Source: an uncultured Thermoleophilia bacterium
Lineage (GTDB): Bacteria > Actinomycetota > Thermoleophilia > UBA2241
Length of the DNA: 64,000 bases
Direction of reading: 5' to 3'
NCBI GenBank assembly: GCA_964533575.1
Contig: CAZHMG010000003.1
Span: 10,276 to 74,275, forward strand
In this document: positions 1 to 64,000 of the stretch, one piece after another
Numbering within the stretch: the first letter of the stretch is position 1
Layout: every line of letters begins with the position of its first letter
Position numbers and translations under genes: made by a program
Notes under the pieces: generated by a model
Seen by the model: only the letters and a program-made list of their open reading frames with translations
What the model was told of the DNA's origin: nothing
Database searches by the model: none

Positions 1-212
1 TCGTTGCGCCGGAGCACCGCGAGGTAGATGTCATGCTTCGACCCAAGGTAGCGGTGCACCAGCGCGTGACTGACCCCCGCCTCCTGACCGATGTCGCGCA
101 CGGATACGCCAGAGAAGCCGCGTTTGGCGAAGAGCGTCTCAGCGGCGTCGAGAATGGTGCTCGTGGTCTCTTCCCGTCTGGGGCTGAGCGCTGTGTACCG
201 CTCTGTGCTCAT
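1..212 (-). CDS. TetR/AcrR family transcriptional regulator (partial; N-terminal HTH part inside window, rest beyond left edge)
   Basis: Reverse-complement of nt 212..1 translates MSTERYTALSPRREETTSTILDAAETLFAKRGFSGVSVRDIGQEAGVSHALVHRYLGSKHDIYLAVLRRN, a typical TetR N-terminal helix-turn-helix. GGGAGG sits 6 nt upstream of the ATG (complement of 210-212). Not in the ORF track because it runs off the window edge. Confidence 0.75.
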   Translation of the reverse strand, partial: MSTERYTALSPRREETTSTILDAAETLFAKRGFSGVSVRDIGQEAGVSHALVHRYLGSKHDIYLAVLRRN

Positions 213-623
213 CGCACCTCCCGCCGCTGGCGCGTGTCATGGCTTTCACGATCCCCAAGTAACCGATCGGTCAGGATCACGATATACGTGCCCAACGCGA
301 GGGACAACTCCAGGCCCATTGAAGTGACAGACGTCGTAATCGATTGTAACGCGAAATAGTGGGCGGGGACTCCGGGCGCCCGCAGCGCGGCAGGCGGCCA
401 GCGACATCTGCCTGGGCTGGGCCAGGGGCCATCAGGAAGGCCGCTCCATGTACTGGCGGCAGTTGCGCGACATGAAGGGGTCCGCGACGTGGAGTCGATG
501 CGACCGCTCGCTCTCCTCGCCGGTGCCCCGGTTCAATCACCCCGACTTCGAGGGTGAGATCATCGGAACGGCGACGGGGCGGCCTCAAGGCCGCCCCGTC
601 GCATCGCCCCGGTCCCTTGGCTC

Positions 624-1121
624 CTACTTCTCGTGCTTCTTGGCCCCGAAGGCCTCCTTGAGCTGGGCCTCATCGTCCTTGGAAAGGTTCGTGCGCACGA
701 CTTTGGCGTTGGAGCCCTGGATTCCCTCAAGGAACTTGTCCTCGGTCACCTGGCCGATGAGGAGGAACCAGCCGGCCTTGCCCGGGGGTACCGCGTCGCC
801 CATCTGCTCGAGGACGGCGTGACTCAGGCCGGACTTCCCCGCCTTGCCCATCAGTGCGCCCATCGCGGCGCCGAACGCCAGGCCCAGGAAGGGGACGAGG
901 AAGAGCATGCCGAAGAGCATGCCCCAGAAAGCGCCGCCCAATGCCCCGGCGCCGACCATGCTATGGCCGTGCTTGACGTGCGGCTTTCCGTCCAGATCGC
1001 GCACGACTTCCGCCGCGTCCTCGAGTTGGACGACCATGTCCTTCTGCATCTGTGCCAGCTTGACGCCGAACCTGTCGGCGGCGGCCTCATCCTCGAAGCC
1101 GAGAACCATCAGTTCGCTCAT
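624..1121 (-). CDS. DUF1269 family membrane protein (general stress protein-like)
   Basis: 165-aa ORF MSELMVLGFEDE...GAGALGGAFWGMLFGMLF...LSKDDEAQLKEAFG. The architecture and motifs match DUF1269 (COG4803) proteins. High GC3. Confidence 0.8.
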   Translation of the reverse strand: MSELMVLGFEDEAAADRFGVKLAQMQKDMVVQLEDAAEVVRDLDGKPHVKHGHSMVGAGALGGAFWGMLFGMLFLVPFLGLAFGAAMGALMGKAGKSGLSHAVLEQMGDAVPPGKAGWFLLIGQVTEDKFLEGIQGSNAKVVRTNLSKDDEAQLKEAFGAKKHEK

Positions 1122-1400
1122 GCACCACTCCTTCTCGACGCTCCTGTGGTCCCGCCTCGGCGAGACCGTGACGAGATGATGTTACCGTAGGGTCAGTGTT
1201 GCTGCACGAGCCCGGAGCCCTCTCGGGCGTGGCGGACGACCTCATCGCGTGTTCTGCCGGCGACGGCCTTGACGGCCGGCCTGGACGGCAATGGAGTGAT
1301 GGAGCTGTGCGGTGTGCAGCCGGGGAAATGCTGGCGTACCGCTGTCGAGACGCTAGAATCAGTCGGGTACGCTCTGGCTCTCGGCTTTGAGGGGACGCCC

Positions 1401-4400
1401 GTGACACGAGAAGAGCTGCAGCCGGGCGTCTCACTGCCGCGGCTCATCTTCCGTCTGCCGCCTGATCCATCCCGGCTGCTGCGCGCACGCGAACGTATGC
1501 GCGACTACCTCCAGCAGTACTGCTCCGACCAGCGTGCCATTGACGATGTGGTTCTCGCCGTGCAGGAAGCCTGCACGAACGCCATCCGTCACAGCGGCTC
1601 GGAGGAGGACATCGAGGTGAACCTCCGTCTCGACGGGGGCGATCTCTTGGCCGAAGTGCGAGACAAGGGACGCGGGTTCGATGCCGGGGACATCGACCTG
1701 GACAAGCCACCCCCTCCGCTTGAGAACTGTGGCCGTGGTCTGTACCTGATGGCGCACCTCATGGATACCCTGACGCTCGACAACAGCGGGGGGCTCCGGG
1801 TGAGCATGACCAAGACCTGCATCCTGGGTCCTCCGTCGCTCCGCCCCTTCATTCCCTCTCTCGAGGGGGGTCTCACGAGTACGACCCGGCAGGCTCCTGA
1901 GGCCTCGCGGGAGGACCGTCTGCACGTGCTGCTCGAGGAGATCAACGAGGCGTTCTTCGCCCTCAACTGGGAGTACCGTGTCGTTCACGTCAATCGCCTC
2001 ACTGCCGAGCTCGCGGGCGAACCGTCGGAGCGGCTGCTGAACCGCGAGATCTCGGAGGCGTTCCCGCTTCTCGGCGACGAGGTGAAGAAGGCCTGCAGGG
2101 ACGCGATGGAGCTGGGCAGGCCCTCCGTGATCGAGCACTACTGCCCTCGGACGCTCCACTGGTTCGAGATCCGCGTCTATCCGACACTGGTCGGCATCAG
2201 TCTCTATCTGCGGGAGATCGACGAGCGCAAGCAGGCGGAGGAACAGCGGCGGCTGGCGGAGGAGAAGCTGCGTCAGCGGACTGAGGATCTGCTCGAGCGC
2301 GTGCGGTTGGACGATATCCTGCTCACGATCGACCAGCTCATCCATTCGACGCTCGAGATCCGCGAGATCATCCATCGCGCCCTCGACGAATCGCTGGCGG
2401 CGCTGCATGCGGACGTCGGCACGGTTGAAGTGCGTGAGGGCGACGAATGGAAGATGCATTATCAGCGAGGGGAAGGGTCGGCAGAGGACGAACGCGCCAG
2501 GCCGGACACGGAGATGCCGGTCGTCGCACGGGCTGCGCGCGCCAAGTCGGCCGTCGCCTTCTCGGACCTTCTCGACGATCCGGCCACGGCCGAGTTCGCC
2601 CGCGACCACAACGTGCGCAGCTGTCTGGCGGCGCCACTGATCATGCGCGAGGCGGTCGCCGGCTTCCTGATCATCTGGTGTCGCCGCCCGCGTGTCTTCT
2701 CGCCGATTGAGGTCGAGTTCGCGCGCAGGCTGGCTTCCTCGGTCTCCCTCGCCCTCGAGAACTCCCGGCTCTATGAGAGGGAGGCCCGCCTGGCCCAGAT
2801 GCCGGCGACGGATCCCTCGTTTCTCTGGCGCTTCATCTCCGTCTCGCGGAAGCACCCGCTGAAGGTGCTGGGCGTCGCCTCAGTGGTGTTGATCGTGCTG
2901 CTGGGGTCCATCGCCATCTGGGGCGACATGCCGCAGATCTACGGCATACCGGGATCGCTGGTCGCGCTGATCGTGATCATCACGGCCGCGCTGGGCGGCG
3001 GCAGAGCCGGGGTGGCGGCGGCTGTTATCGCGGGCGCCGTCTTCTTCGCGGGTCCGGCTGAGCTGGGGGAGGTAGTCTCGGCGGCGGCAGCACTCTCCGC
3101 CACCGCGCTCTGGGCCGTCACGGCGCTCATCGTCGGGTACTTGACGGACGCGCTGCGCCAGCAGGCTCGGCGCCAGAGGGCGGCCGCGCTCGCGCTGGGC
3201 AAGGCTGCCGCAGTCCGCGACGCCGAGCTCGCCGAGCAGCGCCGGGTCGAGAGTCTTGCCGTTGAGCTCGCCGCCGAGCGCGAGCAACTGCTGACCATGA
3301 TCGAACAGACGGACACCTCCATCGCCATCCTTGACCGTGACTTCGTCTTCCAACTCGTCAACTCGGCGTACGCGCGCAACAACGGCAAGCGCGCCGACGA
3401 GCTCATCGGACAGGACTACTTCGCCGTCTTCGAACGGGACGACTACCGGGAGGTGTTTGAGCGGGCGCGACACTCGGGCGAGCCGAGCGTGGCTCGCGCC
3501 CGCCCGATCCGATTCCAGAACCAGCCGGAGCGCGGCGTCACCTATTGGGATTGGCGGCTGGCGCCGGTCAAGGACGAGGCCGGACGCGTTCGCCGGCTGG
3601 TGGTCTCGGCGGTGGACGTGACCGAACGGGTTCAGTCGGCGCAGCTGAGCGAGACGCTCAATGCGATCAACGCCAGAGTCAGCTCGAGGCTCGACGCTCA
3701 TCACATCCGTGATGCCGTCCTCGAGCTGGCGGGGGCGGCGCTCTCGGCCGACGGAGGTATGGTCGTTGTCAAACGCCGGGGACAGTGGCGCCCCGTCCAG
3801 ATCTGGAAGCTGCCGGCCGAGCTGGAGACAGAGACGTTCACCCCGGACGAGTTCCCGCTGGCCGAGCTGGCGCTGCGCGAGCAGCGGCCGGTCTTCACGG
3901 CCGCCTACGGGGAAGAAGCCCGCATCAACCCCGTGCTGGCCCGGCGGCTGGGCATAGAGGCCCTGGTCGTGATCCCGCTGACGAGCAGCAAGGACATGCT
4001 GGGATGTCTGTACTTCGTGTACAACAGCCGCCGCGAACACAGCAGCGTCGAGATCGACTTCGCGCGGAAAGTCGGTGCAGTCATCTCGCAGGCGCTTGTC
4101 AACGCTCGTCTCCTCGACGACGTGCAGCGGGTGGCGACGACCCTGCAGGAGAATTTGATCCACCCGCTCAAAGCGTTCTACGGCCTCGAGCTCGGGCGTG
4201 TGTCACAGACGGCTTACCAGCCGGAGCTCGTGGGCGGCGACTTCAGTCATGTGTTTCGAGTCGACGAGAACCGGGTCGGCGTCCTGATCGGCGATGTGGA
4301 GGGCAAGGGTATTCTCGCCGCCGGGCTGACCGAGACGGTACGGAGCGCGCTTTCGGCATTCGCCTTGGTGAATCCCGCGCCGGAGTTCGTTCTTGAGAAG

Positions 4401-4835
4401 ACGAACGAGCTGCTGCTCGAGGGAGCCCCGACCGATCAGTTCGTCACCGCGTGCTACCTGCTCATTGATCTCCCATCGGGCGCGATCGCGTACGCGATCG
4501 CGGGCCACCCCGCGCCCGTCCTCCTGCGATCCGCGTCGTGCACGAGACTGGACACCGAACACGGGCTGCCGCTGGGCGTGTTTCCGGGAACGTACACCGC
4601 GGGACGCGCGCGCCTCGTGTACGGGGACACGATCATCCTCTTCACGGACGGTCTCACCGAGACGCGGCGCAAGAAGGAGTTCTTCGGCGAACAGCGCGTG
4701 ATCTCGACCGTGTGCGGGCTCGGCGGCCTCGGGGCCCAAGCCGTCGCCGAGCAGCTGAGGCAAGCGGCCATCGAGTTCGCGAACGAATTGCGCGACGACC
4801 TGCAGATCCTGACCGTGAGGTACACGCGTCGGTAG
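1401..4835 (+). CDS. Multidomain signalling protein: N-terminal RsbW-like anti-sigma Ser kinase domain (HATPase_c_2), PAS, GAF, hydrophobic segment, PAS, GAF and C-terminal PP2C (SpoIIE-type) phosphatase
   Basis: ORF 1269..4835. The start is placed at GTG 1401, which has GAGGGGA 5 nt upstream and gives the same N-terminal spacing (12 aa before PRLIFRLPPDP) as the paralog at 17905. The N-terminus has DDVVLAVQEACTNAIRHSG...GRGFD...GRGLYLM (HATPase). A hydrophobic block (LGVASVVLIVLLGSIAIWG...ALIVIITAALGGG...AVFFAGPA...ALWAVTALIVGYL) sits mid-protein. The C-terminus has VGGDFSHVF...GDVEGKGILAAGLTETVRSA...FTDGLTETRR (PP2C). Confidence 0.85.
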   Translation: MTREELQPGVSLPRLIFRLPPDPSRLLRARERMRDYLQQYCSDQRAIDDVVLAVQEACTNAIRHSGSEEDIEVNLRLDGGDLLAEVRDKGRGFDAGDIDLDKPPPPLENCGRGLYLMAHLMDTLTLDNSGGLRVSMTKTCILGPPSLRPFIPSLEGGLTSTTRQAPEASREDRLHVLLEEINEAFFALNWEYRVVHVNRLTAELAGEPSERLLNREISEAFPLLGDEVKKACRDAMELGRPSVIEHYCPRTLHWFEIRVYPTLVGISLYLREIDERKQAEEQRRLAEEKLRQRTEDLLERVRLDDILLTIDQLIHSTLEIREIIHRALDESLAALHADVGTVEVREGDEWKMHYQRGEGSAEDERARPDTEMPVVARAARAKSAVAFSDLLDDPATAEFARDHNVRSCLAAPLIMREAVAGFLIIWCRRPRVFSPIEVEFARRLASSVSLALENSRLYEREARLAQMPATDPSFLWRFISVSRKHPLKVLGVASVVLIVLLGSIAIWGDMPQIYGIPGSLVALIVIITAALGGGRAGVAAAVIAGAVFFAGPAELGEVVSAAAALSATALWAVTALIVGYLTDALRQQARRQRAAALALGKAAAVRDAELAEQRRVESLAVELAAEREQLLTMIEQTDTSIAILDRDFVFQLVNSAYARNNGKRADELIGQDYFAVFERDDYREVFERARHSGEPSVARARPIRFQNQPERGVTYWDWRLAPVKDEAGRVRRLVVSAVDVTERVQSAQLSETLNAINARVSSRLDAHHIRDAVLELAGAALSADGGMVVVKRRGQWRPVQIWKLPAELETETFTPDEFPLAELALREQRPVFTAAYGEEARINPVLARRLGIEALVVIPLTSSKDMLGCLYFVYNSRREHSSVEIDFARKVGAVISQALVNARLLDDVQRVATTLQENLIHPLKAFYGLELGRVSQTAYQPELVGGDFSHVFRVDENRVGVLIGDVEGKGILAAGLTETVRSALSAFALVNPAPEFVLEKTNELLLEGAPTDQFVTACYLLIDLPSGAIAYAIAGHPAPVLLRSASCTRLDTEHGLPLGVFPGTYTAGRARLVYGDTIILFTDGLTETRRKKEFFGEQRVISTVCGLGGLGAQAVAEQLRQAAIEFANELRDDLQILTVRYTRR

Positions 4836-4872
4836 TCGCCCGGGGCGGCCGGGCAGGTGAGAGGAGCAGCGG

Positions 4873-5794
4873 CATGACTGACGAAAGGATCGACCTTCTG
4901 CGCGGGCTTGTGGCACCGCTTCGCGTGGCGCCCGGGTCGACGGTCACGCTCTCGCAGGATTTCGACTCGGGGGCCAAAGCGCACTTCCTGGACAAGGACG
5001 ACGCGGACGAGTTTCTGCGGCGCGGTGTCGAGCTCCTGGCCGAGTACCAGGAGCGTCTGGCCGCACAGGACACCTGGGGCGTCCTCGTCTGCCTGCAGGC
5101 GCTCGACGCGGCCGGCAAGGACGGCACGATCCGCCACGTCATGAGCGGCGTGAATCCGCAGGGCGTGCATGTCCACTCCTTCAAAGTGCCGTCCGCGGAA
5201 GAGCTGGACCACGATTACCTCTGGCGCTACACGCAGTACCTCCCGGCCCGCGGCGACATTACCATCTTCAACCGGTCGCACTACGAGGAGGTCCTGGTCG
5301 TGCGCGTGCACCCCGAGCTGCTGGAGCGCCAGCGCCTGCCGAAGCAGGACCGGGTTCACGACACATGGGCCTGCCGCTACCGCGACATCAACGCGTGGGA
5401 ACGCCACCTCGCGGACAACGGCTTTCGTATCGTCAAGCTCTTTCTCAACATATCGCGCGAGGAGCAGCGTCAGCGCTTCCTCGCGCGCATCGACGAACCT
5501 GACAAGCACTGGAAGTTCTCCGCGGGCGACGTGAAGGAGCACGCGCGCTGGGATGACTATCAGCATGCCTTCTCGGAGATGCTCTCCCACACGAGCACCG
5601 AGTGGGCGCCCTGGTACGTGATCCCCGGCGATCACAAGTGGTTCGCCCGCATATGCGTGTCCGCCATCCTCGCCGTCACGCTGATGGAGATTGACCCCCA
5701 GTTCCCCGTGCTGGGGAAGGAGCAGTTGCTGGAGCTCGAGCAGGCGAGAAGACTGCTCGAGGACGAGGCGGCGCACGAGAAGACGGGGAAATGA
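4873..5794 (+). CDS. ppk2: Polyphosphate kinase 2 (PPK2) family, polyphosphate:nucleotide phosphotransferase
   Basis: MTDERIDLLRGL...WGVLVCLQALDAAGKDGTIRHVMSGVNPQGVHVHSFKVPSAEEL...ITIFNRSHYEEVLVVRVHPE are the PPK2 Walker A and lid motifs. GAGAGGAG SD precedes ATG 4873. It lies 38 nt downstream of the giant signalling gene. Confidence 0.85.
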
Positions 5795-5929
5795 CTGCGG
5801 GACTGAGCCGAGGCGCGGGCCGAGGAAGACCGGTCCGGACGGCCGCCAGACGACGGGCCTGATCGGCAGGGGGCGGCGCCCCCTGCCGTGGCCCTGACTA
5901 CTCTGGCGAGCAGCCGTCCTTTGGGGTAG

Positions 5930-6670
5930 CTACTCGCTCGCTTCGCCCGGACCTTCGATCTTGTCCTGCTCGGACTTGGGCACCTCGAGAAGATACCGAT
6001 AGACCAGGCCGGCGATGATCGCTCCGAGGATCGGGAACACGATGAAGAGCCAGAGCTGGGTGAGCGCCCAGCTCCCGACGAACAGGGCCGGCGCCAGGCT
6101 CCGGGCCGGGTTCACCGAGGTGTTCGTCACGGGGATGCTTATGAGGTGGATGAGAGTCAGCGCCAAGCCGATGGCGAGGGGCGCGAGACCCGCGGGTGCG
6201 CGTCGGTCGGTCACGCCGTGGATCACCAGCAGGAAGAAGAACGTCAGCAGCAGTTCCGCGACGATGGCCGCCAGCATGCTGTAGCCCTGCGGAGAATGCT
6301 CTCCGTAGCCGTTGGCGGCGAAGCCGTCGGCGAGCGTGAACCCGGCCTTGCCGCTGGCGATCACATACAGGACCGCCGACGCCGCCACGGCTCCGAGGAG
6401 TTGGGCGATGATGTACGGCGCCAGCTTGCTCGCAGGGAAGCGGCCACCGATCCAGAGGCCGATGCTGACCGCGGGATTGAAGTGCCCGCCGGAGATGTGA
6501 CCGACGGCGTAGGCCATGGTCACGACCGTGAGACCAAAGGCCAGCGATACGCCGAGCAGGCCGATGCCTTCGGCGCCGAGCGAGGCTGCCAGGACGGCGG
6601 CGCCGGTCCCGCCGAAGACCAACCAGAACGTGCCGAAGAACTCGGCCCCCAACTGCTTTCCTGTGTTCAT
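5930..6670 (-). CDS. aqpZ: Aquaporin Z / MIP family channel
   Basis: [21 protein letters not shown]...[17 protein letters not shown]...[11 protein letters not shown] carries two NPA motifs. ATG is at complement 6668-6670. Confidence 0.9.
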
Positions 6671-6872
6671 CGCTGTTCTCCCTTGGTCTTGAGTACGGCA
6701 GTGTGTTCCTCCCATTCAGGGGAACGCGAGCGCATACTAAACCATACGAACGAGTGCAAAGCCCCGCGCACGCATGGCTGCGAGTATCTGCGCGGGAGGG
6801 TGGTGAGCAGCGAAGGGGGAAGGGCCGGCGGTGTGCCGCCGGCCCTTCCCCCTGTGCGCTTCCGCAGTCGAC

Positions 6873-7016
6873 TCAGGCGGCCTTGCGCTCCGCCTCCTGC
6901 ATGTGCTGTTGCTTCTGCTGGTCGAACTTCCCGACCATCTGCTCGGCGGTCTCCTCATCGAGGATCATGCGCGCCGCTTGGAAGCCGAGCCCTTCCTCGT
7001 CGGTCACATGGTGCAT
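6873..7016 (-). CDS. Hypothetical small protein (47 aa), low-confidence ORF not in the track
   Basis: MHHVTDEEGLGFQAARMILDEETAEQMVGKFDQQKQQHMQEAERKAA has very high GC3 codon usage, consistent with coding. There is no clear SD. It could instead be a C-terminal remnant of a decayed gene. Confidence 0.25.
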   Translation of the reverse strand: MHHVTDEEGLGFQAARMILDEETAEQMVGKFDQQKQQHMQEAERKAA

Positions 7017-7192
7017 CACGAGCTCCGCAAGCAGCTGTGCGCCGGCGCCCTTCGCTCCCCCTGCCGTCCACGGGGAATTTCGCGGCGCTTGCAGGGGCGA
7101 GGCACTCGACGCCGTACCTGTAGTGACGGGACGAGAATGCGCCGCGTTCGGCGCTGCGAGGCTTGGAGAGGCGCCAGGCAGGGAGGCGTCAG

Positions 7193-7927
7193 ATGGACGA
7201 CGTGGATCATGTGCGGAAAGAGCTGGAAGCGCTGCTGCGAGCGGGCCGGGAGCTGAGCGCCGAAGCGGGCGGTGAACAGTTCGACCCGCGGGAGATCAAC
7301 GGTAGCTACCAGACCTGGTACACGCAGACCCGGCGCTTGGTCGCAACCGTGTTGCCGGACCGGCGGCGCGAGTTCGAGGCGTACTATCGGCCCTCGTCTG
7401 GCGGTGACGAATCGCATCCGACCATTGCCGGCATTCTCATCGGGTGGCGATCCGCGAAGGCTGTCGGCGAGAAGCGAGAGGGCTTGGCCCAGCTCTTCGG
7501 TCCCGGCAGCGAACGACGGGCCTTCCTGCACCTCTTTGACATGCAGCTCGCCATTCTCGCCTCGGCCCTGCCGACGATGCTGCCTCCGGAGAGGCCTCAT
7601 GACCGTGAACTCGAGCTCGCGCACGAACTCCTGAAAGGAGGTCATCGCCGGGCGGCAGGCGCGCTGGCCGGCATGGCGCTCGAGCAGCACCTGCAGCGGG
7701 TGGCTCTCCGGCGCGGCGTGGACGTTGCCCCGTCGGACGCTCGCAGCGCGGCGCGCCTCAACCGTGTCCTGCGCGCGGCGGGTGTATACGGCGGCGCTCG
7801 CAGCAGGCAGATACGCGACCTCATCGACCTCAGCACGGCGTGCCTGAGGGGCAAGGAGAAGCCGTCGCCGCAGCGCCTCGCATGGCTTCTGGCCGGTGCC
7901 GACGACGTCCTGCGGCACGTTCGCTGA
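7193..7927 (+). CDS. Hypothetical protein (244 aa), alpha-helical C-terminal half
   Basis: ORF 7163..7927. The start is placed at ATG 7193 because GGGAGG lies 7 nt upstream. GC3 is good on the + strand, and the overlapping minus ORF 7016..7918 has arginine-rich junk composition. No recognisable family. Confidence 0.45.
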   Translation: MDDVDHVRKELEALLRAGRELSAEAGGEQFDPREINGSYQTWYTQTRRLVATVLPDRRREFEAYYRPSSGGDESHPTIAGILIGWRSAKAVGEKREGLAQLFGPGSERRAFLHLFDMQLAILASALPTMLPPERPHDRELELAHELLKGGHRRAAGALAGMALEQHLQRVALRRGVDVAPSDARSAARLNRVLRAAGVYGGARSRQIRDLIDLSTACLRGKEKPSPQRLAWLLAGADDVLRHVR

Positions 7928-8119
7928 GGCAACGCCACGCCGCCGCGTTCGCCGCGTCGGCTGTTCTCGGTTACTCTAAATTGTGAGGCGTCGTGCCTGC
8001 CCGCCCGCACGACGCCCTCCGCGTTCCCGGTAAGAGGCTGCGCCCATCCGATCGCCCTCGGCTCCAGTGACGCGACTGCTGGCGGCGGGTGACGAGCGAC
8101 GAAACGAAGGAGGACGGCG

Positions 8120-8314
8120 ATGGCTGTTCCAGTGGTCGATCCCGAGCGCTGCACCGGCTGCGGCCTCTGCGAGACGATTTGTCCTGAAGTGTTCGAGCTG
8201 GGCGAAGACGGCATCGCGCGCGTCATCGACCCGGGGGCCTGCGATGAGGCGGGCTGCTGCGAGGAGGCCGCGGAGTCCTGCCCTGACGAGGCGATCATCC
8301 TGCAGGAGGACTGA
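8120..8314 (+). CDS. fdx: 4Fe-4S single-cluster ferredoxin
   Basis: MAVPVVDPERCTGCGLCETICPEVFELGEDGIARVIDPGACDEAGCCEEAAESCPDEA has the Cx2Cx2C...CP pattern. GAAGGAGGA SD is upstream. Confidence 0.8.
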   Translation: MAVPVVDPERCTGCGLCETICPEVFELGEDGIARVIDPGACDEAGCCEEAAESCPDEAIILQED

Positions 8315-8476
8315 GGCTTCTAGACTGCGTGACGAGCTGGGTGTGAAGGGCCACTCAGACGGCGACTCATCACCGCCAGGGTGGTGACGATCAGCGAGAG
8401 ATGGCGCCGAAGCTCGCCGGCGTGCCGGGGAATCCCTGTCGATAGAGTATGTCGGTCACGCGGCCCTCAAGGCCAT

Positions 8477-9265
8477 CTAGCGGGCCAGCCGGCCGAAGGC
8501 GAGGATGGTCGCGGCGTGCAGGACCACCCCGGCAATCGTCATGGAGAGCAGCGCGTCGCCGATCGCGCTCCAGTCGTATCCCGTCACCATCAGGCTGCGG
8601 ATGGCCTCGATCTGATAGCTCACCGGATTCCAGTCGTTGACGACCTGCATCCAGCCCGGCATCAGCTCACGGGGCACGAAGGCCGTGGAGATGAAGATCA
8701 CGGGGAACATCAGCAATGAGAGGGCGCTCGTCGCCTGCTCGCTCTTGGTAAGCAGCGCCGGGATGAAGCTCACGCCGGCGAAGGCGATGCCAAAGACGCC
8801 GCAGAGCAGCAGGATCAGGATGAAGCCGCCTGCGCCCGTGGCTATCGTGGCGCCCAGTATCAGGCTGGCGACAAGGAGCACTGCCGCCATGGCGGCTGAC
8901 TGGAAGAACAGGGGGAACATCTCGCCGCCCAGGATGGACCAGCGGCCGATCGGGCTGGTGCGCAGCCTGTCGAGGTAGCCGTTGCGGTACTCGACGAGGA
9001 GGCCGTAGCTGGCCCAGCCGACGGCCATGAAGGCGGCGAAGACGATCTGGCCGGGAGCCAGATACGCGAGGTAACTGTCGCCTCCGAAGGCGGGCAGCGC
9101 GACGATGTCCTGGTAAAGCTGGCTGAAGACGAGGAGCTGGATCAGCGGGAAGAAGATGATGCTGATCCAGTTGGCCGGCACGCGCAGGAAGCGCCGGGTC
9201 GTGCGCACCCCGAGATGGTAGGTTTCGTAGACGAATCCGGCGAGCGCGTGCACCCGTCTCACCAC
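8477..9265 (-). CDS. ABC-2 type transporter permease
   Basis: 262-aa polytopic membrane protein with the ABC-2 (DrrB-like) permease architecture. It overlaps the upstream ATPase gene by 7 nt, suggesting an operon. Confidence 0.8.
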   Translation of the reverse strand: MVRRVHALAGFVYETYHLGVRTTRRFLRVPANWISIIFFPLIQLLVFSQLYQDIVALPAFGGDSYLAYLAPGQIVFAAFMAVGWASYGLLVEYRNGYLDRLRTSPIGRWSILGGEMFPLFFQSAAMAAVLLVASLILGATIATGAGGFILILLLCGVFGIAFAGVSFIPALLTKSEQATSALSLLMFPVIFISTAFVPRELMPGWMQVVNDWNPVSYQIEAIRSLMVTGYDWSAIGDALLSMTIAGVVLHAATILAFGRLAR

Positions 9266-10257
9266 CCCAGAATGATCGGCTGATTCGCCGACTCCTCGCG
9301 GATGTGGCGCCCCGTGTACTTCAGAAAGACATCGTCCAGAACCGGACGGCTCATGTGGAGGCCCACCACCCGGAGTCCGTCACCCTCGAGCCGGCGCAGG
9401 ACTTCCGGGATGGCCGCGCCGGCGTCCGGCACCGAGAGGCTGACGCCGGCCGGATGCGAGGTCACTGCGTCCGCGGGCACCGTGCCCGCCAGCCGGCTCC
9501 GTACGGTGGAGGTGACGTCGTCGCCGTGCGGCTCCATCGCCAGGACCACGGTGTCCGCGCCCACGCTCGCCTTGAGCCTCTCCGGCGTGCCGTCCACGAC
9601 GATCCTGCCCGCGTCGATGATCGCGAGCCGCGAGCAGAGACGGTCCGCTTCCTCCATGTAGTGCGTTGTCAGCAGCATCGTCGTCCCCGCCGCGTTGATG
9701 CGCTCGAGCTCTTCCCACAGCGCGGTGCGGCTCTGCGGGTCCAGGCCCTCGGTCGGCTCGTCAAGGATGAGCAGCGAGGGCCGGTGCATGAGGGCGGCCG
9801 CCAGGTCGAGACGGCGCTTCATGCCGCCCGAGTACGTGCCTGTCAGCTTCTTCGCGGACTTCGTGAGCCCCATGAGCTCGAGCAGTTCGTCGCTGCGGCG
9901 GCGGATCTCCCGGGCTGGCAGCCGATGCAGCCGGCCGGCCAGCTCGAGCGTCTCGCGTCCGGTTGAGAAGGCGTCGAGCGTCGGTGTCTGCAGTGCGATC
10001 CCGAGCCGCTTGCGCACCTCCCGCGGCTGACGGCACACGTCGTGACCCGCAACCGCTGCCACGCCGGACGTCGGGCAGAGGAGGGTGGCCAGGATGCGGA
10101 TGGTCGTCGTCTTGCCGGCCCCGTTGGGTCCGAGAAAGCCGAACAGTTCGCCGGCCGCGACCGAGAAGCTGATCCCGTCGACGGCGCGTGTCTCGCCGTA
10201 GACCTTGACCAGATCGCGCACCTCGATGATCGGCATCTCGTCCACAGTGGGCATCAT
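9259..10257 (-). CDS. ABC transporter ATP-binding protein (DrrA-like)
   Basis: Has Walker A GPNGAGKTTT, signature LSGGMKRRL and Walker B LLILDEPTEGLD. The start is taken at MMPTVDEMPIIEVRDL. Confidence 0.9.
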   Translation of the reverse strand: MMPTVDEMPIIEVRDLVKVYGETRAVDGISFSVAAGELFGFLGPNGAGKTTTIRILATLLCPTSGVAAVAGHDVCRQPREVRKRLGIALQTPTLDAFSTGRETLELAGRLHRLPAREIRRRSDELLELMGLTKSAKKLTGTYSGGMKRRLDLAAALMHRPSLLILDEPTEGLDPQSRTALWEELERINAAGTTMLLTTHYMEEADRLCSRLAIIDAGRIVVDGTPERLKASVGADTVVLAMEPHGDDVTSTVRSRLAGTVPADAVTSHPAGVSLSVPDAGAAIPEVLRRLEGDGLRVVGLHMSRPVLDDVFLKYTGRHIREESANQPIILGW

Positions 10258-10386
10258 GGAGGCCTCAGGCCCTCCTGCGCAAACCCGTGCGCAGACGGCA
10301 TCTTCGTGCAAGGGAGGCGGGCACCGGCAGCGTGAGAAGCCCGGGGCGGAGGCTTTCACTCCGGGCTTCTCACGAAACCCGATCGT

Positions 10387-10692
10387 CTAGACCTCGACCT
10401 GGAACATCCCGTTCTCGACGATGGAGACGCGGCGCACCTCGTCCTCGGGCTCGAGGAGCGGCTCGACGAGACCCCGGATGTGCATCGCGACCGCCTCGAG
10501 CGAGGAACGGCCGGCTGATTCGCTGAGATTCGTGCCGTCCAGCTCGGCGATCTTGTCGATGATGGGCCCGGCGTCCGTCATGAAGGGCCGCTCTGGGCCT
10601 TCAAACTCGACGTGGACCTCATAGCTGGCCGGCTGCGTCTCACCTCTGCGCGTCCAGGACGCACCGAACGACTGATCCCAGCTCACGATCAT
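10387..10692 (-). CDS. Hypothetical protein (101 aa) upstream of the ABC-2 transporter operon
   Basis: MIVSWDQSFGASW...EVHVEFEGPERPFMTDAGPIIDKIAELDGT... has high GC3 and is on the same strand as the ABC ATPase and permease. No family recognised. Confidence 0.5.
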   Translation of the reverse strand: MIVSWDQSFGASWTRRGETQPASYEVHVEFEGPERPFMTDAGPIIDKIAELDGTNLSESAGRSSLEAVAMHIRGLVEPLLEPEDEVRRVSIVENGMFQVEV

Positions 10693-10851
10693 GATGACCT
10701 CCCTTGCTGCCTGTCAGGGCGACTCGACTGTCTGATCGGCATATACCCGTCCGGCAGGGGAAAAGGAATGCTGGGTCCATTATGCGATGCGGGCGGTCGC
10801 GGGTGTAGCCTTGCCGAAGGCCCCTGGAGTCCGGACGGGAGGGTGAGCACG

Positions 10852-11349
10852 ATGAAGGCAATCGTCGTTTACGAGTCGTTGTGGGGGAACACGGCGGCCG
10901 TGGCTCGTGCCGTGGCCGAGGGCCTGGGGGGCGAAGCAAGAGCCCTCTCGACGGCCGAGGCGGTTGGTGAGGAGGTGCAGGACGCGGATCTGATCGTCGC
11001 CGGGTCACCCGTGCTCGCCTTCAAGATGCCGTCGGACAAGGTGCGCGAAGGTCTCCGCAGGACGCCGGCCGACGCCCCTGGGCCGGCAGATCTCTCGCAT
11101 CCGTCAATGCGGTCCTGGCTGGAGGGGCTGCCGGCCGGCAGCGCGAGCGCCGCCGCCTTCGACACCCAGATCCGGGGCCCCTTCGGCAGTGCCGCGCCGG
11201 CCATCGCCAAGGCGCTCGAGAAGGCCGGGTATCGCCTTCTGGCCAAGCCGGCCGGCTTCATGGTGAGCGGCAAGTACGGTCCGCTGCGTGAGGGCGAGCT
11301 CGAGCGAGCCCGGCGCTGGGGAGAAGAGTTGCGGGAGATGCTGAAATGA
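10852..11349 (+). CDS. Flavodoxin family protein
   Basis: MKAIVVYESLWGNTAAVARAVAEGLG...ADLIVAGSPVLAFKMP is a flavodoxin-like fold N-terminus. GGGAGGGTGAG SD is upstream of ATG 10852. Confidence 0.7.
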   Translation: MKAIVVYESLWGNTAAVARAVAEGLGGEARALSTAEAVGEEVQDADLIVAGSPVLAFKMPSDKVREGLRRTPADAPGPADLSHPSMRSWLEGLPAGSASAAAFDTQIRGPFGSAAPAIAKALEKAGYRLLAKPAGFMVSGKYGPLREGELERARRWGEELREMLK

Positions 11350-11554
11350 GCGCGACCCCGCTGCCGGAGTGGGCGGCCTACGCGCTGCTGGCCGCGATGG
11401 GGGCCGCCACGATCGGCCTGGTCGTCCTCATCCGCAGGATCAGGGGCAGATCGAATGACGTGAGGTTGTGGCCGCGAGGCAGGCCTCCTCGCCGCCTCCC
11501 TCCATTCTGAACCGATCCGGCAGGAACGCGAGCACGCGAGAAAGAGAGGCCGCC

Positions 11555-13510
11555 ATGAGCGGGATGACCCCTGATGACGTGTTCGCTCTGCGTGCGGCGG
11601 CTGATCCGCGCATCTCTCCTGACGGCGGCACGGTGGCGTACGTCGTCCAAGCAGTCAATCGCGAGGGGAATGCCTACACGAGTGCGATCTGGCTGCAGAG
11701 GGTCGACCGCTCCAAGGAGGCGCGTCAGCTCACCCGCGGCGAGAAGCAGGACGGCGAGCCGCGATGGTCGCCCGACGGTACGCGGCTCGCCTTCACATCC
11801 AATCGTGACGGGGACACGGCCCAGCTCTACGTGCTTCCGCTGTGCGGCGGCGAGCCTCGCAAGCTCACTTCACTCGAGGAGGACGTGACCGAGGCGACGT
11901 GGTCGCCGGACGGCAGTGCCATCGCCTTCGTTGCTCGGGTGCGCGACGCCGCCTACGACGAGAAGGACGAGCGGCGTCGCGCTCCCCGGCGTATCACCCG
12001 GCTACAGTACAAGCTTGAGCATGTCGGTTGGACTGCCGACAGGCCGCGGCACGTCTTCACCGTCGCGGCCGATGGATCCGGCGAACCGGTACAGCTCACG
12101 GCCGGCGATTTCGAGGACGCGGGACCTTCGTGGTCCCCGGACGGCGAGCAGATCGCTTTCGTCTCTGCCCGCCACCCCGACTGGGACACGGACACCGTGC
12201 GCGACGTGTACCTGGTCGACAGTGCCGGTGGAAAGCCGCGGCGGCTCACGCCGGGCGGTGCCGCCGTCGAAATGGTCTCCTGGTCGCCCGACGGACGGCG
12301 TCTGGCCGCGCAGCACTACGAGGGCGTCCTCGATGATCCGCGGCACACGCAGATCGCCGTCGTCGACGCCGAGACGGGCGCCGTGCAGGTGGTCACAGGC
12401 AGCCTCGACCGCAACTGCGGCGCCTACCCGCAGCTTCGCGAACCGTTGTGGGAGGGCGACGACCTCGTCTTCGCCGTCGAGGATCACGGAAACACGCACC
12501 TGTATCGGACCGGCGCCGACGGAACAGGGATCCCCCGGCTCGTCGTCGGCGGAGACCTCGCCGTGACCGGTTTCGATCTCGTCGCCGGACGGCTCGTCTA
12601 CGCGGCCTCGCCCCCGACCCGGCTGCCAGAGCTCTTCACCGCAGAGCGTCGCTTGACGGGCGTCGGCGACGCGTTCGCCGAAACGCGCCTGCTCAGCGAG
12701 CCGGCGCGTTTCACGGCCCGGTCGGCCGACGGGACGGAGGTCGAGGCCTGGGTCATGAAGCCGGCCGGCTGCGAGACCGGCCTCACCTGTCCCACCCTGC
12801 TGTGCATCCACGGCGGACCGTTCACTCAGTACGGCAACCACTTCTTCGACGAGTTTCAGGTGTACTGCGGCGCCGGCTTCGCGGTCGTCTACGCCAACCC
12901 GCGCGGCTCGTCCGGCTACAGCGAGGAATGGGGACGCGCCATCCGTGGCGACGGGACGAGTGGCGACGGCTGGGGGTCTGTCGACTACGAGGACTGCATG
13001 GCGGTCATCGACGAGGCCGTGCGTCGCTTCGACTTCATCGACGGCGACCGTCTTGGCGTGATGGGCGGCTCCTACGGCGGCTACTTGACGTCCTGGATCG
13101 TCGCCCACACGAACCGGTTCAAGGCCGCCATCTCAGAACGCGCCGTCAACCAGCTCGTCTCCCAGTGGGGCTCCAGCGACTCGGGATGGGATCTCCGGGG
13201 CTACATCGGATCGTTTCTGCACGAGGATGTGGAGGCCTACCTGCGGTTGTCGCCGGCATCGTACGCCGCGCACATCCACACGCCGCTCCTGCTGCTGCAC
13301 TCCGAGGAGGATCTGCGCTGTCCCGTCGAGCAGGCGGAGCACCTCTTCGTGACGCTGCGTCTGCTGCGAAGGCCGGTGGAACTCGTTCGCTTTCCCGGAG
13401 AGTCGCACGAACTGACGCGCTCGGGGAGCCCGATGCACCGGGTCCAGCGCTTCGAGATCGTGCTCGAATGGTTCGGCCGCTACCTCAAGAGCGAAGCGCC
13501 ATCCGGTTGA
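11555..13510 (+). CDS. S9 family peptidase (prolyl oligopeptidase / acylaminoacyl-peptidase-like, beta-propeller + alpha/beta hydrolase)
   Basis: Repeated WSPDG propeller motifs are followed by GGSYGGYLT (catalytic Ser) and C-terminal Asp/His segments. AAAGAGAGG SD precedes ATG 11555. Confidence 0.9.
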
Positions 13511-14170
13511 TCGTGCTCGCCTGATCGCCGGCGCCGAAACCGTTGTCGAGACTGACGACAGAGAAGCCGGGCGAGCAGGAGTTCATCATCGGGAGCAGCG
13601 CCGCGATGCCGCCGACGTTGGCCCCATAGCCGATACTGGTGGGCACCGCGATGACCGGGCATGAGACGAGTCCGCCGACGACGCTGGCCAACACTCCCTC
13701 CATGCCGGCGAACGCGACGATGGCGTTGGCTCGTTCCAGCGTCTCGCGCTTATCGAGGAGACGATGAATGCCGGCGACGCCGACATCGCGTTCGACCGCA
13801 CTGCCGGCGCACTCCGCCGTGAGCGCCGCCTCCTCGGCCACCGGGATGTCAGATGTGCCCGCGCTACAGACGCAGACGCAGCCCTCGAGCGGGATCTCGA
13901 CAGGGTTCACGACGGCAAGCCTGACGGCCTCATGGATCGGGCGGGGACGTGCTCGGCCAGCGCCGCCAGTACGTCCGGCGTCGCCCGGGTGGCGAGGACG
14001 TTCGTGTGGCCGTGGTCCACCATGCGCTGCGCGATCGCCACGACCTGCGCCGTGCTCTCGCCGGCGCAGAAGATGGCCTCGGCGTGGCCGCGTCGCAGGC
14101 GTCTTCGAGCTCCAGATCATCGTTGCGCACGGCGAGCAGCAGCTTGCGCAGTTCTTCTCGCTTTATGACA
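13485..14170 (-). pseudogene. larB: larB homologue (nickel-pincer cofactor biosynthesis, PurE-like) disrupted by at least two frameshifts
   Basis: Three minus-strand frames each carry consecutive LarB segments. The N-terminal ...[18 protein letters not shown] is in one frame. [52 protein letters not shown] follows in a second frame and ends in a stop. [35 protein letters not shown]...[64 protein letters not shown] is in the third (ORF 13485..14120). No larC or larE is nearby. Confidence 0.6.
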
Positions 14171-14197
14171 CGCTTCCCGGCCCTTGGAGTCTTCGTC

Positions 14198-15121
14198 TCA
14201 TGGGGACGGCGAAGCAGCCGTCAGCGGCAGCGGGATTTTGACGACATGGGTGGGGAGACCGCTGGCGGCCGACGGCTCGAAGAGCTCGAGGACGATGCTG
14301 GACGAGGGCGCGATGAATCTCATCGTCGCGTTGAACGTGCCCCGCGTCCCCGAGCCCGATGTCGCCATCACGCTCTCCTCGACCAGCGTCGTTCCGCTCG
14401 CGTCGCGGACGCGGATCATGAATTGGGCCTCGAAGGTGTTGGCTGTCCCTTGAACGACGAGCGGACTGGCGACCCGATCGCCGACGGCGGGCCGCTCGAC
14501 GAAGATGGCCGGGGTGACGTCCTCGAACGAGCGGCGTGTCTGCGGCTGGCGTTGCGGCTCTCCTTCGCCGCTCCGGAAGACGAGGGGCTCACCGGCGACA
14601 CGAAAGCGCACGCCGTCGACTGTGGGGAACTGCGTCAGCGTGTAGACGATCTGAGCCAGCCTGGCCCTGTCTTCGATCGGGTCGACGCCGGCAACGAACT
14701 CCGGGCTCAGGTCGACGACTGCGAGCCCGTCACGAATCGTGAGGCCCAGCACTTTTGTGCCGGCTGGTATCTGCGTGTGCAGGCCGGCTGCGCGCTCTTC
14801 GCTGGTTGGACCCATGAGCAACTCCTCGAGCGCGGCGCCCGCCGGTGCGTTGGTGGCGGCGATCGCGCGATGTGCGGTCGCGACGAAGGCCCCGCGCAGG
14901 AGGTATACGGAGACTGTCGCTCTCTGCGGCGATGCGGTCGGGGAAGGGCTCGGCGCGCCCGACGTGGGGGAGGGCAGGGGGCTTGCGGTCGGCGAGGCGT
15001 CGCCGGGAGCGCTTGCCGAGGGTGTGGGACTTTCGTCGCTGCGGGAGATGCCGCAGCCGCCGAGCGAGAGGAGGGCGACAGTCGCGAGCAGGATGATGAT
15101 GAGTGAACGCGATACGCCCAT
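14198..15121 (-). CDS. GerMN domain-containing lipoprotein (Gmad2/LpqB-like)
   Basis: The start MGVSRSLIIILLATVALLSLGGCG gives a signal peptide plus lipobox. It is followed by a Pro/Ser/Thr-rich linker, a GerMN-like region (LLRGAFVATAHRAIAATNAPAGAALEELLMGPT) and a C-terminal beta-rich domain. Confidence 0.75.
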   Translation of the reverse strand: MGVSRSLIIILLATVALLSLGGCGISRSDESPTPSASAPGDASPTASPLPSPTSGAPSPSPTASPQRATVSVYLLRGAFVATAHRAIAATNAPAGAALEELLMGPTSEERAAGLHTQIPAGTKVLGLTIRDGLAVVDLSPEFVAGVDPIEDRARLAQIVYTLTQFPTVDGVRFRVAGEPLVFRSGEGEPQRQPQTRRSFEDVTPAIFVERPAVGDRVASPLVVQGTANTFEAQFMIRVRDASGTTLVEESVMATSGSGTRGTFNATMRFIAPSSSIVLELFEPSAASGLPTHVVKIPLPLTAASPSP

Positions 15122-15266
15122 GATGCGCCCTCCGCGGCCGAGGCCGCCGCCGATTGTCTGTCGCGAAAACGATGCAGGCCCCAATGACAGCATGCGGGCC
15201 GTGCACGACCACTATACCCTCGCGGGCGTGATGCTCGTCAGCCGGGCTGCGGTCAGGGTTTACGCG

Positions 15267-15911
15267 TCAGGGAAGCAGCTTGATGGCGCTGCCGTAGTTG
15301 GTACCGAGCGGACCCTGCATCGCCATGTGCAGGTAGCCGAGCGCTTCGAGTTCGCGGGCGCGTCGCAGAGGACCTGCGTCGACGGCTCTCAACCCGCTCT
15401 CCTCGATCAGCTGGGCTATTGTCCACTTGGCGTCCTCGTCGTCCCCGGCGACGAACACGTCGAGCGACTTGTCGGCGACCTCGCCGGTGATGAGTGTCCC
15501 AGCGAAGGTCGTGGTGAAGGCCTTCACCACCCGTGCTCCGAATGGAGCCCGGCGGGCGACATGCTCGGCGGCCGATCCCTCCTCGACGGAGAGCGGCTCG
15601 AAGGCCGTGCGTTCGATAGGGATCGTGATGTCCACGATGATCTTGTCGCGCAGTTTCTCGCCGTAGGCTCCCAGCACCTCGTCCAGGTCGTCGTACCAGA
15701 CGGCGAGCACGATCACGTCGCCCGCGACGTCTCCGCCGGACGTCGCGGCATGGACCGAGTCGTGATTGTAGCCCTCTCTGCCCAGCTCCCTGACGAGGTC
15801 TTCGGCCTCCTGCAGAGTCTTCCCGTGCAACGTGACGTCGTGCCCAGCCCGGACCAGACGCACCGTGATGGCACGCGCCATGTTGCCTGTGCCGACCACC
15901 GTGATGTTCAT
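15267..15911 (-). CDS. npdG: NADPH-dependent F420 reductase family (NAD(P)-binding Rossmann)
   Basis: MNITVVGTGNMARAITVRLVRAGHDVTLHGKT... matches the GxGxxG Rossmann motif and overall NpdG/F420-reductase-like sequence. The start is at ATG 15911; the upstream in-frame extension looks non-coding. Confidence 0.7.
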   Translation of the reverse strand: MNITVVGTGNMARAITVRLVRAGHDVTLHGKTLQEAEDLVRELGREGYNHDSVHAATSGGDVAGDVIVLAVWYDDLDEVLGAYGEKLRDKIIVDITIPIERTAFEPLSVEEGSAAEHVARRAPFGARVVKAFTTTFAGTLITGEVADKSLDVFVAGDDEDAKWTIAQLIEESGLRAVDAGPLRRARELEALGYLHMAMQGPLGTNYGSAIKLLP

Positions 15912-16121
15912 GATGCACCTGTCTCTCGCCTGTGGGTTCGCTCGAGTAAGTTCCCGGCGTGTCCCTGCGGCAAACGACGGAGAGTCCCGCAGCCAACGCA
16001 GGCGGAAGGAGGCATAGAGGCGCGGGCAGCGAAGCAGATACGCGGCGCGCGACAGGAGCAAAACGACGCTCACCCATGTCGGCTGATGCGTGCCTGTGAA
16101 TGACGTGGGTGCGGAGGAATC

Positions 16122-16556
16122 ATGGGTGTTGGCGAATCACTGCGCAAGGCGGTCGGCCATTTCGGTGGCGGCACTTACGACGAGTACGACGACGACCGCT
16201 ACGAACAGTACGAGCCCGATGACGACGGGCCGCGACAGCATGACGGAACACACACGCTGGTCCTCGTGAGACAGACGTCCAGGGACTTCTTCCTCTCGGC
16301 GCCGCACGTCTTCGACGACGTCCAGGGGATCGGCTCCCACCTCAAGGCCAACACGTCGGTCATCGTGGACCTGCACAGCTGCCCCGCTGGGCTTGCCGAG
16401 CGCGTCCTCGACTTCTGCAGCGGGCTCGTCTATGCGCTCGGGGGCGGGCTGTATCGCATCGGCGACAGGGTGCTCCTGCTCTCGCCTGGGTCTGTGGATC
16501 TCTCGACCGAAGTCGGCGCGGAGGCTTTCCAGCACCCCATCTTCGCTCAGACCTGA
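16122..16556 (+). CDS. sepF: Cell division protein SepF
   Basis: An acidic N-terminal linker is followed by the DUF552 core LVLVRQTSRDFFLSAPHVFDDVQGIGSHLKANTSVIVDLHSCPAGLAERVLDFCSGLVYALGGGLYRIGDRVLLLSP. Confidence 0.85.
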   Translation: MGVGESLRKAVGHFGGGTYDEYDDDRYEQYEPDDDGPRQHDGTHTLVLVRQTSRDFFLSAPHVFDDVQGIGSHLKANTSVIVDLHSCPAGLAERVLDFCSGLVYALGGGLYRIGDRVLLLSPGSVDLSTEVGAEAFQHPIFAQT

Positions 16557-16609
16557 CGAAGACGCCCGGCTGGGAGCGTCTGCCGAGCGGTGGGGCGACT
16601 GGACGGGGT

Positions 16610-17800
16610 TCAGGAGGACGGCGACAGCAGGCCGTTGCCCACCGCGACGACGAGCCCTGCCGCGATGCCGCAGCGCCGGCTCACCGAGGTGAGATCGATG
16701 CGCTCATCCGGCGAGTGATCGTCGGCGCCGACCGGTCCAAGACCGTCGAGCGTGGGAATGCCCTCTGCCGCCGTCCAGCAGCCGTCGCTCATGCCGCCTG
16801 AAGTCTCGCCTTTGAGCGGGCGTCCCAAGGCGGCGGCGAGGGCGATGGCGGCATCCACAAGGCGGCCGCCCGCAGGCGACGGCTCGATGCCGGGCCACCG
16901 CCCATCCTGCGCGAGCTCGATTCGCAGGCCGTCGTAGCCGGCGAAACGGCCCATCTGCTCGAGCGCCCAGCGCACGTCTTCGCCCAGTCGGGCCCGCACG
17001 TCCAGCACAGCTTCGGCTTTGCCGGGGACGACGTTCGGTATTGTTCCCGCCGTCAATCGCGTGAGTGTGACGGTGAGTCCGGGGCGTCCGCCGCTCAGGG
17101 CCGCGCAACGCAGCGCCTCGCGGCAGAGCGCGAGCGCCGCGTTCCGGCCGCGTTCCGGCTCGGTGCCGGCGTGAGCCGCCCTGCCATGTACGCTGAGCCG
17201 GACCCAGGCCCCCGTCTTGCGCCCGTCGACGATGTTGCCGTTCTCGCGGCCGCACTCGAAGACCAGCGCGGCGTCGGCGCCGCGTACGAGATCCATGGTC
17301 GCAAACGGCGCTTTGCGCACCTCCTCGTCCGGCACGCTGTGGAGCTCGACGGCGGGCAGGGGCACGTCAGCGGCGAGCAGCGCTTCCATGACGGCCAGCG
17401 CCACGAGCAGGCCGCCTTTCATGTCGGCCGTCCCCGGGCCGCGAGCGATGTCGTGATGGACCGTCAACGGTCGTTCGCTCGCTGTGCCATGCGCATACAC
17501 GGTGTCGTGATGTCCGAGCAGGACCACGCGCGAGGGCAGACGGCCGGGGAGAGCAGCGCGGAGGAACAGGCCGGGGGGGCGGTCGAGAAGCTCGACCGCC
17601 AAGCCGGCTGCGCGCCCCCATGCGGCCAGCAGCAGAGCCGCCCTGTCCCGACCGGCCCGGTCGTCGGGACCGCTGTCGATTGCCGTCAGCTGGCGCAAGC
17701 GCTCGATGTAGCCCGGCAAGCGGCCTTCGCAGTGCCGCTGGGCGAACTCGGCCGCGGCAGAGGCCGCTTCCATTGCGCCGGCATCAGGTCTGGGGTTCAT
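16610..17800 (-). CDS. M20 family metallopeptidase (ArgE/DapE/CPG2-like)
   Basis: LLGHHDTV...ADMKGGL...HSVPDEE metal-binding motifs and an M20 dimerisation region are present. The start is uncertain (MNPRPD or the downstream MEAAS). Confidence 0.8.
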   Translation of the reverse strand: MNPRPDAGAMEAASAAAEFAQRHCEGRLPGYIERLRQLTAIDSGPDDRAGRDRAALLLAAWGRAAGLAVELLDRPPGLFLRAALPGRLPSRVVLLGHHDTVYAHGTASERPLTVHHDIARGPGTADMKGGLLVALAVMEALLAADVPLPAVELHSVPDEEVRKAPFATMDLVRGADAALVFECGRENGNIVDGRKTGAWVRLSVHGRAAHAGTEPERGRNAALALCREALRCAALSGGRPGLTVTLTRLTAGTIPNVVPGKAEAVLDVRARLGEDVRWALEQMGRFAGYDGLRIELAQDGRWPGIEPSPAGGRLVDAAIALAAALGRPLKGETSGGMSDGCWTAAEGIPTLDGLGPVGADDHSPDERIDLTSVSRRCGIAAGLVVAVGNGLLSPSS

Positions 17801-17904
17801 GAGGCCGCGGACCCTACCGAGCACAGAAGCCCGTGTCAACGGCCATGTACCGGCGTCCGGACCCTGTTCTATACTCGGTCTTCGTCCTTCGCGATTGTTG
17901 GAGC

Positions 17905-20900
17905 ATGGTGAGTCAGACAGACGTCGGCGAGGCTGGGTCCGTTCCGCGGCTCGAGTTCAGTCTCCCATATGATCCTGCCCGCCTCCTGCGCGCTCGGGTG
18001 CGCTTGCGTGAGTACCTGAGCCATCTGACGACCGAGGAGCACACGGTCGACGAGGTCATTCTCGCGATCATGGAGGCGGCGACCAACGCTCTTCGCCACA
18101 GCGGCGGATCAGGGTCGTTCGACATCAGGCTGTCCGTCGAGGACGACGAGCTGGTGGCCGTCGTTCGGGACGACGGCCAAGGATTCGATCCCTCTGGATT
18201 CCACAGGGACGAAACGCCCGATCCGCTGAGCATCGGCGGGCGGGGCCTCTTCCTCATGACCAGGCTCATGGACGCGGTGGACTTCAGTTTCGACGGAGGG
18301 TGTCAGGTGCTGATGCGCAAGCGCCTGGCCCTGGCCCCGGGATTCACGCCGCTCGGCTTCGCCCGCGCGGCCTCGCCCGAGCGCATGCACGACGGCCTCA
18401 ACGAGCGCCTCATCGAGATGCTGGAAGACGGCGACGAGGCCTTCACCGCCCTCGACTGGGAGTTCCGTTACCTGTACGTCAATCGCGCTTCAGAGCGCCT
18501 GGCGAGGCACTCCCGCCAGGAGGTCATCGGCCGCTGTGTCTTCGACGTCTTTCCGACCATGAAGGAAAGCGTGTACGAGCGCAACTACCGGCTGGCCATG
18601 GAGGAGGGTGTCGTCGCCTATTTCGAGGCGCGGTTCGAGCCGTACGGCGCATGGGACGAGCTGCGCGTCTACCCCGCGCCCTTCGGCATCGCCATCTACT
18701 TCCGTGACATCACGGAGCGCAAGCGGGTGGAGGCCGAGCATCGCGAGCTGCTGAGCGCCGTCGAGCGGCAGCGGGCGCAACTGGGAGCCGTCCTCGAGCA
18801 CCTCAACGAGGGCGTTGTGGTCGTCGATGCCGAGGCCAAGGTGCTCCAGGCGAACGCCGCCGCGCGGCGTATGGGAGGCTTCGACCGGGAGCGCGTCAGC
18901 CGCGTGCCGGACATGTGGTCCGAGTTCGAGTTGCTGACGCTGTCTGGACGGCGCCTCGCGGCGCACGAGCTACCGGGGGAGCGCGTCGCCCGCGGCGAAC
19001 GGTTCTCCGGCCTCGAGCTCACGGTCCGCAATCAGGAGAGTGGACGAGAGTTGCTGGTCAGCTTCGACGGCGTGCCCGTCCGGGACGAGCAGGGCCAGGT
19101 GGCGCTGGGCCTGCTCGCGATTCACGACATCAGCGACCGGAAGCGGGAGGAGGCGCGCGAAGCCCTGCACGGCGCGGTGGTGCGCGGCGTCACGGAGATC
19201 CTTGAGGCCGCGCTCGCCTGTACCGACGAGGAAGCGCTTGGTCGCGTGTGCCTCCGGGTCGCCGAGGGGGTGACGCAGAGCGAGTTCGGCTTCATCGACG
19301 AGATCGTCGAGGGCGACAGGCTGGCCGGCATCGCCATGAGCGACGCGGGGTATGGGGCCTGTTCGGTCGGCGAGCATCCCGGCTTCGTCGAGGGCAAAGC
19401 GAGCGACAAGGCGGCGCTGATACGCGGGCTGCACGGCGAGGTCGTTCGCTGTGGCGAGGCCTTCTACACGAACGATCCGGCGACCCACCCGGCGAGCGAA
19501 GGTCTGCCCGCGGGTCACGTCCCGTTGCACGCTTTCCTGGGTGCGCCCCTCAAGCGCGGTGCCGAGACCATCGGTGTCGTCGCGGTAGGCAATCGCGCCG
19601 GCGGATACGGCGACGATCAGCGCTGGGCGCTGGAGAGCCTTGCCTCCGTGATCGTTCAGGCGATCGATCGCCTGCGGGCACGCGCAGCCCTGCAGGAGTC
19701 CCTGGCGAGAACCCGGGTGCTGGCCAGGATCGCGGCAGCCGCGGCGGGGGCCGACAGTGCAGAACAGGTGTCGGAGGCCGTCCTGGTCGCCGCCGCCCTG
19801 CATCTCGGGCTCAAGGCGGGCAGCGTCAATTGTCTTGACGAGGTGCACGGAGAACTGCAGCGCTGCGCCACGTTCGGCGCCGCCTATGGCGATGATCCGT
19901 CCCTTCGCCTCGCCATCCCCATGGACGACACGTTCAACGTCGGCCGGATGCTGAGCGGGGGGCTGCCGTACATGACTCATGAGAGTCCCGGCCAGTCAGA
20001 GGCCAGTCGAGCGCGTTTCGCAGGGATGGGGTTCGCGGGCGACAGCTGGGTCAAGGTGCCGATCAAGACGAGCGAGAGAGTCCTCGGCGCGATGACCCTC
20101 GTGTTTCCGGGCAAGCGCGCCTTTCATCGGGACGACATCGCCTTCTACGGCGCCGTCGCTGACCAACTCGGCGTCGCGCTGCAACGCGCGCGGCTGGCTG
20201 ACGAACGCGAGACGCAGCGTCGCCTGCTCCAGCGGACGGCGCACCTCAGCCTCACTCTCGACGTGGTGAACGATGCCGTTCGGGGCGTCGTTGAGCCGCT
20301 CTCCGCCTTGGCGCAGGGCGCCCACCTGGCGGCAGCGGCGCTCGGCGCCCGGCTGTCTTCGCTCCACCTCCTCAGCGACGGCACGTGGCAGGAGCTCCGC
20401 AGAGAGAACGACGCCATCCTCTCTCGCCCTTGCGCCGCGGAGGAGGTGCCGTTGGGCGACCTGGTGCGAGAGGTCATGCGCCCTGTGGCATTCTGTCGCT
20501 TACCCGGCGCAGCCGCCCTTCTGAGTGAAGGCGCCCCACGCAGCGAATGCCTGCTCGGCGCGCCGCTTGCCAGCGGCGGTGAGATGCTCGGCGCGGTCTT
20601 CTTCGCCTCAGAGGAGGCGAGGGAGTACACGCAGGCCGAGCTCGACTTCGCACGCAAGGTCGGCGTGGCGCTCGGAGGCGCTCTCCAGAACAGGCAGCTG
20701 TATGTGGCGCTGAACGAGCAACTCGAGCTTTCGCACCTGCTTCTGCGGGCCTCCAAGGTTCTCACGCAGTGGACCGACCTCGCAGCCATGCTCGAGCGCC
20801 TGACCGACGTTCTGCTGCTCTCTGCCCCCGGTTCGCGCGTCGGTGTCGTCCTGGTCCATCCAGAGCGACATCACGCGGAGCTGGCCGCCTCCAAGGGCAT

Positions 20901-22950
20901 CGCTCCCCTCGAGAAGGGCGAGTACCTGCCGGAGGTGCTGCTCGCCGGCAGGGGAGACCTGATCCGTGCGCCGCGCACCGTCGTGGCTGAGTACGATGGT
21001 GACCTGGGGATGTCACGGGCGAAGACAGGCTTCCCGCGTCACAGACTCTTTGTGCCGGTGATGTCACGCGGCCGTCTCATGGGCTTTCTGACCGTCGAGG
21101 CTCCGGAGTCGCGGCAGGGGTTCACCCCCGGTGAGGTGAGGACGGTGGAGGCGATTGCCGACCAGGCCGCCACCGCCATCGAGAACGCACGGCTGTACGA
21201 CGCGGAGGTCGAGGCTCAGCGCCGCGCCGCGCGCGAGCTGGAGACGTCCCAACTGCTCCTCACGACCGCTTCCGCCTTCAGCTCGGAGACGGATCCCAGG
21301 CAACTCCTCAATGTGGTCACCGAAACGCTGATGCGTCGTTTCGACGAGGCCCGCGTGTCGATCACGTTGCGTCATGACGACGTGGAGACGATTGTCGCCA
21401 CCTCCGGCGGCCACGCCTACCCTGTCGGGACCGTCTTCAGGCGCGAGGAGTACTCCAAGCCGGCCCTCGAGGCCATGGAGACGGGCCGCGCCGTCGCAAT
21501 CGACTATGAGGTGCTGCCTCCCGAGGAGCGCGGTACGTCCTGCCAGTACGGCATGTGCAACAGCATTGTCGCTCCGCTCGTCACCCGCGGCCGGACCATC
21601 GGCATCCTGGTCATCGACCAAGCCAACGCTCGCACCGTCTTCACGGAGCGGGATGTGCGTCTTGCCCAGGCCATCGCCGACCAGGCCGCCGTCGCGATCG
21701 ACAACGCCATGATGCTCGACAAGGAGCGCGAGGACGCGCGCTTCGGCGAAGCGCTCGACGAGGCGGGGAAGCTGCTGCACTCTTCGCTGGACGACGACAC
21801 CATTCTGGCCGGCGCGCTGCAGTCCGGGGCACGCGCGCTGCTCGCCATCTCCGGCGTGATCGCAGTCATCGAGCGGGGAAGATGGGTCGCGAAGTGCCAG
21901 GTCGGCTTCTCGCCGGATGTTGTCGGACGCTCGTGGCCTGATGAAACGGTGCCGTTCATGGCGCAGGTTCGGCGACAGCGTGGACCGGCGATCATGAGGG
22001 ACGCGCAGGGCGGCGATAGACATCTGGCCGGGAGCGCGACCCCGCCGTCTGTCGGCTCTACGCTGGCGATTCCGCTGACGGTCGGGGAGGAGGTCGTCGG
22101 CGTGCTCGTCTACAACAAGGCCGAGATCGATGCGTTCTCGGAGGCGGAAGTGACGTTTGCCGGCAGGCTCGCGCGCTCCGTTTCGCTCGCCCTGCAGAAC
22201 GCGCGGCTCTTTGCGAACGAGCACACCATCGCCGAGACGCTGCAGGAGGCGCTGCTCGCCATGCCGGAAGCGGTGCCCGGCTTCACCATCGCCCACACGT
22301 ACCACTCCGCAACAGTGGCGGCTCGGGTGGGCGGTGACTTCTACGACGTCTTCGAGATCGCCGACGACGTCGTCGGCGTCGTCGTGGGCGACATCTCAGG
22401 CAAGGGTCTTGACGCAGCCGTGTTCACCTCAGTGGTCAAGAACGCGATCCGGGCCCAGGCCATGGACGAGGGCAAGTCGCCGGCAGACGTGCTGCGCGTC
22501 GTCAACGAGGTCCTGCTGCGCAGTTCGGCGCCGGAGATCTTCGCTTCCGTCTTCTTCGCGATCATCGAGAACGGGCACGTCGTGTACTGCAATGCAGGCC
22601 ACACGCCGGCACTGCTCCTGCATCACGACCTCAGTCTCGAGTGGTTGCCGCATACATCGCCCGTGGTGGGCGCCTTCCCGGACATGCCCTTTGTTTGCGC
22701 GGAGGCCCGTATCGAGCCCGGCGAGCTGCTCTTCCTCTACACAGACGGGCTCGTCGAGGCGCGCGTGGACGGCGTCCTCTTCGGCGAACACGGGCTCCTC
22801 GCACTGTTCGCCGAGCCGGGGATGAATGACGCCGCCTCGGCGGTGAATCGTGTGTCCGCCGCCGTGGTCGAGTTCGCCGAAGGCCGGCTGTCGGACGACC
22901 TCGCCCTGCTCGCCATCACGCCGGACGGCGCCTCCGGGTTCACGCGTTAG
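17905..22950 (+). CDS. Giant multidomain signalling protein (~1680 aa): N-terminal RsbW-like HATPase_c_2 kinase domain, two PAS, at least four GAF domains, C-terminal PP2C (SpoIIE-type) phosphatase
   Basis: It is a paralog of the 1401..4835 gene (PRLEFSLPYDPARLLRARVRLREYL vs PRLIFRLPPDPSRLLRARERMRDYL). HATPase motifs are EVILAIMEAATNALRHSG...GQGFD...GRGLFLM. The PAS domain contains DWEFRYLYVNRASERLARHSRQEVIGRCVFDVFP. Repeated GAF-like blocks each end ...ALQNARL(Y/F). The C-terminus is VGGDFYDVFEIADDVVGVVVGDISGKGLDAAVFTSVVKNAIRA...YTDGLVEAR. Confidence 0.85.
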   Translation: MVSQTDVGEAGSVPRLEFSLPYDPARLLRARVRLREYLSHLTTEEHTVDEVILAIMEAATNALRHSGGSGSFDIRLSVEDDELVAVVRDDGQGFDPSGFHRDETPDPLSIGGRGLFLMTRLMDAVDFSFDGGCQVLMRKRLALAPGFTPLGFARAASPERMHDGLNERLIEMLEDGDEAFTALDWEFRYLYVNRASERLARHSRQEVIGRCVFDVFPTMKESVYERNYRLAMEEGVVAYFEARFEPYGAWDELRVYPAPFGIAIYFRDITERKRVEAEHRELLSAVERQRAQLGAVLEHLNEGVVVVDAEAKVLQANAAARRMGGFDRERVSRVPDMWSEFELLTLSGRRLAAHELPGERVARGERFSGLELTVRNQESGRELLVSFDGVPVRDEQGQVALGLLAIHDISDRKREEAREALHGAVVRGVTEILEAALACTDEEALGRVCLRVAEGVTQSEFGFIDEIVEGDRLAGIAMSDAGYGACSVGEHPGFVEGKASDKAALIRGLHGEVVRCGEAFYTNDPATHPASEGLPAGHVPLHAFLGAPLKRGAETIGVVAVGNRAGGYGDDQRWALESLASVIVQAIDRLRARAALQESLARTRVLARIAAAAAGADSAEQVSEAVLVAAALHLGLKAGSVNCLDEVHGELQRCATFGAAYGDDPSLRLAIPMDDTFNVGRMLSGGLPYMTHESPGQSEASRARFAGMGFAGDSWVKVPIKTSERVLGAMTLVFPGKRAFHRDDIAFYGAVADQLGVALQRARLADERETQRRLLQRTAHLSLTLDVVNDAVRGVVEPLSALAQGAHLAAAALGARLSSLHLLSDGTWQELRRENDAILSRPCAAEEVPLGDLVREVMRPVAFCRLPGAAALLSEGAPRSECLLGAPLASGGEMLGAVFFASEEAREYTQAELDFARKVGVALGGALQNRQLYVALNEQLELSHLLLRASKVLTQWTDLAAMLERLTDVLLLSAPGSRVGVVLVHPERHHAELAASKGIAPLEKGEYLPEVLLAGRGDLIRAPRTVVAEYDGDLGMSRAKTGFPRHRLFVPVMSRGRLMGFLTVEAPESRQGFTPGEVRTVEAIADQAATAIENARLYDAEVEAQRRAARELETSQLLLTTASAFSSETDPRQLLNVVTETLMRRFDEARVSITLRHDDVETIVATSGGHAYPVGTVFRREEYSKPALEAMETGRAVAIDYEVLPPEERGTSCQYGMCNSIVAPLVTRGRTIGILVIDQANARTVFTERDVRLAQAIADQAAVAIDNAMMLDKEREDARFGEALDEAGKLLHSSLDDDTILAGALQSGARALLAISGVIAVIERGRWVAKCQVGFSPDVVGRSWPDETVPFMAQVRRQRGPAIMRDAQGGDRHLAGSATPPSVGSTLAIPLTVGEEVVGVLVYNKAEIDAFSEAEVTFAGRLARSVSLALQNARLFANEHTIAETLQEALLAMPEAVPGFTIAHTYHSATVAARVGGDFYDVFEIADDVVGVVVGDISGKGLDAAVFTSVVKNAIRAQAMDEGKSPADVLRVVNEVLLRSSAPEIFASVFFAIIENGHVVYCNAGHTPALLLHHDLSLEWLPHTSPVVGAFPDMPFVCAEARIEPGELLFLYTDGLVEARVDGVLFGEHGLLALFAEPGMNDAASAVNRVSAAVVEFAEGRLSDDLALLAITPDGASGFTR

Positions 22951-23142
22951 CCGGGGCTGGCTGCGCCGCACCGGCTGCCTCTCCCTTCCGCCGCCCTTCC
23001 CGCCTCGTTCTGATTTCCGCCGGGGCAACGGCGCAAAGGGGGAGGAGTATCGCCAGACTCTGCCGAAAAACGCTCACATCGCACGATGCCGGCGCCGATG
23101 GTGCCCCGGCAGGCTATGGAGCGTTTGACGGAGGCGCACGAC

Positions 23143-23544
23143 ATGAGAACCGGTATGCTGACCACTCGCAAGCTGCGCAGCACCAGTGATCTGCAGAGCC
23201 TGCGCGAGTGGTTGCGGGGTGAGCTCGCCTCGTACGCCGACAGAGCATTGGTGGCTGACGTGGTCGTGGCCACCCAGGAGGCGGTGACCAACTCACTCCG
23301 CTCTCACGGCGAAGGCACGCGCCCCGTCAAAGTGAGACTCACTGTCGATGATGACTACCTTTGGGTGGAGGTCGAGGACTGTGGTTCCGGCTTCCTGAGG
23401 GTCGAGACATGGTGCCAGCGGCCGTCTTCCGATGCCGTCCACGGACGCGGGCTTTATCTCATGCGGACCCTCATGGATGTCCTTGAGATCTCCTCTTACC
23501 CGGCGGGGTCACGCGTTCGCATGGGGAAGCGCCTCGTCGCCTGA
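23143..23544 (+). CDS. Anti-sigma regulatory factor (RsbW/SpoIIAB-like Ser/Thr kinase, HATPase_c_2), stand-alone
   Basis: MRTGMLTTRKL...ADVVVATQEAVTNSLRSHGEG...VEVEDCGSGF...HGRGLYLMRTLMD. GGAGG lies 8 nt before ATG 23143. The in-frame 23086 start is less likely. Confidence 0.8.
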   Translation: MRTGMLTTRKLRSTSDLQSLREWLRGELASYADRALVADVVVATQEAVTNSLRSHGEGTRPVKVRLTVDDDYLWVEVEDCGSGFLRVETWCQRPSSDAVHGRGLYLMRTLMDVLEISSYPAGSRVRMGKRLVA

Positions 23545-23718
23545 CGTCGTCCCCCGGCGCACGCATCTGACACGCGCCCGTTCACCGCGATTCCAGCCGG
23601 CTGTGGCCGTCAACGCCGCGGTCGGGTACCATCAGGACCATCTCACGCCGCCTCGATGCGTGAGCCGTGCGCTTGCGGGTAACACTGCTCGTACTGAGGC
23701 CGAAGGAGGGAGAGCGGT

Positions 23719-24546
23719 GTGAGCGTCGGATACGTTGAAGTCGGCGGCGGCAGACTCTGGTATGAGGAGGCCGGCGAAGGGCCATCCATCGTCCTTCTCC
23801 ACGCGGAAGCCGCCGATTGCCGCATGTGGGACGCGCAGTGGGACGTCTTTCGCGAGCACTTCCATGTCATCCGCCTGGATCTCCCTGGCTCCGGTCACTC
23901 TCCATACCCCGACCAGCCGTGGCGTGAGACCGAGTTGCTCGAGGGCCTGCTCGACACGCTGGGCGTGAAGCAGGCCGCGGTGATCGGGGCAGGCCTTGGC
24001 GGGGCGCTCGCGACCGACTTCGCCATCGAGCGCCCCGAGCGCGTGTGGGCCCTGGTCGCGGCGTCGGTATCGCCTTATGGGCAGGACGGCAACTACGCCG
24101 ATCTGCGCGCCGCGGAAGTGCTCACTTTGCTTGTGGCCGGAAGACCCGGGCGCGCGGCCGATCTGTACCTCGACGTCTGGTGCCCGTTGCGAACGTCATC
24201 CGAGCTCGACGCGCGTATCCAAGGGATGGTGCACGAGAACATCGCCATGCTCACTCAGATTCCGAACGGTCGCATGCAGCTGACGCAGCACTGGGCGGGA
24301 GATCGGGCCCGTGAGATCCAAGCCCCGGCTCTGGTGATCTGGGGTGACAAGGACGCCAAGTCGGCGCAGGCGGCCGCCCAGCGCCTGGCGACCACGATCC
24401 GGCACGCTGTGGCCATGGTGCTCCCCGGGGTCGACCATTTCGTCGCGATGCGAGCGCCGCAGCTGTTCACCGGCGAGGTCATGAGCTTCCTCAACCACGC
24501 CGTGGCCGAGGGAGCGGAGGCAGGTGTGGCGGGCGAGGGCCGTTGA
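23719..24546 (+). CDS. Alpha/beta hydrolase fold protein
   Basis: GGGRLWYEEAGEGPSIVLLHAEAADCRMWD... followed by IGAGLGGALA (nucleophile elbow). GGAGGGAGAG SD precedes GTG 23719. Confidence 0.85.
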   Translation: MSVGYVEVGGGRLWYEEAGEGPSIVLLHAEAADCRMWDAQWDVFREHFHVIRLDLPGSGHSPYPDQPWRETELLEGLLDTLGVKQAAVIGAGLGGALATDFAIERPERVWALVAASVSPYGQDGNYADLRAAEVLTLLVAGRPGRAADLYLDVWCPLRTSSELDARIQGMVHENIAMLTQIPNGRMQLTQHWAGDRAREIQAPALVIWGDKDAKSAQAAAQRLATTIRHAVAMVLPGVDHFVAMRAPQLFTGEVMSFLNHAVAEGAEAGVAGEGR

Positions 24547-24624
24547 GGAAGGTCGCCGAGGTTGGCCTTGGAGCATCCTCAGAGCAGGTGCTGACTGAGA
24601 CCGGGTTACGTCGCGGGAGGGATC

Positions 24625-26514
24625 ATGGTTTCGCAAACAGAGGCGGCGGAGCACACGCCGAGTCGGGAGGTGGTGTGCGATCTAGCCCGCCAGCTTCGTT
24701 CCGACAGCATCCGCTGCACCAGCTCCGCGGGCTCAGGACATCCCAGTTCGAGCCTGTCGGCGGCGGATCTCATGGCTGTGCTGCTGGCATGGCACCTTCG
24801 CTACGACTGGGAAACACCCGATCTGGCCAACAACGACCATCTCGTGTTCTCAAAGGGCCATGCGTCGCCGCTGCTCTACGCGATGTTCAAGGCGGCCGGC
24901 GTGATCTCCGACGACGACCTGATCGGGACCTATCGCCGCGCCGGCTCCCTGCTGCAGGGTCACCCGACGCCGGCGCTGCCGTGGGTCGACGTCGCGACCG
25001 GCTCGCTCGGCCAGGGCCTGCCCGACGCAGTCGGGATCGCCCTGGCAGGGAAGTACCTGGACCGGCTCGACTACCACGTCTGGGTTCTCTGCGGCGACGG
25101 CGAGATGGCCGAAGGGTCCATGTGGGAGGCCCTCGGTAGGGCCGCCTACTACTCCCTCGGCAATCTCACGGCCATCGTCGACGTCAATCGCCTCGGTCAG
25201 CGCGGCCCCACCGAGCTCGAATGGGACATGGACGCGTACAAGCGCCGCGTCGAGGCGTTCGGCTGCGCGGCCCATATCGTTAACGGTCATGACGTCGACG
25301 CGATCGATGCCGCCTGTGCGGCCTCGCGGGGCGGCAAGCAGCCCAGCGTCATTCTGGCGCGCACCCTCAAAGGCAAGTGCGTGCCGGAGATCGAGGACAA
25401 GGGCGACTGGCATGGCAAGCCGCTGCCGGCCGACATCGCCGACCGAGCCGTGAAGAGGCTCGGCGGGGTGCGTCACCTGCGTGTCACAGGATCGCGTCCC
25501 CTTCCGTGGAGCAGCGCCGTCGTCCCGCGCCCGGACGCCGTCATCGAGTTGCCGCAGTACGCCGTGGGCGATCTGGTGGCGACGAGGAAGGCGTACGGCC
25601 AGGCTCTGGCTGCGGTGGGCGCCCGGCCGGAAGTGGTCGTGCTGGACGGAGAGGTGAGCAACTCGACCTTCTCGCAGGAGTTTCGAAAGGCGCACCCCGA
25701 GCGCTTCTTCGAGATGTTCATCGCGGAGCAGCAGCTCGTCGCCGCGGCCGTGGGCCTCAGCGTTCGCGGCTACATTCCGTTCGCCTCCACATTCGCGGCG
25801 TTCCTCACGAGAGCATACGACTTCATTCGCATGGCCGGCGTCTCAGAGGCCGACATCCGGCTGTGCGGCTCTCATGCGGGCGTCGAGATAGGGGAAGACG
25901 GTCCGTCGCAGATGGCGCTCGAAGACATCGCCATGATGCGCGCCGTCTACGGTTCCATCGTCCTCTACCCGAGCGACGCCGTCTCGACGGCCTCGCTGGT
26001 GCGAACGATGGCCGATACTCCCGGAATCGTGTACATGCGCACGACTCGGGGCGCCTACCCCGTCCTCTACGGTCCCGACGACACGTTCCCGGTCGGCGGT
26101 TCACAGCTCTTGCTGTCGTCAGACGAGGACGTCGTCACCCTGGTCGGCGCCGGCGTCACGGTGTACACATGCCTTGAGGCCGCGAAGGAATTGGCGGACG
26201 AGGGCATCAGCGCGCGCGTCATTGACCTGTACTCGATCAAGCCGGTCGACAACGAGGCGCTCGAGCAAGCCGTCGCGGCAACGGGAGGACGTCTCGTCGT
26301 CGTCGAGGATCACTACCGGCAGGGCGGCATCGGCGCGGCGGTGATGGAGGCGTTCGCCGAGAGCCGGCGGCAGCCGCGCATCGCTCACCTCGCGGTGAGC
26401 GGCCTGCCCGGCTCCGGGCCGAACGACGAGCTCATGGATAAGGCCGGCATCTCGGTGCGACACGTTTGTGCGGCGGCCCGCCGGCTGGCTGAAGAGCGAC
26501 CGGCGACAGCCTGA
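24625..26514 (+). CDS. tkt: Transketolase (fused N- and C-terminal sections, short ~630 aa type)
   Basis: SAGSGHPSSSLSAADLMAVLLAWHL...GSLGQGLPDAVGIALAGKYLD...VLCGDGEMAEGSMWEA (TPP-binding) is followed by a pyrimidine-binding and C-terminal transketolase domain. GGGAGGG SD is upstream. Confidence 0.85.
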   Translation: MVSQTEAAEHTPSREVVCDLARQLRSDSIRCTSSAGSGHPSSSLSAADLMAVLLAWHLRYDWETPDLANNDHLVFSKGHASPLLYAMFKAAGVISDDDLIGTYRRAGSLLQGHPTPALPWVDVATGSLGQGLPDAVGIALAGKYLDRLDYHVWVLCGDGEMAEGSMWEALGRAAYYSLGNLTAIVDVNRLGQRGPTELEWDMDAYKRRVEAFGCAAHIVNGHDVDAIDAACAASRGGKQPSVILARTLKGKCVPEIEDKGDWHGKPLPADIADRAVKRLGGVRHLRVTGSRPLPWSSAVVPRPDAVIELPQYAVGDLVATRKAYGQALAAVGARPEVVVLDGEVSNSTFSQEFRKAHPERFFEMFIAEQQLVAAAVGLSVRGYIPFASTFAAFLTRAYDFIRMAGVSEADIRLCGSHAGVEIGEDGPSQMALEDIAMMRAVYGSIVLYPSDAVSTASLVRTMADTPGIVYMRTTRGAYPVLYGPDDTFPVGGSQLLLSSDEDVVTLVGAGVTVYTCLEAAKELADEGISARVIDLYSIKPVDNEALEQAVAATGGRLVVVEDHYRQGGIGAAVMEAFAESRRQPRIAHLAVSGLPGSGPNDELMDKAGISVRHVCAAARRLAEERPATA

Positions 26515-26583
26515 GGAGGGATTGGGCCGGTGACCTGATCGCCTGGCTTTGGGGAGCGGCAGGCGGCCTGGCGCCTCCAGGCG

Positions 26584-27420
26584 TCAGGATCTGATGCGCG
26601 GCTCGAGCCAGGCGATCAGGTCGGCGAAGACGACGTCCCGCCCGGACTCGTTGTAGATCTCGTGGAAATACCCCTCGTAGCGCCGGCTCGTCTTGTCTTG
26701 TGACGCCGCCCCGGTGAACAGGGCTTCGCTGCCCGCTGGGGCGGTGATGACGTCCGCGCCGCCATACTGGAGCAGCAGCGGCAGACGAAGGGCGGGAGCC
26801 GCGGCCAAAGCCTCCGCCTGCGCCGCCAGCGTCTCGACTCCCCACCGCGCCGTCGCCACCCGATGAATGAGCTCGTCGGAGTAGCACGCGCTGACCACGT
26901 CGGGATCGTGCGACAAGTCCTCAGCCCGCAGCGGATTGCCGACGTCACACGCGGGTACGACGCGCGAGAGCACCTTGGCTGCGGCGAGCTTCGCCCCGGA
27001 TACCGGCAGTGCGAGGCGGATCAGTGGTGACGAAAGGACAAGGAGGTCAGGGGCATCGGCGGCGGTCTGCACCTGGCGCGTCGCGATGAGCCCCCCGAGA
27101 CTATGGCCCAGGAGTACCAGCGGTCGCCCGGGATGGTCGTGACGAAGGGCCGCGACGAGCGCCGCTCCCGCATCGACGTAGCGGCTGAAGCGATCGATGT
27201 GTCCGCGGCGACCAGGGGAACGGCCGTGTCCGGGCAGGTCAACGGCGTGAACGGCGTAGCCGTGGGAGACGAGCGCGTGCGCCAGTATTGAGTAGCGGCC
27301 GCCGTGCTCGCCGTACCCGTGGAGGACCGCGACGATTGCGGCCGGTTCTCCGGACGGGATCCAGGCGCGCGTGGACAGGGTCCCCGACGACGTTCGAAGT
27401 GTTCCGACGCTCTGGCGCAC
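26584..27420 (-). CDS. Alpha/beta hydrolase (lysophospholipase / monoglyceride lipase-like)
   Basis: AIVAVLHGYGEHGGRYSILAHALVSHGYAVHAVDLPGHGRSPG...LLGHSLGGLIA. Confidence 0.8.
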   Translation of the reverse strand: MRQSVGTLRTSSGTLSTRAWIPSGEPAAIVAVLHGYGEHGGRYSILAHALVSHGYAVHAVDLPGHGRSPGRRGHIDRFSRYVDAGAALVAALRHDHPGRPLVLLGHSLGGLIATRQVQTAADAPDLLVLSSPLIRLALPVSGAKLAAAKVLSRVVPACDVGNPLRAEDLSHDPDVVSACYSDELIHRVATARWGVETLAAQAEALAAAPALRLPLLLQYGGADVITAPAGSEALFTGAASQDKTSRRYEGYFHEIYNESGRDVVFADLIAWLEPRIRS

Positions 27421-27478
27421 GGCCCAACTCTACAACCGTCGCCGGCCGCCTGCGATGCAGGCGCTCGCCCGGGGCAGG

Positions 27479-27781
27479 CTAGGCCGCTCTCTCCCGCACC
27501 CGCACCGTCCGGTTGAGCAACTTGAAGAAGTCGCTGGGTTCGCCTTCGCGGTTGATGTCCTGATAGAGGAACTCCAGCTCTTTGTCCTCGAAGATGGTGA
27601 AGAATTCGTCCCACGTGATCTTCTCCAGCCAGGAACCATGGCTGCCGGGGAAGTCGAGACGCAGGCCGCTGGCTTCGTTGCCAGGCCCTGTGCCTCTGAC
27701 TGCCGCGGGCGTCGCGCCTCGCTGTTCGGCCCATCGCCGGATCGTGGCGTGATCCGTCGTGCGTTTCGTCGTCCCGGCCAT
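27479..27781 (-). CDS. Hypothetical conserved small protein (100 aa)
   Basis: MAGTTKRTTDHATIRRWAEQRGATPAAV...WDEFFTIFEDKELEFLYQD... GGGAGG lies upstream of the ATG at complement 27779-27781. It is the last gene of the minus-strand TopIB-Ku cluster. Confidence 0.5.
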   Translation of the reverse strand: MAGTTKRTTDHATIRRWAEQRGATPAAVRGTGPGNEASGLRLDFPGSHGSWLEKITWDEFFTIFEDKELEFLYQDINREGEPSDFFKLLNRTVRVRERAA

Positions 27782-27890
27782 GACCGCCTCCCGCGGAGAT
27801 GACTGCTTCGTTCGGTTCACGTGTAGCCGAGGCGACGGGAATTCAAACGCGTGACGGTTGTCGCCTCTCCGGGCGGACGCAGGGATGCGG

Positions 27891-28736
27891 TCAGCGGGAG
27901 GCATGGCGCTCCGCCATGTCGCCGGCGGCCTCGCCTTGCGTCTGCTGACGTTCGACACTCGCCTTGAGGAGGGTCATGATGTCGACGACCTCGGCCTCCT
28001 GCTCCTCGGCGACGCGGGCGGGCTCCAGCACCTCGTGCTCCTGCCCCGCCTCGACCTTGCGCTTTACGAGGTCCAGCACTTCGTCGCGGTACTGGTCGCG
28101 GTACTGCTCCGGTTGCCACGTCTCGACCATGGCCGAGACCAGCTGCTCGGCGAGGGCGACCTCGCGGTCCTTGACGCCGAGGGCCTCGAGATCCTCATCG
28201 GGAATCTCGAGCTCGGCGGTCCCGCGCAGCTCATGCGCGTAGCGCAGCTGCTCGAGCACCAGCACGGTACCGACGGGGAGCACGGCGGCGAGGTACTCCT
28301 TGGTGCGCATGACGATCTTGGCGATAGCCACATGGCGGCTGCGGCGGAGCGCCTCGCGCAGGAGGGCGTACCCCTTTTGGCCCCCCTGTGTGGGGACGAC
28401 GTAGTAGGGCCGGTCGAAGTAGCGAGGATCTATCTCGTCGGTGGAGACGAACGCCTGGATGTCGATCGTGTGGGTGGCCTTGGGATCGACGGCGTCGAGC
28501 TCCTCCTCGCTGACCACCACATACCGGTCTGGCGCGTACTCGTAGCCCTTGATGACGTCGCCCCACTCCACCTCTCGCCCGGTCTGTTCGTTGATGCGGT
28601 GCTCCCGTACGGGGGTGAGCGTCGAACGGTCGAGCTGACGAAAACGCAGCGCATCGCGGCTCTCGGCCGCGTAGAGCGCTACCGGCACGTTGACGAGCCC
28701 GAAGCTTATGGCGCCTTTCCAGATCGGACGAGGCAT
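27891..28736 (-). CDS. ku: Ku protein (non-homologous end joining DNA-binding protein)
   Basis: MPRPIWKGAISFGLVNVPVALYAAESRDALRFRQL...YFDRPYYVVP... is the canonical bacterial Ku core with an acidic/basic C-terminal tail. The start is at ATG complement 28734-28736 inside the longer ORF 27891..29162. Confidence 0.9.
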   Translation of the reverse strand: MPRPIWKGAISFGLVNVPVALYAAESRDALRFRQLDRSTLTPVREHRINEQTGREVEWGDVIKGYEYAPDRYVVVSEEELDAVDPKATHTIDIQAFVSTDEIDPRYFDRPYYVVPTQGGQKGYALLREALRRSRHVAIAKIVMRTKEYLAAVLPVGTVLVLEQLRYAHELRGTAELEIPDEDLEALGVKDREVALAEQLVSAMVETWQPEQYRDQYRDEVLDLVKRKVEAGQEHEVLEPARVAEEQEAEVVDIMTLLKASVERQQTQGEAAGDMAERHASR

Positions 28737-28890
28737 TCGTGGGCCTTTCGTTGCGTCAGCGATGGTGCCTGTGACACACAGGCTTCCCGCCCGCAGGATG
28801 GGACAAACGGGACGCGAACGAGGACACTCGCGGCTGAGGCCGAGCGGGGCGGGAGACTCAGCCTGGCCGCGGGGCGGCCCGGCTCGCGCA

Positions 28891-29268
28891 CTACTTGTGC
28901 AGCTCGTCGTGCACGTGGTCGAGGAACGCTTGGCCGGCGCGCTCGCTGAGGAGACCAGCCACCTGCTCGGTGGCGCCGCGATCCTCAAAGGATGGAAGAC
29001 GCAGCGGGGCGCTTCTGAAGCCGCCCCGTTCGCGCACCACGCCGAGGTCGGAATGTCCGAGATCGCCCAAGGCGGCAACGGCGTCGAGCATGAGCGTTCG
29101 CTCGCGCTGGCCGTCACCCGCGTCGCGCGTCTCCATGCACATGAGGTACACGACCTGGTCATGCAGCAGGTAGGCGGGCTTGCCGGTCAGCAGTCGCCGC
29201 AGCGCTGCTGCCGGGACGTTGTCCACGGCCCGCTCCTGCGGATAGTCGAGAAGCTGCCACTTGCCCAT
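28891..29268 (-). CDS. Hypothetical protein (125 aa) between hemerythrin and Ku
   Basis: MGKWQLLDYPQERAVDNVPAAALRRLL... AGGAGG lies 6 nt upstream of the ATG. No family recognised. Confidence 0.5.
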   Translation of the reverse strand: MGKWQLLDYPQERAVDNVPAAALRRLLTGKPAYLLHDQVVYLMCMETRDAGDGQRERTLMLDAVAALGDLGHSDLGVVRERGGFRSAPLRLPSFEDRGATEQVAGLLSERAGQAFLDHVHDELHK

Positions 29269-29365
29269 GTTCGCCTCCTGCTGATGATCTTGGACTCGTC
29301 GTGCGTGTCGCCGAAAGCGGTCCGGCGGCCGGTTCAGGGGGAGGTCGGCCGCCGGACCGCAACCG

Positions 29366-30967
29366 TCAGGCTGCTCTCTTGCGCTCCTCGAACCTCTCGC
29401 CGAGCTCCTCGGCCTGCTGCTGGTCCACGATCTGGCGTGCCGCCGGGAAGAACTCGCCTTCCTCCTCCTCCACGTGGTGCTGGACCAGGTCCGTGAGCAC
29501 CTTGAGTTTGGCGCTCCACTTCTCGTCGTCGTCGCCGCGCGCCAGCTCGCCGAGCACTCGCTTGGTCACTTTGTGTTCCTCGTACCCCTCGAGCACCAGT
29601 TTACGCGTCGCCTCCTCTTTCTCGAAGCGCTTGTACACCACCTTCTCCTCAGCTTCCATATGGCTGCTGAGCTCCTTCTCGAGCTTGTCGAAGATGCGCT
29701 TCTGCTTGCCCTTCTCGGCAAGCTGTTCGAGCAGGTCATTGACCTCGGCGTGCTCCTGTGTCAGCTCCTCGAAGATGTCCATCCGTCCTCCTCCGTCATC
29801 GTCAGGATGCCTAGAATCGGTACCCTCGACGGAGAGGCCGTTAACGCGGTCGGCCGTTCCCGGCGGGCGCGCGAAGGGGGCTACACAGGCTTCGAACCGC
29901 TGCAGCAGGTCGAGCACGGCGCGTTCCGCCACATGCTGAGCCTCGAGCGGCAGGGGGTAGGAATCACCGCCGAGGAGGGAGTCCGGGAGTTCGGCGGTCT
30001 CTCCCCGCAGAAATGCCTCCGTGACGTATGGGTGGATGTACGAGGATCGTGAGACCGCCGGGGTGTTGCCCAGTTGCTGGGCGACGTCCCGGACGACCCC
30101 GGGGATCGGGCTTCGCCTGCCCCGGGCGGCGCGGGCGGCACGCGCCAGTCCGAGCGCCGCGAGGACCGTGGCGTGCCATGTCCTGAAATCCTTGGCCGTG
30201 AAGGACCGGCCTGCCGACTGCTTGATGTAGTCGTTGATGTCGGAGGAGCGCACATCCCGCCATGCGCGATCGTCGTCCATGTAGGCAAGGAGCTCCTCGC
30301 CGCCCCCGCGCCGCAGCTCGAGGCGCCAGATGATGTGGCGCACATCATGGTCGTCTATGCTCACCGTCCGCTCGATGCCGCCTTTGGCGTCATAGCTGAA
30401 CCGGACGATTCCCGAACGCGTCACGGTCACGTGATCCCTGAGGATCGTGGCCAGGCCGAAGGTCGCGTTCTGGGCGGCGTAGCTCTCGCCGCCGACACGG
30501 AAGAGACCCAGATCGAGGAGGCGAACCGCGGCCGCCAGCACCTGCTCACGGCTCATGTCGTTGCGCGCCAGATCCTGTGCCACCTGCCGGCGCAGCGACG
30601 GCAGCGCCTCGGCGAAGGGGATCATGCGGCCGAACTTCTCCTCGCTGCGGCAGTCCCGCCAGCGCTCGTGATAGAGGTACTGGCGGCGACCGGCCGCATC
30701 CGTTCCCATCGCTTGGATGTGCCCGTTGCGCCAGGGGCAGATCCACACGTGTTCCCACGCCGGCGGGATCACCAGGGCTTCGATGCGGGCGAGCGTTGTC
30801 CCGTCGACGACGAGCAGCCCGTCGGCGTCCAGGTAGTCGAAGCCGTCGCCGCGACGGACGCGGCGCAGCCCCGGGAGTGACGGGTCGCTGCGCCGCAGGC
30901 GGCAGCGATCCGGCCGTTTGCGACGTGCCCGCCTCTCCTCATCACTCTGAGCTCCGCCGTGCGCCAC
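29366..30967 (-). CDS. Type IB DNA topoisomerase (bacterial TopIB) reading through in-frame into a C-terminal hemerythrin-like domain. The hemerythrin part (29366..29782) has its own SD+ATG.
   Basis: TopIB motifs are GLRRVRRGDGFDYLDADG, VIPPAWEHVWICP, FRVGGESYAAQNATFG, FTAKDFRTWHAT and the active-site SRSSYIHP (SKxxY). There is no stop codon before MDIFEELTQEHAEVNDLL...HHVEEEEGEFFP (hemerythrin HHE-type). GGAGGAGG sits 4 nt upstream of that internal ATG and also encodes DDDGGGR. The TopIB start (GTG at complement 30965-30967) is uncertain. Confidence 0.65.
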   Translation of the reverse strand: MAHGGAQSDEERRARRKRPDRCRLRRSDPSLPGLRRVRRGDGFDYLDADGLLVVDGTTLARIEALVIPPAWEHVWICPWRNGHIQAMGTDAAGRRQYLYHERWRDCRSEEKFGRMIPFAEALPSLRRQVAQDLARNDMSREQVLAAAVRLLDLGLFRVGGESYAAQNATFGLATILRDHVTVTRSGIVRFSYDAKGGIERTVSIDDHDVRHIIWRLELRRGGGEELLAYMDDDRAWRDVRSSDINDYIKQSAGRSFTAKDFRTWHATVLAALGLARAARAARGRRSPIPGVVRDVAQQLGNTPAVSRSSYIHPYVTEAFLRGETAELPDSLLGGDSYPLPLEAQHVAERAVLDLLQRFEACVAPFARPPGTADRVNGLSVEGTDSRHPDDDGGGRMDIFEELTQEHAEVNDLLEQLAEKGKQKRIFDKLEKELSSHMEAEEKVVYKRFEKEEATRKLVLEGYEEHKVTKRVLGELARGDDDEKWSAKLKVLTDLVQHHVEEEEGEFFPAARQIVDQQQAEELGERFEERKRAA

Positions 30968-31130
30968 AGCCAGCCGTCGCCTTCCGATGCTCGTCGTCGC
31001 CGAGGAACTTCCCGAGCGTGGGAGGGGCGAAACAGCACGCGGTGCCTGCGCCGGCAGCCGGTGAGGAAATGGTTTCGCCGCGCTCCGCGCGGGAACCTCA
31101 CGAGAGGTGCAGCTGTGAAGGAGGTGCAAG

Positions 31131-31196
31131 ATGTACATCGGAGTCGGAGCAGCCGTCGTGATTCTGATCATCATCCTGTTGATCATCCTGCTCTAG
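31131..31196 (+). CDS. Candidate 21-aa hydrophobic mini-protein (type I toxin-like or small membrane peptide)
   Basis: ATG MYIGVGAAVVILIIILLIILL TAG. AAGGAGGTG SD lies 4-5 nt upstream. It is an AT-rich codon island in a 70% GC genome. Not in the ORF track because it is below the size cutoff. Confidence 0.3.
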   Translation: MYIGVGAAVVILIIILLIILL

Positions 31197-31344
31197 GAGC
31201 GAGACGGCACGGTGACAGGCCCATCTGCTTGATCTCGATGAAGGAGAAACGATGGACTGGAACATCATTGAGGGCAAGTGAAGCCCACAAACGCGCCGAC
31301 GACCGGGCTCGTCGGCAGGCGGCGTGGTGCAGGGTCGAGGATGA

Positions 31345-31387
31345 GGGACACACCAGGCCCGCCCGCCGGGCGGGCCTGGTGTGTCCC
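31345..31387. repeat. 43-bp perfect palindrome (21-bp arms), candidate stem-loop, bidirectional terminator or protein-binding site
   Basis: gggacacaccaggcccgcccg c cgggcgggcctggtgtgtccc. Its reverse complement is identical except for the central base. Confidence 0.5.
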
Positions 31388-31466
31388 TCGTGTGACGGGA
31401 AGGTCACCCTTTGGCGGCCGTCCGTGTGATAGGGAAGACCGCCATTTGGCGGCACGATGGGGGTCT

Positions 31467-31495
31467 TGCGCAAGTCGCGCTGCCCTGCTATCATC
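31467..31495 (+). promoter_or_regulatory. Putative sigma-70-type promoter for the downstream sigma-factor gene
   Basis: TTGCGC, a 17-nt spacer, then TATCAT, ending about 78 nt upstream of the GTG start at 31574. Confidence 0.3.
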
Positions 31496-31573
31496 ACACG
31501 TTCACTTCGCACCGCTCCGCCGTGCGACGTTTCTTGACGACTGCAGCCCCGCTCGGGGCAGGAGATAGAGCGC

Positions 31574-32686
<1,113 letters not shown>

Positions 32687-32698
32687 CGCCCGACCCGG

Positions 32699-33580
32699 CT
32701 ACGGCGCCGGCGGAGGTGGCGGCGCCGTGCGGAGCGACGGCGCCGTCGCCAGCGCCGAGCCGAGCAGAACCAGCGGCATTCCCAGCGCTATTCCCAGCGT
32801 GAACGGCTCGCTGAGCACGATCACGCCGAGGAGCACTGCGACAAGCGGATTGACGTACGTCACGATCGTCGTGCGCGACGGTCCCACTTCGCGCACCAGG
32901 TCGAAGAACAGCAGGAAGGCGAGGGCCGTGCACACGAGCGACAGCGTGAGCACGGACCCGGCGGCGGCCGGCGACAACGACTGCGGCGGCCACAGCGCGA
33001 TCGCCGGCGCGTACAGCACGGCATTCATGATCAGCGATGCCGTGATGACGCCGAGGGTCGGCAGATCGCACAGATGCCGGTCGACGACGTAAGGGCCGAT
33101 GGCGAAGCACACGGCGACGCCGGCCATCTCGACCACGGCGAGGGGGTCGCTGGCGCCTATGTCGATTCCGACCAGCGCGACGACCCCCGCGAATCCGATG
33201 ATCAAGCCGATGGTCCGTCGCCGATCGTAGAGCTCGGCGCCGCTCCCCTTGCGGTAGAGGACGGCAGCGATGAGCGGCACCGAGGCGACCAGCAGTCCGG
33301 CAAGCGAGCTCGAGATTCGCTGCTGCGCATGCGACAGCAGCAGCCAGGGCAGCGATACCTCGACGAGCGTGTAGACAGCGACCCAGCGCCAATGCGAGAA
33401 CGCGAGCCGGAGCTGACCGCGGCGCAGGGCGAGCGGCGTGAGGAGGACGGCGGCCGGCAGAGCCCTCAGAAACACCAGGGTCTGCGGGGGGATCTCGCGC
33501 ACGGCGATGCTCGTGAACAGGTAGGGAATGCCCCAGATGATGCACAGGGCGATGAAGAGCGCCCAGCCGCGGCGTGACAC
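32699..33580 (-). CDS. EamA family transporter (DMT superfamily)
   Basis: 10-TM protein with two EamA-like halves (ALFIALCIIWGIPYLFTSIAV..., ...LSLVCTALAFLLFFDLVREVGPSRTTIVTYVNPLVAVLLGVIVLSEPF). Confidence 0.8.
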   Translation of the reverse strand: MSRRGWALFIALCIIWGIPYLFTSIAVREIPPQTLVFLRALPAAVLLTPLALRRGQLRLAFSHWRWVAVYTLVEVSLPWLLLSHAQQRISSSLAGLLVASVPLIAAVLYRKGSGAELYDRRRTIGLIIGFAGVVALVGIDIGASDPLAVVEMAGVAVCFAIGPYVVDRHLCDLPTLGVITASLIMNAVLYAPAIALWPPQSLSPAAAGSVLTLSLVCTALAFLLFFDLVREVGPSRTTIVTYVNPLVAVLLGVIVLSEPFTLGIALGMPLVLLGSALATAPSLRTAPPPPPAP

Positions 33581-33742
33581 GCGTCAGCCTGCGGAGAGGA
33601 TCGGCGCATCGGGCTTGATGCCCGGAAACGCCCGACGCATCGTCCTCTGTTTCGCCGGCTTGACGATCATAGGTACTATTCTATGCGCGCCCACCAGACC
33701 GTCGTGACCAGCTGACGTCGGGCGGCGTGGCGGAGGAGGGGG

Positions 33743-34369
33743 ATGAGCGAGCCCAGAGAGACAGCCCAATGCATCGAGGAAGTCGTCCCCGGTTTGCACC
33801 ACTGGCGCATCCACAACGGCGCGATCGGGGGCGGGATCTCCAGCTCTCACGCCCTGCTCACCGGTCAGGGCACGGTGTTCGTCGATCCCGTCCGCTTGTC
33901 CGACGACGCGCTGCAGTCGATACCTCGGCCGGCGGCGATCCTGCTGACCGCAACGTGTCACCAGCGGTCGGCGTGGCGCTACCGCTCCGCCTATGGCGCC
34001 TGCGTCTGGCTCCCGTCGGACGCCGACGCTGCCGACGAGGAGCCGGACCGGCGCTACGCGGAGGGAGACCTGCTGCCCGGCGGCCTCAGGGCGGTGCGCA
34101 CGCCGGGGCCAGAGTGGGCCCACTACTGCTTCCTCCTTGAACGAGACCCCGGCGTCCTGTTCTGCTCGGACCTCGTCATGCAACGCGACGACATCCCGGG
34201 CGGATTGGACTTCATCCCCGCCGAGTATCACGAGGATCCCGCGGAGACGCGGCGCAGCGTGCGGCGTCTGCTCGAACTTCCCTTCGGGGTTCTCTGCCTC
34301 GCACACGGCGCGCCGCTGACCGATGATCCGAAGGCGACGCTCCGCGAACTGCTCGAGTCCGGGCGGTGA
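33743..34369 (+). CDS. MBL-fold metallo-hydrolase
   Basis: A metallo-beta-lactamase-like fold. The ATCHQRS segment is probably the HxHxDH motif region. GGAGGAGGGGG SD is upstream of ATG 33743. Confidence 0.75.
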   Translation: MSEPRETAQCIEEVVPGLHHWRIHNGAIGGGISSSHALLTGQGTVFVDPVRLSDDALQSIPRPAAILLTATCHQRSAWRYRSAYGACVWLPSDADAADEEPDRRYAEGDLLPGGLRAVRTPGPEWAHYCFLLERDPGVLFCSDLVMQRDDIPGGLDFIPAEYHEDPAETRRSVRRLLELPFGVLCLAHGAPLTDDPKATLRELLESGR

Positions 34370-34455
34370 GCGCGGCCGCCGGCGTGAAGCGCGTGCAGCG
34401 TTGCCGCAGTCTGTCGCCTTCCACGGCCCTGTGTCCGTTTCGGGCGGCGCCATCG

Positions 34456-35690
34456 TGAGTTCAGGCCGCTGGGCGGCGGTGGCTGCGGCCGGCAGCAGGA
34501 TCCTGCTGGCGCTCGTCGCGCTCGTCACCATGCTGACGATCGGGGTGCGAGAACGGGCGCCGTTCCTCCGCGATCCGCGCGCCGAGGCGCTTGACGGCCC
34601 TGCGGCGGCGATGCTCGAGCCGTGGGCCCACTGGGACGGCGTATGGTTCATCCGCATCGCCGCCGACGGCTACGGCGCTCATCAGAACAGCCAGGCTTTC
34701 TTCCCGTTGTACCCGCTGCTGGTACGCGCCGTCTCCTGGGTGGCGGGCGACTTCGTCATCGCCGGCGTGCTCGTCTCGCTGACCTGCTACGCAGGCGCCA
34801 TGATCCTCCTCTACCAGCTAGTCAAGGAGGACTTCGGCGCTTCTGCCGGGGCCTGGACGATCGTCTTCATTTCGCTCTTCCCGACCGCGCTCGTGTTTCA
34901 GGCTGTGTACAGCGAATCGCTCTTCCTGCTGTTGTCAGTGGCCTGCTTCGCCGCCGCCCGGCGCGGCAACTGGCTGGCCGCGGGACTGGCCGGCCTGCTG
35001 GCGACGGCGACGCGCAGCAGCGGGCTGGCGCTGCTCGTGCCCTTGGCCTTCATGTGGTGGGAACAACGGCACGCCATCGCCCTGCGGCTGCCCGGGGGAC
35101 CGCAGGCGAGGGCGCCACGGCTTCGCCGGCCCACCCTGGCTTCGCTCGCCTGCCTCCTCCTCGTCCCTGCGGGCCTCGCGCTCTACATGGCGCATCTCTG
35201 GGCGACGTTCGGCGACCCGCTGCTGTTCGGACAGGTGCAGGCCAGCTGGGGACGCGCTTTCGCGGCGCCCTGGGCGTCCATCTGGCACGGAGCGGTCGAG
35301 GCGATTCGCGGTACGGGGTGGCTGCTCGCCAACGGGCCAGGCGAGCTGTTGGGCACGCGAAACGACTCGGGCGGCATGCCACTGGAGGTTCTCGGCAACC
35401 TCTACGAGTTCGCCGGGCTGCTGGCCGCGCTCGTCCTGCTCGCCCTGTGCTGGCGCAGGCTTCCCGCCGCCTACACGGTCTACGCGCTCGCGGCCTTCCT
35501 CTTCCCGCTCTTCTATCCCGCAGCGGGCCGCCCGCTCTCCAATCTGCCGCGTTTCGTGCTCGCCGACTTCCCGCTGTTCATCGCCCTGGCGGTGACCCTT
35601 GCGCCCCATCGCATTGCGCGATGGGTCGTCGCCGCGGTCATGGCGGCGCTGCTGATCGTGGGCACCGTCTACTTCGCCAGCTGGAGCTGA
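34456..35690 (+). CDS. Polytopic membrane protein, probable glycosyltransferase (mannosyltransferase PIG-V / DUF2029-like)
   Basis: A multi-TM protein with the conserved ...WDGVWFIRIAADGYGAHQNSQAFFPLYPLL... motif typical of GT-C membrane mannosyltransferases. The start is taken at GTG 34456, after the MBL gene stop at 34369. Confidence 0.55.
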
Positions 35691-35792
35691 CAGCCTCGCC
35701 TGACCCCGTCGTCCCTGCCCCGTGCTCGCTTGAAGCGCGTCGCGGCCTGTCGTGAAACCGTTGCTTAACGGTAGGGTTGCCCAGGGCACATC

Positions 35793-37424
35793 ATGCACAG
35801 CACATCAGCAGCGAGCATCGGAGGGACCATGGACCTGGTGCAGCTTTCACGCAAGGACCTCGACGCCGTCGTATTCGACATGGATGGCGTCGTCACGCGA
35901 ACGGCCGCCGTCCACGCCGCCGCTTGGAAGAGGCTCTTCGACGCCTACCTCGCCGGCCGCGGCGTGCGAGAGCAGGTCGTCTACGAACCCTTCGACGCGG
36001 ACGGCGACTACCGGCTCTATGTCGACGGCAAGCCGCGCTACGACGGCGTCGCCTCCTTCCTGCTCTCACGGGGCATCGAGCTTCCGTGGGGCGACCCGAG
36101 CGACCCCCCGGATGCAGAGACCGTCTGCGGGCTGGGCAACTCGAAGAACGACTACTTCCGCAGCGAGATCGAGGAGCACGGGGTGCGTCCGTTCGAGACC
36201 ACGGTCGATCTGGTCCGGGAGCTGCAGGCGCACGGGTTCGGGACAGCAATCATCTCCGCCAGCCGGAACGCCGAAGTCGTTTTGAACGCAGCCGGCGTCG
36301 GCGACCTGTTTCCGGTCCGCGTCGACGGCCTCGTCGCCGAAGAGCTCTCGCTGCCGGGCAAGCCGGATCCCGCCGTGTTCGTCGAGGCGGCTCGGCAGCT
36401 AGGGGCGACGCCGGCGCGCACGGCGATCGTCGAAGACGCCATCGCCGGCGTGACCGCCGGCCGCCGCGGAGCGTTCGCCCTCGTCATCGGCGTCGACCGC
36501 AGCGGCAGCGACGCCCCCGGCCTGCTCGAGAACGGCGCCGACGTCGTTGTTCGCGACCTGGCTGAGGTGGTCGTCGCCGAGGAGGGATCGCAGGCAGCAG
36601 CGCCGTCGATCGGCGCCGAGCAGAGACCGCGGGCAGCCGCGCCGACGATCAGCGCCGACGAGGTGGTGGCTGGGCTGGAAGGCGCTCTGGCGGTCTTCCT
36701 GGACTACGACGGCACGCTCACGCCGATTGTCAACGACCCGGCGGCAGCGTTTCTGCCGACGGCCATGCGGCCGGTGTTGGAGCGCCTCGCCAAGGTTTGT
36801 CCCGTCGCCATCGTGAGCGGCCGCGACTTGGCCGACGTGAAGCAGCTCGTCGCCGTAGAAGGCCTTGTCTACGCGGGCAGCCACGGCTACGACATCGATG
36901 CGCCCATGAACCTCGGCGGCCGCCGCCAGGTCGGAGACGACTACACGGCGGCCCTGGACGAGGCCGAGAAGGCGCTGCACGAGGAGCTCGACGGCATCCC
37001 GCGCGTCTTCATCGAGCGCAAGCGCTTCGCGATCGCCATCCACTATCGTAACGTCGATCCCGGCGACGAGCCGCGCGTCGACGACGGTGTGAGCCGCGTC
37101 GCCCCTCGCTTCGCCAATCTGCGCCGCACCGGCGGCAAGAAGGTCTTCGAGTTGCGCCCCGCGATGGCCTGGGACAAGGGGGCCCTGGTGCGCTGGCTGC
37201 TCGAGCAGCTCTCGGCGGCCAGCCACGCGCCGCTGACGCCTCTCTATATGGGCGACGATGTGACGGACGAGGACGCCTTCCGCGCCATAGCGGACGACGG
37301 CATCGGCGTCAGGGTCGGCGACCCCGGCGAAACCACCGCGGCGCGCTACGTCCTCGAGGACACCGAGGCCGCGCGCGAGTTCCTCGAGGAGCTCGCGGCC
37401 GCGCTCGAGGAGAGTGCCGCATGA
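35793..37424 (+). CDS. Bifunctional HAD hydrolase: beta-phosphoglucomutase-like domain fused to trehalose-6-phosphate phosphatase (OtsB-like) domain
   Basis: The N-terminal half has LDAVVFDMDGVVTRTAAVHAAAWKRLF...GKPDPAVFVEAARQLG...IVEDAIAGVTAG (beta-PGM HAD subfamily IA). The C-terminal half has LAVFLDYDGTLTPIV...IVSGRD...GSHGYD...LYMGDDVTDEDAF (T6PP HAD IIB). Its stop overlaps the GH65 start (ATGA). Confidence 0.8.
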   Translation: MHSTSAASIGGTMDLVQLSRKDLDAVVFDMDGVVTRTAAVHAAAWKRLFDAYLAGRGVREQVVYEPFDADGDYRLYVDGKPRYDGVASFLLSRGIELPWGDPSDPPDAETVCGLGNSKNDYFRSEIEEHGVRPFETTVDLVRELQAHGFGTAIISASRNAEVVLNAAGVGDLFPVRVDGLVAEELSLPGKPDPAVFVEAARQLGATPARTAIVEDAIAGVTAGRRGAFALVIGVDRSGSDAPGLLENGADVVVRDLAEVVVAEEGSQAAAPSIGAEQRPRAAAPTISADEVVAGLEGALAVFLDYDGTLTPIVNDPAAAFLPTAMRPVLERLAKVCPVAIVSGRDLADVKQLVAVEGLVYAGSHGYDIDAPMNLGGRRQVGDDYTAALDEAEKALHEELDGIPRVFIERKRFAIAIHYRNVDPGDEPRVDDGVSRVAPRFANLRRTGGKKVFELRPAMAWDKGALVRWLLEQLSAASHAPLTPLYMGDDVTDEDAFRAIADDGIGVRVGDPGETTAARYVLEDTEAAREFLEELAAALEESAA

Positions 37425-39823
37425 ACGGCTGGACCCTCGTCTATGATGGATTCGACCCGGCCGACGAAGGGCTGCGCGAGGCGCTGTGCACGCTCGGCAA
37501 CGGCTACTTCGCCACCCGCGGGGCGCTGCCGGAAGCGAGCGCCGACGAGGTCCACTACCCGGGCACGTACGTCGCCGGGTGTTTCAACCGTCTCACGACC
37601 GAGATCGCCGGGAGGGACGTCGAGAACGAGGACATGGTCAATGTCCCGAACTGGCTGTCCTTCACCTTCCGCATCGAAGACGGTCCGTGGCTCGACCTGC
37701 GATCCGTGACCGTTCTGAGCCACACGCTCGAGCTCGACGTGCGCCGGGGCGTGCTCACACGCTTCACCAGGTTCATGGACGACGCCGGCCGGACGACCTC
37801 CCTCACACAGCGCCGCTTCGTTCACATGGACCTGCATCACCTCGCCGGGGTCGAGACCACGATCGTGGCCGAGGATTGGGCCGGCCGCGTGGACATCCTG
37901 TCCGCGCTCGACGGTACTGTGACGAACTCGGGTGTGCCTCGCTACCGGGAGCTGAGCCATATCCACCTCGCTCCCGTGGAGGAGGTCGTGGAGCAGGACG
38001 GCACGATGACGCTGGCCGTCGAGACGAGCCAGTCGCACATCCGTCTGGCGGAGTCGGCCTCCCTGAAGGTAAACGGGGCTTCCCTGGCCGACGGCGCGAT
38101 CCGCGAACGGATAGTCCGCCCCGGATACGTTGCAGTGCGCTTCACAGCCGATGTGGAGGCGGGCCAGCCGCTGCGCGTCGAGAAGGTCGTCACGCTCCTT
38201 TCATCGCGCGACGCGGCCATCTCCGCCCCGGAGACGTCGAGCCGGGCGATGCTCGATGCGGCGCTGCCGTTCGCCGAGCTCTTAGCGCTCCACGAGAAGG
38301 CCTGGGACCGGCTGTGGCGGCGCGCCGACGTCTCGCTGCCCGGCTCCCCAGACATGGAGCTCATGTTGCGCCTGCACGCGTATCACACCCTGCAGGTGGC
38401 ATCGCCGAACGTCGTGGGCCTCGACGTGGGGGCTCCCGCTCGCGGCCTCCACGGGGAGGCCTACCGCGGGCACATCTTCTGGGACGAGCTCTACATCCTG
38501 CCGTTTGTGACAAGGTCGCTGCCTCAGGTCTCGCGCTCGCTGCTGCTCTACCGCCATCGGCGCCTGCCTGCGGCCCGCGCCGCGGCCAGGGCAGCCGGGC
38601 TTCAGGGCGCCATGTTCCCCTGGCAGAGCGGCAGTGACGGGCGCGAAGAGACGCAGACGATGCACCTCAACCCGAAGTCCGGGCGCTGGCTGCCGGACAA
38701 CTCGCACCTCCAGCGTCACGTTGCTCTGGCCATCGCCTACAACGTCTGGAAGTACTACGAGTGGACCGGGGACGAGGAGTTTCTCGCCGGCTACGGCGCT
38801 GAGCTCTTCCTCGAGCTGTTGCGGTTCATGGCCGGGCTGGCCACGTTCAACGAGACGACTGGGCGCTACGACATCCGTGGCGTCATGGGGCCCGACGAGT
38901 ATCACGACGGGTATCCCGGCGTCGACGAACCCGGGATAGACAACAACACGTACACCAACGCTATGACCGCCTGGATGGCCGCGAAGGCCGGCGAGATTTT
39001 GGCGCGGCTGTCGGAATGGCGCCGCGCCGAGCTCTTCGACCAGCTCGGCATCGCCGACGACGAGCCGGCGCGCTGGGACGAGCTCTCGCGCCGGTTGACG
39101 CTGGTCTTCCAGGACGATGGCGTGCTCAGCCAGTTCGAGGGCTACGACGAGCTGCTGGAGTTCGACTGGGAGGGCTACCGCGCCAAGTACGGCGACATTC
39201 ACCGGCTCGACCGCATTCTGGAGGCGGAAGGCGATACCGCGAACCGCTACAAGCTGTCCAAGCAGGCAGACGTCGTGATGCTGTTCTACCTGCTGTCCTT
39301 TGAGGAGGTGGCGGCTCTGCTGGAGCGGCTGGACTATGGCTTCGATGCGGCTGCGGCCGATCGCACCATCGCCTATCACGAGCAGCGCAGTTCGCACGGC
39401 TCGACGCTCAGCCGAGCCGTGTATGCCTGGGCCATGGGGCGAAGCAATCCGGCAGCGGCCTGGCAGCACTTCGCCGTCGCCCTCGGCAGCGACCTGCATG
39501 ACATCCAGGGCGGCACGACGCGCGAGGGAGTGCACCTCGGCGTGATGGCGAGCACCGTCGATCTCATCCAGCGTGGCTACACGGGTCTGGGGACGAGCGC
39601 GGGGTGCCTCTCCTTCAACCCCCAGCTGCCCGATGAGATCCCGGAACTGTCGTACGCGATGTCGTACCGCGGGCATCTGATCGAGGTGTTCTGCAATCAC
39701 CAGACCCTTCGCCTGAGTCTCGCGGACACCGGTGCGGCATCGATCGCCGCGCGTGTGTGTGGCGACGAATGCCACCTCGTCTCCGGGCAGACGATCGAGG
39801 TGGGGCTGCCGGCGCGCTCATAA
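37421..39823 (+). CDS. Glycoside hydrolase family 65 disaccharide phosphorylase (trehalose / kojibiose / maltose phosphorylase-like)
   Basis: 800-aa protein with GH65 N-terminal, central catalytic (alpha/alpha)6 and C-terminal domains (...YRGHIFWDELYILPF..., ...GPDEYHDGYPGVDEPGIDNNTYTNAM...). Confidence 0.85.
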   Translation: MNGWTLVYDGFDPADEGLREALCTLGNGYFATRGALPEASADEVHYPGTYVAGCFNRLTTEIAGRDVENEDMVNVPNWLSFTFRIEDGPWLDLRSVTVLSHTLELDVRRGVLTRFTRFMDDAGRTTSLTQRRFVHMDLHHLAGVETTIVAEDWAGRVDILSALDGTVTNSGVPRYRELSHIHLAPVEEVVEQDGTMTLAVETSQSHIRLAESASLKVNGASLADGAIRERIVRPGYVAVRFTADVEAGQPLRVEKVVTLLSSRDAAISAPETSSRAMLDAALPFAELLALHEKAWDRLWRRADVSLPGSPDMELMLRLHAYHTLQVASPNVVGLDVGAPARGLHGEAYRGHIFWDELYILPFVTRSLPQVSRSLLLYRHRRLPAARAAARAAGLQGAMFPWQSGSDGREETQTMHLNPKSGRWLPDNSHLQRHVALAIAYNVWKYYEWTGDEEFLAGYGAELFLELLRFMAGLATFNETTGRYDIRGVMGPDEYHDGYPGVDEPGIDNNTYTNAMTAWMAAKAGEILARLSEWRRAELFDQLGIADDEPARWDELSRRLTLVFQDDGVLSQFEGYDELLEFDWEGYRAKYGDIHRLDRILEAEGDTANRYKLSKQADVVMLFYLLSFEEVAALLERLDYGFDAAAADRTIAYHEQRSSHGSTLSRAVYAWAMGRSNPAAAWQHFAVALGSDLHDIQGGTTREGVHLGVMASTVDLIQRGYTGLGTSAGCLSFNPQLPDEIPELSYAMSYRGHLIEVFCNHQTLRLSLADTGAASIAARVCGDECHLVSGQTIEVGLPARS

Positions 39824-39982
39824 CAAGGGATCGCCGATGTGCCGCGGCAGAGGAACCGCCCGGCCGGCGCCGAAGTGTGGCCGGATATGGCCTTTCCGGG
39901 CGGTCGCGCGCCGACCTGCCCGAGCAGGCTCAGGGGGCCACAAGTCGGTTTGCAGCCCTTTTCCCGGCGGCCGGCGGGGTGG

Positions 39983-40016
39983 GCGGGTTGAGGCTGCAGC
40001 CTCCGCCCGCCATAAT
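39983..40016 (+). promoter_or_regulatory. Putative promoter of the ftsE-ftsX operon (TTGAGG-17-CATAAT) overlapping a near-perfect 28-bp palindrome
   Basis: gcgggttGAGGCTGCAGCCTCcgcccgc is a palindrome whose 14-bp core is perfect. The -10 CATAAT is at 40011-40016, 44 nt upstream of ftsE ATG 40060. AAGGGAG SD is present. Confidence 0.35.
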
Positions 40017-40059
40017 CCCTGCTTGGGCTTCCTGACGGCTGACAAGGGAGAACGTCCCG

Positions 40060-40767
40060 ATGATAGTGTTCGAAGACGTCACCAAGACCTACGACCCGGG
40101 TACTGTCGGCCTCCAGAACTTCACCTGTCACATCGGCAAGGGGGAGTTCGTGTTCCTTGTGGGACCTTCGGGCTCGGGTAAATCCACCCTCATCAAGCTG
40201 GTCCTCCGGGAGCTCGTGCCCGACCAGGGGCGCATCCTCGTGGCGGGGCGAAACCTCAACACGCTCAGACGCAGCAAGGTGCCGCTGCTGCGGCGCAACA
40301 TCGGCTGTGTCTTCCAGGACTTCAAGCTGCTTCCCAACAAGACGGTGCATGACAACGTCGCGTACGCGCTCGAGGTCGTGGGCGAACCCAGACGATCGAT
40401 CCGCCGAAAGGTGCCCGAGATTCTCAGTCTCGTCGGCCTCTCAGAGAAGGTGAACAACTACCCGCACGAGATCTCGGGCGGCGAGCAGCAGCGTGTCTCG
40501 GTGGCACGCGCTTTCGTCAATCACCCGCCGCTGCTCCTGGCCGACGAGCCGACAGGCAACATCGACCCGGACACGGCCGTGGGCATCATGCAGCTGCTCG
40601 TGCGCATCCAGCGCACCGGCACCACCGTCGTCGTCGCCACACACGACCGCGACATGGTCAACCGCATGCGCCGGCGCGTGCTCCAGCTCGATCGCGGCGT
40701 GCTCGTACGCGACGAGCGGCGCGGCGCGTACGATCAGGTCGCAGAAGAGGTCGTCAGTGAGGTCTAG
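40060..40767 (+). CDS. ftsE: Cell division ATP-binding protein FtsE
   Basis: Walker A GPSGSGKST, signature ISGGEQQRVSVARA and Walker B LLLADEPTGNID. Confidence 0.9.
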   Translation: MIVFEDVTKTYDPGTVGLQNFTCHIGKGEFVFLVGPSGSGKSTLIKLVLRELVPDQGRILVAGRNLNTLRRSKVPLLRRNIGCVFQDFKLLPNKTVHDNVAYALEVVGEPRRSIRRKVPEILSLVGLSEKVNNYPHEISGGEQQRVSVARAFVNHPPLLLADEPTGNIDPDTAVGIMQLLVRIQRTGTTVVVATHDRDMVNRMRRRVLQLDRGVLVRDERRGAYDQVAEEVVSEV

Positions 40768-41665
40768 CTTCTTCTTCGGCGAGGCCCTCGGGTCGATGCG
40801 CCGCAACTGGGTCATGGCCATGGCGGCCGTGATCACCGTGTTCATCAGCACAGCCATCCTGGGCGGCGTACTCGTGACGCGCGACAACCTGAACGAGGGT
40901 GCAACAAACCTCAAGAACCGCGTCATGGTCGAGGTCTTCGTGCGCGATGAGGCGACGCCGGAAGCAGTGCAGGAACTGGAGCGTCGCATCCAGAACATCG
41001 CCGAGGTCAAGACGTACCGCTACATCTCCAAGGAGGAGGCGCTGGCCATCTTCCGCCAGCGCTACGGCAGCCTCGCCGACAATCTGCAGACCAATCCCCT
41101 CCCGGCGTCATTCGAGATCCAGGCCACCGACGCCAACGACGTCGACATGATCGCGCAGCAGTTCTTTGACGATCCGACCGTCGACAACGATCCCGGCACG
41201 CACAACGGAGTCAAGTACGCGCGTGAGACGGTGCGCAAGATGCTGGGGACGATCAGCATCATCGAGAAGGCCATGTGGGCGACGACGGGCATCTTCGCCG
41301 TCGCCGCCGTACTGCTCATCAGCACGACCGTGCGCCTTTCCATCTTCGCGCGACGGCGCGAGGTCGAGATCATGCGTCTGGTCGGAGCGACCAACTGGTT
41401 CATTCGCTGGCCTTTCGTGCTCGAGGGCTTCATGACGGGGCTCATCGGCGCGCTGCTCGCCTCAGCGTTCGTGTACGCCGGCAACTGGGCGATCTCAAGC
41501 TGGATTCAGAGCTCGGAGATCAACTTCATCGATCTGCAGGTGTATGAGATGTGGTGGCGAGCGGACGTCTGGCCGCTCGGCCTGATGCCGACGCTCGTCG
41601 TCATCGGCGCCCTCCTGGGCGCGTTCGGGAGCCTCGTGGCTCTGCGCCGCTACCTGAAGACGTGA
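40757..41665 (+). CDS. ftsX: Cell division permease-like protein FtsX
   Basis: VRSSFFFGEALGSMRRNWVMAMAAVITVFIS... with the typical FtsX 4-TM plus periplasmic loop topology. GTG 40757 overlaps the ftsE end. The ORF-track 5' extension to 40493 lies inside ftsE. Confidence 0.85.
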   Translation: MRSSFFFGEALGSMRRNWVMAMAAVITVFISTAILGGVLVTRDNLNEGATNLKNRVMVEVFVRDEATPEAVQELERRIQNIAEVKTYRYISKEEALAIFRQRYGSLADNLQTNPLPASFEIQATDANDVDMIAQQFFDDPTVDNDPGTHNGVKYARETVRKMLGTISIIEKAMWATTGIFAVAAVLLISTTVRLSIFARRREVEIMRLVGATNWFIRWPFVLEGFMTGLIGALLASAFVYAGNWAISSWIQSSEINFIDLQVYEMWWRADVWPLGLMPTLVVIGALLGAFGSLVALRRYLKT

Positions 41666-41711
41666 GAAACGGCGCGTCTACAGGATTCCGCCGTGCGTCC
41701 GAAGAACACTG

Positions 41712-42920
41712 GTGATTACCATGACAATCGCCCGTAGGCTCATCATCGCCGTCGTCCTTGCCGTCCTGGTGGCCGGCGTTGGGCAGGGCGTGTTCGCCCA
41801 GCCCGCAGACGCGAAGACGCAGGCCCAGATAAAGAAGGAGCTCAAGGCCGCGCGGACCAAGATCGCCGGCGCCAACGACCGCAAGCAGAACCTCGCCGAG
41901 CAGATCGCGGCGCTCGACAAGCGCCTCAACCAGATCGAGTCGGAGTTGCGACGCCTGGCGGGCAAGATCGAGTCGGTCGAAGCCAGACTGCAGGCAACCC
42001 GCGGACGGCTCGACGTGCTGCGCGAGCAGCTGCGCGTCAAGCGCCTGGAGCTGAGGGCGGCGGAGGCGAAGCTGCGGGCCGAAGAAGAGAACCTGCAGAC
42101 GCGCATGGTGCTCGCCTACAAGACCTCCGACCTCACGTATGTCGATGTCGTCCTGGCCTCGACCAGCTTCGAGGATCTCGTCACCCGCACGAGCATGGTG
42201 CAGGATCTCATCGACAGCAACAACGACCTGGTGGGGACGCTTGAGGAGGCGCGCGTCGTCGTCGAGCGCGAGAAGGTCGCCCTCGCCGAGAAGGAAGACG
42301 CCGTCCACGCTGCCGTGATCGAGCTTCAGGAGGAAGAGGACGAGCTGCTGACGTTGCGCGCGTCCCAGCGCGATCAGAAGGCTCAGTCGCTCACGGCGCG
42401 CAGCGAGAAGAACAGGGCGATGGCGGCCGTCAGGAAAGACATCGCCGTGCTCAAGCGCCAGGAGGCGCAGCTCATGGCCGAGAGCCGCCAGCTCTCCGGC
42501 GTCATCAGCAACTGGGGCGGAGGCGGAGGCGGCACCGGCGACATGATGCGGCCCGTCAACGGTCCTGTCACATCGCCCTTCGGCTATCGCATCCATCCGA
42601 TCCTCGCCTACAGGAGAATGCACACCGGCGTCGACTTCGGCGTGGGCTATGGGGCACCGATCCGGGCAGCCGACAGCGGTACAGTCATCTACGCGACATG
42701 GATGGGCGGCTACGGCAACGTGATCATCATCAATCACGGCGGGGGTCTGTCGACCCTGTACGCCCATCAGTCGTCGCTGGCCGCGGGAGCGGGAGCGAGC
42801 GTCGGCAGGGGCCAGGTGATCGGTTATGTCGGGTCGACCGGCTTGTCCACCGGGCCGCACCTGCATTTCGAGGTGAGGCGTAACGGAACCCCAGTCGACC
42901 CCATGCGCTACATCAACTGA
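41712..42920 (+). CDS. M23 family peptidase with N-terminal coiled coil (EnvC/PcsB-like murein hydrolase, FtsEX partner)
   Basis: A signal/TM N-terminus and a long coiled coil are followed by the LytM domain HTGVDFGVGYGAPIRAADSGTVIYATWMGGYGNVIIINHGGGLSTLYAHQS...GPHLHFEV. Confidence 0.8.
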   Translation: MITMTIARRLIIAVVLAVLVAGVGQGVFAQPADAKTQAQIKKELKAARTKIAGANDRKQNLAEQIAALDKRLNQIESELRRLAGKIESVEARLQATRGRLDVLREQLRVKRLELRAAEAKLRAEEENLQTRMVLAYKTSDLTYVDVVLASTSFEDLVTRTSMVQDLIDSNNDLVGTLEEARVVVEREKVALAEKEDAVHAAVIELQEEEDELLTLRASQRDQKAQSLTARSEKNRAMAAVRKDIAVLKRQEAQLMAESRQLSGVISNWGGGGGGTGDMMRPVNGPVTSPFGYRIHPILAYRRMHTGVDFGVGYGAPIRAADSGTVIYATWMGGYGNVIIINHGGGLSTLYAHQSSLAAGAGASVGRGQVIGYVGSTGLSTGPHLHFEVRRNGTPVDPMRYIN

Positions 42921-44095
42921 TGCGCGCCCTGCGCGCAATTGTCATCGTCCTGCTCGTCGCTCTCGGGTTCCTGGGAGGCTACTTCGCCGGCTGGTACCTG
43001 CACGGCGAAAACGTGACCTTCGGATCCAGCAGGAACAGCTCAGATAAGGCCGAGAAGGCGGGTGAGCTGCAACAGCGCATCGTGCAGGAGTTGCTGGATC
43101 GTTACTACAAGCCCGTGGATGTCGACCAGCTCTCACAGTCGGGCGTGCGCGGCACGCTCGAGTCGCTCGACGACCCATATACCGTGTACCTGTCGCCGGA
43201 AGAGACGCAGGCCTTCGAAGAGAAGCAGAAGGGCGAGTATTCGGGCATCGGCGCCGCCTTGCAGGCCGAGCCCGAGGGCCTGGTCATCACCAGCGTCTTC
43301 GAAGGGTCGCCAGCCGCCGGGGCGGGGCTGGAACCCGGCGATACCATCCTGATGGTCGACGAGCATGCGACGGCCGGCGTCGCCATCGAGACGAGCATCG
43401 CACGCATCAAGGGCGAGCCGGGCACCGATGTCGAACTCACGATCCAGCCGAAGAGCGGCGGGGAGAAGACGGTCAGCGTCACGCGCCGAACGATCGAGAT
43501 CCCGGAGACCAGCATTCGGATGGAGCGAACCGGCGGCGAGAAGATCGGCTACATCCAGCTGTACGAGTTTGGGGGCAACGCAGCGCGCGACGTGCGCGAG
43601 GACATCGAGACTCTCACAAAGCAGGGCGCCCAGTCGTTTGTTCTCGATCTGCGTTTCAACGGCGGGGGGCTCCTCGATCAGGCGGTGGACGTGACTGGTC
43701 TCTTCCGCACCGGCGTGGTGACGTCCACCAAGGGTTTGCACTCCCCGCTGGAGGTACTCGAGACGCGCGGGCCCGTGGCGACGACGAAGCCGCTGGCCGT
43801 CCTCGTCAACGGCTACTCGGCGAGCGCGTCAGAGATCGTGACGGGCGCTCTCAAGGATGCCGATCGCGCCGAGATCATCGGCACCAGGACGTTCGGAAAA
43901 GGCCTCGTCCAGAGCATCATTCCTCTCGGCGAGGGATCGGCGCTCAAGCTGACGACGGCCGTGTACCTCACGCCCAACGGCACCAGCATCAATAAGAAGG
44001 GTATCGCTCCGGACATCAAGGTCGTCGACGTGAAGAAGACGAAGAAGGACGAGCAGTTGGAGCGTGCGCTCGCCTATCTGGCGTCGCTGAACTGA
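42920..44095 (+). CDS. ctpA: S41 family carboxyl-terminal processing protease (CtpA-like) with PDZ domain
   Basis: An N-terminal TM and PDZ domain (GSPAAGAGLEPGDTILMVD) are followed by the catalytic GYSASASEIVTGALKD...TFGKGLVQS. Confidence 0.85.
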   Translation: MRALRAIVIVLLVALGFLGGYFAGWYLHGENVTFGSSRNSSDKAEKAGELQQRIVQELLDRYYKPVDVDQLSQSGVRGTLESLDDPYTVYLSPEETQAFEEKQKGEYSGIGAALQAEPEGLVITSVFEGSPAAGAGLEPGDTILMVDEHATAGVAIETSIARIKGEPGTDVELTIQPKSGGEKTVSVTRRTIEIPETSIRMERTGGEKIGYIQLYEFGGNAARDVREDIETLTKQGAQSFVLDLRFNGGGLLDQAVDVTGLFRTGVVTSTKGLHSPLEVLETRGPVATTKPLAVLVNGYSASASEIVTGALKDADRAEIIGTRTFGKGLVQSIIPLGEGSALKLTTAVYLTPNGTSINKKGIAPDIKVVDVKKTKKDEQLERALAYLASLN

Positions 44096-44160
44096 CGATT
44101 GAAGCCGGCCCCGGGGCGTGACTCGTCGCGTCGCCCAGCCGGAAGGGGGTGCCCGAACGC

Positions 44161-46197
44161 ATGGCGACTCGTCGAAACCAGCCGGCGCGCGGCGCCCACG
44201 GCAGAGGCGCCTCCAAGCGCGGCGAGCAGCCCCGCCGGCGTGAGCGGTCGGGCGCGAAGCCGCCGGGCGGGGAGCGGCACCCCGGTTCCGCCACCCAGCC
44301 CAAGCCGATGCCGTATCGGGTCACCAAGTGGGGCCGGTTCACGGCCCTCGAGCCCCTCTTCGCGGACGAACGCACGTATCTGATCGCCAAGGGCGGGCGG
44401 CCCGTCCAGCTCGATCAGGTCGTCCTCGCCGTCCCGTCACGAGGCGAGCGGCGCACTGTCGTCGAGGTGCTGGGGACGGTGGACGACCTCGACGCCGTCC
44501 TGGTCGGCATGCTCGCAGTCGCCGGCATTCCCCGCGGTTTCGATGACGATGTGCAAGAGGAGGCCGTGGCCGTCAGAGGCCGGTCGGGAAGAGTGGATGC
44601 GGGACGTCGAGACCTGACGGGACTGGCGGCCTTCACCATCGACCCCGACACGGCGCGGGACTTCGACGATGCGATCAGCGTGCGCCGCGATGGGGACGGG
44701 TATCGCGCGCACGTGCACATCGCCGACGTGTCGTACTTCGTGGACGACGACGGCGCGATCGAGGCGGAGGCGCGCCGCCGAACGTCGAGCGTGTACCTGC
44801 CGCTCTTCGCCGAGCCGATGCTGCCGTCGGCGCTGAGCAGCGACGTATGCAGTCTCGTGCCGCGCGAGTCGCGCAAGTGCCTGACGGTCGAGTTCACTTT
44901 CGATGCTGAGGGGCGCCGGACCACGACGCACTTCTATCGTTCCCTGATCCGCAGCGATCACCGCCTGACGTACGGCTTCGTCGACACGATCATCGGGCCT
45001 GACGAGGCGCCGCCGCCGGCGACGCGCGAGGCGGCGGCCGAGGCGGTCGGCACGCTGGGCGTCCCGGGAGCCACGACGCACGCCTCTGCTGAACTCATCC
45101 AGCAGCTCCGCCTGGCGGCGGAACTGGCGGAGGTGCTGCGCCGACGCCGCCAGGCCCGCGGCGCACTCACGCTCGGCTCGTTCGAACCGGAGTACGCGTT
45201 CGACCACGCCGGCGAGCTGTCCGCCGCGGTCATGCGCCCGGAGACGCCCTCGCACGCCCTCGTCGAGGAGTTCATGCTCGTCGCAAACGAGGCGGTGGCC
45301 GAGTTTCTGCTGCGCAAGAAGGCCAAGACCCTCTATCGTGTCCACGAGCCGCCGGCCGCAGCCAGCATGCGCGAGCTGCTGGACGCGCTGGAGGAGCTCG
45401 ACATACCCACGCCTGCGTTCCCCGAGGGTCAGGCGGTGCAGGCCGGTGACCTGGCTGAAGCATTCGCCGCAGTGGCGCGGATCGTTGCCGAGACGAGCGC
45501 TCGCGAGGGCCGTGGCCGGTGGGCTTGGTCCACCCTTCTGCTGCGCTCGCTCAAGCAGGCGCGGTACGCCCCCGTGAATCTCGGCCATTTCGGTCTCGCC
45601 AGTCCGGCGTACCTGCACTTCACGTCCCCCATCCGGCGCTACCCGGACCTCGTGACGCATCGCAGTCTCCTGCTTCACCTCGGCGAGACCGGGAGCGAGA
45701 TGGGCGAAGCGGAGATCGCGGCGGCCGGCGAGGACTGTTCCAGGCTGGAGCGCGACATCTCTCGTCTCGAGCTGAAGGCGGACGACGTCGCCCTCTGTGT
45801 CCTGCTGGAGCGGCGCCTCGGGAAGCAGGGCTGGGACGAGGTTTTCTCCGGCGAGATCATCGGGCTGATCGGCGCCGGTCTGTTCATCCGCTTCGGCGAG
45901 GTCTTCGAGGGGTTCCTGTCGTGCCGCCGTCTGGGCGGGGAACGCTTTGAGCCGAGCCCGCATTCAACGGCGCTCATCGGTCAACAGACCGGCCTCCGCT
46001 ATCGGCTCGGCGATACGGTTGACGTCAAGGTCGAGCGCGTGGACCGCCTGCGAGGGCGAGTTGACCTGGCCCTTTTCGAGCAGCCGGAGGCCACGGGACG
46101 CCGGGAAAGCGGGCCTTCCTCCGGTCGCACTGACCGCGGCCGAGGCCGGCCTCCGCGTCGTGGCGGGAGCACTCCTGCAGCTCGCCGTCGTCGCTGA
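44161..46197 (+). CDS. rnr: Ribonuclease R (RNase II/R family, RNB domain + S1)
   Basis: FTIDPDTARDFDDAISV...HIADVSYFV...SSVYLP are RNB motifs. A C-terminal S1-like region and a basic tail are present. The start is uncertain: ATG 44161 is chosen inside ORF 44149..46197. Confidence 0.85.
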   Translation: MATRRNQPARGAHGRGASKRGEQPRRRERSGAKPPGGERHPGSATQPKPMPYRVTKWGRFTALEPLFADERTYLIAKGGRPVQLDQVVLAVPSRGERRTVVEVLGTVDDLDAVLVGMLAVAGIPRGFDDDVQEEAVAVRGRSGRVDAGRRDLTGLAAFTIDPDTARDFDDAISVRRDGDGYRAHVHIADVSYFVDDDGAIEAEARRRTSSVYLPLFAEPMLPSALSSDVCSLVPRESRKCLTVEFTFDAEGRRTTTHFYRSLIRSDHRLTYGFVDTIIGPDEAPPPATREAAAEAVGTLGVPGATTHASAELIQQLRLAAELAEVLRRRRQARGALTLGSFEPEYAFDHAGELSAAVMRPETPSHALVEEFMLVANEAVAEFLLRKKAKTLYRVHEPPAAASMRELLDALEELDIPTPAFPEGQAVQAGDLAEAFAAVARIVAETSAREGRGRWAWSTLLLRSLKQARYAPVNLGHFGLASPAYLHFTSPIRRYPDLVTHRSLLLHLGETGSEMGEAEIAAAGEDCSRLERDISRLELKADDVALCVLLERRLGKQGWDEVFSGEIIGLIGAGLFIRFGEVFEGFLSCRRLGGERFEPSPHSTALIGQQTGLRYRLGDTVDVKVERVDRLRGRVDLALFEQPEATGRRESGPSSGRTDRGRGRPPRRGGSTPAARRRR

Positions 46198-46261
46198 TCC
46201 CAGAGGTCGCGCCTATGCCGAGCGCGGCGCAGGCTTGGGTTCCATAGGGTACGCTACGTGC

Positions 46262-46750
46262 ATGGCGCGCGAGACCGGCATCAAGAGAGTCGCGGAGAAC
46301 CGCAAGGCCTTCCACGACTACTTCATAGACGAGACGTACGAGGCGGGGATGGCGCTCGTAGGCACCGAGGTGAAGTCCCTCCGTGAAGGCCGCATCAATC
46401 TGCGTGACAGCTTCGTCGAGGTCAGGGGGGCGCTTCATGCCCCCGAGCTCTACCTCGTCGGAGCGCACATCAGCCCCTTCGCCCAAGGCAACATCTGGAA
46501 CCACGAGCCGTTGCGCTCGCGCAAGCTGCTGCTGCACCGTCAGGAGATCGAGCGCATCGCCCAGCGCGTCCGGGAGCGCGGCTACACGGTGGTTCCCACG
46601 AAGGTCTACTTCAAGGACGGGCGCGCCAAGATCGAGATAGGGCTGGCGCGCGGCAAGAAACTGTACGACAAACGCCAGGACATGGCTGAGCGCGACGCCA
46701 AGCGAGATGTCGAGCGGGTCCTGCGCGGGCGGGGGGAGGACGGCAGGTGA
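46262..46750 (+). CDS. smpB: SsrA-binding protein SmpB
   Basis: IKRVAENRKAFHDYFIDETYEAGMALVGTEVKSLREGRINLRDSFV...LLLHRQEI...KIEIGLARGKKLYDKRQ. Confidence 0.9.
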   Translation: MARETGIKRVAENRKAFHDYFIDETYEAGMALVGTEVKSLREGRINLRDSFVEVRGALHAPELYLVGAHISPFAQGNIWNHEPLRSRKLLLHRQEIERIAQRVRERGYTVVPTKVYFKDGRAKIEIGLARGKKLYDKRQDMAERDAKRDVERVLRGRGEDGR

Positions 46751-46752
46751 GG

Positions 46753-47031
46753 ATGGAGAGACTGAGTGACGCACAGAGGGATGAGGCGATTGGCCGCCTC
46801 GCCGGATGGAGCGCCGACGAGGCCGCGCTGACCCGCACGGTGCGCTTCGCCGACTTCGTCCAGGCGATGGATTTCGTCAACGAGGTGGCCGACCTGGCCG
46901 AGCGCCACAATCATCACCCGGACATCGACATCCGCTACAACAGGGTTACGCTGCGGCTCTCCTCACATGACGCCGGTGGCGTCACAGAGCGCGACGTCGC
47001 GCTGGCGAGGGCCATCGACCACCTCGCATGA
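46753..47031 (+). CDS. phhB: 4a-hydroxytetrahydrobiopterin dehydratase (pterin-4-alpha-carbinolamine dehydratase, PCD/DCoH)
   Basis: LAGWSADEAALTRTVRFADFVQAMDFVNEVADLAERHNHHPDIDIRYNRVTLRLSSHDAGGVT. AGGTGAGG SD lies before ATG 46753. Confidence 0.8.
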   Translation: MERLSDAQRDEAIGRLAGWSADEAALTRTVRFADFVQAMDFVNEVADLAERHNHHPDIDIRYNRVTLRLSSHDAGGVTERDVALARAIDHLA

Positions 47032-47156
47032 CGCCGGGCCCGGGCCGACCCGGCTCCGTTCAACGCACATCGGCAGCGGCCATCATGGGTGGCCGCTGCC
47101 GATGGTGCGTTACCGTGACTCTCTGACGCCGCGACCGCGGCGTGGGGTCAGGCCCC

Positions 47157-47372
47157 TCAGGTGAAGCCGCAGCCGGCGGGCGCCGCGCAGCTGCCGGCCG
47201 ACGCCGAACTCGCCGATGACGACGTCCCGCCGCACATGAAGCTCGTGAACTTCTGCTGCACATCCGTGGAGCCGCAGGCGGGGCACTGCTTCTGATCGTC
47301 CTTGAGAAACCCCATCGAGAACACTTCGAAGACGTTGTCGCAGGAGCGACAGGTGAGATCGTACGTTGCCAT
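47157..47372 (-). CDS. FmdB family zinc-ribbon protein
   Basis: MATYDLTCRSCDNVFEVFSMGFLKDDQKQCPACGS... is followed by a Ser/Ala/Cys tail, the typical FmdB architecture. Confidence 0.7.
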   Translation of the reverse strand: MATYDLTCRSCDNVFEVFSMGFLKDDQKQCPACGSTDVQQKFTSFMCGGTSSSASSASAGSCAAPAGCGFT

Positions 47373-47405
47373 GGACCAAGCATCCTTTCCGAGATCAGTC
47401 TGAGC

Positions 47406-47600
47406 TTACACCACTGCCGCCACGGGCCTCACCTCGAACGTTCGGCAGACGAGAGCGCACGAGCCACACTCGGTACAAAGCTCGTACTCGATCCGGGGGG
47501 CAGACGTGGCGGTATCCTGGATGATCGCGCCCTGAGGGCAGCAGGAGACGGCTGGGCAGCGATGATTCTTGGGACAATGCTGGTCGTTGACGACGATCAT
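47406..47600 (-). CDS. 4Fe-4S ferredoxin
   Basis: MIVVNDQHCPKNHRCPAVSCCPQGAI...CTECGSCALVCR. AGGAGG SD is upstream. Confidence 0.75.
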   Translation of the reverse strand: MIVVNDQHCPKNHRCPAVSCCPQGAIIQDTATSAPRIEYELCTECGSCALVCRTFEVRPVAAVV

Positions 47601-47618
47601 GCGCGTTCCTCCTGCCTG

Positions 47619-47643
47619 ATACCCTTAGGGGTATAAAGTATAC
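47619..47643. promoter_or_regulatory. AT-rich inverted repeat / candidate operator in the divergent ferredoxin-capA intergenic region
   Basis: ATACCCttagGGGTAT (6-bp arms) is immediately followed by TATAAAGTATAC. This is a conspicuously AT-rich island in a 70% GC background. Confidence 0.3.
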
Positions 47644-47783
47644 GGCACAGCCGGGCTGCCGCAACCCCCACTCTCGGTTGGACGCCGCCGCCAAGGCGCT
47701 CGCGGAAGCAAGGCGGCCGACCGTCGCCATCGTGGCCGCAGGGTCCTCGGACGCCCTGCCGCTTCTGCTACACTGCGCGCGAC

Positions 47784-49043
47784 ATGAGCGAGGGGCCGCG
47801 TCGTCGCGAGCATAGCCAGGTCTGCCGGTCGACTCGGACCATGCGTCGCCGTCAAGTGCGCCGTCGGCGAGCGGCTGCCCTCGCCGTCTTCCTCATCGCC
47901 CTCGGCGCGCTCGCCTTCGGAGCGCGCGTGTTCATCACCGAAGGGGCAGACCCGGCATCGGGCGCCAGCGACCAAGTGCCGGGGCGTGCCGTGAACGGGA
48001 GCGCGGCCAAGTCGCCATCCGCCGCTCGCAGCTCGGTCGCCTCCACCTCGACCTCCCCTGCTGTTTCCGCCACCTCGTCGCCTTCATCGAAGGTGATCGA
48101 GATCGGCTGGGTGGGTGACACGATACCCGGTTCGAGGTACGGCATGCCGCCGAACGGCGGACGTGCTCTCTTCGCGAGCGTGAGGGATGAGCTCCAGGCG
48201 CCTGACCTCATGATCGCCAACCTCGAGGGAACGTATTCGACCGCGGGACCTTCAAAGTGTGACGGCGTGGATTCCAGGGTGTGCTTCGCCTTTCAGGCTC
48301 CCCCGGCGTACGCGAAGGCCTTGGCTTGGGCAGGTATTGATCTCGTGAGCTTGGCCAACAACCACTCCTACGATTACTTGCAGCGTGGGTTCGACCAGAC
48401 GAAACAGGCTCTGGAGAGCGCAGGCGTTGACTACACGGGCCTCCTGGAGACCGTCAAGGTCGTCAAGGTCGACGGCGTACGCGTGGCGGCGGTGGGCTTC
48501 TCGCCGTACTCTTGGAGTCCGAATGTCAACGACATCGCCGGATCTGTCGCACTCGTCGAACGCGCAGCTGACATGGCGGACGTCGTGGTAGTGATCATGC
48601 ACGTCGGAGCGGAGGGATCCGACAAGATCCACACACCGAAGGGGCCGGAGGTGGCCTTCGGCGAGCTTCGCGGCGACTCACGCTCGTTCGCCCACGCGAT
48701 GATAGACGCCGGCGCCGATCTCGTGCTCGGCTCCGGCCCGCACGTGATCCGCGGCATCGAGCGCTACAAGAATCGCCTGATCGCCTACTCGCTCGGGAAC
48801 TTCGCCAGCTGGAGGAACTTCGGCACAGGCGGCAACCTGAGCCTGTCCGGCCTGCTCACAGTGCGCATCGATCAGAAGGGCCGCCCGCAGGGCGGGCGCT
48901 GGCAGTCGATGCTCATAGTGAGCCCCGGCGTGCCCGTCGTGGACTCAGGCCACAGTGCCGCCCGGCTCGTCAAACAGCTCTCGGCCGCGGACTTTGCGCG
49001 CACGTATGACCTGGACGCCGAGGGCGCATTCTCCGCGGAGTAG
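47784..49043 (+). CDS. CapA family protein (PGA_cap metallophosphatase-like, poly-gamma-glutamate synthesis CapA/PgsA homologue)
   Basis: An N-terminal TM is followed by the conserved core ...LMIANLEGT...SLANNHSYDYL...IMHVGAEGSD... Confidence 0.8.
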   Translation: MSEGPRRREHSQVCRSTRTMRRRQVRRRRAAALAVFLIALGALAFGARVFITEGADPASGASDQVPGRAVNGSAAKSPSAARSSVASTSTSPAVSATSSPSSKVIEIGWVGDTIPGSRYGMPPNGGRALFASVRDELQAPDLMIANLEGTYSTAGPSKCDGVDSRVCFAFQAPPAYAKALAWAGIDLVSLANNHSYDYLQRGFDQTKQALESAGVDYTGLLETVKVVKVDGVRVAAVGFSPYSWSPNVNDIAGSVALVERAADMADVVVVIMHVGAEGSDKIHTPKGPEVAFGELRGDSRSFAHAMIDAGADLVLGSGPHVIRGIERYKNRLIAYSLGNFASWRNFGTGGNLSLSGLLTVRIDQKGRPQGGRWQSMLIVSPGVPVVDSGHSAARLVKQLSAADFARTYDLDAEGAFSAE

Positions 49044-49128
49044 CCGTCCGCGATGCAGCCATCGCGGTCCTTGCGGTGCGCGGGACGGCGGCGGTTCGAC
49101 AGTCGCGGCACCGTGCCAGTCGGGAAGG

Positions 49129-49509
49129 CTAGCTGTCTGTCATGGCGGCGATGAACGCCGACGCGAATGCAGACTCCAGCCTCTCGAAGCAGGCGTCGAG
49201 ATCCATCTCGGGACCCCGGGTGCGGATCTGCGAGGTGGTGAGGTCGAGGCGCGTCGCCACGCTCCTGCCCGGGGTCCAGGCGGCGGCGCGGCGCAGGCCC
49301 CAGCCGATCGCCTCGGTCACGAGGACGAACAGGACGAGGACCAGCAGCCCGATCGCCACGAAGAGGAGTTCCTGGACCGCGGACTCCGCCGGGACGGCGA
49401 ACAGCACGCCGAGCAGCGCGATGCTCGCGAACTCGGCGACGGCTCCGCCGGCGACGACGAGGGCCCCCACGTCCGAGTGCAGGTTGTGGGTGTCGCGGAG
49501 CACCGGCAC
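49129..49509 (-). CDS. Hypothetical small membrane protein (126 aa, 2 predicted TM)
   Basis: Very high GC3. It has two hydrophobic helices (ALVVAGGAVAEFASIALLGVLFAV, LLFVAIGLLVLVLFVLV). It is divergent from the K+ channel gene. Confidence 0.5.
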   Translation of the reverse strand: MPVLRDTHNLHSDVGALVVAGGAVAEFASIALLGVLFAVPAESAVQELLFVAIGLLVLVLFVLVTEAIGWGLRRAAAWTPGRSVATRLDLTTSQIRTRGPEMDLDACFERLESAFASAFIAAMTDS

Positions 49510-49607
49510 GGGCGCTCACTTCTCTTTGGGCCTCCGAGCGGGCCTTGGTCGTGAGTGGCGAATACTCATGCAGCCAGCGTCCGCAGTCCCGCCCGTGAGG
49601 AGGCACC

Positions 49608-50345
49608 ATGCCGAGCCAGAAGAGACACCTCCTGTTCGACGATCGGTCCAGATACCTGGACAGGTTCGGACTGGTTCTGGCGCTGACCGCCATAGCCATC
49701 GTGTCGCTGGCACTCTTCGACCTCTCGGCGTCAGTCGGCGACCTCGTTGCCGGCGTCGCATCCGTCGGGACCAGCGTCCTCGTCGGCGTCACGTTGCTGC
49801 TGGCGCTGCGCGCGTCCGGACTGAGACTCAAGTGGCTGCGCGTTGCCGACGTGCTCGTAGCCCTGTTCCTCACAATTGTGGTCGTCCAGATCACCTACGG
49901 CCTGGCCACGGACACCGCGTTGTTCGCCCGGGAGGCCACCCGGCCTCTGACGCTCCTCATCCTCTCCGCGTTGGCGCCGATGGTGGTGGTGCGGCGTCTG
50001 CTGCAGCACCGCTCCGTCACGACGGGGACGCTGTTCGGCGCCATCTCGGCGTTCCTTCTGATGACCATCGCCTTCTGCTACGCGTTCCTCAGTATCGACG
50101 GGCTGCAGGCGACGCCGTTCTTCGCGCAGGCTCAGCCGACTACGTCGTTCATGTACTTCAGCCTCAGCACCATCACGACGGTGGGTTACGGCGACCTGAC
50201 TCCGATCACGCCGCTTGCGCGGCTGGTCGCGACGGCCGAGGCCGTGTCCGGGCAGGTGTACCTGGTGACTTTTGTCGCCATGCTCGTCGGCCTGCGGGCC
50301 CAGCACCTGGTCTCCGCCCGGCACTCGGACACGACGAACGAGTAG
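49608..50345 (+). CDS. Potassium channel family protein (pore loop with TVGYGD selectivity filter)
   Basis: Multiple TM helices are followed by the pore helix and signature YFSLSTITTVGYGDLTP. AGGAGG SD is upstream of the ATG. Confidence 0.8.
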   Translation: MPSQKRHLLFDDRSRYLDRFGLVLALTAIAIVSLALFDLSASVGDLVAGVASVGTSVLVGVTLLLALRASGLRLKWLRVADVLVALFLTIVVVQITYGLATDTALFAREATRPLTLLILSALAPMVVVRRLLQHRSVTTGTLFGAISAFLLMTIAFCYAFLSIDGLQATPFFAQAQPTTSFMYFSLSTITTVGYGDLTPITPLARLVATAEAVSGQVYLVTFVAMLVGLRAQHLVSARHSDTTNE

Positions 50346-50480
50346 CGGGACGGCGCGGCGCCGTGCGCCGACTGAGGCGCCCGCCGCCGCGCCGTGCGAG
50401 CGCTGCTCGCTCGAGAACCGCTGCCCGCTTCCTGTCCCACGGGTGCGTGCTGCCCCTCGGATCGCGAGGTGCCGTCGTCG

Positions 50481-51000
50481 TCAGACGGGCCTGACGACGG
50501 CGGCGGTGCCCGACACGGTCACCAGAAACATCGAGGTGTTGGTGCCGACGCCCTCTAGGTCTATCGAGGTGGCGACGACGGCCTTCGCGCCGAGGTCCTC
50601 AGCCGCGGCTGCATCTCGGCCATGGCCTCGCTCTGACTCTTGTCGATCTCCTCCTCGTAGGCGCCGGCGCGGCCCGCCGCCGAGGTTGCGGCCGAACGCT
50701 TTGAAGTCCTTGCCGACATCGACGCCGTGGATCGCAGCGCCGCTGACCAGGCCCTTGTAGGCGGTGGCGAGCGCCAGCCAGAGGATCATGGCGCCGCCCA
50801 TGTCGCCGAGGTTGACGTAGTCAAGGCCGAGCAGCGCCGCGATGAAGACCAGGATCGGCAATCCCCCCCGATGATGGTCGCCGGGTTCGCGGCGATGGCG
50901 TCGTAGTCGATCCCCATGATCGCCTCGAGGGCGAGGATGAGGAACGCGCACCCGATGCCGATGATCCAGGCCACGCTCGGCCGCGGATTGACTCTCATGA
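50481..51000 (-). pseudogene. YbjQ/UPF0145-like heavy-metal-binding domain protein with N-terminal TM extension, disrupted by about three frameshifts (one in a C7/G7 homopolymer)
   Basis: The N-terminal MRVNPRPSVAWIIGIGCAFLILALEAIMGIDYDAIAANPATIIGG continues after a shift at the homopolymer (plus strand ccccccc at 50866-50872) as LPILVFIAALLGLDYVNLGDMGGAMILWLALATAYKGLVSGAAIHGVDVGKDFKAFGRNLGGG. Two further shifts are then needed to read AGAYEEEIDKSQSEAMAEMQPRL and ...DLGAKAVVATSIDLEGVGTNTSMFLVTVSGTAAVV, which resembles the intact YbjQ at 52726..53061. Confidence 0.55.
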
Positions 51001-51757
51001 TGGAACCCTCCGGTGACAACCCGCTGTCGGCGACCCATCTCGGGCCGTCGTCGCCGCGACCTTGGCCGCATCGGAACATGGCGGCGGCGCTGGATCATCC
51101 GGTCAGACTCGCGCGATGGCGTCACCGCGTCACGCGTAGAATGGGACGTCATCTATTCGCTGAGCCGGGAGTAGCCGACGCTCGTGAGGAACCGTCCTCT
51201 CGCGTCCACCGGCCGACTCATCGCCCCTGACGCCGGCCGCGGTCGGTCGGCCGCCTACCGGCATGGACCCGGCGCTGCCAGAGTCCTTCAGACGGCGGTT
51301 GCGCCACGTTGATGAGATCGTGGCGCAGCCCGAGATCCGCCGGGAAGTCGCAGCGCGGATGTATTCTCCCGTCGCCCGCCAGGTGTCTACGAGGAGTCGG
51401 CGGACGTCGCGGTTGTCGGCTTGGTCGTCGTTGGCGGTGGTGATCACCGCGATAAATCCTGCCGCAGGATGCGCCTCGGCCGCTTGGTCGGCGGCCGTCT
51501 TGACAAGGACCTAAATGGATGCGAGGGCGCGAGTGGATACGCCGGGGTAGATGTGTTCGGTGGCGCCGCCGCCGCTCGGTAGGGAAATGTCTTGGGATAC
51601 GCGAGAAGAGGTTGCGGAAGGCGCTGCCGAGGGCGTTGGGCTTTCCCTTGACACCATGCCGGGGCCCGTCATGGTGCGGGATAATAGCATCACTCTCGGT
51701 TTGGCAGAGAACCGAGACGCCCGCAGTTCTGGACTCTTCGTTGTTGAGGGAGATGAC

Positions 51758-52681
51758 ATGCTCGCAGTGATTGACGCTGTCGGTGAGAGTCTTCTCGGTC
51801 CGAGTCGCGCCGCCGTCGCGGCCTTCACGCTGGGCTTGCTCGTAACCTTCCTCGCCGTGCGCATCAACACGCGCTTGATCAGGGCCAGAGTGAGTTGGTG
51901 GTTTCACGATATCGAGTCCGACAGCGGCCTCCACGTCCACCACATGGTGATCGGCGTCGTCCTCATGGTGGCCAGCGGACTCGGCCTCATCGCGCTCTCG
52001 CCACACGGCCTCGCTCTCCAGGGCGGCGCGTTCATTTTCGGTGTGGGCGTCGCCCTCACGCTGGACGAGTTCGCTCTCATCCTGCGCCTCCAGGACGTCT
52101 ACTGGACGACCGAGGGACGTCTCTCGGTCGACGCGATCGTCGTCGTGATCTGCACGGGAATCCTGCTCCTGCTGGGCGCGACGCCGCTCGGCTTCGCCGA
52201 CTTCGGAGCGGTGTCAGGGGCGGCGGCATACGCCCTCGTTTCCGTCACTCTGCTCGTGCACATCTGCGTGGCCGTGGTCTGTCTCTTGAAGGGGAAGATA
52301 TGGACCGGCTTCTTTGCGGTGTTCATCCCGATCGTCGGAACAGTCGGGGCCATCCGGGTGGCGCGGCCGGATTCACCCTGGGCGCGCCGGCGCTACGAGG
52401 ATAAGCCGGCCAGGATGGCGAATGCCCGCCGCCGGGAGGATCACATGAACGCGACCTGGCGCGCCTGGCGCGAGGCCTTCTTCGATCTGATCGCCGGGAA
52501 GCCGCATCTGCCCAGTATCATGAGCATCGGCGCCAGGGCATCAGCCCCGAGCCCTGATGAGGGTCGTCCACATCCTCCCGCTCCCGCGTTTGGCGAGGGG
52601 GACGGTCAGGCAGGGGACGACGTTCCGCCGCCGGCAGGGAGAGGGCGTCAAGCCGGTGGGAGTAGCAGCGGCGGTGGGTGA
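51758..52681 (+). CDS. Hypothetical integral membrane protein
   Basis: Start at MLAVIDAVGE with GAGGGAG SD. It has 6 or more TM helices (WWFHDIESDSGLHVHHMVIGVVLMVASGLGL...) and a Gly/Pro-rich disordered C-terminus. Confidence 0.55.
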   Translation: MLAVIDAVGESLLGPSRAAVAAFTLGLLVTFLAVRINTRLIRARVSWWFHDIESDSGLHVHHMVIGVVLMVASGLGLIALSPHGLALQGGAFIFGVGVALTLDEFALILRLQDVYWTTEGRLSVDAIVVVICTGILLLLGATPLGFADFGAVSGAAAYALVSVTLLVHICVAVVCLLKGKIWTGFFAVFIPIVGTVGAIRVARPDSPWARRRYEDKPARMANARRREDHMNATWRAWREAFFDLIAGKPHLPSIMSIGARASAPSPDEGRPHPPAPAFGEGDGQAGDDVPPPAGRGRQAGGSSSGGG

Positions 52682-52725
52682 CGGCTCTCGTCACCCACCG
52701 CCGCTGCTACCCTCTGTGGACCGGC

Positions 52726-53061
52726 CTACTCGATGGTCACGGCCGTGCCGCTCGCCGACACCATGAGCATGCTGCCGTTCTGGCCGACCGTCTCGTAATC
52801 GAGGTCGACGCCGATGACGGCGTTGGCGCCAAGAGCGACCGCCTCAGCCGTCAGTTCGTTGAGCGCGATCTCCTTCGCCTGCTTGAGCTCGCGCTCGTAT
52901 GCCGCGGAACGCCCGCCGACGATGTCGCGCACGCCCGCGAACAAGTCCTTCACGATGTTCGCGCCGAGGATCGCGTCGCCGCTCACCAGGCCGTGGTAGG
53001 CGATGATTCGCCTGCCCTCGACGCTCGGCGTGGTTGTGACGATCATGGCGCTGTCACTCAC
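52726..53061 (-). CDS. YbjQ family protein (UPF0145 / DUF74 heavy-metal-binding domain)
   Basis: [88 protein letters not shown]...[13 protein letters not shown]. Confidence 0.8.
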
Positions 53062-53100
53062 GGCAGCCTCCCTTGTGTTCTCTGGTCCTGTTCATGTTGT

Positions 53101-54576
53101 TCAGACCCCGGCCGCCGCGCTCACACGGCCGGCATCGACTGCTTCTGTGAGAGTCTCGTAGTCCCGCTGGTTCTGGTCCGCGTACGCGTCGGAGAAGTCG
53201 GCAATGGCTTTGTCGAAGGTGCTGCCGCCGCCCATATAGCCGGCAATGGCGATGCGATCGCCCGTGCGCGCGTGGGCCTTGGCGAGCGTCCACGCGCAGA
53301 GGTGAGCATAGGGTGCCCATGTGCTCTCGTCCATGGCCTCCATATCGAAGGCGCCCTTGCCGTCCCAGAGCTGGCGCACGTAGAAGTCGTAGGGCCTGCC
53401 GTCGAAGCCGACGACGTGGTACCAGCCGAGCAGCATGTCGCTGGCGGCCTGCATCAGACGCTGGCCCTCAACGACGCGGCGGCCGGCGTTGTCGTAGCGG
53501 CTGCTGCCGGCGAAGCGCTCCAGAACCGAGTCCCGCGCCTGTTTGGCCTGCAGGATCAACGGGTCGTTCTCGTCGCGTCCGAGGAAGAGCAGCACCCAGG
53601 CACGGGTCCCCACGCTGCCGACGCCGACGATTTTGCGGGCGATCTCCTTGTACCGGTAGAGGTCGTAGAGCGGTCGGCGATCGGCGGGGAGACTCGCGCG
53701 ATAGCTCTGCAGCGCCATCTCGACCGCATGCCGGTAGTCGTCCCGCTCTTCTCCCTCGAGCAGCTCGTCGGCCGGGACGAGGATGGGCGGGATGGAGCGA
53801 AACCGGGGCCGCCCGCCGGCGACGTGCGTCAGTCTGGAGAGAGCCCTCAGCGAGTCCCTGCCGGTGGCCTTGCTGAGGACGCGGTCGACTTGGGACCGGC
53901 CGCGGCTTCTGCTCAGGGTGGCGCGAACCAACTCGGCGTCGAGGCGCGCGTACCACACGTCGATGGCCCGCATTCCGGCCAACTCGGCCATGGTCTCTCT
54001 GTATGACTTCACGCACGAGAGAATGACGGCGCGCCTCGTCGAGGCCGACAGGCCACGCTCGCGGCCCGCGATCTCGAAGCCCGCGGCGAGACGCTTCACG
54101 TCCCACTCCCACGGCCCGGGGAGGGTCTCGTCGAAATCGTTGATGTCGAACACCAGATGGCGCTCGGGAGACTGGAAAAGGCCGAAGTTCATGAGGTGCG
54201 CGTCCCCGCAGAGCTGCGCATGCAGTCCGGAAACCGGTGTGCTGGAGAGATCGCCGGCCATGATCAGGGCGGCGCCGCGATAGAAGGCGAACGGCGACGC
54301 GAGCATGCGGCCATATCTGATCGGCACCAGATCCGGATCTCGTTCGGCCGCCTGTTCCTCGAGCAGGTCCACCGGGTTCGGACGGTCAGGCCTAGGCTCC
54401 CAGGAAGCGTGGCTCGATCGCGGCGCCGTCTTGCGCGCCTCCCTGCCATGGCTGGCCCGGGCAGCCGGAGTGTCCTTGGGAGCCTGGAAGATCGCCGGCA
54501 ACTCGGCCGCGGCGCCTGAAACGGCCCCCGGTACGGGCGCTTCAGTGGGCGCAATGGATCCTGGTGCGTCTCCCAT
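53101..54576 (-). CDS. DUF2252 domain-containing protein
   Basis: YGRMLASPFAFYRGAALIMAGDL...LCGDAHLMNFGLF...FDINDFDET is the characteristic DUF2252 N-terminal signature. 491 aa. Confidence 0.75.
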   Translation of the reverse strand: MGDAPGSIAPTEAPVPGAVSGAAAELPAIFQAPKDTPAARASHGREARKTAPRSSHASWEPRPDRPNPVDLLEEQAAERDPDLVPIRYGRMLASPFAFYRGAALIMAGDLSSTPVSGLHAQLCGDAHLMNFGLFQSPERHLVFDINDFDETLPGPWEWDVKRLAAGFEIAGRERGLSASTRRAVILSCVKSYRETMAELAGMRAIDVWYARLDAELVRATLSRSRGRSQVDRVLSKATGRDSLRALSRLTHVAGGRPRFRSIPPILVPADELLEGEERDDYRHAVEMALQSYRASLPADRRPLYDLYRYKEIARKIVGVGSVGTRAWVLLFLGRDENDPLILQAKQARDSVLERFAGSSRYDNAGRRVVEGQRLMQAASDMLLGWYHVVGFDGRPYDFYVRQLWDGKGAFDMEAMDESTWAPYAHLCAWTLAKAHARTGDRIAIAGYMGGGSTFDKAIADFSDAYADQNQRDYETLTEAVDAGRVSAAAGV

Positions 54577-54691
54577 TCAGCCGCCCCCTTCTCTGTCGCC
54601 GCAGGGATACCGTAAGCCTATCGCCCGCGTAGTGTGAAGGGCGCGTGCTGTGCTGACAAGCATTACGTGGTTCCACGACCGCGCCCCGAGG

Positions 54692-55684
54692 TCAGAGCTC
54701 CGATTCGGCTCCGGACACCTCGACAACACGGACGGACACGGACTTCGGCACCTGTTCCCTGACGTAGCGGCGCAGTTCCTCTATTGGCGGAGACGAGCCT
54801 GGACCCACGACGGTGATGACGATCTCGTCGTGCACGAGGTTCACCCCGTCAAGCCGCCACGAGGTGTCATCGATCCAGCGCTCAGCCGACTGCTCGGCCT
54901 TCGAGACCCAGAACTGATAGGCGAAGGTGCGGATCGAGGTCGCCGCCAGCGGGACGAGGAGCGCGACCAGGACGACAATGATGACCGCCCGTGCCCGTCT
55001 CCCCACACGCGGCGACGCGTCCTTCGCGTCCGAGTAGTAGCGCGCGGCCCCGAAGACCAGCACGCCGGAGACGACGATGGCGGCGGCGTTGGTGAGAAAG
55101 AGGATGAAGGCGCCGAAGGCGAGGTCCGTGCGGCCTGCGCCGAGCGTGATGCCCACGGTGGCCAGCACCGGCACGAGGGAGATCGCGATGGCGACGCCGG
55201 CGACGATGCTGGAGACGTCGCGCCGGGCGAGGGCGAAAGAGCCCGCGATGCCGACCGCGATGGCGACCGTGAGGTCGAGCACGGTCGGCGCTGTGCGCCC
55301 GGTGATTTGCGGGTTCACGTCCAGCGGCATCCGGTTGAAGCTCGTGGCTGCCACGAACATGCCGACGAGGATGTTGACGGCGATCCCGGACACCAGGAGG
55401 AGCAGGCTGTCGCGAAGGGCCTTGGTCGCGCCGATTGTCGTCGCCAGAGCGACGCCGTAGATGGGCGTGGCCAGCGGAGCGATGATCATGGCTCCGATCA
55501 CGGCCGGCGTGGAGTTGCTGATGACTCCGCCGGCGGCGATATAGCTGGAGAGCACGAGCAGCACCCAGAACTGGGTCTGCTTCGCCTTCCTGTTGCCCTC
55601 ACCGACGAACAGGCTCTCGCGGATCTCGGCGAGGTCGTATCGATACTCCGCGCCTGAATCGATGATCCGGTTCATGAGGCTCAT
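54692..55684 (-). CDS. DUF389 domain-containing membrane protein
   Basis: A cluster of TM helices (AVIGAMIIAPLATPIYGVALA..., LLLLVSGIAVNILVGMFVA...) is followed by a soluble C-terminal region, the DUF389/TIGR00341-like architecture. Confidence 0.65.
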   Translation of the reverse strand: MSLMNRIIDSGAEYRYDLAEIRESLFVGEGNRKAKQTQFWVLLVLSSYIAAGGVISNSTPAVIGAMIIAPLATPIYGVALATTIGATKALRDSLLLLVSGIAVNILVGMFVAATSFNRMPLDVNPQITGRTAPTVLDLTVAIAVGIAGSFALARRDVSSIVAGVAIAISLVPVLATVGITLGAGRTDLAFGAFILFLTNAAAIVVSGVLVFGAARYYSDAKDASPRVGRRARAVIIVVLVALLVPLAATSIRTFAYQFWVSKAEQSAERWIDDTSWRLDGVNLVHDEIVITVVGPGSSPPIEELRRYVREQVPKSVSVRVVEVSGAESEL

Positions 55685-55712
55685 GGCCGCTCCTTCTCAG
55701 AACCGACGGCGT

Positions 55713-56507
55713 TCACCCTGCGCCGCCGCCGCTGCCTGCCGCCGCGCTGCCGCCTTCCTCGTACGGCTGCAGCGCGACGAAGCCGCGGCCCTTGAAGGTC
55801 AACTGGTAGGACTCTCCTGAGGCGCGGCCGGTGAAGGTCTTGAAGGACATGTCGGTCTTCAGGATCGTCTGCAGGCCCGCCGACCATGCCACCGTCGCGT
55901 TGGGATCTGCATGCAACGGATGCGTCTCGTCGACTCCGAGCACGACCGGCCTGCCCATTGTGGCGATGGCGCAGTAGCCGCGCCCCGAGAGCTGCAGGCT
56001 GAAGAGGCCGCCGGCAAGCATGCTGCCGCCCTTCGTGCGGGCGATGTCCCACTCCAGCGTGTCAGAGTAGGCGAGGCAGTTGGCTCCATTGACGTGGATC
56101 GTCTCGCCCTTGAGCTCGAGGATGCGGATCGTCTTGCCCATGTCGGCGCAGTAGAGGATGCCCGTTCCTTGTACCTTCATCGTCGTCGCCGTCTCACCGG
56201 TCATCTTGGCTTTAACGTACTTCCCGAGGCCACCCTGGTCCTTGACGCCGGTACGCTCAAACCTGAGATCCCCGTAGTACCCGATCATCGCCCCGGACTT
56301 GGTGTAGACCACGCCGTCGGACAGATGGATCTCGAGGATGCGCTCGTTCTCGAGTTGCCAGTCGCCTTGGTTATCCTTCTGCGCGTTCTGGGCCACGAAG
56401 TCGCTCAGCGACTGGGCCAGGTGTTCCTGAATGGACTCGGGCATGGCTCCTCCAACGATCGTCATCGCAGATACCGCCAGTATCTGCAGTTCGTCGCCTT
56501 GACCCAT
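55713..56507 (-). CDS. AIM24 family protein (DUF124 / TIGR00266)
   Basis: A beta-rich 264-aa protein with ...GAMIGYYGDLRFERTG...MKVQGTGILYCADMGKTIRILELKGETIHVNGANCLAYSDTLEWDI...GGLFSLQLSGRGYCAIATMG... typical of the AIM24 double-psi barrel family. Confidence 0.7.
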   Translation of the reverse strand: MGQGDELQILAVSAMTIVGGAMPESIQEHLAQSLSDFVAQNAQKDNQGDWQLENERILEIHLSDGVVYTKSGAMIGYYGDLRFERTGVKDQGGLGKYVKAKMTGETATTMKVQGTGILYCADMGKTIRILELKGETIHVNGANCLAYSDTLEWDIARTKGGSMLAGGLFSLQLSGRGYCAIATMGRPVVLGVDETHPLHADPNATVAWSAGLQTILKTDMSFKTFTGRASGESYQLTFKGRGFVALQPYEEGGSAAAGSGGGAG

Positions 56508-56587
56508 GCATCCTTTGCGCCCTTGCGAGTTGACGTCCCGGGACCGTCGTCCGTACAGGTTGACTGTGCTACACTCGACGCTCCGTT

Positions 56588-56664
56588 GCCCTCGTAGCTC
56601 AGGGGATTAGAGCGCGCGCCTCCGGAGCGCGAGGTCGAAGGTTCGAATCCTTCCGGGGGCACCA
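56588..56664 (+). tRNA. tRNA-Arg (anticodon CCG)
   Basis: GCCCTCGTAGCTCAGGGGATTAGAGCGCGCGCCTCCGGAGCGCGAGGTCGAAGGTTCGAATCCTTCCGGGGGCACCA. The acceptor stem has 7 bp (one G-U), plus a D arm, an anticodon stem cgcgc/gcgcg with loop cuCCGga, and a T arm gaagg-TTCGAAT-ccttc. CCA is encoded. Confidence 0.9.
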
Positions 56665-57099
56665 CTTGGGATGCTGCACAGAGCGCTTTCGTGCCGGGGC
56701 GGTCGGCAGTACTTCTTCCCAATCGGCAAGGCTGCGGACACACGATGCCGACGCGCCCGGAATCACCGGACACTTGAGTGCTGAGGTGCCGGCCCGCCCC
56801 ACGTGTGGCTCACTCACTTTGACTTCAGGCCCACGGCGCCTGCATGGGCTGGCACAGCAATCGGCAGACGGATTCGCCGCAATCCCGGTATGATTAGCGG
56901 GATCAAACGGTGCGAGCGTGAGCGAGGAAAGCTTCATCGTCGTCGCCTGGAACTGCAATCACGTTGCGGCGAGCAGTCGCCCTTGGGGCTGCTTGCTGGA
57001 ACTCGAGCCCGACGCGGCCGTGCTCCAGGAGTTCGGAGATCTTCCCGCTGCTGCATCTGAGCAGTATGGGCGCGAGCTGCAAACGGCTCCAGACAGTCA

Positions 57100-57852
57100 A
57101 TGCGACGCCTTATGACGGGACTGGAATCCGGGCGGGTTCTTGCTGTTCTTCTTCTCGTCAGCGCCGCCCTGTCTGGTTGTGCGCGGACCTCCGACGGGCC
57201 TTCCCCGATGCCGTCGCCGACGCCTGAAACATCGATGACGACACCGTCGATGATTCGTCTGCCTGCCCCCAGTCTGAGCGGATCACCGTCTGTCGAGGAG
57301 GCGCTTGCGGGCCGACGATCGGTGCGTGAATACGCCGCCGCATCGTTGACGATCGAGCAGCTCTCACAACTTCTCTGGTCCGCGCAGGGGATCACCGATC
57401 GCAGACACGGTCAACGGAGCGCCCCTTCAGCCGGGGCGCTCTACCCACTGGAGGTCTACGTGGCTGTCGAGCATGTGGACGGCCTGGCCATCGGTGTCTA
57501 TCGCTACGTCCCCCGGCAGCATGGCCTGCAGGTGGTCGTCGATCGCTCCGTTCGCGGGCAGTTGTTCCGCAACGCCCTCTCGCAGTCGGCGGTGGCTGAC
57601 GCGCCGGCCACGCTGGCGTTCGCCGCCGTCTTCGCGCGAACAACGCAGAAGTACGGCGAACGCGGGCGGCGCTACGTTTACATGGAGGTCGGTCACGCAG
57701 CGGAGAACGTTTATCTGCAGGCCACTGCTCTCGGGCTGGGGACAGTGGCCATCGGCGCCTTCGATGACGACTCGGTCAAACGCACGCTCGGCATGCGTGG
57801 TGACGAGGAGCCGCTCTACCTGATGCCGGTGGGCAGGCCGGCGTCGCAGTGA
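57100..57852 (+). CDS. SagB/ThcOx-type dehydrogenase domain (nitroreductase superfamily) lipoprotein
   Basis: A signal peptide with lipobox LSGCA and a Pro-rich linker are followed by ...EQLSQLLWSAQGITDRRHGQRSAPSAGALYPLEVYV...YVYMEVGHAAENVYLQATALGLGTVAIGAFDD. Confidence 0.75.
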   Translation: MRRLMTGLESGRVLAVLLLVSAALSGCARTSDGPSPMPSPTPETSMTTPSMIRLPAPSLSGSPSVEEALAGRRSVREYAAASLTIEQLSQLLWSAQGITDRRHGQRSAPSAGALYPLEVYVAVEHVDGLAIGVYRYVPRQHGLQVVVDRSVRGQLFRNALSQSAVADAPATLAFAAVFARTTQKYGERGRRYVYMEVGHAAENVYLQATALGLGTVAIGAFDDDSVKRTLGMRGDEEPLYLMPVGRPASQ

Positions 57853-58100
57853 CGCCGGCCGCTGATGTCGCATGCGCGCCGGGTCGCAGGAATGTGGGAT
57901 TGCGAGACACAGGCACCCCGCCAGTCGAGAGCGGCTGAGCAGTCGCTGAGGGGGTCGCCGGCAGAGCTGAAGCGACTCGGCATGGCCCCTTGACGCCCTG
58001 CGGCCGGCGGTCGGCCGCATTGGGCCAACTGCCTCACTTCGCGAGGCCGGCGACGAGGTATCCCGCAGGCATCATCGTCGGCGTGCGGTAAGCTGTCGTC

Positions 58101-59027
58101 GTGCGCCTCAAGCCCTCCTCTCCGCCATCGTACGCTGCCCTGGCTGTCGCCACTGTGGCGTTCGGCCTCTCCTTCGTGGCCATCAAGGTTGCCCTCCGCG
58201 GCTTCGAGCCGCTGCTCGGGGCGTTCCTTCGTTTCGCGCTGGCGGCCGTTCTTCTTTACGTTGCATGGCTCATCTTCGGCAGGCAAGAGCGGCGGATGAG
58301 ACGTGCGAGTCGGGCGGAGCTCGCACGTATGGCTTTGCTCGGCCTGGTCTCCCTGACCGTCTACATCAGCCTGGAGAACCTGGGGATCGCACGCACCAGC
58401 GCCGGCGTGGCCGCGGTGCTGGCCGGGGCGATCCCGATCTTCGTGATCGTCCTGAACGCCTTTACGCTGCACGAGGCCAACGGCGTTCGTCAGTGGGTGG
58501 GTGTCATCATCTCCTTCGTGGGCATCGTCGGTCTGGTCTGGTTCGGGGCGGGGATCGGAGGCGGCACGCTTCTCGGAAACATGCTGGTGCTGGGCGCCTC
58601 TCTCTCGGTCGCGGTCTACACCCTGATGGCACGCCGGTTCCTTGTTGAACGCTCGGCGCTCTATGTGACGACCTACCAGACGATATTCGGAGCGCTCCTC
58701 ATCATTCCGGCAGTGGTGGTGGAGGCGCTGATCCAGGGAGTGCGGGCGCCGACATGGCCTGCGGCCGGAGCAATCGTCTACCTGGCTATCGGCGCCTCGG
58801 CGCTCGGTTACCTGCTCTTCAACTACGCCTTGCGCTTCGTTTCGGCGAGCCGGGTGAGCGTCTTCGTGAATCTGACGCCTGTGGTCGGTATCGCAGCGGC
58901 CTACGCGCTGCTCGGGGAGCGTTTCACGCTTGCTCAGGCAATCGCGGCCGCCGTCGTCGGCGCGGGTGTATGGCTCGCCAACAGCGGCGGTCGTTGCCCG
59001 GGCACTGCCTGCCCGCCCACCGCCTGA
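58101..59027 (+). CDS. EamA family transporter (DMT superfamily), tandem copy 1
   Basis: 10-TM protein: AALAVATVAFGLSFVAIKVALRGFEPLLGAFLRFALAAVLL...SLENLGIARTSAGVAAVLAGAIPIFVIVLNAFTL... Confidence 0.8.
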   Translation: MRLKPSSPPSYAALAVATVAFGLSFVAIKVALRGFEPLLGAFLRFALAAVLLYVAWLIFGRQERRMRRASRAELARMALLGLVSLTVYISLENLGIARTSAGVAAVLAGAIPIFVIVLNAFTLHEANGVRQWVGVIISFVGIVGLVWFGAGIGGGTLLGNMLVLGASLSVAVYTLMARRFLVERSALYVTTYQTIFGALLIIPAVVVEALIQGVRAPTWPAAGAIVYLAIGASALGYLLFNYALRFVSASRVSVFVNLTPVVGIAAAYALLGERFTLAQAIAAAVVGAGVWLANSGGRCPGTACPPTA

Positions 59028-59032
59028 GTCTC

Positions 59033-59938
59033 GTGGAGCCACGCCCGCCCGCGTCAGCCTATGCTGCCCTCGGGGGCACGACGCTCGTCTTCGGCCTCTC
59101 GTTCGTGGGCACGAAGTACGCGCTGCGCGGCTTCGAGCCCCTCCTGCTGGCCACACTGCGCTTCACGCTGGCCGGCGTCATCCTGTGGATCGTCTGGCGG
59201 CTGATCGGCACTCGCGAGCACGCCACGCGCAGCGATCTCGCCCGCGTGGCGGTGCTCGGCTTCGTGTCGCTGACCGTGTACTTCGCTTTCGAGAACATGG
59301 GGATCGCGCGGACCAGCGCCAGCCAGGCCGCGATCCTCATGGCAGCCGTCCCGATCTTCGTCATCGTGCTCAACATCTTCACGCTGCGCGAGCGCAACAC
59401 GTCGCGTCAGTGGGCTGGAGTGGCCCTCTCGTTCGTGGGCATCGTCGGGCTCGTGGGGCTCGGCGGCGGCACCGGCGCGGGGACCCTCTCGGGCGATCTG
59501 TTGCTGCTGATCGCATGCGTCGCCGCGGCCGCTTACGCACTCATGGCCCGGCACATGCTGGTGAAACGCTCGGCGCTCTTTGTGACCGCTTTCCAGAACC
59601 TGTTCGGGGCGGTCTTCATGCTCCCTCTTGCCATCCTCGAGATGCTTCTCGTCGGCATGCGCCGGCCTGCTTGGGGCACAGTCGGCGCACTCGCCTACCT
59701 GACGCTGTTCTGTTCAGTGGCCGGCTACTGGCTGCTCAACTTCGCCCTCAGCCATGTGGAGGCGAGCAAGGCCAGCGTCTTCCTCAACCTCATCCCGGTC
59801 GTCGGGGTTGCCGGCGCGTACCTCCTGCTGGGCGAGCGGTTCACGCTGCCGCAGGCGGCCGCGTCCGGTGTCGTCGTGCTGGGGGTGTGGCTGACGAACA
59901 GCGGCCGTACCAGAGTCGCCGTCACGCCGGCCGCCTAG
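59033..59938 (+). CDS. EamA family transporter (DMT superfamily), tandem copy 2 (paralog of the upstream gene)
   Basis: AALGGTTLVFGLSFVGTKYALRGFEPLLLATLRFTLAGVILW...FENMGIARTSASQAAILMAAVPIFVIVLNIFTL... is colinear with copy 1 and about 55-60% identical. GTG is 6 nt after the copy-1 stop. Confidence 0.8.
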   Translation: MEPRPPASAYAALGGTTLVFGLSFVGTKYALRGFEPLLLATLRFTLAGVILWIVWRLIGTREHATRSDLARVAVLGFVSLTVYFAFENMGIARTSASQAAILMAAVPIFVIVLNIFTLRERNTSRQWAGVALSFVGIVGLVGLGGGTGAGTLSGDLLLLIACVAAAAYALMARHMLVKRSALFVTAFQNLFGAVFMLPLAILEMLLVGMRRPAWGTVGALAYLTLFCSVAGYWLLNFALSHVEASKASVFLNLIPVVGVAGAYLLLGERFTLPQAAASGVVVLGVWLTNSGRTRVAVTPAA

Positions 59939-60020
59939 CCCTGTCGTCGCTCGAGTCGTCTGGACAGGCAGCCGCGGGCTGGGGGATACTAGGCTGCGCC
60001 TTTGACGGCGTTGCGCAGCC

Positions 60021-60872
60021 ATGACTCGTTCTCTCACCGACATTCGCGATCTCGCCGCCCTGCCCATCGGCATGTTCGACTCAGGCATGGGTGGTCTCAC
60101 CGTGCTGCATCAGTGCCTCGTGGCCCTGCCTGACGAGGATTTCGTCTATGTCGGCGACACGGCGCGCTTCCCGTATGGCGAGAAGAGCCGCGACGAACTC
60201 GAGGCGTACGCGTCGCAGATCGCGGCGTTCCTCGAGCGGACCGGCGTCAAACTGCTCGTCGTGGCATGCTTCTCTGCGACGGCTGCGGCGCTGCCGGCCC
60301 TGCAGGAGCGCTTCGCGACACCGATCGTCGGCGTCGTCATGCCCGGGGCGCGAGCCGCGGTACAGAGCTCGCGCTATCGTCGCATCGGCGTCCTCGCCAC
60401 CGAGGCGACGGTGGCCAGCGGGAGCTACGTGCGTGCCATCCACGGCTTCGACGCCGCGGCGGAGGTTCACCAGCAGGCCTGCCCTGGGCTCGCCTCGTTC
60501 ATTCAGGAAGGGGATGTGGCCAGCCAGGAAGTGACAGACGCGGTGCGCCGCTTCACGACGCCGCTCAAGGAGAAGCGGCCGGACGTCGTCATCATGGGCT
60601 GTACCCACTATCCGCTGGTCGCGCCGATGCTGCAGCGTCACCTCGGCCGCGATGTCAGACTCGTCAATCCTGCCGTGGAGATCGCCCGTGAGGTTGGCGA
60701 CGTCCTCGATCGGCAGGGAATCGCACGCAACGACGACCGCGAAGGTGTCTACAGCTTCTACTGCACCGGCGACGTCGAGACCTTCCGCGCCGTCGGCGCC
60801 CGTTTCCTGCAGATGCCGCTCGGCGAGGTCCGGCAGGTGCCGCTCACGGAGCTCGAGGCGTTGCGGGCTTGA
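60021..60872 (+). CDS. murI: Glutamate racemase
   Basis: PIGMFDSGMGGLTVLHQCLVALPDEDFVYVGDTARFPYGEKS...VVACFSATAAAL...VIMGCTHYPLV carries both catalytic Cys motifs. Confidence 0.9.
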   Translation: MTRSLTDIRDLAALPIGMFDSGMGGLTVLHQCLVALPDEDFVYVGDTARFPYGEKSRDELEAYASQIAAFLERTGVKLLVVACFSATAAALPALQERFATPIVGVVMPGARAAVQSSRYRRIGVLATEATVASGSYVRAIHGFDAAAEVHQQACPGLASFIQEGDVASQEVTDAVRRFTTPLKEKRPDVVIMGCTHYPLVAPMLQRHLGRDVRLVNPAVEIAREVGDVLDRQGIARNDDREGVYSFYCTGDVETFRAVGARFLQMPLGEVRQVPLTELEALRA

Positions 60873-61351
60873 GCAGTCGTTACCTGGTACGCGCCGCCCT
60901 CTATGCCGCGTTGTATGCCGTGCTCACGCTGGCGCCGGGTCTCAATGCGCTGGCGTACGGCCAGCTCCAGTTCCGGCTCTCCGAGGCGCTCACCGTCCTG
61001 GCCTGCGTCGACCCCGCGGCCGTGCCGGGCCTCACCATCGGCACGGCTCTTGGCAATCTCAACAGCCCGATGCTCGTCGTGGACGTGCTCTTCGGGTCAC
61101 TGCTCACGTTGCTTGCCGTTTCGCTGATGCAACGCATAGGGCCGCGGTTCATCGCCCTCGTCGTTCCGGTGATCGTCAACGGCTTGGGCGTCGCCGCCAT
61201 GCTGGCGATCATGCTCGAACTGCCGTTCTGGGCCAGCGCCGTGTGGGTCGGCGCGGGCGAGGCGGCGGTCATGGCGACCGCCGGGGCCGCGCTCCTCGTC
61301 GTCGTCCGCCAGCGCCGCGAGTTGTTCGAACTCACCAGACCAGCCGCATGA
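60869..61351 (+). CDS. Small polytopic membrane protein, possibly QueT/ECF S-component-like transporter
   Basis: 160-aa protein with 4-5 TM helices. Its start overlaps the murI stop (ATGA). The family assignment is tentative, from memory of QueT-like sequences. Confidence 0.4.
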   Translation: MSSRYLVRAALYAALYAVLTLAPGLNALAYGQLQFRLSEALTVLACVDPAAVPGLTIGTALGNLNSPMLVVDVLFGSLLTLLAVSLMQRIGPRFIALVVPVIVNGLGVAAMLAIMLELPFWASAVWVGAGEAAVMATAGAALLVVVRQRRELFELTRPAA

Positions 61352-61391
61352 GCGCGGCGCAGACACCGCAGCGCGGGCGAGGAGGACCAGT

Positions 61392-62117
61392 GTGAGAACA
61401 GGACGCGGACCAGCAGAATTGCGCCCGGTGCGCATCATCCCGAATGTGTCGAAGTTCGCTTCGGGATCCGCCCGCATCGAACTCGGCGATACGCATGTGC
61501 TGTGCACTGCGTCCGTCAGCGACGGAGTGCCCGGCTGGCTGCGGGGGTCGGGGCAGGGATGGCTCACGGCCGAGTACAGCATGCTGCCGGCGGCCACGCC
61601 CACACGTACGCCGCGCGAGGCTGTTCGCGGCCGCCAGGGCGGCCGCACGATGGAGATCCAGCGCCTCATCGGACGCAGCCTGCGTTCCATCGTCGATCTT
61701 CGCATCATCGGCGAGCGTACGATCGCGGTCGACTGCGACGTCATCCAGGCGGATGGCGGCACGCGAACCGCAAGTATCTCGGGCGCCTACGTGGCGGTGT
61801 ACGAGGCCGCCCTCAAGATCGAGCAGATGCTGGGGCTCAACGAGATACCGCTGTTCGACTCGATCGCCGCCATCAGCGTCGGCATGGCAGAGGGACAGGC
61901 GCTGCTCGACCTGGACTATCAGGAAGATGTCTCGGCAAGCGTCGACATGAACGTGGTCATGACCGGCGACGGCCGTCTCGTGGAAGTCCAGGCGACCGCT
62001 GAGGGGGAGCCGTACGACCGCGTCATGCTGGACGCGATGCTCGACCTGGCCGCCGAGGGCGCCTCCGCTCTGGCCGCCGCTCAGGCCGCGGCCGTTGCCG
62101 TCCTTCGCCAGAGTTGA
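61392..62117 (+). CDS. rph: Ribonuclease PH
   Basis: RTGRGPAELRPVRIIPNVSKFASGSARIELGDTHVLCTASV...GWLTAEYSMLPAATPTRTPREAVRGRQGGRTMEIQRLIGRSLRS...CDVIQADGGTRTASISGAYVA. Confidence 0.9.
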   Translation: MRTGRGPAELRPVRIIPNVSKFASGSARIELGDTHVLCTASVSDGVPGWLRGSGQGWLTAEYSMLPAATPTRTPREAVRGRQGGRTMEIQRLIGRSLRSIVDLRIIGERTIAVDCDVIQADGGTRTASISGAYVAVYEAALKIEQMLGLNEIPLFDSIAAISVGMAEGQALLDLDYQEDVSASVDMNVVMTGDGRLVEVQATAEGEPYDRVMLDAMLDLAAEGASALAAAQAAAVAVLRQS

Positions 62118-62118
62118 C

Positions 62119-62739
62119 ATGCGCTTCGTTCTGGCAACGGGCAACGCCCACAAGCTGAGCGAGTTTCGCCAGATTCTGGCTCCGAGCGATGTTCTGGCGA
62201 TGCCTGAGGGGCTCACACTGCCGCCGGAAGGCGTCGTCTCGTTCGCGGCGAACGCTCGCGGCAAGGCGGTGGCGCTTGCGCTGGCGCTGCGCAAGCGCGG
62301 TGAGGCAGATGGCATGTGGTGCCTGGGCGACGATTCGGGCCTGGAGGTCGAAGCGCTCGGATGGGCGCCGGGTGTGTCGAGCGCCCGCTACGCGGGCGTC
62401 GACGGACCCGGCGCCGACGCCGCCAACGTGGCGCGGCTTCTGCGCGAGATGGCCGGCTTCGCCGGCCCGCACGCGCGCCGCGCCCGCTTCGTGTGCTCTT
62501 TGTGCGCCATCGCCCCCGACGGCCGTGAGCTCGCAGTGGAGGGTTCTTGGTGGGGGGCGATCGTCGACGAGCCACGGGGTTCAGGCGGCTTCGGATACGA
62601 CCCCGTCTTTCTGCCCGACGGATCGGAGCTCACGGTGGCTCAATGGACGGCGCCGGAGAAGGATCGCGCCAGTCATCGCGCGCGAGCCGGGAGGGCCCTC
62701 CTGGAGCGCCTGCGGCAGGAGGGTGTGCCCGGCGCCTGA
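62119..62739 (+). CDS. rdgB: RdgB/HAM1 family non-canonical purine NTP pyrophosphatase
   Basis: MRFVLATGNAHKLSEFRQILAP...GDDSGLEVEAL...FGYDPVFLPDGSELTVAQWTAPEKDRASHRARA. ATG lies 1 nt after the rph stop. Confidence 0.85.
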   Translation: MRFVLATGNAHKLSEFRQILAPSDVLAMPEGLTLPPEGVVSFAANARGKAVALALALRKRGEADGMWCLGDDSGLEVEALGWAPGVSSARYAGVDGPGADAANVARLLREMAGFAGPHARRARFVCSLCAIAPDGRELAVEGSWWGAIVDEPRGSGGFGYDPVFLPDGSELTVAQWTAPEKDRASHRARAGRALLERLRQEGVPGA

Positions 62740-62743
62740 TGCG

Positions 62744-64000
62744 CTACTTCAGGCGGAGCACCAGCACCTCGAGGTCGTCGCGCAGCGTCCCGCAGAATGC
62801 CTGCGCGGCGTCTCGCACGCCTTGGGCCACCTGGTCTGCCGGCCGCTCCGCAAGGGTACGCAGGCTCGAGAGCAACCCGCTCTCGCCGAAGAGCCGGGTG
62901 CCGCAGCGCGCCTCGGTGACGCCGTCCGTGTACAGCACGAGTGCGTCATCCCGGTCCAAGGTGAAACGGAACGCCCGGTAGTCGCCGGGCAAGCCTCCCA
63001 GCGGCAGGCCGTACTCGGGGTTGATGGTGGTCACGGAGCCGGCGTGGATGTGAGCTGGCCCGGGATGCCCCGCGCTGGCCATGGTCACCTCGCCGTTCGT
63101 GCAATCGATGACGAGCACGAGCGCCGTCACGAGCAGGTCCTCCTCCACATGGCGCGCAATGAGGAGCTCGTTCGTCTCGTGCAGGATGAAGGCGGGCTCG
63201 GGCTCGACGTGCGCGAAAGCGCGCAGGGTGCTGCGCACGGTCTCCGTCATGCCGGCGGCCGGGATTCCCTTGCCCGCGACATCACCGACGATCGCGACGA
63301 CGCGCTGTCCCGGCAGTTCGAAGAGATCCCAGAAATCGCCGCCGATGAGGCCGGGCTCCGAGGCGGGCGCCTCGACGAGGCCCACCTCGAGATCCGAGAG
63401 TTCGGGCAACTCGTGCAGGAAGCTCTGCTGCAGCGTCGTCGCGATTCGTTTCTCTGACTCGTACAGGGTCCGCAACTCCTCCTGGGCCCGTCGGCGCTCG
63501 GTGACGTCCTGCGACAGACCGATGAGACGGACCGGTGCGCCTTGAGCATCGTGCTCCACGCGACCGCGCTCGGAGAGCCAGCCTGTGTCTCCGTCCTCGC
63601 GCACGATGCGAAACTCGCTTTCGTAGAGGCCATCCCCGCGCTCGAGGGCCGCCCGGACATTCCCGAGGAAGAGCCCTCGGTCGTCCGGATGCACGTGCTC
63701 CAGGACAGACTCGAGCGTGACGGGGTGGTCTGATGGTGTGACGCCCAATGACGGCTCGGAAGAGACGAACCTGCGCACCTCGTTCCGTTGGACATCCCAT
63801 TCGAAAGAGATCAGGTATGCGGACTCGAGCGCGAGGCGCAGGCGCAGCTCGTTCTGCCGGAGCCTCTCTTCACTCCCCTTGAGCGCCTCCTCGGTGCTGC
63901 GGCGCTCCGTCATGTCGGTCACGGCGCCGCGCATCACGCGGTCCGCCTTGCCGGCGTCGAGGGAGTTGACGCTCTCCAGCCAGCGCACGCTCCCGTCGCG
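62744..64000 (-). CDS. PAS domain-containing PP2C (SpoIIE-type) Ser/Thr phosphatase, RsbU/RsbP-like (partial: N-terminus beyond right edge)
   Basis: The C-terminus IGGDFWDLFELPGQRVVAIVGDVAGKGIPAAGMTETVRS...YTDGVTEAR...LRLK is PP2C. PAS/PAC sequence (SFEWDVQRNEVRRFVS..., ...REDGDTGWLSERGRVEHDAQGAPVRLIGLSQDVTERRRAQEEL) lies upstream. The ORF is still open at the window end. Confidence 0.8.
   Translation of the reverse strand, partial: RDGSVRWLESVNSLDAGKADRVMRGAVTDMTERRSTEEALKGSEERLRQNELRLRLALESAYLISFEWDVQRNEVRRFVSSEPSLGVTPSDHPVTLESVLEHVHPDDRGLFLGNVRAALERGDGLYESEFRIVREDGDTGWLSERGRVEHDAQGAPVRLIGLSQDVTERRRAQEELRTLYESEKRIATTLQQSFLHELPELSDLEVGLVEAPASEPGLIGGDFWDLFELPGQRVVAIVGDVAGKGIPAAGMTETVRSTLRAFAHVEPEPAFILHETNELLIARHVEEDLLVTALVLVIDCTNGEVTMASAGHPGPAHIHAGSVTTINPEYGLPLGGLPGDYRAFRFTLDRDDALVLYTDGVTEARCGTRLFGESGLLSSLRTLAERPADQVAQGVRDAAQAFCGTLRDDLEVLVLRLK

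Follow-up and report, generated by a model that had tools for sequence, protein, structure and literature searches.

YbjQ/UPF0145 proteins (PF01906, YbjQ_1) consist of about 103–111 residues starting with M[IL]VTTT, and the domain is complete when positions 1–103 of the profile are covered. Solved structures of the family include 1Y2I (Shigella S0862), 2GTC (B. cereus BC_1816) and 1VR4; P0002, an intact relative of the locus described here that covers positions 1–106 of its profile, matches these PDB entries with E values from 5e-28 to 2e-23. Among the best matches of a literature search, judged by titles and abstracts, no paper names YbjQ or UPF0145. The CPBP/Rce1-like (type II CAAX, or ‘Abi’) intramembrane metalloproteases, PF02517, are marked by three signature motifs, EExxxR, FxxxH and HxxxN/D. 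Two kinds of locus offer further points of comparison. In the deletion/fusion pseudogenes of bacteria, neighbours on the same strand are collapsed by internal deletion, further indels and substitutions are present, and the ancestral codon-position bias is still visible. In homopolymer contingency loci, a change in the length of a tract in the 5′ part of a frame alters that frame.

The locus studied here occupies positions 50481–51000 on the minus strand of a 64,000-nt stretch of DNA (the window; GC 67%) from an uncultured Thermoleophilia bacterium. The initial annotation described it as a gene for a membrane-anchored YbjQ-like protein inactivated by three frameshifts. The analysis presented here indicates that it is very probably the dead remnant of an adjacent protease gene and ybjQ gene, merged by deletion, and hence an ordinary multi-lesion pseudogene. 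It shares all the features of deletion/fusion pseudogenes listed above and differs from them in nothing unusual; an in-frame fusion and compensating indels have left an ORF that is catalogued as P0001. The features of the locus and its flanks are collected in Table 1.

Table 1. Features of the remnant and of its surroundings; positions are those of the window.
Position	Strand	Feature	Evidence
49608..50345	+	Ion_trans_2 channel gene, convergent with the remnant	PF07885; synteny anchor downstream
50481..50606	-	ybjQ codons 68–108 and stop (50483–50481)	Frame-2 similarity and alignment; GC3 0.90
50481..50861	-	P0001, TTG-started open frame, 126 aa	Source NCBI; sequence identical to the translation of the window
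50607..50608	-	-1 deletion after ATGCAG, restoring the 3′ frame	CAGC-CGCGGCT vs L015 CAGCAGGCAGCC; covered by L008
50609..50671	-	ybjQ codons 46–66 (RAGAYEEEIDKSQSEAMAEMQ), out of frame with both flanks	Frame-0 translation
50673..50675	-	+1 insertion, GGG for GG in GGC-GGCCGC	Aligned vs L013, L015, L002; L008 100% identical
50676..50759	-	ybjQ codons 17–44 (YKGLVSG...FGRNLGG)	Aligned to L013 (89% nt), L015, L002; GC3 0.89
50759..50760	-	Junction of deletion 2, protease codon 121 joined in frame to ybjQ codon 17	L015 nt 552–1075 absent
50760..50858	-	CPBP codons ~89–121 (PILVF...WLALATA), frame differs from that of the first piece	tblastn, P0031 residues 88–121
50859..50869	-	Junction of deletion 1: G7 (C7 on the + strand, 50863–50869), then ATT	Piecewise alignment, net 124 nt missing
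50870..50998	-	CPBP/Rce1-like codons 1–43, ATG at 50998–50996, first TM helix	tblastn, P0031 residues 1–45
51006..51011	-	Shine-Dalgarno-like GGAGGG, 7 nt 5′ of the protease ATG	Read from sequence
51758..52681	+	Gene for a conserved membrane protein of 307 aa, transcribed away from the protease remnant	63% aa identity to the L002 275-aa gene
52726..53061	-	Second ybjQ gene, intact and of another subtype (111 aa), 1.7 kb from the remnant	PF01906 131 bits, positions 1–103

Frame changes and lesions at the locus

Protein similarity switches frame three times between 51000 and 50481, which shows that the frame changes are real and bears out the three that had been read on the minus strand. Frame 0 runs from the ATG to the G run (MRVNPRPS...ATIIGG), frame 2 from the G run to about 50673 (LPILVF...FGRNLGGG), frame 0 again over 50671–50609 (RAGAYEEEIDKSQSEAMAEMQ), and frame 2 again from 50606 to the stop (AAEDLGAKAVV...VVRPV). 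GC3 in the ancestral frame is 0.89–0.97 in all five pieces. The positions given earlier need some correction. The C7 run had been placed at 50866–50872, three nucleotides from where it lies, and the frame change at ggcggcggg, which is present, is at 50681–50673 rather than about 50690; the third change, given as near 50610, agrees with the site found here.

Against the intact pairs of L014 and L015, four lesions are seen: two deletions and two single-base indels. The deletions, of net 124 nt and about 524 nt, had been overlooked when three simple frameshifts were taken to be the full set. Correcting the frames also does not yield the continuous YbjQ-like protein that had been expected: the N-terminal 76 codons are CPBP/Rce1-like, and ybjQ begins only at its codon 17. 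In all, the 5′ 229 nt of the remnant derive from a CPBP-type gene and the 3′ 279 nt from a 108-codon ybjQ. The lesions were mapped by piecewise blastn; a global MAFFT alignment against the intact pairs had misplaced the 5′ pieces. Promoter, terminator and repeat scans of 50250–51650 gave nothing informative, and no long direct repeats were found flanking the deletions.

The protease-derived part

With the PF02517 protein P0031 as tblastn query, only residues 1–45 and 88–121 match in the window, with E values of about 1e-12 each. For residues 122–268, which carry EExxxR (position 127), FxxxH (156) and HxxxD (204), there is no tblastn match anywhere in the 64 kb. The Pfam PF02517 domain spans residues 112–209 of P0031 and is almost wholly deleted in the remnant, and the repaired translation gives no match to PF02517. 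Homology of the N-terminal part to PF02517 members is nevertheless present, and nucleotide identity to the CPBP genes of five loci is 76–90%. The first piece (GC3 0.95) is 82% identical by blastn to L001 9985–10129 and 83% to L004, and a hydrophobic helix is predicted at residues 12–30 of its product; the second (GC3 0.97) is 84–90% identical to L001, L003, L004 and L015. A CGGAGGG motif precedes the ATG in L002, L003 and L001 copy A as well. Compared with the CPBP/Rce1-like family, the remnant keeps the start codon, the Shine-Dalgarno sequence, TM1 and part of TM3/TM4, but none of the three signature motifs.

The ybjQ-derived part

The 3′ part is 89% identical at the nucleotide level to ybjQ of L013 and 85% to that of L014 and L015, and the repaired translation is 72–84% identical to 26 YbjQ homologues over the aligned part. 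Both single-base indels were defined against three relatives. They cancel, yet the 21 codons between them stay out of frame; GC3 of this stretch falls from 0.95 when it is read in the ancestral frame to 0.35 when it is read as in the present ORF. The reading frame through the YbjQ domain is interrupted at both sites (+1 at 50673–75, -1 at 50607–08). PF01906 scores 40.7 bits (E 3.8e-10) for the present ORF and 71.8 bits after frame repair, with a cutoff of 23 bits, and even after repair only profile positions 15–103 are covered, whereas the intact paralogue in the window covers the profile from position 1. In comparison with the YbjQ/UPF0145 family, codons 1–16 are lacking, codons 46–66 are frame-shifted and five otherwise invariant residues are altered.

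These five substitutions (T to A, V to G, G to A, L to F and V to A) fall at columns that are invariant in the 26 homologues, 25 of which have at most one change at such columns. They indicate that constraint on the sequence has been relaxed, independently of any indel.

Deletion junctions

Deletion 1 was defined against two references. Relative to L001 copy A, 133 nt (10130–10262) are replaced by 9 nt; relative to L015, 130 nt (323–452) are replaced by 6 nt. It takes out CPBP codons ~46–87, comprising TM2 and the WWRP...PPRW loop, so that 42 codons are missing. The junction sequence reads ATCATC-GGGGGGG-AT followed by TGCCGATCC, and can also be given as ATT followed by GCCGATCC. Since the G7/C7 run lies at the deletion junction, the frame change there does not amount to slippage in a gene that is unbroken elsewhere, and its earlier description as a plain homopolymer event does not apply. 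The frame across the junction would be restored by G8 or by G5.

Deletion 2 removed about 524 nt (552–1075 in L015, in which CPBP spans 189–995 and ybjQ 1028–1354). Protease residues 122–268, the spacer and ybjQ codons 1–16 are gone. Logan contig L008 spans the junction and shows 100% identity with the window.

P0001 and the hydrophobic N-terminus

The frame-repaired 172-aa translation was used as query in the homology search. Its N-terminal half matches the N-terminus of the 268-aa PF02517 proteins P0029–P0031, and the only protein that shares both halves is P0001, which sits on the same 80,723-bp NCBI contig as the proteins of the neighbouring genes. A phmmer search of P0001 against 1.84 billion representatives returned CPBP matches at residues 1–46 and YbjQ matches at residues 32–126, and no protein matching both halves other than P0001 itself. 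P0001 is a chimeric pseudogene fragment.

These results bear directly on the reading of the locus as one membrane-anchored YbjQ gene inactivated by three simple frameshifts, which is almost certainly wrong. It agrees with the data in that the frame changes fall near the three places named for them, and N-terminally extended YbjQ proteins are known elsewhere (for example P0038, P0044, P0066 and P0073); the extended proteins inspected, however, have unrelated soluble or zinc-ribbon-like N-termini. The N-terminal segments here match CPBP at 43–59% amino acid identity, and 80–90% nucleotide identity to the genes of relatives, with the 42 codons missing between them, and the YbjQ domain starts only at profile position 15. 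The combination of the two halves is, P0001 aside, absent from the representatives searched. Close YbjQ homologues, among the matches listed, are nearly all soluble proteins of 106–108 aa that start with MIVTTT, and none of those aligned has a hydrophobic N-terminus. The hydrophobic segment of the remnant is the stump of the upstream CPBP gene, fused by deletion to a 5′-truncated ybjQ.

Intact relatives and the ancestral gene pair

A comparison with related loci, proposed as a check in the initial annotation, was run. In five loci, L001 (copy B), L002, L003, L014 and L015, ybjQ is immediately preceded by a CPBP gene on its own strand, and 24–32 nt separate the two. Of these loci, L014 and L015 have intact copies of both genes, encoding 268 aa and 108 aa. 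The remnant therefore has intact syntenic counterparts (L014 and L015, with flanks as in L002, L003 and L013), against which its four lesions are disabling.

The flanks of the remnant recur in these relatives. The upstream membrane gene of the window serves as the synteny anchor on that side, its 275-aa counterpart in L002 being likewise divergent from CPBP-ybjQ; downstream, the channel gene points towards ybjQ in L013 and towards CPBP in L004 and L001. The neighbourhood is nonetheless fluid: in L002 the entire block is turned around with respect to Ion_trans_2. L013, the closest relative of the ybjQ part, has no CPBP gene upstream of ybjQ; in L004 and L001 copy A, CPBP is present and ybjQ is missing. 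Given these exceptions, the adjacency of the two genes in the lineage of the window is drawn from the more distant loci together with the flanking synteny. The nearest match in a scan of genome contigs was the Thermoleophilia MAG MFD03899.bin.2.132, at 42% amino acid identity, and at 81–88% nucleotide identity in shared genes. Positions 51401–51631 of the window gave a weak blastn match to a DUF5684 gene of L002, which found no support by tblastn and was dropped.

The CPBP-ybjQ pair often looks damaged among the relatives (L001 2838–3118; L002 and L003 9160–9976; P0028, P0036, P0040, P0046 and P0114), through either repeated decay or errors in the assemblies. One of the two genes may have a single frame break, one YbjQ of 74 aa has an internal deletion, and other chimeric ORFs end in the C-terminal half of YbjQ. 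The recurrence of the adjacency in this Thermoleophilia-like clade, often in a degraded state, is a weak hint that the two genes are linked and dispensable.

Decay or sequencing error

Ongoing gene decay, homopolymer-type sequencing errors and phase variation had been offered in the initial annotation as explanations for the broken frames. The evidence favours the first of these.

It is very unlikely that the genes are intact in the organism and that the frame changes were introduced by indel errors of the homopolymer type or by wrong joining in the MAG assembly. The Logan assemblies of SRR13723393, -94, -96 and -97 are 100% identical to the window over all bases covered, and the same holds for contigs L007, L009 and L010–L012. 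L008, from run SRR13723394, is 100% identical over 49426–50813, and it reproduces deletion 2 and both single-base indels exactly, so that three of the four lesions are confirmed by an independent assembly. The exception is the junction of deletion 1 with its C7 run, which speaks for the error reading as far as it goes: L008 ends at 50813 and L010, from the same run, at 50954, and the junction falls within the 140 nt between them (50814–50953). The ENA contigs L001–L003 also carry single-base breaks of their own in CPBP or ybjQ, so errors or decay are common in data from the clade. Exact-protein look-ups of P0001, the 223-aa ORF, the 97-aa ORF and the 211-aa larB ORF gave no match from independent sequence, and that of the 307-aa neighbour returned the same contig only.

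Losses of 124 and about 524 nt, on the other hand, are not homopolymer errors, and the single-base indels lie in GG/GGG and after CAG, outside long runs. The five changes at invariant YbjQ positions are independent of any indel, and even a product read through C8 would be without the protease motifs and the 5′ end of ybjQ. Every other ORF checked in the window gives an undivided, single-family Pfam match: ftsE, ftsX, the M23 and S41 peptidases, RNase R, smpB, PPK2, an M20 peptidase, RNase PH, Ham1, QueT, MurI, two EamA genes, GH65, trehalose phosphatase, DUF2252 and PGA_cap. The one other broken gene is larB. The clustering of the lesions in two genes, instead of a scatter over many, is the pattern of pseudogenes rather than that of an assembly-wide indel error, and together with the agreement of L008 it supports real decay over general sequencing error.

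The second broken gene, larB, lies within 13485–14250 (-), with a frame change near 13900–13930. Its frame-0 ORF (13488–14162, -) matches the NF033503 LarB equivalog at positions 63–209 with 191.5 bits; with the upstream frame-1 piece joined, the match extends over positions 6–209 and reaches 237.9 bits, and at least one frame change is therefore real. Of the earlier call of a multiply frameshifted larB, this part stands; a second frame change, with a small deletion near 14100–14170, lies outside the profile support and is likely. larB stands alone, with no lar operon, among genes for an S9 peptidase, a Germane/Gmad2 protein, an F420_oxidored-like protein and sepF.

The homopolymer run

The remaining explanation is that slippage from G7 to G8 switches on a membrane-tethered, YbjQ-like chimera of 172 aa, making the locus a contingency locus or a newborn fusion. 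We consider this exceedingly unlikely. One extra G does open a 172-codon frame, linking the protease ATG and its Shine-Dalgarno sequence to the stop of ybjQ, and that much of the earlier phase-variation proposal holds; deletion 2 is in frame and the two single-base indels compensate each other, so that a 223-codon ORF persists. Spurious ORFs of 200–450 codons are, however, common in this window of 67% GC, where long open frames arise by chance, and the 223-codon frame is taken to be one of them. The product of the ON state would be chimeric, without YbjQ codons 1–16, with 21 scrambled codons in the long helix region and with five changes at invariant sites, and has no homologue of the same architecture among the 1.84 billion representatives searched.

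As in homopolymer contingency loci, the G7 tract lies in the 5′ part of the frame and a change in its length alters the frame; unlike in those loci, the ON state encodes no intact protein of a known family and the tract coincides with a deletion junction. A tract of seven is also short for a contingency locus, which counts against phase variation. The rarity of such runs, with two G/C runs of at least 7 in the window against 40.7 expected from shuffles, could be read in favour of a switch, but a tract left behind where a deletion joined DNA under no constraint would account for it equally well. When JGI metagenomes were searched for exact matches with G5–G9 permitted, none was found.

There is a correspondingly minimal chance that, with G8, the chimera is alive as a two-helix membrane protein of 172 aa with a remodelled YbjQ C-terminal half, born by deletion and fusion. 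Selection instead of chance would then account for the fusion in frame and for the indels that compensate each other, and the locus would count as a newly formed gene that the homopolymer may switch, with G8 arising from slippage or from an assembly that is one G off. The G run was also considered as a site of canonical -1 ribosomal frameshifting, and this was rejected: by the sequence and general knowledge of such sites, the C that precedes the run precludes an X XXY YYZ heptamer, and the downstream product would be non-functional in any case.

In the 64 kb as a whole, the two G/C homopolymers of at least 7 nt lie at 17573–17579 and 50863–50869, and base-composition shuffles give 40.7 ± 6.2; long G/C runs are strongly avoided in the window. 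The run at 17573–17579 is inside the M20 peptidase ORF, which is undivided in Pfam.

Neighbouring genes

The intact YbjQ paralogue upstream of the remnant is as the initial annotation had described it. Its product matches NF002776 at 173.9 bits, above the cutoff, and an identical protein is encoded in Logan contigs L010–L012. In the window (52726–54576, -) a DUF2252 gene is followed by this 111-aa YbjQ, and in L014 (6001–7865) and L016 (285–2044) a 108-aa YbjQ is followed by DUF2252; from these opposite arrangements, YbjQ and DUF2252 recur as neighbours in different orders.

The 307-aa protein encoded at 51758–52681 (+) is a multi-pass membrane protein without a Pfam match and is conserved in L002, L003 and L016. 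Its homologue is divergent from CPBP-ybjQ in L002 and L003 and adjoins DUF2252 in L016.

Elsewhere in the window, within 46290–47640, smpB is intact and the 0.9 kb downstream of it holds no convincing ORF; neither ARAGORN nor an Rfam gathering search found a tmRNA in the 64 kb. In the Thermoleophilia-like contigs L002 (15914–18629; ENA ERZ25039459) and L003 (11818–13530; ENA ERZ25039503), MTTB is accompanied by a Dimeth_Pyl gene for which two ORFs, of 344 and 110 aa, are called. The split in Dimeth_Pyl could be an in-frame UAG, as in methylamine methyltransferases of the pyrrolysine type, or a mere frame break.

Proposed history of the remnant

The remnant in all probability derives from a cassette of two genes, in which about 268 codons of CPBP/Rce1-like protease preceded a ybjQ (UPF0145) of 108 codons, and no longer functions. 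From the lesions and coordinates observed, we infer both their order and the loss of function. A net deletion of 124 nt within the protease gene removed TM2 and the loop that follows it and shifted the frame. The larger deletion, which covers about 524 nt and reaches from codon 122 of the protease into ybjQ as far as codon 16, took out the catalytic motifs, the spacer and the first strand of YbjQ, fusing the protease and ybjQ in frame by chance. The other two lesions are a +1 insertion in ybjQ and a -1 deletion 66 nt downstream of it in the same gene.

The retained ribosome-binding site and ATG could yield at most a one-helix peptide of 70 residues, which would be incapable of either protease or YbjQ activity. 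Relaxed selection is the likely cause of the decay, and the presence of an intact YbjQ paralogue 1.7 kb away is possibly what relaxed it.

Implications

The remnant descends from two known families, YbjQ/UPF0145 and CPBP, and by the defining features of each it is a functional member of neither. A pseudogene formed from a collapsed pair of neighbouring genes is an ordinary finding, and its value here is mainly practical, in a corrected annotation and in some reassurance on the quality of the assembly, which looks trustworthy at this locus. The broken genes are local and carry multiple lesions, in contrast with a widespread indel error, so the annotation of the rest of the window need not be discounted. 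The recurrence of the CPBP-ybjQ pair in relatives, often in a seemingly degraded state (L001–L003, P0028, P0036, P0040 and P0046), as yet says nothing about function. Small proteins with a soluble domain can owe a hydrophobic N-terminus to what is left of an adjacent gene, which calls for caution with architectures read from raw sequence, and P0001 should not seed a ‘membrane YbjQ’ family.
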